Shown here: piece after piece, positions 1-64,000 of the stretch | Layout of the letters: each line of letters starts with the position of its first letter | Position numbering within the stretch: position 1 is the stretch's first letter | Assembly (NCBI GenBank): GCA_965637545.1 | Contig: OZ281501.1 | Span: 13,702,001 to 13,766,000 of the forward strand | DNA from: Phallusia mammillata | Taxonomy: Eukaryota | Direction: 5' to 3' | DNA length: 64,000 nt | Notes under the pieces: generated by a model | Seen by the model: the letters and a program-made list of their open reading frames with translations, nothing else | What the model was told of the DNA's origin: nothing | The model's database searches: none | Position numbers and translations under genes: made by a program

Positions 1-66
1 TGCTTGAAATGATTTATCGTCAGACGTTCAATAACACTGAAGTCACGAAAGGTTTATGTTCTATAG

Positions 67-3000
67 TTGTATTCCTGGAGCATGGAGGTGTAACCACTAC
101 GACAACTGTGGCGACAATTCGGATGAAGTGGGTTGTCCAGCGATTCCCTGTCCAGAAGGTTTGTTATAGCCTGATATATCGAATTACTGTATTAAGCGTA
201 AACCCAAATTGATCCTTTGCAAGGCTTTAAACAAGATGTTTAAGTTTCTTTGCCTTGACAAGCCGTTTTTGTGTAAATATGATTGATTACATTTTTTGGG
301 GGGCATAAACAGATTGAACTAACATGCACCAAACCAGTGATGTTCAAAAATATCCAATAACTGCATTTACAAAAAAGACATATAGTCGCCAATTTTAGTT
401 CAGTTTATTTGATTATGAAAAAAAATGCTTAACTCATTATGGTGATACCAAAGAATGTAAACGTTCCATGGTAAAATATGTTATTTCAAATTAAAAACAC
501 GTTGTACTTTCTAAACTACATGTTAGGCACATTCAACTGTACATCTGGTCATTGCGTCCCATCTGATGTGGTTTGCGATGGTTCAAGAGATTGTTTGGAT
601 GCAAGCGACGAGGCAAAATGCGAACCCAGATTCCCTGATGGAAAGTACTGTCCACCAAATCTGTTTGAATGCAACAACCATGTTTGTGTTAGCAACCAGT
701 AAGTGCTTAAAAACGGGGAAAAATTGTTTGTGGTTGGCAAAAACGTCACTTGCTGATTTCATCACGAAACATGCACACTTCTGTTACTTATCTGTAAATG
801 GTATTTTTTAAACAACTTGGCTAACCTCTGGACTCAATTAAACCAGGGCATTTCAACCTTTTTTCTACGCGACTTACAAAAATGCACACTAATTTTGTAA
901 CAAAAAGCGTATTCTTGGGCGCTATTGAAAATCCCCCTCATTCAAATAAACGCAATTGTGGGCAAGTTGAAACAGCATCCTCTTTGACCTATTACGCATG
1001 CATATGGCGTTTTTACCAATTTTTTTCATTTTATACGAACTATGTGTTCTGCTTTTCAGCCTTCGTTGCGACGGTATCAACGATTGTGGCGACCAAAGTG
1101 ACGAAACACCTGCTGTTTGTGGTAAGTACAATTCGCGTTACCAAGATATGTACATTTATTTATTTTAATATCTGTCTTTCTAAGTTAGCTTTTTTGTGAA
1201 TTGGTATGGAAGTGTACAGATTTAATTACCAAATTGATATGCAGGCGAATCTGGTTTACAACATAACCAATTGCCTAAGCTTTTTATGCAAGTTACTGGA
1301 TTAGACGAATATCCAGGCAATTTTCTCAACAAATGACTTAGAATTTACGATCCATATGCAATTAGACAGATTATGCGATTAACTGGATTCGTTTGTTTTG
1401 CATTTTTATGCAGCTACATGTTAAAGGCACTAACAAAGTTTCATAAAAACCCTTTTTTGTCAAAGAACAAATCGAGTGCGAACTTCCTTATTTCCGTTGC
1501 ACGAGTTCCCGAATTTGTTTATTCGGCTCCAAAGTTTGCGATGGAATTGACGATTGCACGCGAGATGGTGGTGCCGTTGACGGAAGTGACGAAGCGATCG
1601 AATTGTGCCATGCCCCTACACCTGACTACCAGTGCAGGTTTGAATAATTAGAAATACTTAACAAGAAACAATCAAGCCATAATATTTGTAAAAAATATGG
1701 TTTCGGCAATTCTTATCCAATTTCCGAAAAATCAGATATTTCGAAACGGTATGTGTTTTGTTTCAAAGTAAATGGCTTGTAAATTGTTTACCTACATAAA
1801 TGTTGGAAAAAACTACAAATACAATCGATGTAATGTGTTCAAATGAACCAAACACTCTGTGTTATGTCATTTGTGCGAAGTGTTTAAATTATGCACACAG
1901 TATAGCCAATTCAAAGTGTGCTGCAAAATATATTAAAAGTTTTGTACTGGTAGAAAGGTTTCGTATGTTCCAAAACTAGTGAAAACCTTAATAATAAAAT
2001 AAAGGTTGACACAAGGCGACGAAAAACAAAAACGTTCATAAAAAAATACATTTTCCCATTCTCAGTACTGTCCATATATAGTGCTATGAGCACTAAGCAA
2101 TATAAGATATACATACAACACGTGTGCATTTCTTAGATTTGTTTATACTGCGATTAGATTATATTCTGTATGTTCCACTTTGTACTTACATCATGGTTTT
2201 GATTTCAGTGCCGGACAATACAAATGTTTCAACAACAAATGTATTGACGAGATGCAAGTTTGTGACGATTTTGACAATTGTGGAGACCGAAGCGACGAAG
2301 ATGGCTGTCGTAAGTGTTAATAATTAGGGTACCCTTTTTAAGCAAAAAAAAAAACGCTGTAAAATGCAAACATTGAAGCTCCTTTATAGATAAAAAGTGT
2401 CATCCGCTTAGCGGTTGGACGTTGTCAATGATTTCTTTCCAATTCTGTCGGTTCGAGCAGCATCGAATTAACTCTGCTAGTAATGTACATTGCATGTTTT
2501 ATTCGCTCGTATTACAGTATTTGCCTCCCTGTTGATCTCTTGGCATAGGGTCGTGAAAATAAAATATAAAACTACTGACTGTTAAAACCACTATAAACTG
2601 TTGAAAACACCTATGGTGCAACACATCTCTTTCGTAAAGATAGTTAATGTTTGTTTTACAGACAAAGGAGACACAGATTACACCTGCGACATGATGCCAT
2701 GTGAACAAAACTGCAGTAACATTCCATCACAAGGATCTAGACCTGGATATTATTTATGCTCCTGCAAAGACGGCTACAGGGTATCTTTGTTGCTTTTAAA
2801 TTTTCCTGAAAAATACAGTTTTCACTGATGAGCTGACCGTCATGAAATTGCCGAGATTTAGCACATAAAATCGTTGTTTTGGCCAGTTTTAGTAGTTGCA
2901 AATGAGCACCATTATTTGTGGATTTAGTGTGACTGTTTATAGCAAACTGACAGTACAACATTTTGCCAAATATATTACCGGTAACATTATTACAAAAACA

Positions 3001-6000
3001 GAATAAACAAAGCCCCTGAACATTTCCAATCTAATAGCCCAATTAAACCTGTTGGAAAAGAAATTTAAACCTTTAAATTTGCTTTAAAAAGGGGACATAT
3101 TGGGCTCCACGATGTAGTGTGCTATATGCAGTGGCCAAAGTGTAACTGTGATCAAAAAAAACTAATACTATATCGTTGGTTATGGTTGCATATCATTGTT
3201 TGTGCTTAGGTTGATGCTGCTGACAGTCACGCGTGTAAGGACGTTGATGAGTGTATTCAGAACTGGGCAAGTTGTGCACAGATCTGCAATAACTTGAAAG
3301 GCTCATTTGAATGTTCGTGTGTCGATGGATACGAAGACAGTGGACTTAACGAGTGCTCAGCGCAAGGTATACAAGAATATGATTGATTTCATGATAAAAC
3401 TCCATTAGGCAACCGATGCCAATAGTTTAACATGTTATGTTCTTTTTGTGCCATTCTCTTTTGATTTGTTGGTTTCTAGAATACAAATAAATACTAATTA
3501 TGCAGCAAAACACAGATAAGTTGGCTTATTTGTCATGGTACTGACTACAAACTACCTTTATTTGTGTGGTTGTTGAATTCCTTCAAAATTTTAGTTCTAA
3601 GCAAAGATACAATCATATACTACTGTACACAAAATTTTGGCCCCTATTTGATTTATAGTTAACTGGCTTTGTTTTAGCCACAGTGTAAAAATCTTGAACA
3701 CTTGGTGGCGGAAAGTGGACAACACACTCGTTGCTTCACTTTATTTCTTTGCCAAATTGGGCAGGAACTTGACTGAATGGTCTAGCACGCCTGACCCATA
3801 TACAGACATAAAAAAATAAATATTTCTTTGCCAAAACTTCTAATGCTTTAAAAAACGTCAATGTTTTCAACGTTAAATCTCAATCATAGGTACCTCTGTG
3901 CTGTTTGTATCCGACGGCTTGTTTTTGAAAACGTACGACCCCGCAATGGACGTCGAAGGTCAGATTATTGACAAACAAGTGAGGATGAGCGCATTGGATT
4001 ACGCTTATGCACCAGACAACAGCAGCATAGTTTTGTGGACTGACACGTCAAGTTCTTCGTCAGGTATAGGCTTTCAAAAAATCATGAAAAAGTGAAAAGC
4101 TGTCCTACCGTAATTTACTAGATTCGATTTGAAAAGCGGACCAATAAATCCGAAAAGTCCTAATATTAATTACTTTGACCTAATACTGACTAGTATGAAA
4201 TAAGTTATTGCTCCCAGGCATAATGTATAAACGAGTATTGCCTTCATACAGTTTTAAGTAATCGACGTTTCGACGTCCCATACAAGACGCTTTCATCAGG
4301 ATTGGACGTCGAAACGTCGATTATTTGCAATCAAATTGACTAATATTGTTTACATCGAAGGGTATAATAATTTGTTTTATTGCTGCATGATTTTGCAACA
4401 CCAAATTTATAGGCAAGTTTTTCCATGCAAACATATCGTTAGCGTTCTTAAAGACACTTCACTTGTCATTAATGAGCGTTCTAGCTGCCTTGGTCGCTAA
4501 AACCTTGACAATTATTTCCAATTAACTGCGCAGGAACTGTCAATACACGAGCATCAGGTCCAACGATTTACCGCAGTGCAGTTCCATACCTTGATTCAGT
4601 CTCAAGCAACCTGGGTATGCCTCAAGCTCTAAACATCGAAGGCCTGAAAGAACCAAACGGCCTCGCTGTTGATTGGGTGACTGGGTAAGTAAGGTGGAAA
4701 TTAACTACAATTGCTGTTGCGTGGCTCCTTACGAACGATGGACTTTAATAAACTGTTAGGTGTTTTACAGAATTAAGTGGCAAACATAGGTACAGATTGT
4801 TAGTTGTACCGAAATGTATGACAGAAATATATCAAAACGCTTATGATCTAAAAGCAAATATATATATACATATATATAGGAATACGTGATAAAATAATTA
4901 AGTATTATAACTAAATGGTATGACTTTAGATTAGATAAAACTGTCAAAACCTTGCATGTTAAGTTATCTTTATCAATTATTTATATTGATTGTTGTGGCC
5001 AAAAATTTAGAATTTTGCATTTTTATTTAACGTAAAAACAACTACTCCAATGTTATTGTGAAGTAACAAAGCTACTTTGCCATATTCGTATGTTTAGTGT
5101 GCTGTACTGGACCGATGCCACAGCCGGTCAGATTGCAGTTTCTACATTAGATGGGCGATACAGAAAGACTATCGTGGATTCACTGAACGTGCCACATGCC
5201 ATTGTTGTAAACCCTAAAAGAGGGTAAGTTAAACTAGAGTGGATTTTCTAAGTTGAACATAAATACATGTCTAGGATCAACCCTAAAGCTTTCATGCCAA
5301 CTAGCGATAACGGCACACTCATAAAAGAACCATAGTACGCCAGGCCTAAATAAAGGCGTTGAACCGAAACTAGTCGGGCTTACAAACATTCCATATGGCA
5401 AGGAATAAACTAGAAAAAGACTTCTGCCGTGGCTCCGAATCCCACCGCAGGATAGATTTTTATTCCTAATACGGGAATGCCTGGGAGACCATCTCGATTC
5501 GGTACATTTTGCCTGGCGAATTATATGTGTATATATTTCATCTAATTTTTCTTGGGAATCTTGAACAAAATACTAAAATGGAACATTGCTTCAAACGTAG
5601 AACCGAGAAAGTTAACTCACTCAAAATTAAAACAGATAATGATGCAAAGGGGTTAAGGTGTTGTTACGCCTCCATTGATAGAAATGAAACAAAGTGCAAA
5701 TCAACAAATTTAATACAGGGTGCTGTTTTGCCTTTGGGTCCAAAGTGAGTTATCAATAGTTAAATGTGACATACCACCAATATTTGGTTCATTGTCACCA
5801 TCACGCATTTTTTAGATGAAAAAATAACGCATATATTTTAGAATCATGTTTTGGTCAACTGTGGGATCAGATCCTGGAATATTCCGTGCTCATATGGACG
5901 GAACGAGCGTTAAGCAATTGAGTGGTTTTGTGGTCGACTACCCGACTGGTCTCGCAATCGACTATTACCACTACGAACGGTAGGTGTTGGGTAAATCATG

Positions 6001-9000
6001 TGAATTTTTTTGACTTACAAAAAGGAAATAAAAGGATAGCTGATTAGAAAACGTCCGAGAGAGCTTCACGGAAATGACATGTTTAAAGCTTAAACTTCAT
6101 GATAAATGGTTTCATTTTCGTCTTTTAGGATACAAAACACTATAAATATTTCAACTACCCAGTACCTAAAATCATAACAATAATACAACAAACAAACTGT
6201 TTTCTGATGCGTGCGTAAACACTTAACCTCATAGGCAAAATTCTCGCAAAAATCTCAATTTGAATTTTCTGAAAAGTTACCATGTTTATTATTGTGTTTT
6301 AGACTTTATATCAGCGATGAACGTGCTGATATGATTCTGACAACAGATCGACATGGTGGTGATCCACAATTCGTTGTCCGTGGAAGTAAGTGTAAATTTT
6401 TATTTCGAATTGAAACAATTGTCGCTAATTGCATATGCAACTAACTGGAATATGCGATTAACCAGAAGTATGTACCAGTAAAATGATATACCACATAACA
6501 CGTTTTAAGGGTAACAATGTTAGGGTTATCGTTTTGCATTAGAAAAGGAACAATCATTACATACCGAATTCAACCTTTATATCCAGCATAAGGTAACAAT
6601 AATAAACCAATTAGTTTATGGGCACATTGCTTTGTTGTTTTCCAAATAAGCCTGTTATTTTACTTAACTGTTACTAATATACAACTTGCTTTGATTTTTG
6701 CAGATCTTAGAAATCCACGTTCTATCGACATTTTCGAAAACAATTTGTATTGGACGTCGAAGATTGATGGTGCTGTCTACCGACAAGATAAACTTGGCCG
6801 TGGAGCAAGAACGCCTGTTCAATCCGGATTTTATGACCCATCTGATGTCAAGGTCTTCCATCCGTCACGATACGACAGATCAAGTAAGTTTATGCTGACT
6901 TATTAGGTGCTTTGTTTGGAAAAAGCTTGTTAGGTTTAATGTTGGATGCGGTGTTTACTGTACCCGCTAAAAATCTAAATAGCTGTGTGATAGAAATAGG
7001 CTAGACTAGACGCTCTCTGTTAACAGTTTACCCTGGAAACAAAACGCATAATTTAGAACAAGCTAGGCACTTTATAGACCTTAATTGTTGTTTTTTACAC
7101 TACTTTTTGCCATATCTGGCTTTAAAACGAAAGGGTACAGTCACTTTTTGAATTTTGTAGCACATTTTCAGAAATTTAAATGTTGTTTCAAGCATTTCGC
7201 CTGCACAAATAGTTTAATAAGTAAATTTGCTCATAGGCTTCAAACAAACAATATAAATATCAAGGACCTATGGAGTGCGTGAAATTCCAACATCAATAAA
7301 ATCTTTGTTTACAGTCTATGATCTATAACACATTTATTATTTTCATTAACAGTTCCTCAGCGTTGCAAGACTTACGCAAACGGCGACAGTTCATCATGCA
7401 GTCACTTGTGCTTGTTAAGACCCAACAGTTATTCGTGTGCATGTCCTGACGGCGACTCATTCCAACCCAACAGCGCCTCCCAGTGCCAGGGTGCGCATAA
7501 GATTTCTCTTCCCCTACCTCAAGTTTGCCAGTGTCGCAACGGTGCCACTTGTTCTTACGACGAAACCTCAACTCCGATATGCAAGTAAGATTCAAATCAA
7601 TGTGCGGTTTGGGACAAAGCTTGAAATCACCTATTTGTTTCTCTTTAACGGTAACCTAGCTAATAGTTTGTTAGCTACAAAAGGCCCAAAGTGTAGGTCT
7701 TTGTTACAATTATTATTTCATTTTTTGGTGCCTATGGAGTTGCTGAAATACTTAAATCTTCCATAGCTTGGCGTACATGGATTTATTTGCAAATGTACGG
7801 TTATCGTTGGTCTTATTTTAATGAGTATATATTAATAGTTGCTGCTTAATTTTTAATCCAGGGGTCGGTAACTTATTTGTTACGTCGAAATAACAATTAT
7901 GTCAGCATTTTTTATTGTAATAGTAGTTTTTGCCAGCTAATTTGAAACGCGATTAGAAAGCAGATCGATTCTGTTACGTGTAGACTGTTGTTTTTTCGCG
8001 TATTTAACTTATGACAACCAAAAAAATAATGATTTTTATCTTATCAAACTGTACTGAAATGTGATCTCGAAACATTAACTTGGCGTGTCATAAAAAAAGC
8101 TTGCGTGCCAGACATTGCTGTCCTCTTTCTTATTTAAAGCATGTAATCTTTACATTGTAAAGGCTTCACAGTTCACGGTATGTTTTTACGTGCAGTTGTC
8201 CACCAGATTATTTTGGCACTTTTTGTGAGAACAAAGGGGTAATCCCCACCGGGGGAAGCGGAAGCGATTTGAGCCAAGGAGGTAAAATAATGTGACATAA
8301 AATAAAAGAGAAATGCAGTTTGTATTTGAAAAATAAAATTAAAACCTTAATGAGCATTGCTTTTCTTGACAACTTATTCATTTTTTACAAGCTATCGCCG
8401 GAATCATCATAGGAGTTATCGCAGTTATTATTCTCGCTGCTGTTGCATTCTACACCATGAGATCAAAGAAATCTGGGTAATAAGAAAAATACTATGTTAA
8501 CAATCTTACATTTTGCGGCAATACATTACAACTTTTGATACTTTGTAGCCAGAACACTTACAAGTTTAATTTAGCATGAGTTAGTAGTAAGTCATTTGCC
8601 AGACTTGGTTTATTGGTTGATATAATGAATGCCTATTACTATTAATGGATGCATTTTATCTGACAAATAAGGGAATGAGTTAAATTGAGTTTATTTTTTG
8701 CTTGATTGTGAAAGGCAACATAGCGTCACAATGGCACTAAACAACCACCAAGCCGGACATAACCGGACTACGAGTTATGAATCAATGTGCACTATTTCAT
8801 TACGAAACAGGTCTTTAACTCATGAAAATATTGTACTGGTTTGTTAACGCATGTTTATATATGAACAGATCTTCTATGTGTCCCTCCGTCTCTGTTCCGT
8901 CATACAGTTTTAACAAAAGCTCATCGGCATCCAGCGCATTCGATAATCCAGTCGCTTATAATGCGAAAATGGATGCTGCTGACAATCCGGACAACCTGAC

Positions 9001-10071
9001 CAGCGGCAACGAATACGCAACTGTCAATGTTCGTCATTTTATCTATTTTATTGTTTATTTTAAACGTTATTTTCCCCGTCAAGGGTTGATCTTAAAATTA
9101 TTTTAACAAGATACTTTTCAAGTCCATGTTTGTTGGTTACAGGAACGCTCAGAGAATAATACAAGTAATTTTTTAGAAAGAGATTTCTATGTGTACAAAC
9201 TAGAGATGTGCCAAAACTGCAAATGTTCTGTTTGGTCGAACACCGAGCATCTCGCTTTAATGCTCGGTACTCGGCCGAGCACGCTCGGTGCATTATGACG
9301 TCACAAAAAAACCCTTTTCTACGTTTTAGCTCTACAAGGCATCTTACGTCACCGGCGGTGTTTTATTAAGCTGTACATGCCCATAAACTACGCGCTTTTC
9401 CACCATCTAGTGCGTTTGAAAAATCATTCGTTTTTGTTCATAGACACCCTTTAGAACACTAGTTACATAGGTTAGCAGGGCATGAATATGCAAATTTAAC
9501 GCCCGGGTCAGTTTGTGCAACTGCTCGGCCGAGCACCGAGCATTAAAAACAGCGATGCTCGGTACCGAGTACTCGGGTTCTGGCTCGGCTCGGCCCATCC
9601 CTAGTACAAACCGTTGATTAATCTGCAAATTTTGCTTGCAGGTTGGCGGAACCAGATCCTTTGAAAACCCTGGGTATAGCTCCGTGGTAAGTCATTGTCA
9701 ACTAATGCCCCATGATACCAACGTTTGTTTAGTAAACATTCAGCTTATTGCTGTTAAACGTGTATTTTTATAAAGCAGCAAAGGTGTTTTCAATAAGATT
9801 CAATAATTAGCTGTGTTCTTTTATTTTCAACAATTCTTTACGATAAAAAATGAGATTTGACTTTTTTTCTCATTCTGTGTGTACATTTACACTGCTACTC
9901 TGTGCTTTTATGGCGAATTTTATTTCGTAGAGAAAACCACCAGCGGGCGTTAAAGATACGTCGGATCTCCATGCAATGAAAGCTGGTTACAGCAACCCGA
10001 GTTATAAGGGACATCGCAGTGGAGACGGTGCTGAGTTAGTTGGCAACGAACATGGCGACTCGACCGCTTAG
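67..10071 (+). CDS. LRP2: Low-density lipoprotein receptor-related protein 2 (megalin), 3' part only (last ~824 aa; the gene starts upstream of the window)
   Basis: 19 GT-AG exons join in frame: 67-158, 527-698, 1060-1121, 1466-1637, 2209-2309, 2662-2780, 3210-3366, 3890-4063, 4534-4684, 5098-5223, 5842-5979, 6303-6385, 6704-6883, 7353-7584, 8196-8281, 8392-8476, 8869-9028, 9642-9686, 9931-10071 (TAG). Domain order: LDLa repeats (CDG..DC.D.SDE), two EGF, a YWTD propeller (LWTD, VDWVTG, LYWTD, MFWS, LYIS, LYWTS), EGF ([17 protein letters not shown]), EGF, TM ([23 protein letters not shown]), and a tail with FENPGY and NPSY. The RFPDGKYC and CSHLCLLRP segments and this order match vertebrate megalin as I recall it. 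Confidence 0.95.
4260..4303 (-). ncRNA. Minimal type I hammerhead ribozyme-like motif (Penelope-like element/retrozyme type) in LRP2 intron 8
   Basis: The minus strand reads aatc-CTGATGA-aagcgtcttgtatgggacgtc-GAAACGTC-gatt. This gives stem I aatc/gatt, the CUGAUGA and GAAA cores, stem II gcgtc/gacgt, a palindromic ACGU stem III and a GUC cleavage triplet ending at 4264. It sits inside a 19-bp inverted repeat spanning 4260-4322. Confidence 0.6.
7859..8126. mobile_element. Degraded hAT-like MITE remnant (LRP2 intron 14)
   Basis: Starts CAGGGGTCGGTAACTT, resembling a hAT terminus. Ends gcgtgccagacattgctgtcctct, a decayed match to the expected right end. No TSD was recovered. Confidence 0.35.
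9201..9603. mobile_element. hAT-family MITE, 403 bp (LRP2 intron 17)
   Basis: Termini TAGAGATG...CATCCCTA. Imperfect TIRs of ~80 bp with repeated ctcgg/ccgag motifs. Perfect 8-bp TSD GTACAAAC at 9193-9200 and 9604-9611. Confidence 0.9.
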
Positions 10072-10300
10072 CTAAATAGGATGGACTTGAACCTTACTAC
10101 AACGACCACGACTTACGTTTTGTTTTACTTTTTTGTTTTATTTTACTTGTAATTCCTTTTACTTTTTAATGCCTGCCAATCAACCTGCATTCGAGCCTTT
10201 TGTTTGCAAATACAACAAGCAAGCTCAGGTGGTGTTATATGCTTCTCGGGTCTGACAGATTTTGAATGTTAGCACCAGGCATTGAGAGTGATGCATTACC

Positions 10301-10306
10301 AATAAA
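10301..10306 (+). terminator. Candidate polyadenylation signal for LRP2
   Basis: AATAAA about 230 nt after the stop codon. Motif only, in an AT-rich background. Confidence 0.4.
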
Positions 10307-13300
10307 ACAACTAATAAGATGAATGTAGCTGAGCAAGGTTAAAAGTTTAAAGGCTTAGTTACTGGGAAAAGGCCCATTGATGCTGGCCAGCCTTGTTTCG
10401 TGTTGTATTATCTTAATTCATCAAGACACATTTTTTAGTTAATAATATTGCTAGTCCAAGCTACGTTTAGAATTAGGAGCAAACAATTAAGGCACAGATT
10501 GGAAAAGCTGGTTTGGTCCTCAGTTTGTTTTTGCAGCAGCATAAATGGAGAGTAGAATTTGTTCCTTTACGTCTTGTCGTTTTGTTTCTATAATCTACTT
10601 TGTCAAGAAATTGCAACATTTCCACTGTGGCAGGGGCGAAAGTTCCTGATATCGCTACCCTCTTGGGGTTTGATTTGTAAACCAGGAGTTAGCATATTTT
10701 ACCAGACAACTGTTTTAACAGGTGCTCAAATTACTGCAACTGTAGCTTTTAAATAACAGGTGCTTTGTCAGTTAATTTGATCAAATTCGTTTGCTCAGAA
10801 GACCGAAACGCTGTAGCTTACAGGATGTCAAGTTTTCAAACAAAAGTCTAAAAATCATTTTTTATAGACTCTGTGAAACTGATAAGTTTTGATCCAGCTG
10901 AATTTTTTTAACTTAGCTGTTCTAAAATTTGAAACCCCGTGTAACTTGGGTGTTCTAAATATCTTGTTACGCTTGAATGCACAATGCCTTTGCCATGAAC
11001 GGCAATGGAAATGTCTTGAATTTGCTGATTTTTCGAATTCGCATTGCGCTTGAAAGAAAAAATCAACGCCCGAGCGCTTCGTGCCGAGGGAAAATCGGCG
11101 TGGCGCGCCCTTCAAATCTCACCGGTTTCAAGTGCTGTTACCTTACCACTGCACAGCATGACTTGTAGTAGGGTGCGCCTTTACAGGCCTCATTTCACCT
11201 GTTTAAAGGACTGGAGATTTCCAAACGCTAGTGGTATACAAATCACGACCCGTAAAGTATATTCTCAGGGTAGGTTTAAGAAACATATTATAAGTTTGTA
11301 CGCGGCTACATTACAGATATTAGCCAGTGTTTGTGTTGATGAAGGTTTGGCAGATACTGAGAATATCATTCTTTGTTTAAACAGATGTTTAGCAGTTGCT
11401 TATTTGACCACCAGATAAGGCACATGCCAATCTAAAGCCAGTTTCAATTTCAACCTGTACGCGTAAGAATTATGTGTCTTGGTTAAATAATAAACAGTTA
11501 TCAGTTTTAGACTGGACTGATAGCCTTCAATGGTTACGTGAGGTGCAGAAATGGTTTGTCGTCAATCATTAACGGTGGGCTTTTCTCTTTGTTATCGTGC
11601 GTCTGTAAACAGGCTAAGGGCTTTATAACTGTATTGACCGTAGAGAAGAACGTGTTTTGTGCCGCGCTAGGCCCTGAAACGCTGTGAATAAAAAACCTTC
11701 CCTTTCATTGGTACAATAGTTCCGCGGTTGAGCTGTGTCTGTCTGCCGAGACTGCACTGGGAGTTGTTTGTATGCAACCTGGTGTTATTGTCCATGCGTG
11801 CAGGTTGGTTTCTGTTGTAGGAGCATATACAGCAAGCAGCAGTATATTGACTATGTGAGGTACTACCAAATATAGAAAATTTTGCTACACGCAATTTCGG
11901 TAGATAGAATAGATAATTGATAAGTTCTTCTATTGAATTACTAATACCAACAGGTGTTCGGCACCTAAGGATGAAAGTACAGGTTTATAATTACCAGGAG
12001 CAATTGTAATAAAATTGACATTGTATGCAATTTGGTCATTTCTAAAGCACCAGAAACCTTGTTTCTAGCTTTACACTCTGCCCATTTCGAAAAGTTAGTT
12101 CAGTTGTGCCAAGTAATGTTTGGTTTTGGTCTCACTCAGACTCAATTTTGCCGCAGACCTCCCGAACAGGCGCAGAACAACCCGCTACCAAAGTTTGAGT
12201 ACCTCGTTACCAGCACTCAATAATCGCGTCTTATCACGGTTGAGGTTATTCAAGCAGGGCCATGTCACCTCGCATGGGGTACAGCTACACTTACAAATTC
12301 AAAGAACTAAGCTTTATGAAGATAAGCCATGTGGAAAACGCGCTGTTATTTCGTCGTATTGCTGATAGCAGACATTAATAATGGACACAAGAGGCTTGTA
12401 AGCAGCTTAACGGTAGCCGTTAAGAGAAGGGCTTTGAAGGCCTGCTGCTGTTTTGTTGTCCAAGGTTTGTGCAGTAACCTAATACGACGTTCTCTTGTCC
12501 TGGTGGCCGATCTACGTCGGAACTGTGTGAATATTTTATGATTTTAGTTTATGTGGATAACAACAGAAAAGGACGAGCGTTGACCAGACTTTGTTGAACA
12601 AGATTACATTCAAAGCTTACAAATTATATTTTTAGCATTTAGATTGTTTAACAACATTTATCTACGGCAGGAAACTGCTACGTAAGGTTGAGTGTAACAA
12701 TTCCAGCATTTCACAGTTGACTGTGATTCTGTACTGGGCTTTGTTTACTTAAGGCTCGTATGTCGCACTGCTTTGCGAATTGCCAGTCATACTTGACCGC
12801 ATTTTCGGGGTTCTTTTAAACGAAGTCAAGTACTTGTGTAGTGTATCAGATTGGCCCCGACATACTACTAAGCGGTGAAAAAGCATCGCTATGATTGCTC
12901 GGCGGACCGTGACTGACTGAGAGTTTGTTTTCAAAATACAGGCAATTTGTAACTTGTCTGACTACCAGCAATGTATTTGTATGGTACAGAATACAGATAG
13001 ATGCCTTGGAGTTTGTAGAAGAAAAGTGCAACATATTGAATACAACAGATATTTTGTTGTGCCTAAATGACATTTCATACGTTAAAACCATTTTTTTCGA
13101 AAGTGTAATGTAGCAATATTTAAAGTCCCGTCTTGTTGTTACCTACTCCCAGCTTATTTAGCTAGTGTGTTACATTTAGCCGTTTAACTGTGGAACGTTG
13201 TTGAATCATCCCTTTCTTTCTGTTTAGACTTAAGTTAACAGCGAAAATGATTGGATAGGTTTACATAAATATTTTTGTACAGTGACAAAAATGTAAATGT

Positions 13301-13336
13301 AGGGCATCAAAATTCCCGCATTGGACAAGAACAGAT

Positions 13337-16300
13337 ATGGGAGCAGAAGAAAGTAAACTTGCGCACCAGAAGCACAAAGAGCAAAGTAAAACAAAATACA
13401 AATCTCCAGATGTAAAGTCCAATTTACATTCTCCTGATTTTAAACCTCCCTCATCGTCCCAGCCTCCAAGAAGGAGCTTGTCCCTTGAGAGGGAGCAGGA
13501 AAACAAGGAAAATAGACAAAAGGAATATTACGACCCAAAAAGAGAAAGAAGAGAAAATCGGAAAGAAGAAGAGGAATCACGTAGAAGGCATCGAAGATCT
13601 AATTCCGATTCAAGTGTTTTTGTGACCAAAGAATCAAATCGTGATCGAAGAAGAAAACGTTCCCCAAGAAGAGAAAATGAACGAGAGCATAGGAGTAGGA
13701 ATGAACGAAGGCGATCTCCCCGTAGGAAAGAGGGAAGAGACTCTCCAGACCGCCGGGATAAAGATAAAAGCAAAGGACAAAAGAAAAAGAAGCGCCGCGA
13801 TAAAGACAAGGCCACGAGCGGTGACAAGAATGTCAAGAATAAAACGGGTAATTCACAGGCAAATATTTGCATAACTACGGAATGTTAGGTGTGGTTACAA
13901 TATGCAATGGTGCTTACTGGCATTGTTTGCACGCTTATAAAAGGTTCGCCTTACGAAACTACGCGTTCTTATGGAAGAATCCAGTTAATAATTAAAAGCC
14001 TGATTGTTTGTATACACCCCTTACGTAGATGCGAGCCAATGGGTTTTGCGCTCTACGACGACGCAAAACAAATAAAGGCCGATTTTCGTTTCCTTCTACG
14101 TCACGTGATTAGGTATTTTAGACAGAGTAAAAAGTGCTAAAAATAGAAACCAAGACCATGCAAGAATTTAAGCCTCTTTTACATTTTTTTACACGTGATA
14201 TTTCTTATTTGTTGAACATTGTCCATTATAGCTGACATTTGTGCGTTTTTTAAGTCATTTGTAATTCACAGACGATGTTTTTAAAGAAGAAAGGGTTGAC
14301 CCTGTTGTAACATCACCAAAGTCGGATAAACCTAAAGCATCAAGGGAAGGCAAGCGCGAAAAGGGAAGAAAAAAGAAGAGAAAAGAGGTATCAACAATAA
14401 TCCAAGCGTTTTAGGTCTTGCTAAATCCAGTGTGCATTGATTTTGGTCAACCAAAACATGAATACGCCTGGGACGTTACAACGATATCGTCACTGGCAAA
14501 TCCAATCTGCCTAGATCAATCAATATCAAATATATCACGTGGGTTTTATAGCCCAATTTCATACCAGTTTAAATATTATACGTCGGACGTACCTTTATAG
14601 AGATTCATAAGGTCAATTTAACAAGACTTTTTATTGCGTCCCTGTTTCAAACCTGTCCTACGAATAAAGGTTAACGTTTCCGGGACAAGCTATAAACACT
14701 ACAGTTTGCCTGAGTATGAAAGGACAATGTCAAACCGAAACCAACACTGCATTGCTTAACATTAATTTATTTAAAATATTGCAGGGTTTAGACAAAACCA
14801 ACGCAGCTTACCACAGTGTACCGGATTTATCCAAAATCGATGACACAAAGGTTGGGGCGTGGCTAAATGCTGGGGGGCATTTCTGGCCACCTGAAGGCGC
14901 ACAACCATCTACTCCTTGGCAGGGTCAACCATTTCCGTAAGTACTACATATAAATTTGATTTTAAATTCTAACCAAATAGTCGTCAGTAGTTGCAAACTT
15001 TATGAATCAAAGTGTGTAAACTTTAATGAATCTTTAAACATTTTTAGCGGTTGTATGGTATTATTTAAGCAATGTGTAAAAAAGTAATCTGGCTATAACC
15101 TGAAACTCAGAAAAAGGTTTTAAGGCAATAAAATGCATTTGGAAGATTGCATAGGTTGTGGGAATTGAACGGAAAGTCGTGCAATGCGATTGCAATTGTA
15201 TGTGTTTCCCACACGACGCATTGCAACTCAAATCTTTTTCCGTGCTATAAAACCTGGTTTGGAGAAAAAAAAAGAATAAATGGAGAACCATAACCCTAAC
15301 TGCTTTGTCCATTACACTGCTGGGACGAATTTATAGCTCTATTTTCCTTTTAGGTTTCCGTTCCCAGGCTACATTCCCACGCAAGCTCACGTCGTCAACG
15401 ATGAAGAAGGTATAAGTCAACACCCTATCGTCGATGGTTTGGGTTACCCTATTGCACCCATGTATCCGGCAAGTAAGTAAATTCACAGTTCAAAAGTCAT
15501 AAACACATATTCATTTGTATAAACTGTTGCTGCCAGGCATAATATATAAACTTAATGATGCTCCTCTGACAAATGTATTGTTCAACCGACGTTTCAACGT
15601 CCTGCTCAGGTCGACTTCAGGGTGAAACGAACCCAATAGTAAAAACGGCAATTAACAAAACGAAAAAGGGCGAAAAACGTGTACGGTCTGATAACCGCAA
15701 AGATAATAAACACAAGGACTTCGAATCACATGCCTTTAAGCAAATGCAAGCAGAGATGAACACGTCCGTTAATGAAGGCGACCTGAATAGGACGTTGAAA
15801 CGTCGATTGAAACAATACATTTGCCAGAAGAGCACCATTAAGTTTAAATAATTATTTGACAAAAATAGGGAATTTTAATGGCAGAAATCCAGTCTGAAAA
15901 TGACCAAGTCCAGGATTTGCTTTTTTCTTATCACTTCTTGAAACAGATAGACTCTGTGATCGTTAATATTATCATGCCTACTGTCAGAAGGACATATCTT
16001 GTAAAAAGCATTTTAAATTCACTGCTTTTAATCGCATTTTTTGCTTTTTGTTGCAGTGATGGGCGGTGGAAGCCCAAACGGAACCCTACGGAGACCCAGA
16101 TCAGAAATATTGTAAGTATAAATTTTGTGAGAAACAATAAAAAATAATTTAGTCCTTTCAAGTTTGTAAAAAAAAAAATATAATATAATATAAAAAAAAA
16201 AATATATAATGACTAAAAAAAAATAATTTAGTCCTTTCACTTTTTTAAAGCAAGACAATTAAGTTGTGTTTTGTTTTGCTTTTCAGCTCTGGTTCACCAC

Positions 16301-19300
16301 AGCAGTTCGGTGGTTCCCCGTACTTCACAGTTCCATACCCTTATGCATATTTTAACCCCCTTTACTTCCAAGATCCGTCCTTGCTTCCAAATGATACCAC
16401 GACCGATCGGAAGTAAGATTATGCGTAAATTAGGTTCAGTTGAAATGTATTATTGTTGTTTGGAATTTCATTCAAAAATTTCATATTATATTTGCCAAAA
16501 AAGCGTAGTAGAGTTACAACATTTTTTATTACAAACAAAGAGATAAAAAGTTTTTTTGGCTAAATAGGTTTTGACCAATGCTTTTTCGAGCTGTTATACA
16601 TCTATGCATAACCTTTATTTCTCAGTTCACAAATGTTACTTGTTATTACTGAATCGCCCATGTTTGTTTTAGATCGAAGCATCGCAATCGTAGTAGATCA
16701 CATGATCATGATGTAACAGAGCCAATGGAGCGTCACAACAAGAAAGACGGAAAACATGTAAGCAGCCACAGTTTGTTGATTGCGCCACACATTACGCGAA
16801 GTTAGCAAATTGCACACAATTATTTTCACGTACCCGGCCTTTGAAAGTTATTGATGCTAATAGCGTTGGTGGTTTAAATTACAAAAGAACAATGAGTGGC
16901 AGTTTTCCAGTGTTGCTTATGTAAATACGATTTGGAAAGTGTAGTCATAGCTTGATTCTAAATAAATATTTACCTCAATTGATCCATAATGCTGATGCGT
17001 TTGTTTAGCAACGGAGTTTGGAAAAGACTTTTCAGTTTCTCATGGCTACCAAGTGTTTTTAAAAAGCTTTGCGTTCTAAAAATGACTTTGTTTGTACCTT
17101 TACGTAATTGGTCAACTTAATGGCTTATCCGACACTACAAGTGGCTGTTTTATGTTTACATAGAAAAAGGACTCGAACAGACACCAACAGAATGAAACAA
17201 ATGAGGTTGATCCCACCAAAAGTGAACCGACTTATCGAGCGAATCAAGCTATCAACGTGGATGACGTCAAACTTGCTTCCGTCATCAGCAAACACCAACG
17301 GATCCCCTCCCCACTAATTTCCAGTTCCTCCAGTGATCAATCAGTGAGTGGATCGTCACTTAATGACGTCCTAATGGAAGACGAACGCGCTGTAGCGAAA
17401 TCAGACGAGGTGCGAGTATTTCAACCTGTTTCCAGCAGGGAGGTATTTATTGATGACGCAACCCCCGCGAACAGTGCGCCCCCTGGTGACAATGATGAAA
17501 GTAAGAGCGCCTCAAGTGTAAGCTCTGAAAGTTCCACTTCCAAAGATAGTGACGTCGTGGTTCCGTCTGTAGTTTCGAAACGCGGTGACGCAAGCCCACG
17601 AAGTAAGAACTGTTTTGCATTGATTTGAAAATATGTCTTTATTCAAATATGTTCTGCTTATGTTTAGGTGAAAACCCGCCTCCAATGATGACGTTATGCG
17701 AGAAAGAATCAATCGTGGCCACGTCATTTCTCACCGATGGAGGAAAGGTGTTCTGTCTCACTAGATCAAAAAGTGATAAAACATCGGCTAACAAAGAAAA
17801 TAAAATTTCCAACCCAGCATCTGTCAGTGATGCAAAGGTAACATTTTGAAAACGTTGCTTAATAGGCACCAAAAAGGTGACAGTAGCGACGCACTTACTC
17901 CTTCATTGATATCCATCGTTACTGATGTATTTTCTCTATGCGGTGATATGAGGGATCGTCGTTTCTATTTTCTTAAACAAACTTTTGTGTGCAAAGTAAT
18001 CGCTATCCGTTTTTGGCCTTTCTATAAAATAGCTGATTATAATTTCGATTTCAACTCGGTTTAGCAAGCAGCAGCAGAGGAGGAAGCGAGAAAAGAAAAG
18101 AGAAAAAGCGCAGGAACATGGTTTGGCCTCACAGGATCACCTCCCGTTCCTCGGGTGCAAAATCAAGCAAAGCCACCAGTCGTTGTAGCTCGCACTACGA
18201 CACAGGTAGTAAAACCCACAATCAAACCTACAACCCAGGTCACTACCAACCAAAAGGATCTAGCCGAAGGTCGCCTCTTTACTGCCTCGTCCAGGTCCGC
18301 AGTTACTGCTCAAGCCAACGTTCGACCTGTGCCCCCTCCAGTAGCACCGAAGCGGTTTACACGTCGTCCAAAAACTGAAAATGCTGAGTCAGCAATAACG
18401 CCGCAGATCAATGTGTCAGCGTTGCCATATCGTTCAATAGGCGAATACAGGGAGCTTCAAAAACACGGACAGATCTTAAGTCCTGAGCTAGAGAAAGTGC
18501 CAAACGTTGTGACTCCACCCTATCACAGTTCATCACGCACCAGTAGCACAGGTAACTTGTCGTTCGAAGTTGATACGTCATCGTCAGACAGTGATGACGT
18601 CATGTATCGAAGCAACAGCAGCCTGACGAACAAGCTGGTGCGAATTGACAGTCACGATTCTCTGACAATGAGAAGGAGAATTCGGACTCACCGTAGACAT
18701 TCGCAGAACGAGGGACCTTCAAGTTTTGATCGAAGGGCAACTATTGGATCCATTTCGCAAAACGACCTTTTGAAGGCCCATTCAGGCGTGACGGGACCAG
18801 AAACGCGCTCGAGCGAAACCGTAACGTCACAACCAGACACAAACCCATTCAGAAATTCGGATTCATCGGATATCGCTCCTTTCCTTAGCCGAGCCAAGAG
18901 CGAGGAAGTATTAAAAGATAACCTGCACAAGTCTTCCGAAGAGTTGATGCTCAAGTGGTCGCCACGACAACGGAAGGAAACTCTGCAGGAGCGAGCGGCA
19001 AGGATTCTTGGGCTGAGTTCGCAACAACTTGCCGATGCAAAGAAAAAGCAAATGCAGCAGCAGGATCCTACACCGCAGCAAAACGGAACGAAGTCTGCCT
19101 CGAAACCAAATGATGTCACCACCAATGACGCGGGTCCAGAGTCCGAGTCTTTTGCGGTCAGCGTGACATCATCCATGATAGAGAAGAGACATGAGCAATA
19201 TCACGTCAGAGACTTGGAAAATGGTTTCGAAAGCGAAGACGACGTAAGCGCCATATCTGACGACTCGACGGCGACACCTACCGATGCAACAGAGCACAGC

Positions 19301-20632
19301 GTTCCGTCGATTGATGGCGATACGTATACTGTTCACGTGAGCAATTCGGTGCTAGACGCTGAGGTGCCTTGTAACGTAAAACCGCACCCACATAGTAACG
19401 CTCCCGCGACAGAGTACAAGATCCCTGACGATTTGTCAAACACGAACGGCAACAGTGATAACGGCGATACATCAGATGACGCGTCTGATTGGTCAGAGGA
19501 AGATGTCGGGGTCAGCGAGGGTCAAGCGCGCATCGTGGCCAGTTACTCAAACAATATTTATGCAAACACACCGACGGGCTCAAACATCAACAGCAGAGAG
19601 TTCAGCGATGAAACGACTGAAAGCGAAAGCGTGGGAACGCACCCTTCCGCCGTGGATAAAACTCCGAATTTCTACCGCGCCAAAACGAGCGACCCTGGTG
19701 CGGAGCAACGACCTCGACCGACGTACCACAAACGTTTGGTTGAATCCCCAGTGCCTGTAGCTTCACATAGCGCCCCACTGACACCAGAGGAGCTAGACAT
19801 TGTTATGCAGTTGTACAACAGTGCAGACGAGACAGGATCGAACGGCAGCGATGACTCCAAGAGTCGGAATGCAGGGGGAGTTAGCAAGGAAGATTGGAAG
19901 AAAAAAGTTGCGAATGCAATTGGTTACAACCTGGACCGCCCTCGTGCGCCACCACGTGCCAGCCCGAAACTGGAACGAGTAGAAGATTTTGAGATTAAGA
20001 TGTTTCCTGGGAGTACACCGTCTCCAAGTTATGCACAATCTCCGACGACACAACCAAAGGAGAAAAAAGGTAAGGTTTTAGTTGTAAAATTGTAGTAAGC
20101 TGTGTACAGGGGTCTACAATGACATGCAGCCAAGTTTGCACACTCCTTGAATTTGTAACGTTGGTAGTTCTGTATAAATCTGAATTATGATCACATTAAA
20201 AGTCTTTGAGTAAAATTATTGTAGTTTCATACACTACAAATGTGGCGTGGTAACGATTGTAAAATTAACAGTGAATGAATATGGAAATATCTGACTTAAG
20301 TATGGAAGGGCAAGGCTACAACATAACAAACTTACGTGCGTCAAAACAGGCCTAATCTTGTGTACGCTGTTTTGTAGCATCTATAAACAGAACGCAGGTG
20401 TCTAATGTTAATAGCTTGAAGGCAAAATCTCTTGTTGTTGTTATGAATTGGAAAAGTTCAATGGAAAAGATACGACCGTGAATCAAGACCTTTATCTATT
20501 CGAAACCATATTGAAATGTCACAGCTCAAAAACAACAGCCAATTTGGTGTTTTATGATTTCTAGGTGACGTCATTGAAGCCATGCAGTCGGTCGGATTAG
20601 ACCCGGAGCAGTCTTGGGTAGTTTCACTGTAA
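13337..20632 (+). CDS. Uncharacterised ~1281-aa low-complexity (Arg/Lys/Glu/Ser/Pro-rich), largely disordered protein
   Basis: 11 exons join in frame: 13337-13847, 14272-14387, 14785-14936, 15354-15472, 16057-16111, 16287-16412, 16673-16757, 17164-17602, 17668-17837, 18065-20069, 20565-20632 (TAA); total 3846 nt. These include the 183-aa and 646-aa ORFs of the track. No globular domain recognised. The start codon and last exon are less certain. Confidence 0.85.
15571..15822. repeat. Inverted-repeat element whose two ~55-bp arms carry degenerate hammerhead-like motifs (intron 4 of the low-complexity gene)
   Basis: Left arm reverse complement: ctgaagtcgacctgagcaggacgttGAAACGTCggttgaacaatacattt. 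Right arm on +: atgaaggcgacctgaataggacgttGAAACGTCgattgaaacaatacattt. Confidence 0.7.
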
Positions 20633-23578
20633 CCGGGTCACCTATTTTAAAACACCCGCTAATTGTAGCCTGTCAAAACTACAATGGCTGAAAGTTTTAG
20701 ACCCTATCACAGTTTTTATGGTTTTGTCTTTCAACGTAAACTTTTTACAACTGAACCAATATTTTCGAACTGTGGCACCGGTTTAACGCACGCCCTTGGT
20801 CGCTTAAGCCTTAAAATGTCCAAGGGCAATTAACTACGTGACACAAGGAAAGGAACAATGTGTGTAGTATAAAAAACGGCTTGCGTGCAGCTATACTTTG
20901 AATATCATGTTCACTTCTTGTGCGATTATTTACACTACATTTAACTAAGGGTCTTTGTATTTATTTGCTGATTATTGAAATGATTGGGACATACACAAAG
21001 GTTTCAATTCTGTCACAGACCCTAACAGTCAATAATTTGAGGCTGTATGTTATTGCTATGCTTATTGGTTGATGGTAGCACACAGCCGCACACAAATCCT
21101 CTCTTCCGCAAAACGTGTAATTCAGAACAAAAACGGTCATTTTTGTTTCCCAAATCGATTTAGGCACCATGTGACGTCAAGAGTATGGTTCTGACGCATT
21201 TGGCGCCCGGAGGTATGGAATTTAACGTTTCCTGGCGTCTTGGTGTGATAAAATCTTATAAAGAAAACAGATTTCTGACGTAACGCCAATTATATTACTG
21301 ATGTATTTTTCCTGTTAGGAAGTTTCAATTGAGAGAAAATTGTGTTTTTGTATTTAAGGTTGTTTTTGTATAAAAAATGTTTTTCACTCAATATTGTGCA
21401 CTGATGAACCTTTAGGTTTAAAATTTCAAAAAGGACCTATTAATATATTATTATTATTGCTTTGATATATTGGCCATGGAAAAAAAACATGGTGGTAAAT
21501 CCACCTCAATTTTTTCAATGAACTTTTCAAAGTTAAAAGCTCATCTCACTTCTATGCAAAAGTTATTATCCCTTATTTGTGTTTGTGCTGTGCCATCCAG
21601 GTGAACTCTTTCAATACTGATTTGTGAGATAATTTACTGAATCAAAATTGTACGTACTTGATCGGTCCATCGATTGTTTCTCTCTGTGATGCAGTCCCTT
21701 TAAAACTTTTTTTTCATTTTATTCTGCGCAAGGTTAATCGATGTATTTATATCAACAAATTTTATAACCACGTTTTTATAGGCTTACCATATCTTCACTC
21801 ATGTATTTTTTGCTTTTCAATGTTCCCACCGCCTTATGTTACGCACACGTTTAATCTCTCTTCAATACAACCGCCAAAGCACACGGATGTACCTTTGACC
21901 TAACATGACCCTGAACTTGACCTTACGTTGGTAGCATTAAAGCAGGTGTGAGGTGAAGAAGTTTAGACCACTTGTGGCAACGCAGGATTTTGTCGGTTAA
22001 TAATAGGTGGATATTTTATCTGGCACATATTTTTGAGTCCAACAAAAGTCATTGACTTCGTGGGTAACATTTATCCTGTCATAGAAGACCGGTTTAAATC
22101 GTGCAAAGAAGTTTCTGGTATTACTAGTGGTTGTGGTTTTAAAAGGTGCCAACCTCTTATAAAAAGGAAGACGCAGTTTAAAACTTTGTCCTGTGACCAT
22201 CTAAAGCCACAAAACTAAACTTTACAAACAGCCAACAACATTTTTGCGCATGCTACGTGTAATTTATATTATTGACTGCACAAAAATGGTCCAATGGCTG
22301 TTACTGTTAATGTCTTTTTAGATCCAAATTATTTAAGTGCAGTTGTAGGCTAAGTTCTTTTACGTGGTTACTGACATCAAAAAAATAGGATATTTTTCTT
22401 GTTGCGCTTGGACGTTAGCAAAGTGTTTGTCTGCAGCTGCAAATCTATTAATAGGGTTACATAGGCGTCAAAAAATTCACTATGCCGTTTTGTTTTGAAT
22501 GGATATTTTATAATTCCACGTGTCGCAGTTTTGCACCGGGTTTAGTGTAAACGTTTGCCAATACCGATTTAAAACTCATCTCTTTGCCATTTTGTCTACT
22601 GGATAGTGAATGCGAGGTTGTCGTGTTGGATTTGTAAATGGATATTATATAATTTCATGTGAAACAGTTAAAAACATGGTTTAGTGTAACTGTTTGCCAA
22701 AACCAATTAGCAACTTATCATTGAACGCAATTAAGTACTTTGCACCAAACTGCAAACTTGCAAATCGCTTTGTAACGTAAATTCCCGATTCTTCGGAACA
22801 AAAACGCATACACCTGCTAACATTTGGACGCGACGCCAAAACAACAATATTTTGACCGCTGTTGTACCTTGCACGGCTCAGGTTTTGAACTACACCAACG
22901 CTTGCAACATTAATATCAACGCCGCAGGCCAACTTTTGAATTACGGGATACTGACGCCCTGGTTTTATCCGCTAAACTGCCTAGCATTTGACAAGGTACA
23001 AAACTCATAGACTTGGGCTCATTTTCTTAACCATGCTGTAACATTTGCCCCAAGCACATGCAATTGCATATAGCGTAACTATGAAGTGCAATAGAGACTT
23101 CACTAAGCATCATTTTGACCTTACTTTTGTAAACACAATTACAATAGAAATACAAGTAACGTTTAATGCATCAACCGGCACGAAAAACAAATGACGACAT
23201 GTACGTAAAAAGGAAACCGTGAACCACACCTTGGTTTGGTTGTGTTAGGTGTTAATTGGTATGCTGAAATTTGTTTTTGATTTTTACGTAAATACTGTTT
23301 ATTTACTTAGTATTGGTCAGTTATTTTAGAGACAGAATCTAACAGTTCGCAAAAACAAACCGTTTTGCTATTTGGTTAAAGATCGATCATAAAGAGACTT
23401 AAACACGCAAATACGTAAACAAGTGCCCAAGCTTAAATAATGAACCGCACAAAAAGCGATAGAAAATGTGTAAGAACAAAAAAGCAAAATGTCAGCATAG
23501 GCGTTTAGTTAAATACTATGAGCTTAGCAATGTCAAGCAAAAAATGTAAAAAAAACGAAAGTAAAAAACGGCGTACTA

Positions 23579-26500
23579 TCACGGACAGGTTGTTAAACTG
23601 CAATCCTTCTCTTCATACACAAGTGTGTTGTTTAAACACACTGAATCTCCACCTGATCGGCATCTGTAATAACAAATGTAAACTTAATTATCTTTAAGTT
23701 GACTTTTTCACAAAAACCTGAAAGGAATGCTTCTTAATAATGAATAATGATATATATTCACTGAAATGTTAATATTGGAATGTATCTTTGTAACATTATT
23801 GTATGTACTGTTTTTTTTCAAATCTCCGTTGCAGCAAGCACTCTTATGTAGTTTTACGTCCGTGTGCAGATTCTTTTAAAGATATCATGTGCACTAACTA
23901 AACGTATTCAAATTTAGCACAGCAAAGATTACAAATTCTTTGAAAATACCTTTTAAGGTTGTATGCTAATCAAAGATGAAAGTGGCATGTTTATAGTTCA
24001 AATACCAAGTTTGTTGCTGTGTTTTGAATTCGTACCGAAAAGCGAAATCGAAATTAGAAAGACGCCGCACGTATTATTAATATCAACTGACTGGTTGCTC
24101 ACAATTATCATCAAATCTTAAATGTTATGCGACAGCCTTAATAACCCAGTTTACATGATAAATATATTGCACCAGTCTGTGACATCTCTTGGTGCACAGC
24201 ACGTATATACAAGGTTGAACTTTAGGTTGAGTTTTGTAATCATATTTGCCTTTTAACGAGTTTAAAGCGATATTTCAAGGTATTTTCAAGTGGTTATCCA
24301 AAAAGAAATGAATAAGTGAAATGCTTTAAAATGTGTTTGATTTGGCGGGATGTATGTGCGTCCAATGCAAATCTAACTTTTACTTTATAATAGTCCAACT
24401 GTAAATCTTAAATACAAAACAGCCCATGCAAAACATATATGGAGACAGCAGTACATTGAAACTCATTTGTTAAATGTTAAGCTTCTGAAAGTGGGCTAAA
24501 AAGCTGTTGTGTTTTTTTTATTATTGCCAGTGAAATCGCTTAAAGCAGAAATAAAATTGGTGACGCAGTCGACATTCGGCAACCATTTTGTGGCTTAGGT
24601 CTATGCCTTTCAAAGTCGAATTGCAAAACCAACATTTTTGAAACAAAAACTCAAGTCACATACCTCATTCGCACTGAAGAACCTCGACCACACGAAGCAT
24701 TACAACTTGACCAATCCGTCCATCTCATCCAAGATACACAAGCTTGGTCATCTGACCCACATGGTGTTTCCTCCATTCGAAGGCCTGGACACCGACCAGA
24801 GTTAGTCTGTGAAAAAGGTTTACATAATTTACAAAAGTAATAAATAACTCCTTAAAAAACACTGGACATCTCTCAAATCAAGCTTAAAATTTCCGCACCA
24901 AAAAGTTGTAAAAACAAAAAAGTAGATTAGGGATTCATGTCAAAAAATGAGTAATCACACTATTTCATTTTTTTAAAATTCCTTGCAAGTTTATCTAAGA
25001 GTATATGTACGATAAGTTTCTAAATAACCCAACAGCTACAGACTTAGTGGTATTCAAAATGGTAAACTGGGCTGGAAGTAAGTTATTGTTTTTTTTCCTA
25101 TCTTACCAGGCCAGATTGACCGAAGCAGAACCGTTTTCGTTTCCTTGTTCCTCTTCCACAAGTATTTGAACACGGGGAATATTCTGACCAAGTTGTCCAA
25201 GCATAGAAATCACCGAGGTCTGATCAACAACAAATATGATACGGATTATGGTTACTTGAGAATCTTTAAGCTTTTTGAGGCTGGCGGGCAGACCATAATA
25301 CGAAAATCTGAATCGAGTACATCTAATTATCTAATTTGAGGGTTTGGAAAGGGGTATTTAATTGCAAATTACCAGGTTAGGATGAAAGATGTAACTTTGC
25401 CCCTGGCAGTGTTTGAACCTTGTGCGTGTGACATTTCACATGTTATTGGTCGTCATTATTTACTGAAAACACAGTTTTGTAGGATTTTACCGATTTTAAG
25501 AAATTGAAAGATATTTTGCTAAGGCATGAGTATACGTATCCCATTAACTTACAGATATATAAACAAACATGGCTTACCGGGGCATTCCTGTCCATTGCAT
25601 ATTGAAGACTGCGTGGTCATTGCTCCTATAAATATCTCTTCACATACTCCATTTGGAAGAGGTATCTTGTTCGTCCCACGAAACACGCAATTTCGTGTTC
25701 TTTGCATCTTTCCTGATCCACAGGTGGTAGAGCACTCGCCCCAATTACTCCAACTCTCCCACGTGGCCCATGTCAAAGAGGTTTGTCCAGGACATGAACC
25801 ACGCCTGCACGGCTGAGTTTCAACCCATGTTCCATTGCAGACTTGAGGATCAGCTTTTACTCCGTTCTTAATGCAAATACGCCGGCGCTTTTGAATTCCT
25901 GTTCCGCATGTAAAGGAGCAGGACTCCCAAAATCCCCATTCTGTCAGAAAGATGCAATCGTTTCGGTAGCAGGTCTCGAGTTTACTACTGCGACCCATGC
26001 ACTGCTCAGGCTCCACTGGGTTCTCGTTGTGTAAGCACACCCTGTGTAAGATTTGATTGCCAGCGCTGCCACACTCGGCTCTGCAACCTCCGTATTCGCT
26101 CCAGTGGCCCCAGTGAGAGCATAACTTTCCCGTACATGATCTTTCTTCATCTTCGTTACCCCGACATATGAACCCATCCACAACGTTATATTCATACACA
26201 CAGTCCCGTTTGCGTTTCTGAACACCATCACCGCATTTGCTCGAGCACGTGCTCCACTCATTCCAGCTCGTCCAGGCGATCTTTTTTGAAACGCAGCTAT
26301 TCCCGGAGCAAGGCTCGATCTCCAGGTGGTCGCCTTCGCAATTGGACAACAACTGACTGTTACGGAGTAGAGACTGTTGCAAAAGACATTCGCGATATCG
26401 TAGACGATTTCCTTGCCCACATGATGCAGAACACGACTCCCAAGAACCCCACGGACCCCAGGCGCTGTTCTCAGGCCCAAAAAGCACATCGGAAGGCGTG

Positions 26501-29500
26501 TTTGTAACTGGGGTTGTGGTAACAGGCGGTAAAGGGGGTTGTTTATCTGGTAAAAATGGCAGAAGCGGAAACTGCACTGAACTGTTTCGAGCAGTGACAA
26601 ATGACAACAGTTCACTAGTGAGGAGTGATTCAGGGTCGGGATTTGAGTTTGGTGAAATTGGCAGGGGCTGTAAAATCGGGTTTACTGCAGCAGTAGTTGG
26701 CGATTGAGTAACGGGATCAGGTGTAATTGGGTTAAATGGTCTTAATGTTGGAATTTCTTGATTGGTAAAATGAACCGGAGGAGGTGGTTGGGTAGGTCTT
26801 AGCTGTAAAAAACAATTGTGGGTTTCAAAAAAAATTTTCATCCATTTATGTTTGCCGTTTGACCGGATTATTGCAACAAATGACATTATTTTCATTATTT
26901 TGAATACTTTAATAAAATCAATGTTAGCGTATAGCTATTGAAACTCAATGAATACTCAACTCTTTTAGCTTGGTAACACCAGTGACGTTCGCAGCAGCCC
27001 TCGGCTTTCGGGGTCAAATCGGGCATACTTGGTAAAGACACAGTGTTGTAGGGGCACGTGAAGGGTGAAACAATTGGTGTGGATGCTCCTCCTAGGGGTA
27101 TCTGAGAACCGGATGATCGGAGCAGGTTAAGGATCGTATTTAAAGTCGAGCCACTGCGGAGACTCGTGGTCGGAGATTCCGGCTGAAGTTGCGACGGAAT
27201 CACGGGCCCTCCACCCGACCTGGACACTGCTATAAAAGTCTCCGGGATAAAGTATGATAAATCCACGCAACAGCCTAGGAAATGGCATTTGGCAACTTTG
27301 TTTGTAACCGTGTCGTTGGACAATTCGTCAGCGATGCATGGGATACGGTTAAAGGTGGGCGCCTGAAACGTAAAACACATGTCACAGCTCTTGCGAACCT
27401 AAAACGATGTAATTTAAGTGTACTGAAAGCTTCAGGTGAATATGATTATCCGCAATTAGAATCGTTTGCATTGAACGCATGTGGTTCGGGGCCATTTTTT
27501 CATTTTTGTGTTTTTGTAGCACAGTTTAAATTTGTATGTAAGTTGTTGCAGCCAGGCAAAATATCAGCTTTATTGAGCTCTTCTGGCAATTTTTGCACTG
27601 ACGTTTAGACTTGCCAGTCTTCCAGTCCCTGATATAAATTAACGGACATTCGGCGCACTGCACTGCGCGCATTTAGCGTTATTTTCCCCAAAGAAGGCGA
27701 CGTGTATATCGAAACGTCTATGCAAAAATGCAATTGCCAAACGAGCTATCTAACGTTGACAGTTCATATCTGTCGGCCAGAACCATTAAAAGTTGTAACA
27801 GAACAGAAAGCTTGCAAGTCCCGAAGGGGAATCTTGGCACCAGTTGGCATAAAATCCACACTGACGTACAGGCAGGGTAATTGCGAAATATTTAGATAAG
27901 TTTAACAAGACTAAATTGCCTGCTCTTTTACAATTGAACTCCAAACGACGCATTTTCACACTTGTTAAGTAGCCCGATCTTGTGGTTTGGTATACCTTGA
28001 CATACTTGATTTGAAGGATTGCATCAAATTAGCCTTAAGTTATTTTTGACCATCGCCCTTTTAACCCTCAAACTTGCGCAGACGTTGATGTGCCGATTAT
28101 AGTTCATTGCAACTCCAGACAATTTTTCTAGCATTGCGAACGCCTCGGGTGATTTGATTTACGTTGATCTGCAGCCCGTAATACTTTCCACTTCAGGGAT
28201 ATTATATTTACTGCCCTAGCTGAGATTGCTTGGTATGTGATGCAAAATTTTAGAACCTATAGGGCTTTTCGGGCCCGGTTCGGGCTAAAGTTCGAAAAAA
28301 CGGTCTTGATTCGGACCTTATGCTAATTATTGCTAAATTTGTGTCATAACTTTACTTTGAAAGCTTTCGAACCTATTAATCTTGAAACCCTTCAAGTTTG
28401 TCAAAACATAAATTGCACAAACACACATCTCAAATGCATGTGAAGAGTTCCCTAAATCTAAATATACTTAGAACCATTGTGTAGACTTTATCTTTTCTCG
28501 GAACTAGATTTTGCGTCAATGCAGATCATTGTGTGAGTTTTATCTTGAATGCGAACCACATAAAATTATTTTTGCGGTATATAACCTGCCGCAGAGTTGT
28601 AAGCCCGGACGGGTTTTTCGGTTCGGGTTCGAGTGCAACTTTAATTAAAACAGTGTTGATTCTAACCTGACTTTATTAGTTTTGGACTTGTACTAATCTA
28701 GCCGGGTTTAGCCCCCCTTGTTTCGAGCTCGCTTACAAATATAATTTACCAACTTACGTTCGAGCACTGGGTCTCTTCTGGGGTGTTGGCGTATAATTCA
28801 GGATAAAAAGTCTGGTCGCTCTGTTGTTGGTTAAAGTTTCGAGGATAATGGCAAGATTTGCTGATGTCATCGTAACAGCAATCCCTCATCCTACATTCGC
28901 TCTTTGTGATAGCTGCAACAGGTTTCAAAATTTACAGCTGAGTTTACATTGAGTTTGGACATGCCTCAATGTCAGTCAAAAGAAATAGACCCGAACAAAC
29001 CGGGATTAAAACCTAAATAGGTTATTGCAAAAAAACTATTGACTGCAGTTACAAGACATTTTCGGTGTGGGAACAATATGGCGCCCGGTTTTAAATTACC
29101 TATAGCATTTTTGCACCTAAAGAGGTTAGGTGTGTTGCTAGGTATTTTGTTCCTATAAAAAGGCACAAAATAAACTTTCGGTTAACCTTTGCGGGAGGAA
29201 AGTAAGACCCAGAGATTAAGATTGTCTGCGATCATATGGAATCGAAACCCCGCATGTACGTTTTAACGAACGAGACTACATTCTTTTCCTTTATAACTTA
29301 ATGCTTATAGTATTCATTTAGTTCTACACGTACTTTGTCGAAAAAACTTTCGACTTAGTAAAGAAAATCGTGGTAACAAGGGTAGGGTAAAACATCCGAA
29401 TATATTGTATGTAGAGTCATTTTCACAAATTTTCTTTTGAACAATTTATTACATTTTGTAGCTTAACACAACAATAAACAAAACACTAATGTGACCTGAG

Positions 29501-32500
29501 ATTGACATTAATTCAATGGAATTTTAAAATGCAACTATAAATGTCTATCCATGTTATGTGTACATCAAGTAGTAAGTAATACCGGTAGCTTACTAGTTTC
29601 ACATTTGGGTGTGGTGTGTAGCATTGCTGTGAACATAACATGCTTATCCCGCTATTACTACGCGATTACGGTCTAATACTTGTGCGACCGCGTACATAAT
29701 TTGCGTTTAAGTTGCGTGTTTGTTTGAATATGTTTTCAAACATGCCACTAAAGTCATGTTTTGAAAATAATTTGGTTGTGCCTTGCGGATGCTGTCAAAT
29801 ATGATCTACAGTCTACACACTGCAGTGTTTGTTGTCTGACAAACTTTTCTCTGAAGTGCGATTAATCTATCATGGTTGACAGCCCACTTCACAGAAATAT
29901 AGGTGTTTTTAAGTTTGCTGTTTAACTATCTCCAAAGCTACGAAAAAAAGCGTTAAAGGGGTTGATCACTGACCACCAGCGTTAAACGTAGAACAAACGC
30001 TTATGTCACGAGCATCAGCTTATAGGTGTATCATAAAATGACTGTATATATCAGTTCCAGTCTCTTAATAATTTATAGTATTTTGTACAGTTGTTATTTT
30101 TACCGTTGCGTAGCCTGCAGTTGTTGTAATTTTTGACTCATATAAGGGACCGTTCTGCGTAGACATTACTCTTGATTGCTTTTGTTACAATTTCGGTCAT
30201 AACGTTGGGACAGGTCGATAATAAAAATACCGGATCGTTTTAGCAAGAGAATAATCTACTTTCACAACTGGTTACGACGTCTTTACTACAAAATATCTAA
30301 ATATTCCAATTCACTTACTTTTCCAGCCGCATTTTGGTCCTCGCACCGCTATGAGGTTGGTCAACGAACATTGGCTTAGTGCTACGTCCAGGTAACCGCT
30401 ACTGTTGATTGTCCGTTCATAAAACTTCACCACAAGGGATTGCGTGAATGGTGAGAAGTTTGTTGATTGGGGCCACATGCTTCTGGCGATCTGACTGAAC
30501 ATAGCAAAACAGAACGGTAAAAATAATTGGTTGTCACGTTTTTGGTTTTGTTTCGAATATTTTCACTAAATTTCTTGCTCTTTTTGAAGACTCGTTTGTT
30601 GTTAATTTAAAAGTTTTTCTTTAGGATGGAAACCGTACAATTTACTACATACTACAAAGTTTTGGCTTCTGCTGATTACGTAGGGATACGTTGCAAATAT
30701 GTTAGTAATAGGAAAATACCTCTAAAAATATTTGTAACTTATGTGTTTTGAGTGTTGCCCTTTTAAGTTGCTTGCTTAGCACTAATACCACTGGATTAGG
30801 AACGCCACTGTTTTTTAACGAATGTGTGCAAAAACATGATTCGTTTACCGAAAGCCGCTGGATGTGGGTCCATGAAAGCAAACCGGCACTCCGCGTAAAT
30901 ATGTCGATCCATACACTTTTCTGTATTGGTAAAGTTCTTGATCGAAACAACACGTAATGTCTCTGTAGCAATCATTCGCATTGCTTTCGGCTAGCGGGTT
31001 GTCGGCCTGGCACTTCGTTCTGGGCAAAAAAATGATTGAAACAAACTTGCCTTGCGTCTTGCACACCTCGAAAGGCAAATTCAAAACATCACAAGCAATC
31101 GGGACAAATGTAGGCCTACATCATATGTTAGCGGGTAACAATTACCAAAACAAATATTATTTTTACAGGAAAAATACAAGTTTCAATTGAGAATGACATA
31201 AGATACGTGCCGGAACGTCATGTTTTTTTGTCTTCAAAACCTTTATTTGCGTACACTTTTGTGTCCTGTAAGCAATAGATTTTTGTGGTACCTGAAACAA
31301 AACGGAACTTCGACTGGGCAAAGTGACAACTGGTTAATGAGTGGATTTTGTTGTTGGTTTCCTTGGTTACCAAGCACTGCATTTAAAAGGAGATTCTGAA
31401 ACACCAAAGTAGTTTGTCATTATAGTGATCAATTCCTAAATGAAAAAATCAGTACACAATTTTTGATTTTTACTGTTTTGCTATGAAACAAGTTCCGGCT
31501 GTAGGCTAGAATTTCAATTTCCAAATGTAAAGTTGCTGTCAAAGTTAAGTATACATATCAACAGTTTACTATCACGAACATACGCAATTCTAAGAATCAT
31601 CGACAAAGAAGCTGCTAGACGAGTAGATTAATTTCCCAAACGATGCAAGCATGATTATCGGGGGCGTATTTATTTGCATATACGAACATGAAACCACTGG
31701 TATTGAGGCGTTAACCATTTGTGATGTTAAAGTTAGGAAAGTTCAAGTATATAACTGGGAATTCTTGATTAATTATTCCGAATCCAGAATATCGAATTCA
31801 GTTCTTCTATCATTTTTTCTGCGCAATATTCAATTTGGGCTATAATGAAGAAAATCCATTGGAAAACATTGGCGGCAAATACCTATTTGACCTTTTGCAT
31901 TGTTTTGTGTCAATAACTATAGTAGATTTTAAGTTTCCAGAGACTTAGTTACAGTAAAACACATACTGCAAACCGAAGTATCGAAAAAAATCCTTGTCAA
32001 ATCTATATGCTGGTATACATGCACAAAATGAACACACAACTTATACAAGTGATAATAAACATACAAGTTATGTTATATCACAAAAATATTTACATTGCGC
32101 TACTGTTGACAAAGTGGACCCAAGCTTACCGAAGCAAGTCCACTAAACGTCGGTACAACGTTACGAGTCGACGGAACATCATTTCGAGGCAGCGGCTGGT
32201 TGTTTGGTGATTGTGTTCCTCCATTCTGACCGAACAATGAAGTGTCGCGGTTTGTTGAAGTAAAAAAGCGTCCTATATCATTCGTAGCCGAGGCTGTAAC
32301 TAAACAATGAAAATGATAAATAAAACTCGATATAGTTGGAATCTTTTTGACGCCATTTTACTTTGACAGCGTCCTCTGACGTTACAAATGCAATTCGTTG
32401 CGTCGCTGCAGGGAATTGTCAATAAAACGTGGCCCTACGAGGCCTAGAAGCGGACAGTTGGAATTTGTTTCACTTTTTGTCAATTGATTACATCACCCCT

Positions 32501-34702
32501 ATGCAAACTGCTGCCAAATTAGTTAATCCAAATATCCGCAACCCATTTCCAACGATTTTCTAAAAGGGGAATCTACATCCTTTGTGCAATGTTGTGGCAA
32601 CGTCAATACGACATGAAGTATTACGAGTTTTATTGGCATGTAGTGAAAATGTCAAATGCCATTCTCAGAAATAAACAATACGTCACAGTATTGTAAAGTA
32701 ACTATGATGGGTTACAAGCTAAACAAAGCTCCGATTAATTGCAGTCAGTCATGCATTTTTGCGAAAGGATATAATTCAACTTTGGTCCCTAAATCGTGCA
32801 CATGTTTATCCAAAGCAGGACAAATACAGAAAATATTTAGTAGGATTGTGTTATCACGTTTTGTAGGTATAGGTAAGTGAAGTGCTGTGAAAATACATAA
32901 ACTCAAATTGAGTTTTATGTGTTAATACATTTGTAACAACATGCAAATCGCAACGACTAAAGTGAACAGTATTTATCAAACTTAGCGCTCCAAAAAATCA
33001 CGCTTTTAAAAAGATTCACTCAAAGTGACCGTTGTAAGTTTATTAAATCGACTTGATATATAATATATGTTCTGAGTAAAAAGTGTTAGCCAAAAACACG
33101 CCACTAATCTAAAAGATATAACTTATAACATAGCCTACATCAGTGGTTCTCAAACTTTTTTGAGCGCGACCCAAATCTGAACTTTATGTGCATCTTACGA
33201 CCCAAGCCTCAAACAACAACAAAATTATTTTTTTTCCTTGTACGAATACTAACTCATCCTTGAAGGCTAACTATTACATCTCCCCGTTCAGTTTCGCATG
33301 ATTAACTTGTCCCATTATTTCCCGTGCTATGACGTTACAATCGCCATGTGCGTAACAGTAAAATTGGAAGGCTATTGTCTGTAAGCGGTAATGATTGGTT
33401 TATTTTACTGTACAACGTGGTTGAGTGAGGCTGTACCTGGCTATGGCTATACTCTGCCATCAAAACTTTCAGAAAACCACTTATGATGCAATACTCCAAG
33501 TTACTGAGACGAAGCAACATAAAATGCTTATGATGCAATAATTCAGTCATGATGGAGAATTAAAAATGAATTGAAAAAGGTTCGTTTGGGCAGAACCGAA
33601 TCGCCATAGCGCGACCCATTTTTTGACCCTGCGCGACCCATGTTTGGGTCGCGACCCATACTTTGAGAACCACTGGCCTACATGAAGGGCGTTGCTAAAC
33701 GTAGCAATTTAGAAAGGCGTTGCTTCTAAGGTAAATGCTAAGGTAACGTGACTTATAAAAGCTCGTTACCAGATGCCAAAGCGTGATATCTAATTGCGGC
33801 ATACATCGTAAATTGTGGTATGAATTCTGCACTCCGACGAATTTCAATCTCTTCACTTCCGACGTAGCTGTCACAGCTATTTTCGCAACAGTCATTTATG
33901 ACAGGTTACCAAAACCTCAAATTACTACAAGCATACCACAAGAATCTATACAAAACACCATCGCTTATGTGGACGTACAGGCCAATACAAAACGGAATGT
34001 ACCGCTTTGTCCAACGCTTGCTAAATGCCGTAAGTTATCGAATTTGTCTCGAACAATACTTGAAAGCTTCCTCCCGTTGGTTAAACCGTGAGGTTTAAGT
34101 GATTGGCAACATGGGCGCTAATTGCGGTAAAATTAATGGCTAGCCTGGCCAACCTCTCGAAAGAACGTCTACCCATGGTTGTAATTGGAATGCGGCTAAA
34201 ACTGTCGTAATTCTTTCCTAGAGTTAAGTGTGTAGTTATACTCCATTGAACATACTGATTCTTGAGTGTTTGTCTATTTGTTGAATAAATAGAATCAAAC
34301 CCAATGAAATGTGACATAAAAGCTTAAATTAACGCTTGTAGGGGATAGCTTTCCATGTAAAGAATAATCCAAGCCTAACCTATATGAGTAAACAAGCTTA
34401 CAGGCATTTTAGTTAGGTCCTCGCCGTTTTAGCCTTAGGAAACGACAGTTTACGTGTACCAGTAATACCCTGACATTGAATACGCCCTGTTTTCCATCTT
34501 ATAGTTTCGAAGTAGCCTCAAGCCTGTCGCAAACATATTGGTCTGGTCAATGTTCTTTGTGTTATAAAAACGCCAGCTTAAAGAACTTTTCCAAACAAGT
34601 TAAAAGACGTCATACATATTTGTGATTTGAAATATTATTTTGTAACTTACCTGTAATAACAAAAGAGAGCGTACAAATCTTGACAAGGAGAATAATATCC
34701 AT
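23579..34702 (-). CDS. Secreted ~1003-aa protein: signal peptide, trefoil (P-type)-like Cys modules, Pro/Thr-rich linker, 7 thrombospondin type-1 repeats
   Basis: 13 exons, 3012 nt, in frame: 34702-34651 (MDIILLVKICTLSFVIT), 32299-32130, 31291-31257, 31115-30849, 30494-30319, 30267-30231, 29152-29001, 28912-28758, 27362-26961, 26802-25578, 25219-25107, 24806-24664, 23663-23579 (TGA). TSP1 motifs are clear, e.g. WGPWGSWESCSASCGQGNRLRYREC and WTTWSEYSPCSNTCGRGTRKRKRFC. Trefoil-like examples: CSNAPTFNRIPC...KCHFLGCCVD and ITKSECRMRDCCYDDISKSCHYP. The two small exons (31291-31257, 30267-30231) are the least secure. Confidence 0.85.
33141..33675. mobile_element. hAT (Charlie-like) MITE, 535 bp (intron 1 of the TSP1 gene)
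   Basis: Perfect 14-bp TIR CAGTGGTTCTCAAA / TTTGAGAACCACTG, subterminal gcgaccca repeats, and perfect 8-bp TSD GCCTACAT at 33133-33140 and 33676-33683. Confidence 0.95.
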
Positions 34703-35591
34703 TTGTTTTCCACTTTGTGTTAATTCCTATTCCAAAGACCTCGCAAGCAATTACATAAGATACATTAAAATCGCTGGCTAAAAACAAAATGAAAAATAAA
34801 TTTAAACTAACAAACAATTCCGCCCGTTGTAATAGGCTACTGTGGCAGAGATTTGCTTTTCCAAGTCTAAAAGCTGTGTTCAAATTTCTGACCTAAATTT
34901 GTGCTTTCAAACGTGTAAAATCGCGGAAATCTCAACCAAAAAACTGACATAATCCATTGTAATCCAAAAAATACCCAACACAACAACAACTTAAGGACCT
35001 CCGCTTAGCGTTTACGTGATAGCGCATTAAAAGGTAACATGTGTCGTTCAAGCATCGGTTATACCTTTTGCCTTTGAGCTGTACATGAACCCGACGCTAA
35101 CTACTACAAGTCATACGCGAGAAAAAATAAAAAACGTTTTTTAAGTGTGAGGCGTTCGCCGAAAAGCTTGCCATGTTTACGCGCTTTTGCCACGACCTGA
35201 TTTTGTTGACATTTTAGTTTATTTTCCTCGTGCTGTTTTCTCATTTCTTGTGAATGAAAAATGTGTTGTTAGTGCTGCCCAAAATTTAAACAAAATGATC
35301 TTTTCTGTAAATCAGTGATTTTAGCAATAAAATAAATTAAAAAATCCTTGCCCAATGTGACTGAATATATGGTGACTGGATAACGCTGCACCTTTATTTC
35401 GCACACTGAATTCTAAGTAGCATTTTTCCAGATTGTACATGTTGAGTGATGGCAAAATTAAGTGATACGTAAAAGTACTACATAACTTCTGGCTGCCTTG
35501 CTAGGGCACCAATTTTGTTGCACTGCAAAATACAGATTGTTTTGTTTTCGCGAGAAATTCGATTTGTACAATTGCATAAATTTTAAAAGCT
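34703..35591. promoter_or_regulatory. Putative bidirectional promoter between the TSP1/trefoil gene and LRRC73
   Basis: The two start codons diverge 889 bp apart (34702 on -, 35592 on +), with a locally CpG-richer stretch at about 35000-35200. Positional inference only. Confidence 0.4.
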
Positions 35592-38500
35592 ATGCTGAAC
35601 GGTGTTGTTCAAATCTGTGGCGAGAAACTAACTACAGATGAAATAAAGGAAATATGTTCTTCCGTAAGAAGTCACCAAGTAACTTTACTGTCACTTCGCA
35701 AATGCAAGGTAACAAAATCAATTACGATTAATTCTGATTTTACCTGTTCTTCTAACTTCTTTACTTTCCACTGTGAAGTAGACTGACTGTTAAGGATAAC
35801 TATACAAAAAATTGGCATTTAACCTTGCTACAACCTTATTTCCTTTGTTGTTTGAACGTTTAACTCAAATGATGATAATTTAGATGTCAGATCGAGACTT
35901 TGAGCGGCTTATGAGATCTATTGCCAAGACAACTTCAGTACTTCAACTCAACCTCAATCTTGGAGTTTTATCAACAGATGAAAGAGTTCTTCATCTTTCT
36001 GATGCATTAAATCTTAACAGATCAATTCAGTCATTATTGTAAGTTATTGTAAGATTTGATTCCAGCATACACCTGTCCGAGCAAAAAAACGGCTCCAGCA
36101 ACCACGCAAGGGGTTCACTTTCGACCCCAATATCTCGCGAACCAGACAAAGCTAAACGGAAACATTTTAACACAACACTTTTCAAAGCCTTAACAAACCG
36201 TTGATGGCCCTCGTTTGAAAAATGATCAAAACTACAAATATTAATACGCTTATGAGTATGACTGCTTAATGCTCTGTAACGCGTTTTGCAGAATAAAAGC
36301 CACTGACATATTCTGTTTCTGCAGAGCTTGCCATTTTCAAAAAGCCCTAACTGGTTATTCTAATTTTGGGGGCTCTGCTCCGAATATTAACTTGAAGTTC
36401 ATGAACCCCTTGCGTGGTTGCCAGGATCGCGTAGGTGTCTGTGTCACACTTGTTATTTCAAAGAAAGCATTGTCAATTAAAACCCGAAAATCTTATTTGA
36501 CAGTTTGCATGGAAATCCACTAGGTGAAAGGGGATTGGCATTGCTTTCAAAATCACTGTCTTTACATCCTTCAATTGTAAATCTGGATGTTGGGGATTGC
36601 AAATTAACAGACAGCTGTGCAAAACTACTTTCAAATCTACTGCCTCCTGATGGTGCTAAATCAGGTACAATTTTTTGTTAACTTGTGTTGTTTATTTATT
36701 ATAATAAGAGCTTGTGTCTGTTTACTATATGTTAACCTGTTGGTGCACACTTTCTTTTAATCTTCTGTTTAAATTGTATTCATGTTGGGCAATAGCCTCT
36801 TAAGTTTTTGTCTTGAAACAAGCTGGTTACAATATATTAATCTGATGCTTTTAAATGATTTGGACTTTTAAAGGGTTAAAAGAGTTGGTCTTGAGTTCAA
36901 ACCCAGGAATTTCAGAGGTTGGATGGTCAACATTATTTTGTTCTATTGCTGCAAGCTCCTGTCTAAGATCACTAAGTGTTGATTACAACCCGGCAATTGG
37001 TGATATAGGAGCAAGAATGTTAGCTGTGATTGTAGCTGGCAGCCACAGCTTACAACATCTTGATATGGAAGTGTGTGGTGTAACAAATACAGCTGCCAAG
37101 GTAGTTATAAATACTATATTTTAACAGTAATCACATATATACCTAAGCTATGTAAACATATAAATTTACAATCACTGTGTAAAAGTTTTAACACAGTTGA
37201 TTGTAAAACTAGTTGTTTGTCCGTATTTTTTTTTCTTTTTTCTGTCCAACGCCCAAAACGTATTTTTTTAAAAACGGCTGTACTGACTAAAGTACAGCAT
37301 CTCTGAGTGATATGCTTTGTTGTTTGGTGCAATATAAGATATTTCAAAGAATTTTTTATCTTTTTTTTTTTATTTACTCATTTTGACCCCTTAAACCCCC
37401 AAATATAGATTTCTGTTTAACGCTGGTTTGTTAAATGCGTTTGGTCAAGAAAGAGTGCTTTAAATTTATTCAAATTTGGACAGATGTTAGTTATTAATCC
37501 AGATTTGATCCTCCTGAAGTTTGACCCCAAACGACCGAGCGGTTCACCCACAGGCCCCTAAAACGAAAAAAATTAACGGCTGTACTGACTAAAGTACATA
37601 ATCTGAGAGTTTCATGCTTAGTTGGTTGGTGCAATGTAAGGTATTCTAAAGAATTTTGTAACTTTTTATTGGATTCACCCATTTTACCCCTTAAACCCCA
37701 AAATAATAAGTTTTAGTCAAAAAATACAAGCCCTAATGTGCTGAAATGTTAAACAATTGTTTGCAGTAGGTTATTCGTTCAGTATTTAAAATTTTGCCTT
37801 AATCGGCCAAATAGTTACTTTTACAGTCCATAATATGTGTACACTGTCAGTCAGATAGAAGTCTCAACTCTCAAGGGAGTAATTCACTTGTTTACGATTA
37901 AGGCGGGTGAATGCAGCGGGATTGCTCAGCTTGACGTCCGGAGCCGGACAGACGTTTTACGAGACAGTTGTGTCGGTGATTAGAAATCAGCTGTTTTTGC
38001 GCAGCTTTGCTATGTCGTTTTATTAAGTATCAAGCACATTTTCAGTTGTGGAAAATTGTGTTTAAAAACTGACCTTGAACGACAATATCAAGGTCAAAGC
38101 AATAGATTAAATTAAAAGTATTTTTCCCGTTCTTATTTACTGTTTTTTTGTAATTATATGACAATAATGATGCAAAAAGAATACTGACAAAACTTTTGAA
38201 GCTGGGTGATTGCTAAAGTTGGTTAAGTTTTTTCTTAAGAATTTAAAAATAACCAGGACATTAAATCCTCACAACCACACGTGTGGGGACCCATTCGTTT
38301 TTGCTTGCAATAACAATCATATATATAGATCAAACGATGTGTATAGTAAATTGGTAAATATCGCATAGAATATATAAAATGCAAGTATATCAGAAAGCCA
38401 CCTTTCTAGTGTTTAATTTGGGATAACCCTGTTGCAAGCATAGAAGATAATCCTGCGTTTGCAGTGAAGTTAAACAAGCACTAGAAATTTTATTATACCT

Positions 38501-38720
38501 GCAACAATGCAGCACTGGTGATAGGAATTAAAAACCTAATGTCATTAGTGATATTTATTTAATTTTCTTCTTTTTCTTTTAGGTGTTTTTGGATTTGTTT
38601 GAGAGTTACCCTACCTCATTGCATGAACTGGTTTTGATTGGAAATTCTGTTTCCAAAAAGCTTTTGAATGAAATTGAAACTTCTTTGAAACACAATCACT
38701 CTTCAGATGATGAAAACTAG
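35592..38720 (+). CDS. LRRC73: Leucine-rich repeat-containing protein 73 (265 aa)
   Basis: Exons 35592-35708, 35884-36038, 36504-36664, 36874-37100, 38583-38720 (798 nt, in frame). Motifs LLSLRKC, LNLNLGV, NRSIQSL.LHG.PL, LLPPDGAKSGLKEL.LS.NPGI, DYNP and YPTSL match vertebrate LRRC73 as I recall it. Confidence 0.93.
36066..36441. mobile_element. MITE-like inverted-repeat element (LRRC73 intron 2)
   Basis: Perfect 20-bp inverted repeat GCAACCACGCAAGGGGTTCA at 36098-36117 and 36402-36421, with outer ca(t/g)acacct arms. No TSD identified. Confidence 0.6.
37274..37704 (+). repeat. Diverged direct repeat, two ~130-bp copies 302 bp apart (LRRC73 intron 4)
   Basis: Both copies (37274-37404 and 37576-37704) run acggctgtactgactaaagtaca...ggtgcaat...aaagaatttt...ccccttaaacccc.aaat. 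Confidence 0.75.
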
Positions 38721-39846
38721 CACATTGCTTTTGCACTTTAAGTAGTTTGTATTAACACAAACCCCTGTGTTCACTGCTAGTTTGTGTAGATATAGTTCAT
38801 GTACCATTGTGATTCAAAACTCTAGTGCAGTTTTTTACCTTGATGGATATTGTTGCTTTTAAAGTATTTCATGTAGATGCAAAATCATGTTGCCAGTTTG
38901 TGTTGTGCAGTTTTTTTACAACAAACATTTTTTATGACATACCTTAAATTGCAAAATTTATTCATTGTTTTAAGTGACATTTTACTCCATTTTGTATGTT
39001 TACCATTCATAATACTTTTTATGTTTCTTATTCATAGAGTTTTCATATTTGATAGTGTACTGCTAAAAACACTGCTCACTGTATTATTTCTTTTTTACTG
39101 TTGCAGTAATGTAACTGCCCACTTGTTCTTTAGTGTAGTGTGACTAGTATTGACATTTTCCTGTAATATGTTTTGGTTTTTAGTTACATACTATTCACAT
39201 GTAAAAATTCATTTAGATTTTTTAATCTGTTTTGCTTCTAGAGTATATTTGGAATTGCCTTTATTCAAAGTAGTGCACCAATAGGTGCATTTTCAATAAC
39301 CTTGATAGATTGGCCTACCTTGAAAATAAGTAGAAAAATAAACCCTATGATCATGTTTCAAAAGTCCACAGGCTCAGATTATGATGTATAGCTAAATTAA
39401 AACTACAAGACTGTTAAGTGTAATAATTCAGTAATCAACTGCTGTTTATCAAATTGGACTTGCCTATAACTAATCCATGATTTGAGATCGTTCTGCTGAT
39501 ACAACGTTGTCCTGGTTTTTAATTTACCAAGTAAAATATTTTATTTACAAACGCTGTTTTACAGTTTATTAAAGATTACATGAAATTGTTTAAACTTGGA
39601 AGGGCGGCCCTCCGATTGTTGGAAGGAAATATGTGGAGAAACGGAGGCTTCTTTGTTCATTGTCTTTTTTTGTTAGAAAATCGGTTTTGACAGCATTTTT
39701 TTAAATTCGCATTTTCATTTCCGTACAATAATAATAGCTTCACAGTTTGATTAGGGTGTCAACTGTTTTTGTTTGTCACTCTTGTACGCCAATCCATTCA
39801 TTCCAAGTAATTGAAGAAAGAAGATAGCTTCACATTGTTGGTGGTA

Positions 39847-42800
39847 TTAATGTTTGGCACTGCTTGAAAGCCTTTTTCGCATGCGAAGCAGCATGCTGTT
39901 ACTTCTCCTGCTTAACTCTATGCTCGCCTGTTGTTCCTCGGTGTTGTCATAATCCTTTGCTTTTGCCTTGGATTCCAGTGCTTCAGTAAACATTTGCACA
40001 GCCTCAGAATAGCGCAAAACGCTGTAATAAGACGCACCTAAATTGTGAAGACACAGCCCATGAACTTGCATCTCTTGTGCCTGCGCGCCGAATTCATCAT
40101 TTAAAAGAGCAAGAGCTGCTTTTATTGTTTCTTCTTCGCCTGTGCGATCTCCAACTAGAGCTTTGACGTGCGCTATATTAATGTTACACCAGGCTACACG
40201 TAAAGTAGTGAACTTTTTGTCTCCAGTTACTGCTGAGGCCACTTTAAATTTCAGGTGATGCATCACCGGGATCACATGTTTTTTCAGTTGTTGTTCGTAC
40301 TTCGACTTTGAGGATCGATTTGAGGCAAGCTTGATACACGTTTCCCTCATACCCAGCACACAGCTACTAATTCCTAAGATTGCGTTTTTAGGTTCAGACT
40401 CTAGTACCTCATAAAGGTACGCAGCAACTTGGTAAAACAGCAGTGATTCAAAGTGATTGCCTTTTCCTTCGAGGTTCTCGGCAAAGACTTTCACATCAAG
40501 AGGACGAGCGTCCACGTGACGAACAATGCTGTTTGCTACGTCACAGCAGGTTCTAGAAGCTTCTTCAAAATGACTGGTTTTCATGCAGCAAACGTGGTAT
40601 TGGACAAGAAACGCGCCGTCCCGTAGTTCGCTAGTCATTTTGTATTTGCTTGACATCAAGTTGTAAGCTTTGTCGTGTGAGCCTTTCTTGGTGAGTGAGG
40701 AAACTTCGTCTGTAACAAATGTAATCAGGTAAAAGCTACTATACGACTACAAATAAACCTTGGCTTACATAATAGCATAGATGTAGATGTTGTTGGTATA
40801 AAAACCATTGCAGTCGGATAAACATTTGATATTGTGCAATCACCTCAAATAGGTTTATCCAACTATATTTTTACTCTCGGGTGTAAATAAGAGACTCAAA
40901 CCATACAGTTAAAAATAGCCTACACAAAGTTTTTAATTGTAAAAGCTGATGTCACCTTTTAAAATGAAGACTTCTTCCAATTTTGGCTTGGTGTTTTCTA
41001 AACCTTTGAATATATGGTTGTATAATGACTGATTTGCATTTTTAAACAAACAGCTAACACTGACATGTATTAATTTACATACATATAAAATGTAACAACT
41101 AAATATGCAACTTTAGCCCCCATTTACGTCAAACTGCTTGTGACTTATTGCATTTGGGTAAATATATAATATGCACAATGAACTTAAATTAATCATAATC
41201 ACAGTATTGTCGCTGGGATAAGTGACTCACTTTGAGGTGATCGTGGAGACGATGTGTGTTGTGGAGTGACAATCGGTGACGGTCTGTCACTCTCCTGGCT
41301 ATTGTTTGTTGTCAAAGACACCGAATCTGCATCAAACGCAATCACGGTTATAAATATGTTACGTTAATACTACTGTTACGTCGTTTTCGCCAACTGTTGT
41401 GAACATAACTTTGCCCAGCAAAACGTATAACAATTGTCCTGTGACGCAACAGTTAGTGTTCCATTGCGTGACAATTAATGTTCTAATGCGTGACGTCAAT
41501 TGCCTGTGTACTGTGTATGTTGCAATCATTTGTAACTTGCCTCGTGGTGTACGTTTGTAAACTGCTGACAGGCATAATTTGAATTGAAGCCATCAATCTA
41601 AACTTTGATACCTTTATTTAGCAGCTAGAAAGTATAAATAAATTGCTGAGTTGATAAAGCTGCATTTGTGAATCATTTTGCTGGTAAGTTTGGCTTTGTA
41701 CTGTAATGTGAAGTTTTGTTCTAAAACTGTAAATGTTTGGTTATTTGTGCAGGATTTGTTCGGCCTTTAAAACATCATTAAATACCAAAACCCCTGTGGC
41801 CAAACAGTCGGTATGTTTACTTGTTGTGTTTCGAGTGCGATTTGTGCTTTATACGTTTTCGTTTTCATTCGCAGAAAAACCGGAATTGACCATACCATTA
41901 AAACGAATTGTCGTTCCTTTATGGTGTCCGCGTTTTTTATTGAGCCACATTGTGTGACGTTTTCGTGAAAACAGGGGAACACGCGACAGAAAACGTTACA
42001 TAAAAGTTTTTCGACTGGCCGACTGTCAATTGTCTAGTACCAACGCAATCACGACGAAGATGGCAGCAGACGATCCCGAATTCGATTTAGACGACGTGAA
42101 CCAACGCACGGAAGAATGGGTCGAAGCGAGTGTTCACTCCTTCCGCGATGGCGAACCCTCTACATCGAATCCGCTGGAGAATGTAGCGCAACGCCCACCC
42201 TCAGTGGATGGTTCGGTGATAAGTAGCGTGCGCACATTATCTAGTTCGGCTATCTTAGAAATGAAGCGGAGATCTAAATTAAAATTGCAAAGTTTACGTA
42301 TGCGAATACAGCAGAATTATGAGTTACAGTCTATCCAAAGGGAGAGGGAACGTGTTGAACGTGAAGAAGAAAGTCGGCACCGCGAAGAAGAGCGTCAGCG
42401 CCGCGAAGAAGAAGAACTTTGTTCGCGCGAAGAAAAGGATAGACGACGAAAATTGGATGAGATGGAAAAGGCAATCCGTTTCAAACACGCACTCCACATG
42501 GCGGAGCTGGAAGTGAACTCCTACGAGGAAGACCCCGTTGAAGTACCCCTATCTGTTCCATTGGAAGGATTAGGTACGGCAGTTACACAGACCTTGATTA
42601 CAAAGTCCAACGAACCAAGTAAGTCTGTTCCGTCACCTATTAAACCCAGAAAACTAGTTTTGAAGCCCGAAGCCACTCCGTTCGAGCCTAAATGCCGTTG
42701 TAATTGTGCAAACACCAGTAGTGTCGTTGGCGAAGTCCGCGAATTGTCTGTGTCTGATCTGCCAGTATGTGCTTTGCCGGAGCCCCAACCGTCGACTAGT

Positions 42801-45800
42801 AATCAGCGACCTGTTAAGAAAGATTCTAGACTGCCACCCCCACAGATATCAAAGTTTGCCGGTGATCCTATGGAGTACCATGCCTTTATTCGTAGCTTTA
42901 AATGCCATATTGCTGAACATGTTTCTGACGACGACGTGCGCCTCAGTTACTTGCAGCAATTTTGTGTCGGTGATGCTAACGATTTGATTAAGCATTGTTC
43001 CATGCTCAGTGGAGAAGGAGGATACGCCGAGGCCCTAAAACTGCTAAAGGAAAATTATGGCAAGGATCACATCATTGCGCGCACCTGCTTAAACCAACTA
43101 CAGTACGGACCGAAACTTCGCTCGGAAGACGTCCATAGCATGCAGAAATTCGCGAGGTTGATGAAGACATGTCAAGTGGTACTATCCCAAATCGAAGGCA
43201 ACGCAGGTTTGGACACATTTCAAAATTTGTTGGCGATTGTGCGTCGTTTGTCCAGTGACATGCAAGAGCAATGGGACAAAGAGGTCGCCCGTATAATTAA
43301 AACATACGATCGAGAACCTAATTTCGACGACCTCACCGAATTTGTCGATAATCAAGCTGCCGTGGCAAGTTCGTCGTTTAGACGGGCCCATCACCCCGTA
43401 CGGGAGACGCCTAGTGGTCAAAGAAAAAATAGGGCTGCGACGTACGTCGTGTCGTCTGAGCTGCCGGGAACTGAAGCCCCGCAGGCTCGCTGTTTGTTTT
43501 GTACAGGGCTCCATGATTTGACCACTTGCAATTCGTTTGAAAAGAAGCCTGTCTACCAACGATACGAATTTGCACGAAGGCAAAGACTGTGCTTTAAGTG
43601 TTTGCAGAAAGGACATAATGCAAGAGATTGCAAGGAGGAGGATCCGTGCAAGATCTCCGGTTGTGATTCCAACTCTCATCATACGCTGCTACATCGGGAG
43701 GTTTCTAGAGCAGAAGCCAACCGCAGTTCTGCTCCTGAAGAAAAGGTAACCAGTGAAGTTAATTCATTTCACTTGGCGTCAGATTCCAAGCCCTCTGCAA
43801 TATGTGGCAATACCAGTATATGTGGTGATATGTACATGAATATCGTACCAGTTCGGGCGCGAAATGGCAACATAGAATTTCTCACTTATGCATTTTTGGA
43901 CTCTGGTGCCACTAAATCTATGTGTAGTCAACGGCTAGTGGATGCCCTACACTTGCAAGGGGAGTCTCGTACTGTATCGCTTCGAACTGTAGGCCACGAG
44001 CAAACTATGTCAACAAAAATAGTTTCCCTGTCTGTTGCTCCTGCCTTCGATGATGGACCTAGTATTAATCTTAACAGTGTAATGGCCATCGATAAGCTTC
44101 CGGTAAAAACTAACAAGTTACCATCAAAGACTAAACTGAAAAGGATGTCATACTTGCGCGGTTTAGAGTTTCCACAGATCGAAGGTGGAGAAGTGACACT
44201 TATGATTGGCGTCGATGCTCCTGAACTGATGGTTTTCCAGGAGACGCGCTGCGGCAGCCGCGAACAACCCATTGCAGTAAAAACGGCCCTTGGGTGGTCT
44301 TTGTTGGGGCCATCGTTTGTGCCCACCAGCGGAACACGCATTGATTTAAACTACGTAAGTAGTTTTGACGACAACGTGAGCAAAGAGATCGACTGTCTGT
44401 GGAGAACCGATTTTTCTGATTTAACCATAATTGATGACAAGAGAATTTCGCGTGAAGACCGATCGGCGCTCGAAATTATGAAACGGGACGTGTTGCATGT
44501 AGACGGCCATTATCAGTTGCCCTTGCTGTGGAAAGGAAATCAAACTCAACTTCCGCCAAACCGCGTGTTGGCAGAAAGAAGACTCCGTTCTCTCGAACGA
44601 AGACTAAAGAAGGACGAGAAACTTCGTGAGCGATACGTTGGCACTGTGGAAACCTATATCCAAAAGGGATACGCGAAAAGGATCTCTTCGCACGATCGCG
44701 GCCAAAGTAAACGAGAGTGGTATCTTCCACATCACCCTGTTTTGCACCCGCGCAAGCCTGACAAGGTGCGCGTCGTGTTCGATTGTGCCGCAAAGCACGC
44801 AGGCGTTGCATTAAACGATGCCCTAATGAGTGGCCCAGATCTGATGAACAACTTAGTAGGCGTCCTGACAAGGTTCAGAAAGGAACCCGTGGCGGTTGTG
44901 TCAGACATTGAATCCATGTTTCATCAAATCCGGGTAAGGCCAGAAGACACTGCGAGCCTTCGTTTCTTGTGGTGGCCCAAGGGCGATCTGTCCAAGCCAG
45001 CGGAAGACCACGAGATGACTGTACATCTTTTTGGCGCAACATCCTCTCCGAGCTGCGCCGCTTTCAGCTTGCTCCAAACTGCGGAAGAGTTTGGCCACGA
45101 GTTCAGTGCTGCAGCTACTACAGCGCTAAAATCAAATTTCTACGTGGACGATTGCCTTGCAAGCGTGGCGACCGAGGACGAAGCAATTATGTTGGTGAAA
45201 GACTTAGGTCAGCTCCTGCAAAGAGGTGGCTTCCACCTAACCAAGTGGATGAGCAACAGTAATAGAGTTTTACAATCAATTCCTTCTGACGAACGGTCCA
45301 AGATGGCGAAGAATCATGATCTTAATTCGGACGTAGCTGGAAGAATTTTGGGCGTGTTTTGGAACGTCCCAAATGACGAATTTGGATTTGATGTGCAGAT
45401 GCCGAATAAGTCGCTGACGCGCCGTGGAATTTTGTCTGCCGTCAGTGCGCTGTACGACCCCTTAGGTCTTGTTGCTCCTGTTACAGTAAGTGCCAAAATA
45501 CTTTTGCAGGACCTTTGTCGTCAAGGGTTAGGATGGGACGAAGATATTTCAAATGAAGATGCTAATCGTTGGAGAAGCTGGATGGAGGGACTTCCTATGT
45601 TAAGCCAAGTACGGGTTCAACGCTGCATTAAACCTCCTTCCTTTGGAAAGATAGTTAAGATGGAAATGCACCATTTTGCTGACGCATCGTCTTCGGCCTA
45701 CGGGGCAGTTTCTTATCTGCGCCTTGTTAACCACAATACGCAGGTGCACTGTTGTTTTTTGCTTGGCAAGTCACGACTTGCACCGATACATACGGTATCC

Positions 45801-48800
45801 ATACCACGCTTGGAGTTGACGGCAGCGGTGCTAGCGGTTAAAATGGATGGCTTTCTGCGACGAGAGTTGGGCTGTCCCGACTGCGAATCGACGTTCTGGA
45901 CAGATTCCATGTCGGTGTTGATGAGCATTAGGAATTCTACAAAACGTTTCGAAACCTTTGTAGCAAACCGACTGGCAAAGATTGACAGTGGAAGCAGAAG
46001 TGAGCAGTGGCGACATGTTCCATCCAAATTAAACCCTGCCGACGACGCCTCACGTGGCTTGTCTGTGAAGAAAATGGTGAATAACAACGTTTGGCTAACC
46101 GGTCCACGGTTTCTTTGGGGTGACGAATCTACTTGGCCTAAAGAAGAAGAAGTTTCAAATAGAGATGATATTTTAATGGAAGCAAAGAAGGTCAGTGCAA
46201 ATTTTACGTGTGGAACCGCTTGCGAGACGGATTCTATCTCAAAACTGATCAATCATTACTCCGATTGGAATCGCCTACGACGTGCAACCGCTTGGTTGTT
46301 ACGGTATAAGCGCGTTTTATTGTCGAAACGGTGTGCAGATACAAATACGACCATTCCGAAGGGAACCCTTCAGGTTCAAGAGCTTCAAGAAGCTGAATTG
46401 GCACTGTTTCGAATTGTGCAACAACAAGCCTTTCCAGAGGTGCTTGAAAATCTGCGAAAAGGCAATGGTCAGTGGAAGAAAACGAAGAACTCTCGAACGT
46501 TTGACAAGCTTGGCCCCACCCTTAGCAACGGTCTCCTACGCGTTGGAGGGAGACTTGAATTGGCCTCTATTTCGGATGATGCGAAGCATCCTATTATACT
46601 TCCAGGCAGACATCACCTCACCGACTTACTGATTGTCAAGTTTCATAAGGACGTAGGTCACTCAGGAATGAGTCACACCTGGTCTGAAATCCGTCAAAAA
46701 TTTTGGATTATAAAGGGCGGAGCCGCTGTACGCCGTGTGTTGGGCAATTGTGTGTTTTGCAGGAAACGAAATGCGCCCGTTGGCGAGCAACTTATGGCCA
46801 GATTGCCGATTGATCGTGTGAACTCCCATAGCCCCGCGTTCACGTACGTTGGCGTTGATTATTTTGGACCGCTAATGGTGCGCCAAGCAAGAAGCCAAGT
46901 GAAGGTGTACGGCTGTCTATTTACCTGCATGACGGTCAGGGCAGTGCATCTGGAGGTAGCTGACAGTTTGTCAACGAGTGCTTTTATCAACTGCCTGCGA
47001 AGATTCATCGGACGACGTGGCAGACCAACTAAGATTTGCAGCGACAATGGAACAAATTTTGTCGGAGCCGTGCGTGAGCTAAAAGAGGCTATCGGAAGAT
47101 GGAATCAACAGAGCATTGATGACTTCTTGAGACAACAGGACATCCAATGGTCTTTTAATCCTCCTGCGGCAAGCCATATGGGTGGCGTCTGGGAAAGAAT
47201 GATCAGGTCTGTAAGAAGAGTTCTTTCTGCGTTGCTGACGGCACAAAGCGTGACCCGCGACACCCTTGAAACGGTGCTTGTTGAAGCGGAGTCCATTCTC
47301 AACAGTAGACCCATTGTTCCAGTGGTGATGGATCCACAATCGGACGAGCCGCTGACTCCCAATCATTTAATTTTGTTGCGTCCGTCGCCCAACATGCCAC
47401 CTGGCGTGTTCGTGAAGAAGGACTGTTACGTTCGCCACCATTGGCGACAAGTGCAATACCTGGCTGACCAATTTTGGCGTCGCTGGGTGCGAGAATACTT
47501 ACCCACTGTCATTGAACGACAGAAGTGGTTTTCGAAGCAGAGGAACGTCGAGGCAGGCGACCTAGTGTTGGTTGTGGACGAATCCATTCCGCGAGCACGT
47601 TGGAGAATCGGCCGAGTGATTTCGACCTTTCCGGATGCGCATGGTGTCGTGCGCTCTGCACTGGTAGGAACCGGTGCCACCTCCGTCAGACGACCCATCA
47701 CCAAACTGTGTTTAGTGATGGACTCCCGCGGTGATTGCGCGACCGGCAAATTGTAAACTGTTTGCGATGTTCATTTTCGTTCGTTTTGTTCGGTATATAT
47801 TCAACGACGTTTTGTGTTTTAGAATGTATGCTCCCCTGGAGATACATTCGGGTGGGGGTATGTTACGTCGTTTTCGCCAACTGTTGTGAACATAACTTTG
47901 CCCAGCAAAACGTATAACAATTGTCCTGTGACGCAACAGTTAGTGTTCCATTGCGTGACAATTAATGTTCTAATGCGTGACGTCAATTGCCTGTGTACTG
48001 TGTATGTTGCAATCATTTGTAACTTGCCTCGTGGTGTACGTTTGTAAACTGCTGACAGGCATAATTTGAATTGAAGCCATCAATCTAAACTTTGATACCT
48101 TTATTTAGCAGCTAGAAAGTATAAATAAATTGCTGAGTTGATAAAGCTGCATTTGTGAATCATTTTGCTGGTAAGTTTGGCTTTGTACTGTAATGTGAAG
48201 TTTTGTTCTAAAACTGTAAATGTTTGGTTATTTGTGCAGGATTTGTTCGGCCTTTAAAACATCATTAAATACCAAAACCCCTGTGGCCAAACAGTCGGTA
48301 TGTTTACTTGTTGTGTTTCGAGTGCGATTTGTGCTTTATACGTTTTCGTTTTCATTCGCAGAAAAACCGGAATTGACCATACCATTAAAACGAATTGTCG
48401 TTCCTTTATGGTGTCCGCGTTTTTTATTGAGCCACATTGTGTGACGTTTTCGTGAAAACAGGGGAACACGCGACAGAAAACGTTACAACTACAGGAAACC
48501 GTTTTGATCTTTTATGTCCTACTTACCAACATGGTCCGCGTGAAGACCTATCGACCTGCAAAATATTATAATAAGGTTTTACCCAAAACGCATAAAGTCC
48601 AACCTTGACCTTTGTACACAAAACTTACGATTTGAGTTTACTTATTCACTAACGTTAGCGTAAATGCGGCTGTACAAGGAAGGAACCCTTTAGATGCCCT
48701 GAGCACACGACTTTGGTGCCCGATGCCAATGTGGATTAATTGTGACTGGATAGTGGATAAGTAGCAAGCGAATAGAGTTTTAAGGCTAAATATTTTGATG

Positions 48801-49469
48801 CGTTGCAATATTTACATTCATTACACGACGCGTGTTAAAGTCACCACTGAAAGTTTAGTCATTAATAGTATCTATTATCCCGTTTCCATGGCCTACGGTC
48901 TGATCGGACTTGTGGTCAAAATGTGGACCAGCAGCAACTACGTTACTTTAGGCTAAAACAATAATAACATGCAATAACTTTATTCTAGAATTTGTTTAAA
49001 AGGCATCGATAATAACTATACTTTCACAAAACTGTTTACAACCAGACACCGGCAACAACTATCGAAAAGTTCCGATCCTTGCGAGGAGGTCCGCGAAAAC
49101 GCTTTTATTGCGTCCGATCGGACGAAAAAAGCTAAAAAATCCGATCGGGCCATCGGCCATGGAAACAGGATAAATGCTGTCCCTTCTAAATTCTGATTTC
49201 TTGCACTCGTATATACTTTGCTTACTGGTTAATCCGACTGTTTACATATGCAAGATTAACGGTGCGAGGTATGACACATTTGTTGCCAAAACGTTTGTTG
49301 TTATGTATAGGAAGCGTTACAGCCTTCTTGTCCCAGCGTTACAACCGGTCTTAATTTGGTTTAGTCTTTATACAAACCTGTGATCTTCATGCTTTACCAC
49401 AACTTGCAAGTTTAAGTGGACTGGTGTGGTGTTGTCGTCTGTACTACAGTTCCTATGCATATTTGCCAT
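39847..49469 (-). CDS. Uncharacterised TPR-like helical-repeat protein (~373 aa), interrupted in intron 2 by the BEL/Pao element
   Basis: Exons 49469-49378, 48555-48527, 41326-41231, 40997-40956, 40709-39847 give 1122 nt with consistent phases 2, 1, 1, 1. The large exon contains the 270-aa ORF, with TPR-like CLHNLGASYYSVLRYSEAVQMFTEALE. The 5' exons are inferred from splice signals and frame only. Confidence 0.72.
41374..42000 (+). repeat. 5' LTR of the BEL/Pao element
   Basis: TGTTACGTCG...AAACGTTACA, 627 bp, direct repeat of 47861-48487. Confidence 0.98.
41633..41642 (+). promoter_or_regulatory. Overlapping TATA box and poly(A) signal in the LTR (TATAAATAAA); the 3' LTR copy is at 48120-48129
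   Basis: TATAAA at 41633-41638 overlaps AATAAA at 41637-41642. Initiator-like GCATTT (41662) and TCATTT (41673) lie downstream. Confidence 0.6.
42060..47756 (+). CDS. BEL/Pao Gag-Pol polyprotein (1898 aa from the first ATG)
   Basis: Uninterrupted ORF. Gag with three Cys/His knuckles (CLFCTGLHDLTTC, CFKCLQKGHNARDC, CKISGCDSNSHHTLLH). Protease FLDSGAT. RT YLPHHPV, RVVFD, DIESMFHQI, FGATSSP, YVDD. RNase H HFADAS, IPRLEL, WTDS, NPAD..SRG. Integrase H..GH..C..C, GVDYFGP, SDNGTNF, ERMIRSV, followed by a C-terminal GDLVLV domain. Confidence 0.97.
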   Translation: MAADDPEFDLDDVNQRTEEWVEASVHSFRDGEPSTSNPLENVAQRPPSVDGSVISSVRTLSSSAILEMKRRSKLKLQSLRMRIQQNYELQSIQRERERVEREEESRHREEERQRREEEELCSREEKDRRRKLDEMEKAIRFKHALHMAELEVNSYEEDPVEVPLSVPLEGLGTAVTQTLITKSNEPSKSVPSPIKPRKLVLKPEATPFEPKCRCNCANTSSVVGEVRELSVSDLPVCALPEPQPSTSNQRPVKKDSRLPPPQISKFAGDPMEYHAFIRSFKCHIAEHVSDDDVRLSYLQQFCVGDANDLIKHCSMLSGEGGYAEALKLLKENYGKDHIIARTCLNQLQYGPKLRSEDVHSMQKFARLMKTCQVVLSQIEGNAGLDTFQNLLAIVRRLSSDMQEQWDKEVARIIKTYDREPNFDDLTEFVDNQAAVASSSFRRAHHPVRETPSGQRKNRAATYVVSSELPGTEAPQARCLFCTGLHDLTTCNSFEKKPVYQRYEFARRQRLCFKCLQKGHNARDCKEEDPCKISGCDSNSHHTLLHREVSRAEANRSSAPEEKVTSEVNSFHLASDSKPSAICGNTSICGDMYMNIVPVRARNGNIEFLTYAFLDSGATKSMCSQRLVDALHLQGESRTVSLRTVGHEQTMSTKIVSLSVAPAFDDGPSINLNSVMAIDKLPVKTNKLPSKTKLKRMSYLRGLEFPQIEGGEVTLMIGVDAPELMVFQETRCGSREQPIAVKTALGWSLLGPSFVPTSGTRIDLNYVSSFDDNVSKEIDCLWRTDFSDLTIIDDKRISREDRSALEIMKRDVLHVDGHYQLPLLWKGNQTQLPPNRVLAERRLRSLERRLKKDEKLRERYVGTVETYIQKGYAKRISSHDRGQSKREWYLPHHPVLHPRKPDKVRVVFDCAAKHAGVALNDALMSGPDLMNNLVGVLTRFRKEPVAVVSDIESMFHQIRVRPEDTASLRFLWWPKGDLSKPAEDHEMTVHLFGATSSPSCAAFSLLQTAEEFGHEFSAAATTALKSNFYVDDCLASVATEDEAIMLVKDLGQLLQRGGFHLTKWMSNSNRVLQSIPSDERSKMAKNHDLNSDVAGRILGVFWNVPNDEFGFDVQMPNKSLTRRGILSAVSALYDPLGLVAPVTVSAKILLQDLCRQGLGWDEDISNEDANRWRSWMEGLPMLSQVRVQRCIKPPSFGKIVKMEMHHFADASSSAYGAVSYLRLVNHNTQVHCCFLLGKSRLAPIHTVSIPRLELTAAVLAVKMDGFLRRELGCPDCESTFWTDSMSVLMSIRNSTKRFETFVANRLAKIDSGSRSEQWRHVPSKLNPADDASRGLSVKKMVNNNVWLTGPRFLWGDESTWPKEEEVSNRDDILMEAKKVSANFTCGTACETDSISKLINHYSDWNRLRRATAWLLRYKRVLLSKRCADTNTTIPKGTLQVQELQEAELALFRIVQQQAFPEVLENLRKGNGQWKKTKNSRTFDKLGPTLSNGLLRVGGRLELASISDDAKHPIILPGRHHLTDLLIVKFHKDVGHSGMSHTWSEIRQKFWIIKGGAAVRRVLGNCVFCRKRNAPVGEQLMARLPIDRVNSHSPAFTYVGVDYFGPLMVRQARSQVKVYGCLFTCMTVRAVHLEVADSLSTSAFINCLRRFIGRRGRPTKICSDNGTNFVGAVRELKEAIGRWNQQSIDDFLRQQDIQWSFNPPAASHMGGVWERMIRSVRRVLSALLTAQSVTRDTLETVLVEAESILNSRPIVPVVMDPQSDEPLTPNHLILLRPSPNMPPGVFVKKDCYVRHHWRQVQYLADQFWRRWVREYLPTVIERQKWFSKQRNVEAGDLVLVVDESIPRARWRIGRVISTFPDAHGVVRSALVGTGATSVRRPITKLCLVMDSRGDCATGKL
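47850..47860 (+). other. Polypurine tract (plus-strand primer) of the retrotransposon
   Basis: GGGTGGGGG-TA immediately before the 3' LTR. Confidence 0.85.
47861..48487 (+). repeat. 3' LTR of the BEL/Pao element
   Basis: 627 bp with no differences seen from the 5' LTR, followed by the ACTAC TSD. Confidence 0.98.
48876..49172. mobile_element. MITE with 33-bp TIRs (intron 1 of the TPR-like gene)
   Basis: Left tatcccgtttccatggcctacggtctgatcgga versus reverse-complemented right tatcctgtttccatggccgatggcccgatcgga, 28/33 identical. The TSD is TA or a degenerate TWA, so the superfamily is uncertain. Confidence 0.8.
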
Positions 49470-50200
49470 TAACTCGAATTGTATTTTTGTAGCCGACACT
49501 AAACCTTTGTCACAAATTAAATGTATTTGACAGACTGTAACCACAAAACATAATCACAATTCACAACATTTCTTGCATCGTATTTTAACAGCTGGTATAA
49601 CCTGGAATAGAACTTTTTTTTCTAAAAAACGCCTGGACTTCTTACTAGTTCCACTTATGAGACACATTTCGAAAAAAAAATACCGCAGAAATTAATTTCG
49701 ACTTGTAAATTGGCTCGAAGTTCTCCAGGTGTATTTTTCACTTTTAATAGCTAAAACTTAAAAACTTTCAATAACATATAATCCTAACTGGACATGGAAT
49801 TTGCTTTGTTAGATGAAATAACAGGTAACCCCAACTAAAATAAACAACTACCTGTACAAAAACATACTACAGTATCTCTTGCAGTTTTTCATATCCTTTC
49901 AACCTGTTTCAACCTTGCAATAGGTGTTTACTGAGGCCCACGCTAGCATCATTGTACGGTTTCCACTGGCATCACAGGTGGGCGAAATGTGCATGATTCA
50001 CAACTACACATTCATTTGTGTTTTGGCTAAATAGTGATTGTATGCTGCAACGCATTAGTTCATCGTTTGTCCGTGGATATCTATGGCTTACAAATAAATT
50101 GTGATTGCATAACGACGTATTGGGTAAATTTGAATTCATTCCCAAAATAAACAGGTTACGTTACCAACAAGCACCGCGCAGAATGTAGCCTACTATAGTC

Positions 50201-50244
50201 CAGTGGTTCTTAACCAGGGACCAACAAAGTTTGAGAACCAACTG
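50201..50244. mobile_element. 44-bp internally deleted hAT remnant
   Basis: CAGTGGTTCTTAACC...TTTGAGAACCAACTG, the same termini as the 33141-33675 MITE with the interior missing. No TSD. Confidence 0.5.
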
Positions 50245-50888
50245 CTTTATTGTCTACACATAGACTAATCATTTGGATTAAAAAGGCTTTCACTGTTCCG
50301 TACTTTTGCTTAGCTTGGTCCGCTATCAAAACATTTTTTCAAAGATACAAGTACGTTTTGCTTGCAGCAATTTTTTTTAAATGCCCAAACCTTTGCGTGA
50401 TCTTTTATCGTTTTTTGCTGTTATAGAGACCATCAAAGTTAAGAGATTGACACACTGATATATTATGATCACTCTTAGAACACATTTTAATAGTTTCAGC
50501 AAAAGTAGGTGAGTCCAAGCAAAATTTTGCATTTCTTTTGCTAACTTAAATCATGACAAAAATTGAACATACATAACAAAAGATTCGTCGCACTTGATGC
50601 TCGTCAAATTAAAAAGCTGAGATGTGTTTTGTTTGTATTTCCTGTCTGACCACGTACCTAGTCGTCCCATTAATAATGTACATGATCTATAGGTGTATAC
50701 TTCTAGATTTAATGATTTGGTAGCCATAGAAAAATTGGTCTTTCTGTATATTCACACATAGTAGCAAAAAACACAAGAAAGAACAAGTGAAAGCAGTTTT
50801 ATTAGAATAAACGAACGTGAAAAAGTCAGCGAATCGCGCTAACTGTATAAAATGGCGGGAACCGAAGGATTGCACGAACGTAACTGCG

Positions 50889-53665
50889 TCAAAAAAGTTG
50901 CCACTGCCCCAGGATCAAGTCTTTGATTCCTTTTACGTATTGCGCTGGTACCCAGTATATCCAATACCTGAATAAATCAAAATCAAAAAAAAATTCCTTC
51001 AAAAAAAATTTATTATGTTGATTGAATCAGTAAATTTTAATCTAGCGACGTAAACATTTATAAAATACCGGCAAAAGACTGAAGACAAAGCTTACTCGTA
51101 AACAAAACCAATAATCCAGTAAACTTGGCTATTTTGAGATATGACTTGCATTGGTATATAACCTTTAAATTTTGTGAAAGAACAGACCATAATCGCAAAA
51201 TTAACAGCAGGTAAAGTACCAAGGGTATGTTTAACTATTTGATAGTCGCAATAAACATTGTGGTACAATCACACAGCATTGTACCTGCTTTGTTCCGTCG
51301 GGCCTCTCTGTAGCGCCAACATGTGGTATTCTTCATGACCGTGAATTGGTTCGGATACAACTTGTTTGATGGACGTCATATTTACTTTGTCTGTGCGTTC
51401 TTTAGTTCCAATCCATACTTGATCAGATTCTAACTTGAACGTAAGACGAACCTGCGTTTAATAAACAAATTTTTTTCACACTTTTACGGAGCTTTTTATT
51501 TAATGCCCATTTTTAGTTCATAACATTGCAATGAAAAACAACAAGTCATACACTTTACTAAAATACTTCAACAGAACTTACTACATTTCTTTTAGAGTAA
51601 GGAAAAGAAAAAATAAGGAAAAATCATGAACAGTAAAACAAACTGTTTGCAAACCAAAAGGGTGTCTTTAAACATTTTGTTTTACACACACATATATTTT
51701 TTTGAAAAGGGAAGAAAATTTGTCTGCTTTGTTACCACATTTTTAACTTTGGGTCCTATATTGTTGTTTTTGTACAAGGTTCCTCAAAAAAGTTTCCACA
51801 AGATTTTTACCAGCAAAGTACAATACATACTACAAAGAGTAATATACAGAAATTTAAATTGCTCAATAAAATATTTCCACTACCTCACATTTTTAAAAAT
51901 GTTTAATAATTTTATCGGTTTTAGGAACCTAGAGAGTCAAACGCAAACATGCATATCACAATGCAATGTTACACAAAAAGTCCCACCTATGTAGGGCAAG
52001 TGCTGAAACTAAAGGGTCCCAAAGCGATAGGCACACCACAATAGCATGTGGTTACTGTCCAAATGATTTGCAAAAGTTGTGATTTGATATGTTATATATA
52101 TATCCATAATAGTCAAACACTACAATAGAAGTGTGAAAACTTATTCAACCGAATTAAATAAAAAAAGATTTTATGCATCACAAAAAGCTAGATGAGTGAT
52201 TGACTAATTGTTGGAGAGGGGAAGCTTAAGGCCCAGTTAAACATACACACAGCCAAGCTGAAGAAAAAAAAAACAAACACACTGAAATGTGACTATTTGA
52301 AACTGCTTATGTGTTGCCTTTTTGAGCATTTGCATTAACACACACAGTTTAAACAATAAAGGTACTAATTCTGTGTTAATAAATACAGAAACCATTCAGG
52401 CAGTTCAAAATCCAACTAGGTTATTTCACCTTTTAACCTTTGACTTACAAAACGTGAGACATACAAGTTACAAAAGCTGTACCTTATGTCCATATTTGTT
52501 GACCATTCCACACAAAGGAACTTCGGGTAAATTTTCATGGCCATTTTTGTATGCTGGCATTGCATCATCAGGAATGCCCCCATCTACTATCTACATACAT
52601 TTGTTAATATTTTCAGTTAAAAACTGTAAAACAAGTTCTTGCAATTAAATACTTTGGCATGTGGCTTTTGTTTTGATAAAGGTTCTTTTTTGGGTTTCTC
52701 TTCCTCCGCTGAAGAAGAGGGTTTGTCACTTGCTTTAGTTGTTGCTAATATAACATCAGTAAGTTTTGACCCAACCAACATCATCTTGGATCCGTTCACT
52801 ATTCCAGCTTCCGACAATTTTTGCTCATCTTTCACCAAACCTACAAGCAGCTATATTATAGCTTAACGAATTGAAGTGACTGAATTTGTGTTTATGCTTT
52901 GTTCCTTGTTTTACTTGCCATATTATTATGATGTCTTGTTATTATTGTTTGTGCTGGCATAAATGTACATTTAATACAGTTCAATTTATTTTTTGAAGTC
53001 ACACATATGTACATTTTGCAAAAAAAAAAGCATCCAAGATAGGCAAACATCCATCACTATGACATTAATCCATATTTATTTTTTACATGAGCTGAAAAGG
53101 TGTGTCAATCTTTTTGAAATGGGCTTCAATTGACTGCAATTTGACTAGGTTTACTCATAGCCACTTTTACATCAGTTACACACTTAGGTGCAAAGTGGAA
53201 ACGCTAAAATGTTTTTGCAAACATTGTTTTATCAAAAGTTGATTAGATGAGATTATGTCCTGCAACAACTACAACATTTTGCAATAACTGGATCAACACC
53301 TTGTGCATTAAACATGACACATAGCTCGGCAGAAGATGTTTGCACAATACTACATTTGCATTTGGTATTATCAAAATCAATTTACAAGTTCACAAAATAC
53401 CTTTGAACATCAACTTTTGCAGTGCAGGGGGAACTCCAGTTGTGTCATGTAAATGTGCTTTTAGATTTGCAATTGTGTCACTTGCGCTCCAGGAAATTTT
53501 AAGTTTTTGCTTGTTGAAAACTACAAGAAAGGATATGTTGTCTGCAACAGGAGTTTCTTTAATCTGCTTTGCATTGTTAGCCTCCGCTGCGTCTCCTTTT
53601 GTGGCTTCGACGTTATTTTCCGCTAAAGTTGTTTCTTCTGTGGTGGTCGTAGATGTTTCTTCCAT
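50889..53665 (-). CDS. UBFD1: Ubiquitin domain-containing protein UBFD1 (268 aa)
   Basis: Exons 53665-53401, 52840-52653, 52590-52483, 51451-51285, 50967-50889 (807 nt, in frame). Ubiquitin-like domain (TGVPPALQKLMFKG...GSKMMLVGS) and a C-terminal domain (KVRLTFKLE.DQ.WIGTKERT, EPI.GHE.YHM, YW.YWVP.QYV..IKD..LG.WQ) typical of UBFD1. Confidence 0.95.
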
Positions 53666-53856
53666 TTTATTACAAATGACTCGTGTTACTGTACATTACA
53701 ATCAATACAAAAAATACCATTAATAAACGTTTGACAATTACAAGACAAAAACTGTGTTTACATGTCGCAAGTCGCGTAACTGCGCACGTGTGTTGTCGCA
53801 TGTCGCGAACTTTTTCCAAACGCGACCAAGGAAGAAAGAGATGTTTTAGACATGAT

Positions 53857-54328
53857 CATGGGAGTCCGCAGCGGGGGGCAAGAGGGGGCGCGTGCCCCCC
53901 TCTGGAAAAATGAAAAACGCAAACGGTCGAAAAATTCGCAACTTAAAATAAAACATGATAAACATTCACACAGTGTTATACAAAAACTATTCCTGGAACG
54001 TAAATTGAAGGCGTCGTGGGACTCCACCCTGTTAAACACGCCCAATACAAGCTGTAACTGTAACAAAACAGGATGAAGTTTTACAACAAATTAAATGAAT
54101 CTAACATCATTACTTAACAATAGTTCGCTAACAAGCATTATTACGTCATTGTTTGCCAACCCACTTCAGTGATAGTTGATATTGTATTTATTGTGCTATT
54201 TTGCTACTTTGGGATTGGCAAGAATGAGTAGCACTGTCGGATGATTTTTGTTATGAAATGCCGTTTATCAACCAGCGATGTGACGATAGTATTGCCCTCC
54301 CCTGTATGTTATCCTGCGGACGCCCATG
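53857..54328. mobile_element. hAT-family MITE, 472 bp, about 190 bp upstream of the UBFD1 ATG
   Basis: 15-bp TIR CATGGGAGTCCGCAG / CTGCGGACGCCCATG with 1 mismatch, and perfect 8-bp TSD GACATGAT at 53849-53856 and 54329-54336. Confidence 0.92.
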
Positions 54329-54383
54329 GACATGATGAACTGTAAACAGTTATTAGAAATCTATGCAACAATTTTTACATAAA

Positions 54384-55398
54384 TCACTCAATCCAAGTGG
54401 AAAGTTTATAGTGCCGTTTCCAAACCATGTCGTGGGGACTAGAATTAAAATTGTAAACGAAAACCTTTACGTACTCGAATTTTTATTAGTGTTTCAGCAT
54501 TCAAATGTACCAGTTGATATTGCATCGCCTGTAAATGTAAATATTACAACAACAGTAACACATTTTAAGTTGGCCTCCTTCGCCACCGATTTTTCACGGG
54601 TCGTTGCACGATGCACCAAGGATATTAAAAAGCTTTCAAAAGGCCCACCAAAACAAATAACAATGTGACATGGCAACTTTAAAAGCATATTTTATTATCC
54701 AATACGATATGCTGACTACTAAGCCTCCGAAAGGTTTATGTTTTTTTTATGAAGACCACACGACGCCTTTTGTCGCTGGTTTCAATTTAAACACACAATG
54801 CCATATTTTTATTCAAAGAGTGTATTTCTCCTAAAAATTACTCGTAAAGCAACCGAGGCCTTCGGGGGTAGTTTCTCTCAATGGACACTGAAATTGAAAG
54901 GTAAATTCCGAAAACAACCGGATTTGCATGTGACGTGAATTGCCACATTGCAGAATTACGGCTCCGACAAAATTTTTGTGACTATCAATACCATGTTATG
55001 CAAGTACAACGTACCGGGGGTGCCCCTTATGATATGGTATGTTGTTGCTCGTAACAACAATTCAGCTTCGATGTTTAATTTATTAATTAGCTTCAAACAT
55101 TTTCTCCACAAAAGCAGGACAATTTCCCACGACAATCGCAGTCAATTAGTTCACCAACTTGACGAATGTGGTGCGTGGTACATTTTGAAAGATAACTGCG
55201 ATACCACGGCGGCTGTCCACACCATATGCCAAAATCTGACCAGAAAAAAAACCGCCCAATATTTTTTCTCTTGACCCGATAAACTTATTGATATAAATTC
55301 GTTGTCTTTGAGCATCTTAGTCACATTTTCGTGTTTTACGTTAAGTGTGGTTAGGCCTTTGTCGGCAGTTTATGGTCAAATAAACCTGGGCAATCCAT
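54384..55398 (-). CDS. Tentative small protein (94 aa), six short coding exons, unknown function
   Basis: Exons 55398-55386, 55235-55159, 55090-55015, 54887-54842, 54528-54511, 54438-54384, all GT-AG with introns of 68-313 bp and consistent phases. Translation: MDCPDFGIWCGQPPWYRSYLSKCTTHHIRQLINKLNIEAELLLRATTYHIIRGTPVSIERNYPRRPRLLYERCNINCPHDMVWKRHYKLSTWIE. No homology recognised, and the splice sites were chosen by hand. Confidence 0.4.
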
Positions 55399-57133
55399 GG
55401 TCCGAGTGCTGTGTGATGTGTGTACAGGTACCTGAAAGTCGTAAAAGTTAATCAGTTATTTTGTTGAAAATTTGCCTTAAAAGGTTTTGTTTGGAAATCA
55501 AGGGCAATTCGGTAGCAATATTTCAACACAAATCATGGCAAACGTTTCAAATAAGACGCAACAGACCTATTCTTTTTCGTTAGTTCGATCACAATATGTA
55601 ACCACCTGATTCAGTGTGGCGCCTTTAATTGGCCTGGCGTAGCCTGCTGTGATTCAATCACAATACGAATGATAGCTTAGGCTTACTTCAGACAAATGTG
55701 GCGATTACCGGCTTAAGCTGTAAATACTGTTTATTTAAAATGATTTTACCTGTTGTCAAATAAATCATTAATGAGATATGAAGTACACATACGACTTGAC
55801 GTAAGCATGTTAGCAAGCTTTGGTCATTTGCCACTACACCATCTAACGGAAAGCATTACTCCACAGTCGGCAACTAAACTGCGCTATAGACGTGCTATGT
55901 TGTCGACGCTGAACTATAATATTTTAAAACATACGAGTTTAAGAAACATCTCAGTTTAAACACATGTAGCACTTATTTGATTGTTGCATGCAAAAAAACT
56001 ATTTTAAACTAAGTTATCTACGCGTACAAACTTGCAAAATTGGTAACTTTAGTGGTGATTAGGCTAAAATAGTTTTTCTATCAGCGGAAGTTTAAACTAT
56101 TCGGCGTACGAACCAAATATACTACGACTTGTTTGTTTTTGGTAATGAGCATTTACCAGCAATACAAAAAAGGTCGCAATAAAATCAAGAAAGCCGGCGA
56201 AAAGTGAAAGAGAGCGCCGGGGAGGGTTGATTGAATTCCGATTGATCGCCAAGAGCTTCATTTGTGACGTAACAGCGGTAGAGCGAGCGTCAACAACGCG
56301 AGCAATTCGCGTGCGCAGGTCGACCACGGCAGTTGAGTAGCTGCGTTGCTCGACGGAGGTAATCCCTGTAGACGTGTAGGTTGCAGTTCAAACTTGCTGT
56401 TAAGTCAATAATCAAATGCGGACTGTTAACTTGAAGTGCTTATTTAGTAAAGTTGACGCAGTGGGTATTAAAAAGGCAGCGAAAATGTTTGGTCGGATCG
56501 GTTTTGTTCCTAAACGAAGCCCGATGTTTTAGTAAGGGAATTGCGGGAAATGGTCAAGCACTCAAAGGGCTAACGCATGCCGCAAATGGCCGCGCTGTTG
56601 GCTGAAGTGGTTACGTTTTATTTGATTTCTTATCTATTGTTTTGTTGTGGTATTTCAACCATTGTGCTCCTCAATGGTAATGAAGTTTTAGAAAGCAATT
56701 GCCTTTTCGTTCTTGTGTGACCTTTCACACCTACTGCACATGGTATTTAGTTTGTTTGTTCATGCAAAGTTGGAAATACTTGTTGTTTTTATTTGAAAAT
56801 CAATGACCCACACTACTGGTGGCATTAATAAGCTGGGTTTCAATCAATTCGCAATGATTTTCACACAATACAGTTTCAGTAGGTTATTTTTGGTTACATT
56901 ATTAAATAGTAATTGTCAAATATTAGTAATTTCATGTCATGCCATGGCCTTTGCGTTGCAAAAACAAGATGAAAATACCTTTTCATTGCCTGAATTTAAA
57001 GCACTGTGTAGCATTTATACATAATTTAGTGATTTGTGCATGTCTGGTAAAGAGTTACACAACCATAAACAATGTGGAAAATGCACATTGTTTTTCCACA
57101 TGCAAAATATCTAAGGATTTTCTTTGTTATTAG

Positions 57134-57259
57134 ATTGAACAGTAGATTATTACAAAACAAATTTTATGAGGTGTTTCATCTATTATGGAAGTGGATCTTA
57201 CACAATGAAGCACTTTTTGGAAAGTTTTGTTTTGGCTGGATTACTTTTGCAGGCATATG
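57134..57259 (+). CDS. Candidate signal-peptide exon of an unidentified gene (ATG at 57205)
   Basis: Polypyrimidine acceptor at 57133, strong donor ATG|GTAAGA, and MKHFLESFVLAGLLLQAY ending in phase 1. Downstream exons are not resolved. Confidence 0.3.
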
Positions 57260-60200
57260 GTAAGACTATTGCTTTTGTAATTTAAAACACATTAAATTTC
57301 CTTTAACACAATCATGTATGATGTTTATGCTTTTACTCCAGTGTTGTTTGTAAATGAAAATAACTATTCGAGGAAAACCTCCGAACTACAAAACTGACCA
57401 AATGTTCCAGTAGTTCTAAAAATTGAAACTCCAAATTAAACAACAACACAGAAAAACCTGAATTCTGTAAAAAAGATACTTAGTTTTGTGTAGTATGTGT
57501 ATTTAGTTTAAGCTTATTTGAGTGGCCAAACGTTTTCAACCATTAACTACAATTTAACCAGGAAAAAGTTTAAATCCATATGCTTTAATTTTTGGATTTT
57601 ATGTGAAAAATATTGTTTCTATGAATTGTTTCTATTCTGTCGTCACCAAGTGATACATGCTCATAAGACATGGCACACCGCATCAAAATCTCATGGCACA
57701 CATACGGATAATCACAACGCGGCCTTCACGTGCCAACAACGGCACACGAACAGAGATAAAAACTTGCGATTGCAATTAGCCAGAGGCGGACTTAGCTTAC
57801 AAAGGTGGAACTAATCGTACGAGATGCGACTGTGTTTGTTATGTGTGCGTGCGTTGCGATATCCGCACAGCCAGTGGCGATTCGCCCTTCGTTATTACCT
57901 GGCCATGGAACGCACCTATAGGTCGTGGTGTATAATCTGCCATGGCTTAAAATTGCACTAAGAGTCGTTGATTTTTGGTATAGTTATGTTATCTTCATCT
58001 GCGTAAAACCGTATTTTTATGTAAAGCTGCTCTTTTATTAAAGAATTCAAAAAACAAACAAACGATAAAAGTATTGAAATAGTGTTTTTCAGTCTTATGT
58101 CGTGTACAGGCAGGTAAACAATAACGAATATTGATGACCCGTCGGTTGTTCCGCATGACAATCGCTTGTTTTCTTCAAGCTAACCTGTGAATCACCATAT
58201 GTTGTGGCTTTGTAATCGTCACCCTGGCGTATGTACAGGCAATTATGCCACGCTCGTAGTTAAATATACCGAGTAAATTTCATCCAACACGACTTATATC
58301 TTGTTTCGGACCCAGAATAAAGTGGAAATCTTTCAACAAAACTACACAGTTCTTGCGGTGCAAAACCTCTGCTTATGACCTTCGTGCCAAATCAGTGCCA
58401 CTAAACGACAGCAGCGACCCCAGTTATTGCAATTTGCCCTTTTCCATTTGACCGTTCTCAACCCCGTTCCCACGGAAATTGTTGAAAGGCACATACACGC
58501 GTCAATACGGCAACTGGCACATTGATATCTTGGCGCCCAATCCACCAATTCTTCTGCGCTACTGCTTCCTTTTGCTTTGTATTGATTGAATGACATCCGA
58601 CAAATTGGGGTAAAAAATAATGGTTTCATATTGGGGCCATATTTTTGCAGGCTAATAGCTCCCCAAGGCATGCTACATCCTGACGGTCGGTGGTCATTAA
58701 ATATTAATGCAATCGCCCAGCGACACCTTGTAATATAGACGTGAAGCGATTTAGGGAATTAATCATTTGTGAGTACTGATATCAATCTTCGATAGAGCAT
58801 TGAAGGTCACAATTTTTGGTCCATTCTTTGAAGAAATCTATCCGATTCGTTGTTTTATTGTATTCACGCATTTATAGAACCCTAATGTGTAATACATACA
58901 AAATGGTTAAATGTATGTTTGTGCAGAAAATGTCGACAAAATTTGTTTAAAATGACTAAAAAGGTATTCTCTAAATACGCATATAACCTCCAGTTTCAAA
59001 GTAACAGATACCAAAATAGTTTTCGATATCCAAGTCACTAGTGACGTTCTATACATTGAATCCATACGTATTCTGTTAGAAAGACCTATCATTGAACGTT
59101 ATTTTTATTTGTACCTACTTCTGATGTATTTTGGTAATGATTTTGGTATTGGTACGCTTTCTTTAGAACATCCCTTCGGTTACTAACGCCACTCGAAAAT
59201 AGCAAACCTTCACTGCTTTAAATATAACCTGTCAATCATTAATCTTTTCCGTCGCCATAAAAAACTACCTGGGAGTCAGTCAACCAGTCGTCAAGCCGTT
59301 TTTATGTTTGTTTTTGCTTTGGTATGGTGAAAAAATGTAACTGTCATGTTCGCAAGGGACTAGGGCGCGCTCGTAGAATATCCAATTCCCCTTCAATAAT
59401 TCAAACACAAGACTCTTTTGCTAAACCTGGACGTGCGCGGACAGATTGATATTTCCGAAGCTTGGCATAATTTCAAAGAAGGCGTTTTGTTACAAGATTG
59501 CTGTTACGGGTGACCTTTGCATTAGGGAAACTCGATTTAAATTTCATCAATATGCCAGAGCAATGTCACATTAGCAAGTGTAAAACTACTACATCTGTCA
59601 CGTATTTTCCTGTATTCAAATACCATCAATATATCGTTTTCTATGAGTTTATTTTGGCAGCACAATCCACCATGAGGTACTAGTAATTATTGCTATTTGA
59701 CGATCACTTAAAAAGGTTCTAATAAAATGTATCTTTTTGGTTAAAGCTGATAGTGATAACATTGATGTTTGCTTAGGCATGAACCTTGACGCTGGTGTTG
59801 TTGTGAAACGTCTAAGAAACGGTCTATGACGTCAATGTTTGAGTATCTATACGAGGCACGGTGTTATAAAACATGTTTTGTTGTTCTGCCGCTGCAGGCG
59901 TAAAGGTCTTGCGCCAGCGTTATGGTGGTAACGCGTTGTTAAACGCTAACACATGCCTACATAATGGACATATTGTCTGCATTACCATGGTATTTTCCTT
60001 GTAAATGAACAGATGTTTTACTACTAGTGTTCGGAAAACCTTAGCTAAGGAGACAAAAAACGAGCTTCTTTGGAGTTGTCGTTTCTAGGGGTAACAGTCA
60101 CAAACTGTGAAAAGGTACAGTCCTAACAAATCAATAGATCGATATTTGCCGTTTACCTTCTCGTAACATTTCCGTGCTGCTAATTTAATACCGATCGAGT

Positions 60201-63200
60201 CTGGCCTTTACTTGGAAGGAAGCCTTGTGTCATTGGGTGTGATGAACTGTCCAAGTTGACAACCTTGGCTTTGGGATGTTTTCTGTGTCCCTAGACTTAT
60301 GTGCAATCGTGTTTGTTGACACAGTTTAACCATGTTTGTGTTTTTGCACCTGCTTGTTTACGACAAAATAAGAGTTAAATGATTAACCATGTACAAAGGT
60401 CATTACAAACGGTATTTTTTCACCCGAACTCGTGCAATCTATAAATACAACCCTAATGAAGTTTGTTGCATTCGTTGTACATGGTATAATCATTTAGCTG
60501 TAATTTGTCGTAAACAAACACGTTGTCCGTCGTTGAAAACTGGGCCCGTAATTTTCACTCAACGCGACCTTTCAGATTTCTTACGGATGACTGCATACGT
60601 CTCATTTAAAGGCCCCTTAGGTGTGCAAATTATACTTACAGCAGGGAGGTCTACACTTCATGCGTCTTAGCCATTTAAGACCGATTTTCTTGCTGCCCAT
60701 GAGCCTTGTACCTAACCAGCCTGGTAAATCGATGTGGTTAAATATCGAGTCAACCAAACCGCCATTGCCGATCAATCAATTGCAGTGATTCAGCGAATGC
60801 GCCATCCCGCAAGTTGTTTACCGACACCAGTTTAGTGACACAATCCCTATAAACCAGCGAGTTTGTCATACTTGTGGTTATGGGCGTCATTTCGATGGTG
60901 GAAAGTGGGGATTTGGAAACACCTAAAAGGCAATTCTTAGTCATTCAAGTTTTGCAATGGCACCGCTAGTAAATTCTCAGCGCATTCTACGCACCAAAAT
61001 GAAATCCACAATTAAAAGGAAAATTTTGTAATACTTGAAGTGGGTATCATAATGTACTAAATATGCGTTTTTGGTAAAACTATACTGTAAGTAAAAATAC
61101 TTGTATATAGGTACGAATTCACTATCACTTCCATTAAATATTTTGTAGGCCATGTTGACGAAAAAATTTTTTTTTAGGTGATATGTGCAGGGGTCGGGTG
61201 ATATGTGCAATCCCAGTAACAAACTTCGCGGAAAATATGAACCTTATTCAGATGCGGTCAAAATATCGCTAGGATTAAATCCGAGTTTTTCCGCAAGGAT
61301 AATGTCACTTTTAGACCTGTGCAGCATTCCACACGGTTTTCAACTTCTCTTATCAGATAGTTCTGAGTGCTCGCTATCAGTCTATATTAGGCCAGCCTGC
61401 GTAACAAAACCATTAAAGTAGTGTGTTACTATTAGTGCGCCAAAACAGGACAAAAACCTGATGCGTTTTGTGCAGAATTTTGTATTTCACCTGTATTCTC
61501 AATATCGTATGCATGACGGTTACGAGGTTACTACATTTTGCTCGTAGCGTATGCAAGCGAACTCGTACCATACAAATTTGCGTGTTGCACATAAAATTGC
61601 CCTGTTTGTGTACATTGCCTAGTTATATGCAGCTGGACAGCCATTCAGTGCGTACAAACTTATACACTTAGCATTGTACGCAACTAAAATAATCCACATT
61701 TGGAATCCATGTATTACGAAACAGCACAGGTTCACTGAGGGTCATACCGCTACAACAGCCAAGTGGGTCGTCGTGGTTACCGCCTTCTGACCAATCGTCC
61801 TATTTGGGTCTACTTATCACGCGATTTTCAGCCCGCAGCACACCCCAAAGAGGGTTCACTTTACGCTTGTGGATCTTGTGCTTTTCGAGGTGGCCGTGCG
61901 AAAGCGCTCCGTAATTCGGCTAATCAACCATGAAATTCCGGGCATTCTGCATCAATTCGTATCGTAACTTGCGACGACCGTAAACGTGGCATTTGACTAG
62001 TCATGCCGGGCGCCTGTGACTTGTCGCCATTGGCCTGTTGGACACGAATTCACTATTAGGGTTCGCGCCAGCGGTTAGGCCCCCGCACTGCTCCCGTGTG
62101 TGTACTTTAAGCCGTGTCGCAACTGTCAGAGGAATTTAACCGTTGAATGATACACGGGTGTCTGGCGTCAGTGCAAACAGCTCAAAAGTAAGATTGCTTG
62201 ACCTTGTCGACAAGAAAATGATCCCTACTACAAGTGTACATTACGTAACAGTTGATGTGTTTTTCTAGTTACTACTTGAAAACATAGTTATTCCAATTAG
62301 TCAGTTTTATTGTTGATATTTTTGTAAAGTATAAGTGTGGATCAAAACGGCTTTTAATCCGTACATTTGCTGCCAAATATATTGATGTAAAAATACCAAA
62401 ATTATTCTTATGATTGAAAGTTAAAAACTGATTAAAAAACTATAAACTTGGGTGTTGCCATATTTTAATGAATATATCCATCACAAATTCATTTAAAATG
62501 TGAACGTTTTATTGACTCCATTCCACCTGTCCCGCGCCTAGAGGCAACAAAGGATATTGATCACATCACAGGTCATCGATTTTGCCTGCGCCGCCTGAAC
62601 GTTTAGTACGTATTAAGGTGAAATTATATCTCGCATACACTTGATGCACCTGAGGACCCAGTTCAAAGAGCCATTCGGGTTCACTGTACCATTTCTGCCT
62701 TATGTCGCTTCAAAATTGCCTTTTGTATGTGTAAATTGTGGTTGCCGCATGTGATGTATATTTTATTATGAAATATTGGCTTGGTTTATCACGTTTTGGT
62801 ATTGTATACCTTTGTTACCCACAAAAATACCTGCAAAAACTGATCCAAGTCAAATGTAAATCATACTTAAATTAAAATTACGCCTAACGTTTTTTTAAGA
62901 TAGCAACTCTTTACTAGCAATAAGTTTTACACAAGGTTTTTCTTAAAACGGTGCTGTAGTGGCATGTAAATTTTAGTTTTTGTATGCAGTTCATACCGAT
63001 AGTAGTTAAAGTCAAATCGGATAATGCTGTTGGAACGAAATTTTTCGAACGTAAAGTTTATTTGCATTTTTTGTCAAAACATCAAAGAGAACGGCGCGAC
63101 TTGGTATCTTCCCATAGGCTGTTGGCCCTCAGCGCTTTACAGTTATTGCTCTTGACGCCGCGAACCGTAGCGAAGTGATTTCTTCACGGAGGTCTTAAGG

Positions 63201-64000
63201 CAGCTGCGCATTGCCTTTCAAGCCGACAAACAGCAAAACAAAGCCACTATTGTCGACACCTTGTTAGCGCTTTGTCTCCCGTCCACCTAAAAGGCTTACC
63301 TGCGCGTTTTAACTGATTTGTAAACCTAAATAAACTGTGTGAGATACACAAATCACCCAAGTGCCATGATTGGTGGTTGGTTGCACCTGCAACTGTTTAA
63401 TATGTAAAAAAATGCATGTGAATATTCATACGTAATAACTGTTTTACTAGTAATGGCGTATTGGTTAAAAAATATGTTTGTTACTCAATTAGGGTATAAT
63501 TGCGAATGCCGTTTTGGGTATAATGTAAAGAGTACATAAAATCCTTATTTTGTGGTTCTGGTGGATTTATAACTGCAGCAGTAAATCAATTGTCAAATGC
63601 TGTCAGTTAAGTCTACACTACGACTCGGCCATCGATTTACAGCAGTCACTCTCGCTAGAGCAGTTGCAGCCTCCTCTGAAGATAACCCAGCGCTAGGAGC
63701 CGCTTAAATCGCTTTCTAAGGTCTATCTGCTATGGATGGATCACACAACTAAGCTACAGCAGCAGTCGGTTAAAATTAGCCCTGTATCTCGCTAAGCTGG
63801 AATTTGCGGTTGCAAGTTAATAACGGGCTGGCCTTGTATGGTTCAAGCCGTGAAAGTAAAATCCGTGGCTCTTGTTTGTATTGAGTCGAAAAAGAGACGA
63901 ATCGAAGTAGCTCCCGGCCAGACTAGCCAGTTAATACCCAAATACTGCCAGATTTATACGTTAGTTTAACCCGTGGAAATCGGTTATTGGGTCTGCCGCA

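Follow-up and report, generated by a model that had tools for sequence, protein, structure and literature searches.

A spliced LTR intron separates the two halves of a putative self-primer in a BEL/Pao retrotransposon of Phallusia mammillata

We analysed a window of 64,000 nucleotides of Phallusia mammillata (assembly GCA_965637545.1, contig OZ281501.1, positions 13,702,001 to 13,766,000 of the forward strand), which contains a very young, intact LTR retrotransposon of 7.1 kb. Its features are listed in Table 1, with position 1 being the first nucleotide of the window. The gag-pol product harbours Peptidase_A17 (3e-45), DUF1759, RVT_1, Integrase_H2C2 and DUF5641 domains, although the RVT_1 score of 20.3 bits is below the curated cut-off of 29.6 bits for that profile. 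Together with the direct LTRs, the short target duplication and the polypurine tract, this domain set identifies the element as a member of BEL/Pao.

Table 1. Features of the element and of its leader, in window coordinates.
Position	Strand	Feature	Details
41369-41373	+	Target-site duplication	ACTAC; second copy at 48488-48492
41374-42000	+	5' LTR	627 bp, TG..CA ends, 100% identical to the 3' LTR
41633-41642	+	TATA box overlapping an AATAAA hexamer	TATAAATAAA; start site about 30 nt downstream inferred
41684-41752	+	Candidate intron 1	69 nt, CTG/GTAAGT..GTGCAG; holds uATGs 41706 and 41733
41753-41810	+	Exon between the introns	58 nt; last 6 nt (41805-41810, CAGTCG) are the left half of the primer sequence
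41811-41874	+	Intron 2	64 nt, TCG/GTATGT..TCGCAG; holds uATG 41813
41875-41880	+	First 6 nt of the exon after intron 2	AAAAAC, right half of the primer sequence; inferred RNase H cut after 41880
41897-41902	+	Candidate poly(A) signal	ATTAAA followed by a GT/T-rich stretch, downstream of the junction as the model requires; read from the sequence
41921-41968	+	uORF of 15 codons	Starts at the only uATG left after both splices
41953-42000	+	Predicted 12-bp stem at the LTR end	41953-41964 with 41989-42000, one G-U pair; resembles a U5-IR stem-loop; outer motifs (GTGTGACG / CGTTACA) recur in sister families
42006-42017	+	Primer-binding position	GTTTTTCGACTG, exact reverse complement of the spliced junction CAGTCG/AAAAAC
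42060-47756	+	gag-pol ORF	Single, intact, 1898 aa
47850-47860	+	Polypurine tract	Immediately before the 3' LTR
47861-48487	+	3' LTR	Intron copies at 48171-48239 and 48298-48361 (offset 6487); inferred source of the introns in progeny copies

A preliminary description of this locus, based on the sequence alone, had pointed out two tandem mini-introns with GT..AG ends in both LTRs, with three of the four ATGs of the leader falling inside them, and these sequence observations all proved correct. The ATGs between 41640 and the gag ATG at 42060 are exactly 41706, 41733, 41813 and 41921. Intron-like candidates defined by strict signals occur at 0.2-0.4 per kb in the window, but tandem pairs of them are found only in the two LTRs and at two other places, which look like host introns. 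For this element alone, the location of three of four ATGs inside introns is not significant (about P = 0.11, binomial estimate).

We then looked for the exon-exon junctions in RNA, the test that had been proposed for the two introns. In one sequencing run that is probably RNA (X1), a 54-nt contig (depth 26.6) joins 41810 to 41875 with exact GT..AG ends, beside the unspliced path (depth 34.6). The support is thus a single short contig in a run whose RNA nature is itself a guess, and raw reads were not mapped. Nevertheless, contigs of X1 run from the internal region into the LTR and from the LTR end into the leader with no insertion flanks, as RNA would, whereas a DNA run (X13) has no such joint, and the genome holds neither junction at up to 3 mismatches. 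Intron 2 fulfils the criteria of a U2-type spliceosomal intron, namely GT..AG ends with extended consensus and a pyrimidine tract, an exon-exon junction in RNA and no such junction in DNA. In contrast, we observed no joint and no break of the X1 contig at 41683/41753 for intron 1, although contigs can miss rare forms. Furthermore, a host-LTR read-through contig of another run (X9) keeps intron 1 and enters intron 2 unspliced. An exact look-up of the gag-pol product with either start codon, meant to retrieve transcript contigs that carry the leader, returned nothing, although records near this genome may have been absent from the search.

Alignments of related copies, also suggested beforehand, showed the expected conservation of the splice signals. 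The interior of intron 2 exists as two haplotypes and differs at 16-18 of 64 sites among the diverged copies, while the splice cores are intact in all but one (L034) of the 16 copies aligned and unchanged in the 12 that were scored. The primer-binding position is invariant in all diverged 5' copies of this family. For intron 1, the donor and acceptor are conserved against a diverged sister LTR (L063), and the same layout, with GTAAG..YAG introns on both sides of an exon of 58-70 nt and AAAACCG after the second, occurs in L063 and in two other sister LTRs, L053 and L069. The sister families were sampled through short 5' and 3' pieces. A global alignment of the LTR with that of another family (L044) was uninformative because the two are too diverged.

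Intron-less LTR copies had likewise been put forward as a test. None was found for this particular family, either among the 40 best LTR matches, nearly all copies retaining the introns, or with two short junction patterns searched in the genome. However, in a sister family the LTRs of one element (L055) lack all three GT..AG introns precisely, including the L053 intron that is homologous to intron 1, and another copy (L084) lacks only the first, exactly.

Next we examined the primer-binding region. No TGG is present within 15 nt of the LTR end, and the TGG at 42016-42018 is not conserved in sister families, but the host tRNA set was not compared, so that these data neither establish nor exclude the tRNA-complementary primer-binding site usually described for BEL/Pao elements. 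Positions 42006-42017 are complementary at 12 of 12 nt to the junction created by removal of intron 2, and no contiguous complement of 8 nt or more to 42001-42022 exists anywhere in the element. With intron candidates defined by strict signals, 1 of 5000 shuffles reaches 12 nt. A more liberal search, with any GT..AG pair of 40-400 nt, yielded per-family shuffle values of only 0.004-0.06, and one reversed-sequence control reached 12 nt, through a non-intron-like pair of 380 nt; the strict definition was adopted for this reason. An 8-bp match between the unspliced LTR (41804-41811) and 42019-42026 was rejected as the primer because 183 of 1000 shuffles do as well and because it lies away from the primer position.

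Five other, diverged BEL/Pao families of this genome have the same arrangement with different letters, namely AGTTG/AAAAAC, ACAGTTG/AAAC, AAACTCTG/AAAAC, AGTTTG/AAAC and AATAGTTG/AAAAC. Each match spans a canonical intron of 62-229 nt and lies 3-8 nt after the LTR, and 0-5 of 5000 shuffles reach each match. Every primer site matches the junction of its own family at least as well as that of any other family. As the families are related, the shared part of the motif is inherited and only the differences count as independent support. The match is A/T-rich, and minimum-free-energy folds of spliced and unspliced leaders show the long-range duplex in only one of the six families (L044), which neither supports nor refutes the pairing. 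Families or copies without that intron, L041, L042, L047 (15 nt) and L055, carry the complement contiguously.

A census of ATGs over the six families showed that the leader exons are depleted of them, with 10 observed against 42 expected (P = 3e-9), while the introns are not (35 against 22), nor is the upstream part of the LTR (33 against 36). This is as expected if the spliced RNA is the translated one, and it is only across families that the pattern becomes significant.

Our best explanation is that the LTR of this element contains host-type spliceosomal introns. What the analyses show is that intron 2 is spliced, that the 12 nt at the primer-binding position are complementary only to the exon-exon junction that this splice creates, and that the match between junction and primer site covaries across six diverged families of the genome. 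From there on the mechanism is inferred. We propose, with a probability of roughly 0.6, that reverse transcription is self-primed as in Tf1, but with a primer assembled by the spliceosome. The spliced 5' leader would fold back onto the primer site and be cut by RNase H, a cleavage that was not assayed here. Minus-strand strong-stop DNA would then copy only 42005 down to 41881 and jump to the 3' LTR copy of that segment, which requires a poly(A) site downstream of 48368; the model fails with a site upstream of the intron-2 acceptor, and neither the poly(A) site nor the transcription start has been mapped. Everything upstream of the primer, both introns included, would be copied from the 3' LTR portion of the RNA. 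In this view the introns persist whenever that 3' copy is unspliced and are lost when it is spliced, as in the processed copies L055 and L084. The same splicing would remove ATG-rich intron sequence from an otherwise ATG-poor leader, so that the spliced RNA would also be the better gag-pol mRNA. Intron 1 is probably a real but less efficiently used intron, or its acceptor may be used in another way.

The interpretation offered in the preliminary description is partly supported. It held that splicing might switch between a translatable gag-pol mRNA, freed of upstream ATGs, and an unspliced, packaged genome, because an intron in U5 would persist only if unspliced RNA is the replication template. 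The removal of upstream ATGs is supported. The restriction of replication to unspliced RNA is not, and is contradicted in part, since the primer-binding position is complementary only to the spliced junction of intron 2 and the spliced 5' leader therefore appears to be needed for priming. The persistence of the introns is better explained by copying of the LTR part upstream of the primer from the 3' LTR copy in the RNA. Splicing of intron 1 is not supported either, as it shows no junction in the one informative run.

A broader reading, which we consider about as likely as not, is that in a clade of BEL/Pao retrotransposons the primer for reverse transcription is made by the spliceosome, that the 5' leader carries the complement of the primer-binding site only after an LTR intron is removed, and that the RNase H cut that frees it discards the spliced 5' part, so that the LTR introns are inherited from the unspliced 3' LTR. 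This would give a retroelement a built-in way to keep spliceosomal introns indefinitely. The element would gain what splicing offers, i.e. export, translation and the appearance of a host gene, and would restrict DNA synthesis to RNA that has passed through the splicing machinery. Retroelements are expected to lose introns because they copy themselves through processed RNA, yet here introns sit inside the LTR of a currently active family, and one of them interrupts the sequence that matches the primer-binding site. If the model holds, it provides a concrete mechanism for long-term intron retention by an LTR retrotransposon, extends self-priming from Ty3/gypsy to BEL/Pao, and links nuclear splicing to the start of reverse transcription, a coupling that we found described nowhere in the literature searched. 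It also bears on annotation, since tRNA-based detection of primer sites and intron-blind LTR models would misdescribe these elements, and on how hosts tell intron-less foreign RNA from their own.

The closest precedents are Tf1 of Schizosaccharomyces pombe and Tj1 of S. japonicus, which use no tRNA primer and whose primer-binding site just after the 5' LTR pairs with an upstream segment of the element's own RNA (PMC4600332). They also have a stem-loop at the end of U5, next to the primer site. However, they are Ty3/gypsy elements, and their primer is a contiguous stretch at the very 5' end of the mRNA. The element described here may work like Tf1 but does not belong to the Tf1/sushi lineage, and its complement lies inside the leader, split in the DNA by an intron. 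Its complement is probably not the extreme 5' end of the transcript, as a first exon of 6 nt is implausible. In HTLV-1/BLV and foamy viruses a functional 5' splice site lies in the R region of the LTR, which is thus partly intronic in some RNAs, but the acceptor is far downstream, and the spliced RNAs are subgenomic mRNAs that are not reverse transcribed. Here donor and acceptor both lie within the LTR, and the spliced junction matches the primer site. The host spliceosome also acts on RNAs of copia, gypsy and roo-type elements, with different roles for spliced and unspliced forms, but those introns span coding sequence, produce gag or env mRNAs, are not mini-introns within the LTR, and have no link to priming.

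Among alternative explanations, it is possible, though less likely than not, that intron 1 is not a cis-spliced intron in this family. Its acceptor (41752/41753) might serve for spliced-leader trans-splicing, or the start site might lie downstream of it, such that only intron 2 would matter for the 5' leader. This would be consistent with the absence of an intron-1 junction in X1 while intron 2 shows one, and with a first exon of only about 20 nt if the start site is inferred from the TATA box; a leader tip of 16 nt would be clipped from contigs. Nevertheless, the conservation of donor and acceptor against L063 and the precise absence of homologous upstream introns from L055 and L084 argue against it.

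Two other possibilities appear unlikely, to a similar degree. In the first, the packaged template is the fully unspliced RNA, and a second, spliced RNA, also the mRNA, supplies the junction sequence as primer in trans. This would explain the complementarity and the persistence of introns without any asymmetry of splicing between the 5' and 3' LTRs, and spliced and unspliced forms coexist in X1. However, there is no evidence for co-packaging or trans use, an additional cleavage of a second RNA is needed, and to our knowledge Tf1 is described as primed by its own 5' segment (PMC4600332). In the second, splicing only yields a translatable mRNA, unspliced RNA is the genome, and a tRNA or another primer is used, the complementarity being an inherited coincidence or serving another RNA-structure role such as exon tethering, masking of the primer site or dimerization. 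The ATG census, the retention of introns in nearly all copies and the TGG at 42016-42018 are in its favour, as is the presence in some sister families of a local inverted repeat that can also pair with the primer site. Nevertheless, that TGG is 15 nt from the LTR and not conserved, and the complementarity sits at the canonical primer position, covaries in six families and is contiguous in the intron-less LTRs.

Lastly, that the intron-like motifs are chance or cryptic sites and the X1 junction assembly noise or a rare deleted DNA copy in that animal is very unlikely despite the single contig, given the exact GT..AG ends at a depth comparable to that of the unspliced path, the absence of the junction from the DNA run and the genome, the conservation of the signals across families and the precise loss of introns from sister-family copies.

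The sequence under study lies in the 5' LTR of an intact BEL/Pao retrotransposon. The two LTRs are identical, end in TG..CA and are flanked by a 5-bp duplication, ACTAC, with a purine tract directly before the 3' LTR. Between them lies one open reading frame of 1898 aa that carries DUF1759, RVT_1, Peptidase_A17, Integrase_H2C2 and DUF5641. The window contains no N. The 240-Mb genome holds at least 12 full-length copies whose LTRs match this one at 99.5-100%, including eight pairs at exactly 100%, plus many copies at 90-96%. Thus, the family has been active very recently. The preliminary description had placed two GT..AG segments separated by a 58-nt exon in this LTR, their copies in the 3' LTR, the TATAAATAAA motif and four leader ATGs, and this observation held, all of its coordinates being correct.

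Coordinates of features of the element and of related loci (window positions unless another locus is named; loci as genome:contig:positions)
Feature	Position	Remark
5' LTR	41374-42000	627 bp
TATAAATAAA	41633-41642	
Assumed start site	about 41664	
Intron 1, predicted exon-exon joint	41683/41753	
Intron 2, exon-exon joint	41810/41875	
Second complementarity	41804-41811 with 42019-42026	8 bp
Intron-2 interior, two haplotypes	41823-41872	with copies L026-L040
Inferred RNase H cut	after 41880	
ATTAAA	41897	
uATG left in the fully spliced leader	41921	uORF of 15 codons
Predicted stem	41953-41964 with 41989-42000	12 bp
Primer site	42006-42017	12 nt, five bases after the LTR
Open reading frame	ATG 42060, stop at 47756	1898 aa
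3' LTR	47861-48487	627 bp
Run X9 contig	41374-41822	
Run X5 contig	41374-41646	
L055, with L056	G000:C1:7162601-7164201	sister-family element
L084	G000:C8:12292866-12294466	sister-family element
L079 and L046	G000:C8:14817200-14818200 and 14823240-14824690	BEL/Pao family with a 523-bp LTR
L042, 16-mer	LTR positions about 257-272 of 386	reverse strand
L047, upstream intron candidate	LTR positions about 490-593	GTGAGT..TTTCAG

We next looked for the two exon-exon joints in sequencing runs, as the preliminary description had proposed, using assembled contigs. The contigs of run X1 total 32.6 Mb and pass from the internal region into the LTR, and from the LTR end into the leader, without any insertion flanks, as RNA would. 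In this run a 54-nt contig with a depth of 26.6 joins the two sides of intron 2 with GT..AG ends, exactly at the predicted positions, and the unspliced path is present beside it with a depth of 34.6 for this subfamily. The large X1 contig ends at 41810 and starts again at 41875, as expected for a splice bubble. Nevertheless, this RNA evidence is a single contig from a run whose type is a guess. DNA run X13 shows no such joint, and the genome holds neither spliced junction at up to 3 mismatches. Intron 2 is therefore confirmed at family level, because its flanking exons are identical among subfamilies. In contrast, there is neither a joint nor a break of the X1 contig at intron 1, which is not confirmed by RNA. 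In run X9, a host-to-LTR read-through contig keeps intron 1 and enters intron 2 unspliced. Together with a contig of run X5, it joins unrelated, presumably host, sequence to the LTR start and reads through it unspliced. These contigs are either host-LTR chimeric transcripts from other insertions or DNA carried in those runs.

Whether the splice signals are kept while the intron interiors drift had also been put forward as a test, and we compared sixteen copies at 90-96% identity with this LTR. The interior of intron 2 exists in two forms that differ at 16-18 of 64 positions, whereas GTATGT, the pyrimidine tract, CAG and the flanking exons are kept. The two forms are distributed independently of divergence elsewhere in the LTR, a mosaic that suggests recombination between subfamilies. 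Intron 1 differs at only 2-3 sites, no more than the rest of the LTR, and this comparison thus says nothing about it. One old truncated copy, L034, has changes at the intron-1 donor and the intron-2 acceptor.

Analysis of the sequence that follows the LTR gave an unexpected result. The primer site is the exact reverse complement of CAGTCG/AAAAAC (the slash marks the splice junction), i.e. of the last six bases before intron 2 joined to the first six after it, and in the unspliced LTR only the two halves match. Nothing of 8 nt or more in the whole 7.1-kb element is complementary to 42001-42022. With intron candidates defined beforehand by strict signals, seven of them in this LTR, 1 of 5000 shuffles of the post-LTR sequence reaches 12 nt. 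However, a more liberal search gave only moderate significance and one spurious control match, and folding does not favour the duplex. The primer site is invariant in every diverged 5' copy of the family. The second complementarity listed in the table covers the 5' splice site of intron 2 in the unspliced RNA and is kept through a G-U pair in diverged copies. It may be chance, as 183 of 1000 shuffles do as well, or it may mask the splice site.

We then sampled other BEL/Pao families from Peptidase_A17 hits. Five further LTR families, too diverged to align globally with this one, show the same arrangement with different letters.

Splice junctions complementary to the primer site in five further BEL/Pao LTR families (the slash marks the junction)
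Representative loci	Junction	Intron length
L044, L049, L059, L065, L077	AGTTG/AAAAAC	about 228 nt
L053, L057, L067	(A)ACAGTTG/AAAC	62 nt
L063	AAACTCTG/AAAAC	70 nt
L043	AGTTTG/AAAC	65 nt
L069, L071, L073, L075	(AAT)AGTTG/AAAAC	64-65 nt

In each case the match spans a canonical intron and lies 3-8 nt after the LTR. The matrix of primer sites against junctions peaks at each family's own junction, L053 and L057 being copies of one family with the same junction. The changes are compensatory: TCG/CGA against TTG/CAA, runs of 3, 4 or 5 A against runs of 3, 4 or 5 T, and CTCTG/CAGAG. The matches are A/T-rich, and the families are related, so that only the differences between them count as independent support. 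Shuffles reach the observed length in 0-5 of 5000 per family. In L053, L057, L059 and L063, the first 40 nt after the LTR contain a local inverted repeat of 7-9 nt, 10-20 nt downstream of the primer site, that can pair with it, possibly as a masking hairpin. This repeat is absent from the window's element.

Four LTRs without that intron carry the complement contiguously, namely L041 and L042 (10 nt), L047 (15 nt, with a sequence resembling the spliced junction) and L055. One BEL/Pao family, represented by L079 and L046, has an LTR that does not end in CA, and no primer-site complement was found for it, either contiguous or across a junction. L055 is an element of the L053 family. Both LTRs of L055 lack all three GT..AG introns of that LTR precisely, which makes its primer complement contiguous. 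L084 lacks only the first intron, and its sequence equals the predicted exon-exon join, while four other copies, L080-L083, keep all three introns. These processed LTRs are DNA proof of splicing in a sister family. The layout exon/GTAAG..YAG/exon of 58-70 nt/GTAAG..YAG/AAAACCG is shared by this element, L063, L053 and L069. The window's intron 1 is therefore the positional homologue of an intron proven in L053. Although this is not direct evidence, it makes intron 1 slightly more likely real than not.

With the assumed start site, the fully spliced leader keeps one uATG, whereas the unspliced leader has four. For this element alone that distribution is not significant. Over six families, however, the exonic leader holds 10 ATGs against 42 expected (P = 3e-9), the introns hold 35 against 22, and the LTR part upstream holds 33 against 36. 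The proposal of the preliminary description, that splicing may act as a switch between a translatable mRNA and an unspliced, packaged genome, is thus partly supported, in that the census supports the view that the spliced RNA is the translated one.

The splicing of intron 2, the complementarity of the junction to the primer site with its covariation, and the precise loss of introns in sister copies are shown by these analyses, while the remainder of the mechanism is inferred by analogy with Tf1/Tj1 (PMC4600332). In this view, the spliced leader would anneal to the primer site and RNase H would cut after the junction-derived segment. Strong-stop DNA would cover only 42005 to 41881 and transfer to the 3' LTR, and the LTR part upstream of the primer, introns included, would then be copied from the 3' LTR portion of the RNA. 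This scheme accounts for a primer that needs splicing together with introns that persist. If strong-stop DNA copied the spliced leader to its end, every cycle would erase intron 2. Searches of a literature collection lacking many subscription journals found nothing relevant on LTR-internal introns, on BEL/Pao primer sites or on links between self-priming and splicing. The model predicts RNA molecules that are spliced at the 5' copy and unspliced at the 3' copy, and a poly(A) site downstream of the intron-2 acceptor. Neither the start site nor the poly(A) site was mapped, but the ATTAAA hexamer, followed by a GT/T-rich stretch, fits, and sister families have AATAAA-like hexamers in the same region. 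One speculation is that splicing within the 3' LTR would leave a junction far downstream of the stop codon, which could expose such RNAs to nonsense-mediated decay and would favour templates with an unspliced 3' LTR.

The predicted stem closes the LTR end just before the primer site and resembles the U5-IR stem that Tf1 needs. Its outer motifs (GTGTGACG / CGTTACA) recur in sister families whose inner sequence differs. The L047 family keeps an upstream intron candidate but has the primer complement contiguous, and it looks as if only the junction intron was lost. Lastly, the L042 LTR contains a 16-mer that matches 15 of 16 bases of the ascidian spliced leader and lies 12 nt upstream of that family's contiguous primer-site complement, as if a trans-spliced RNA had been copied into the LTR.
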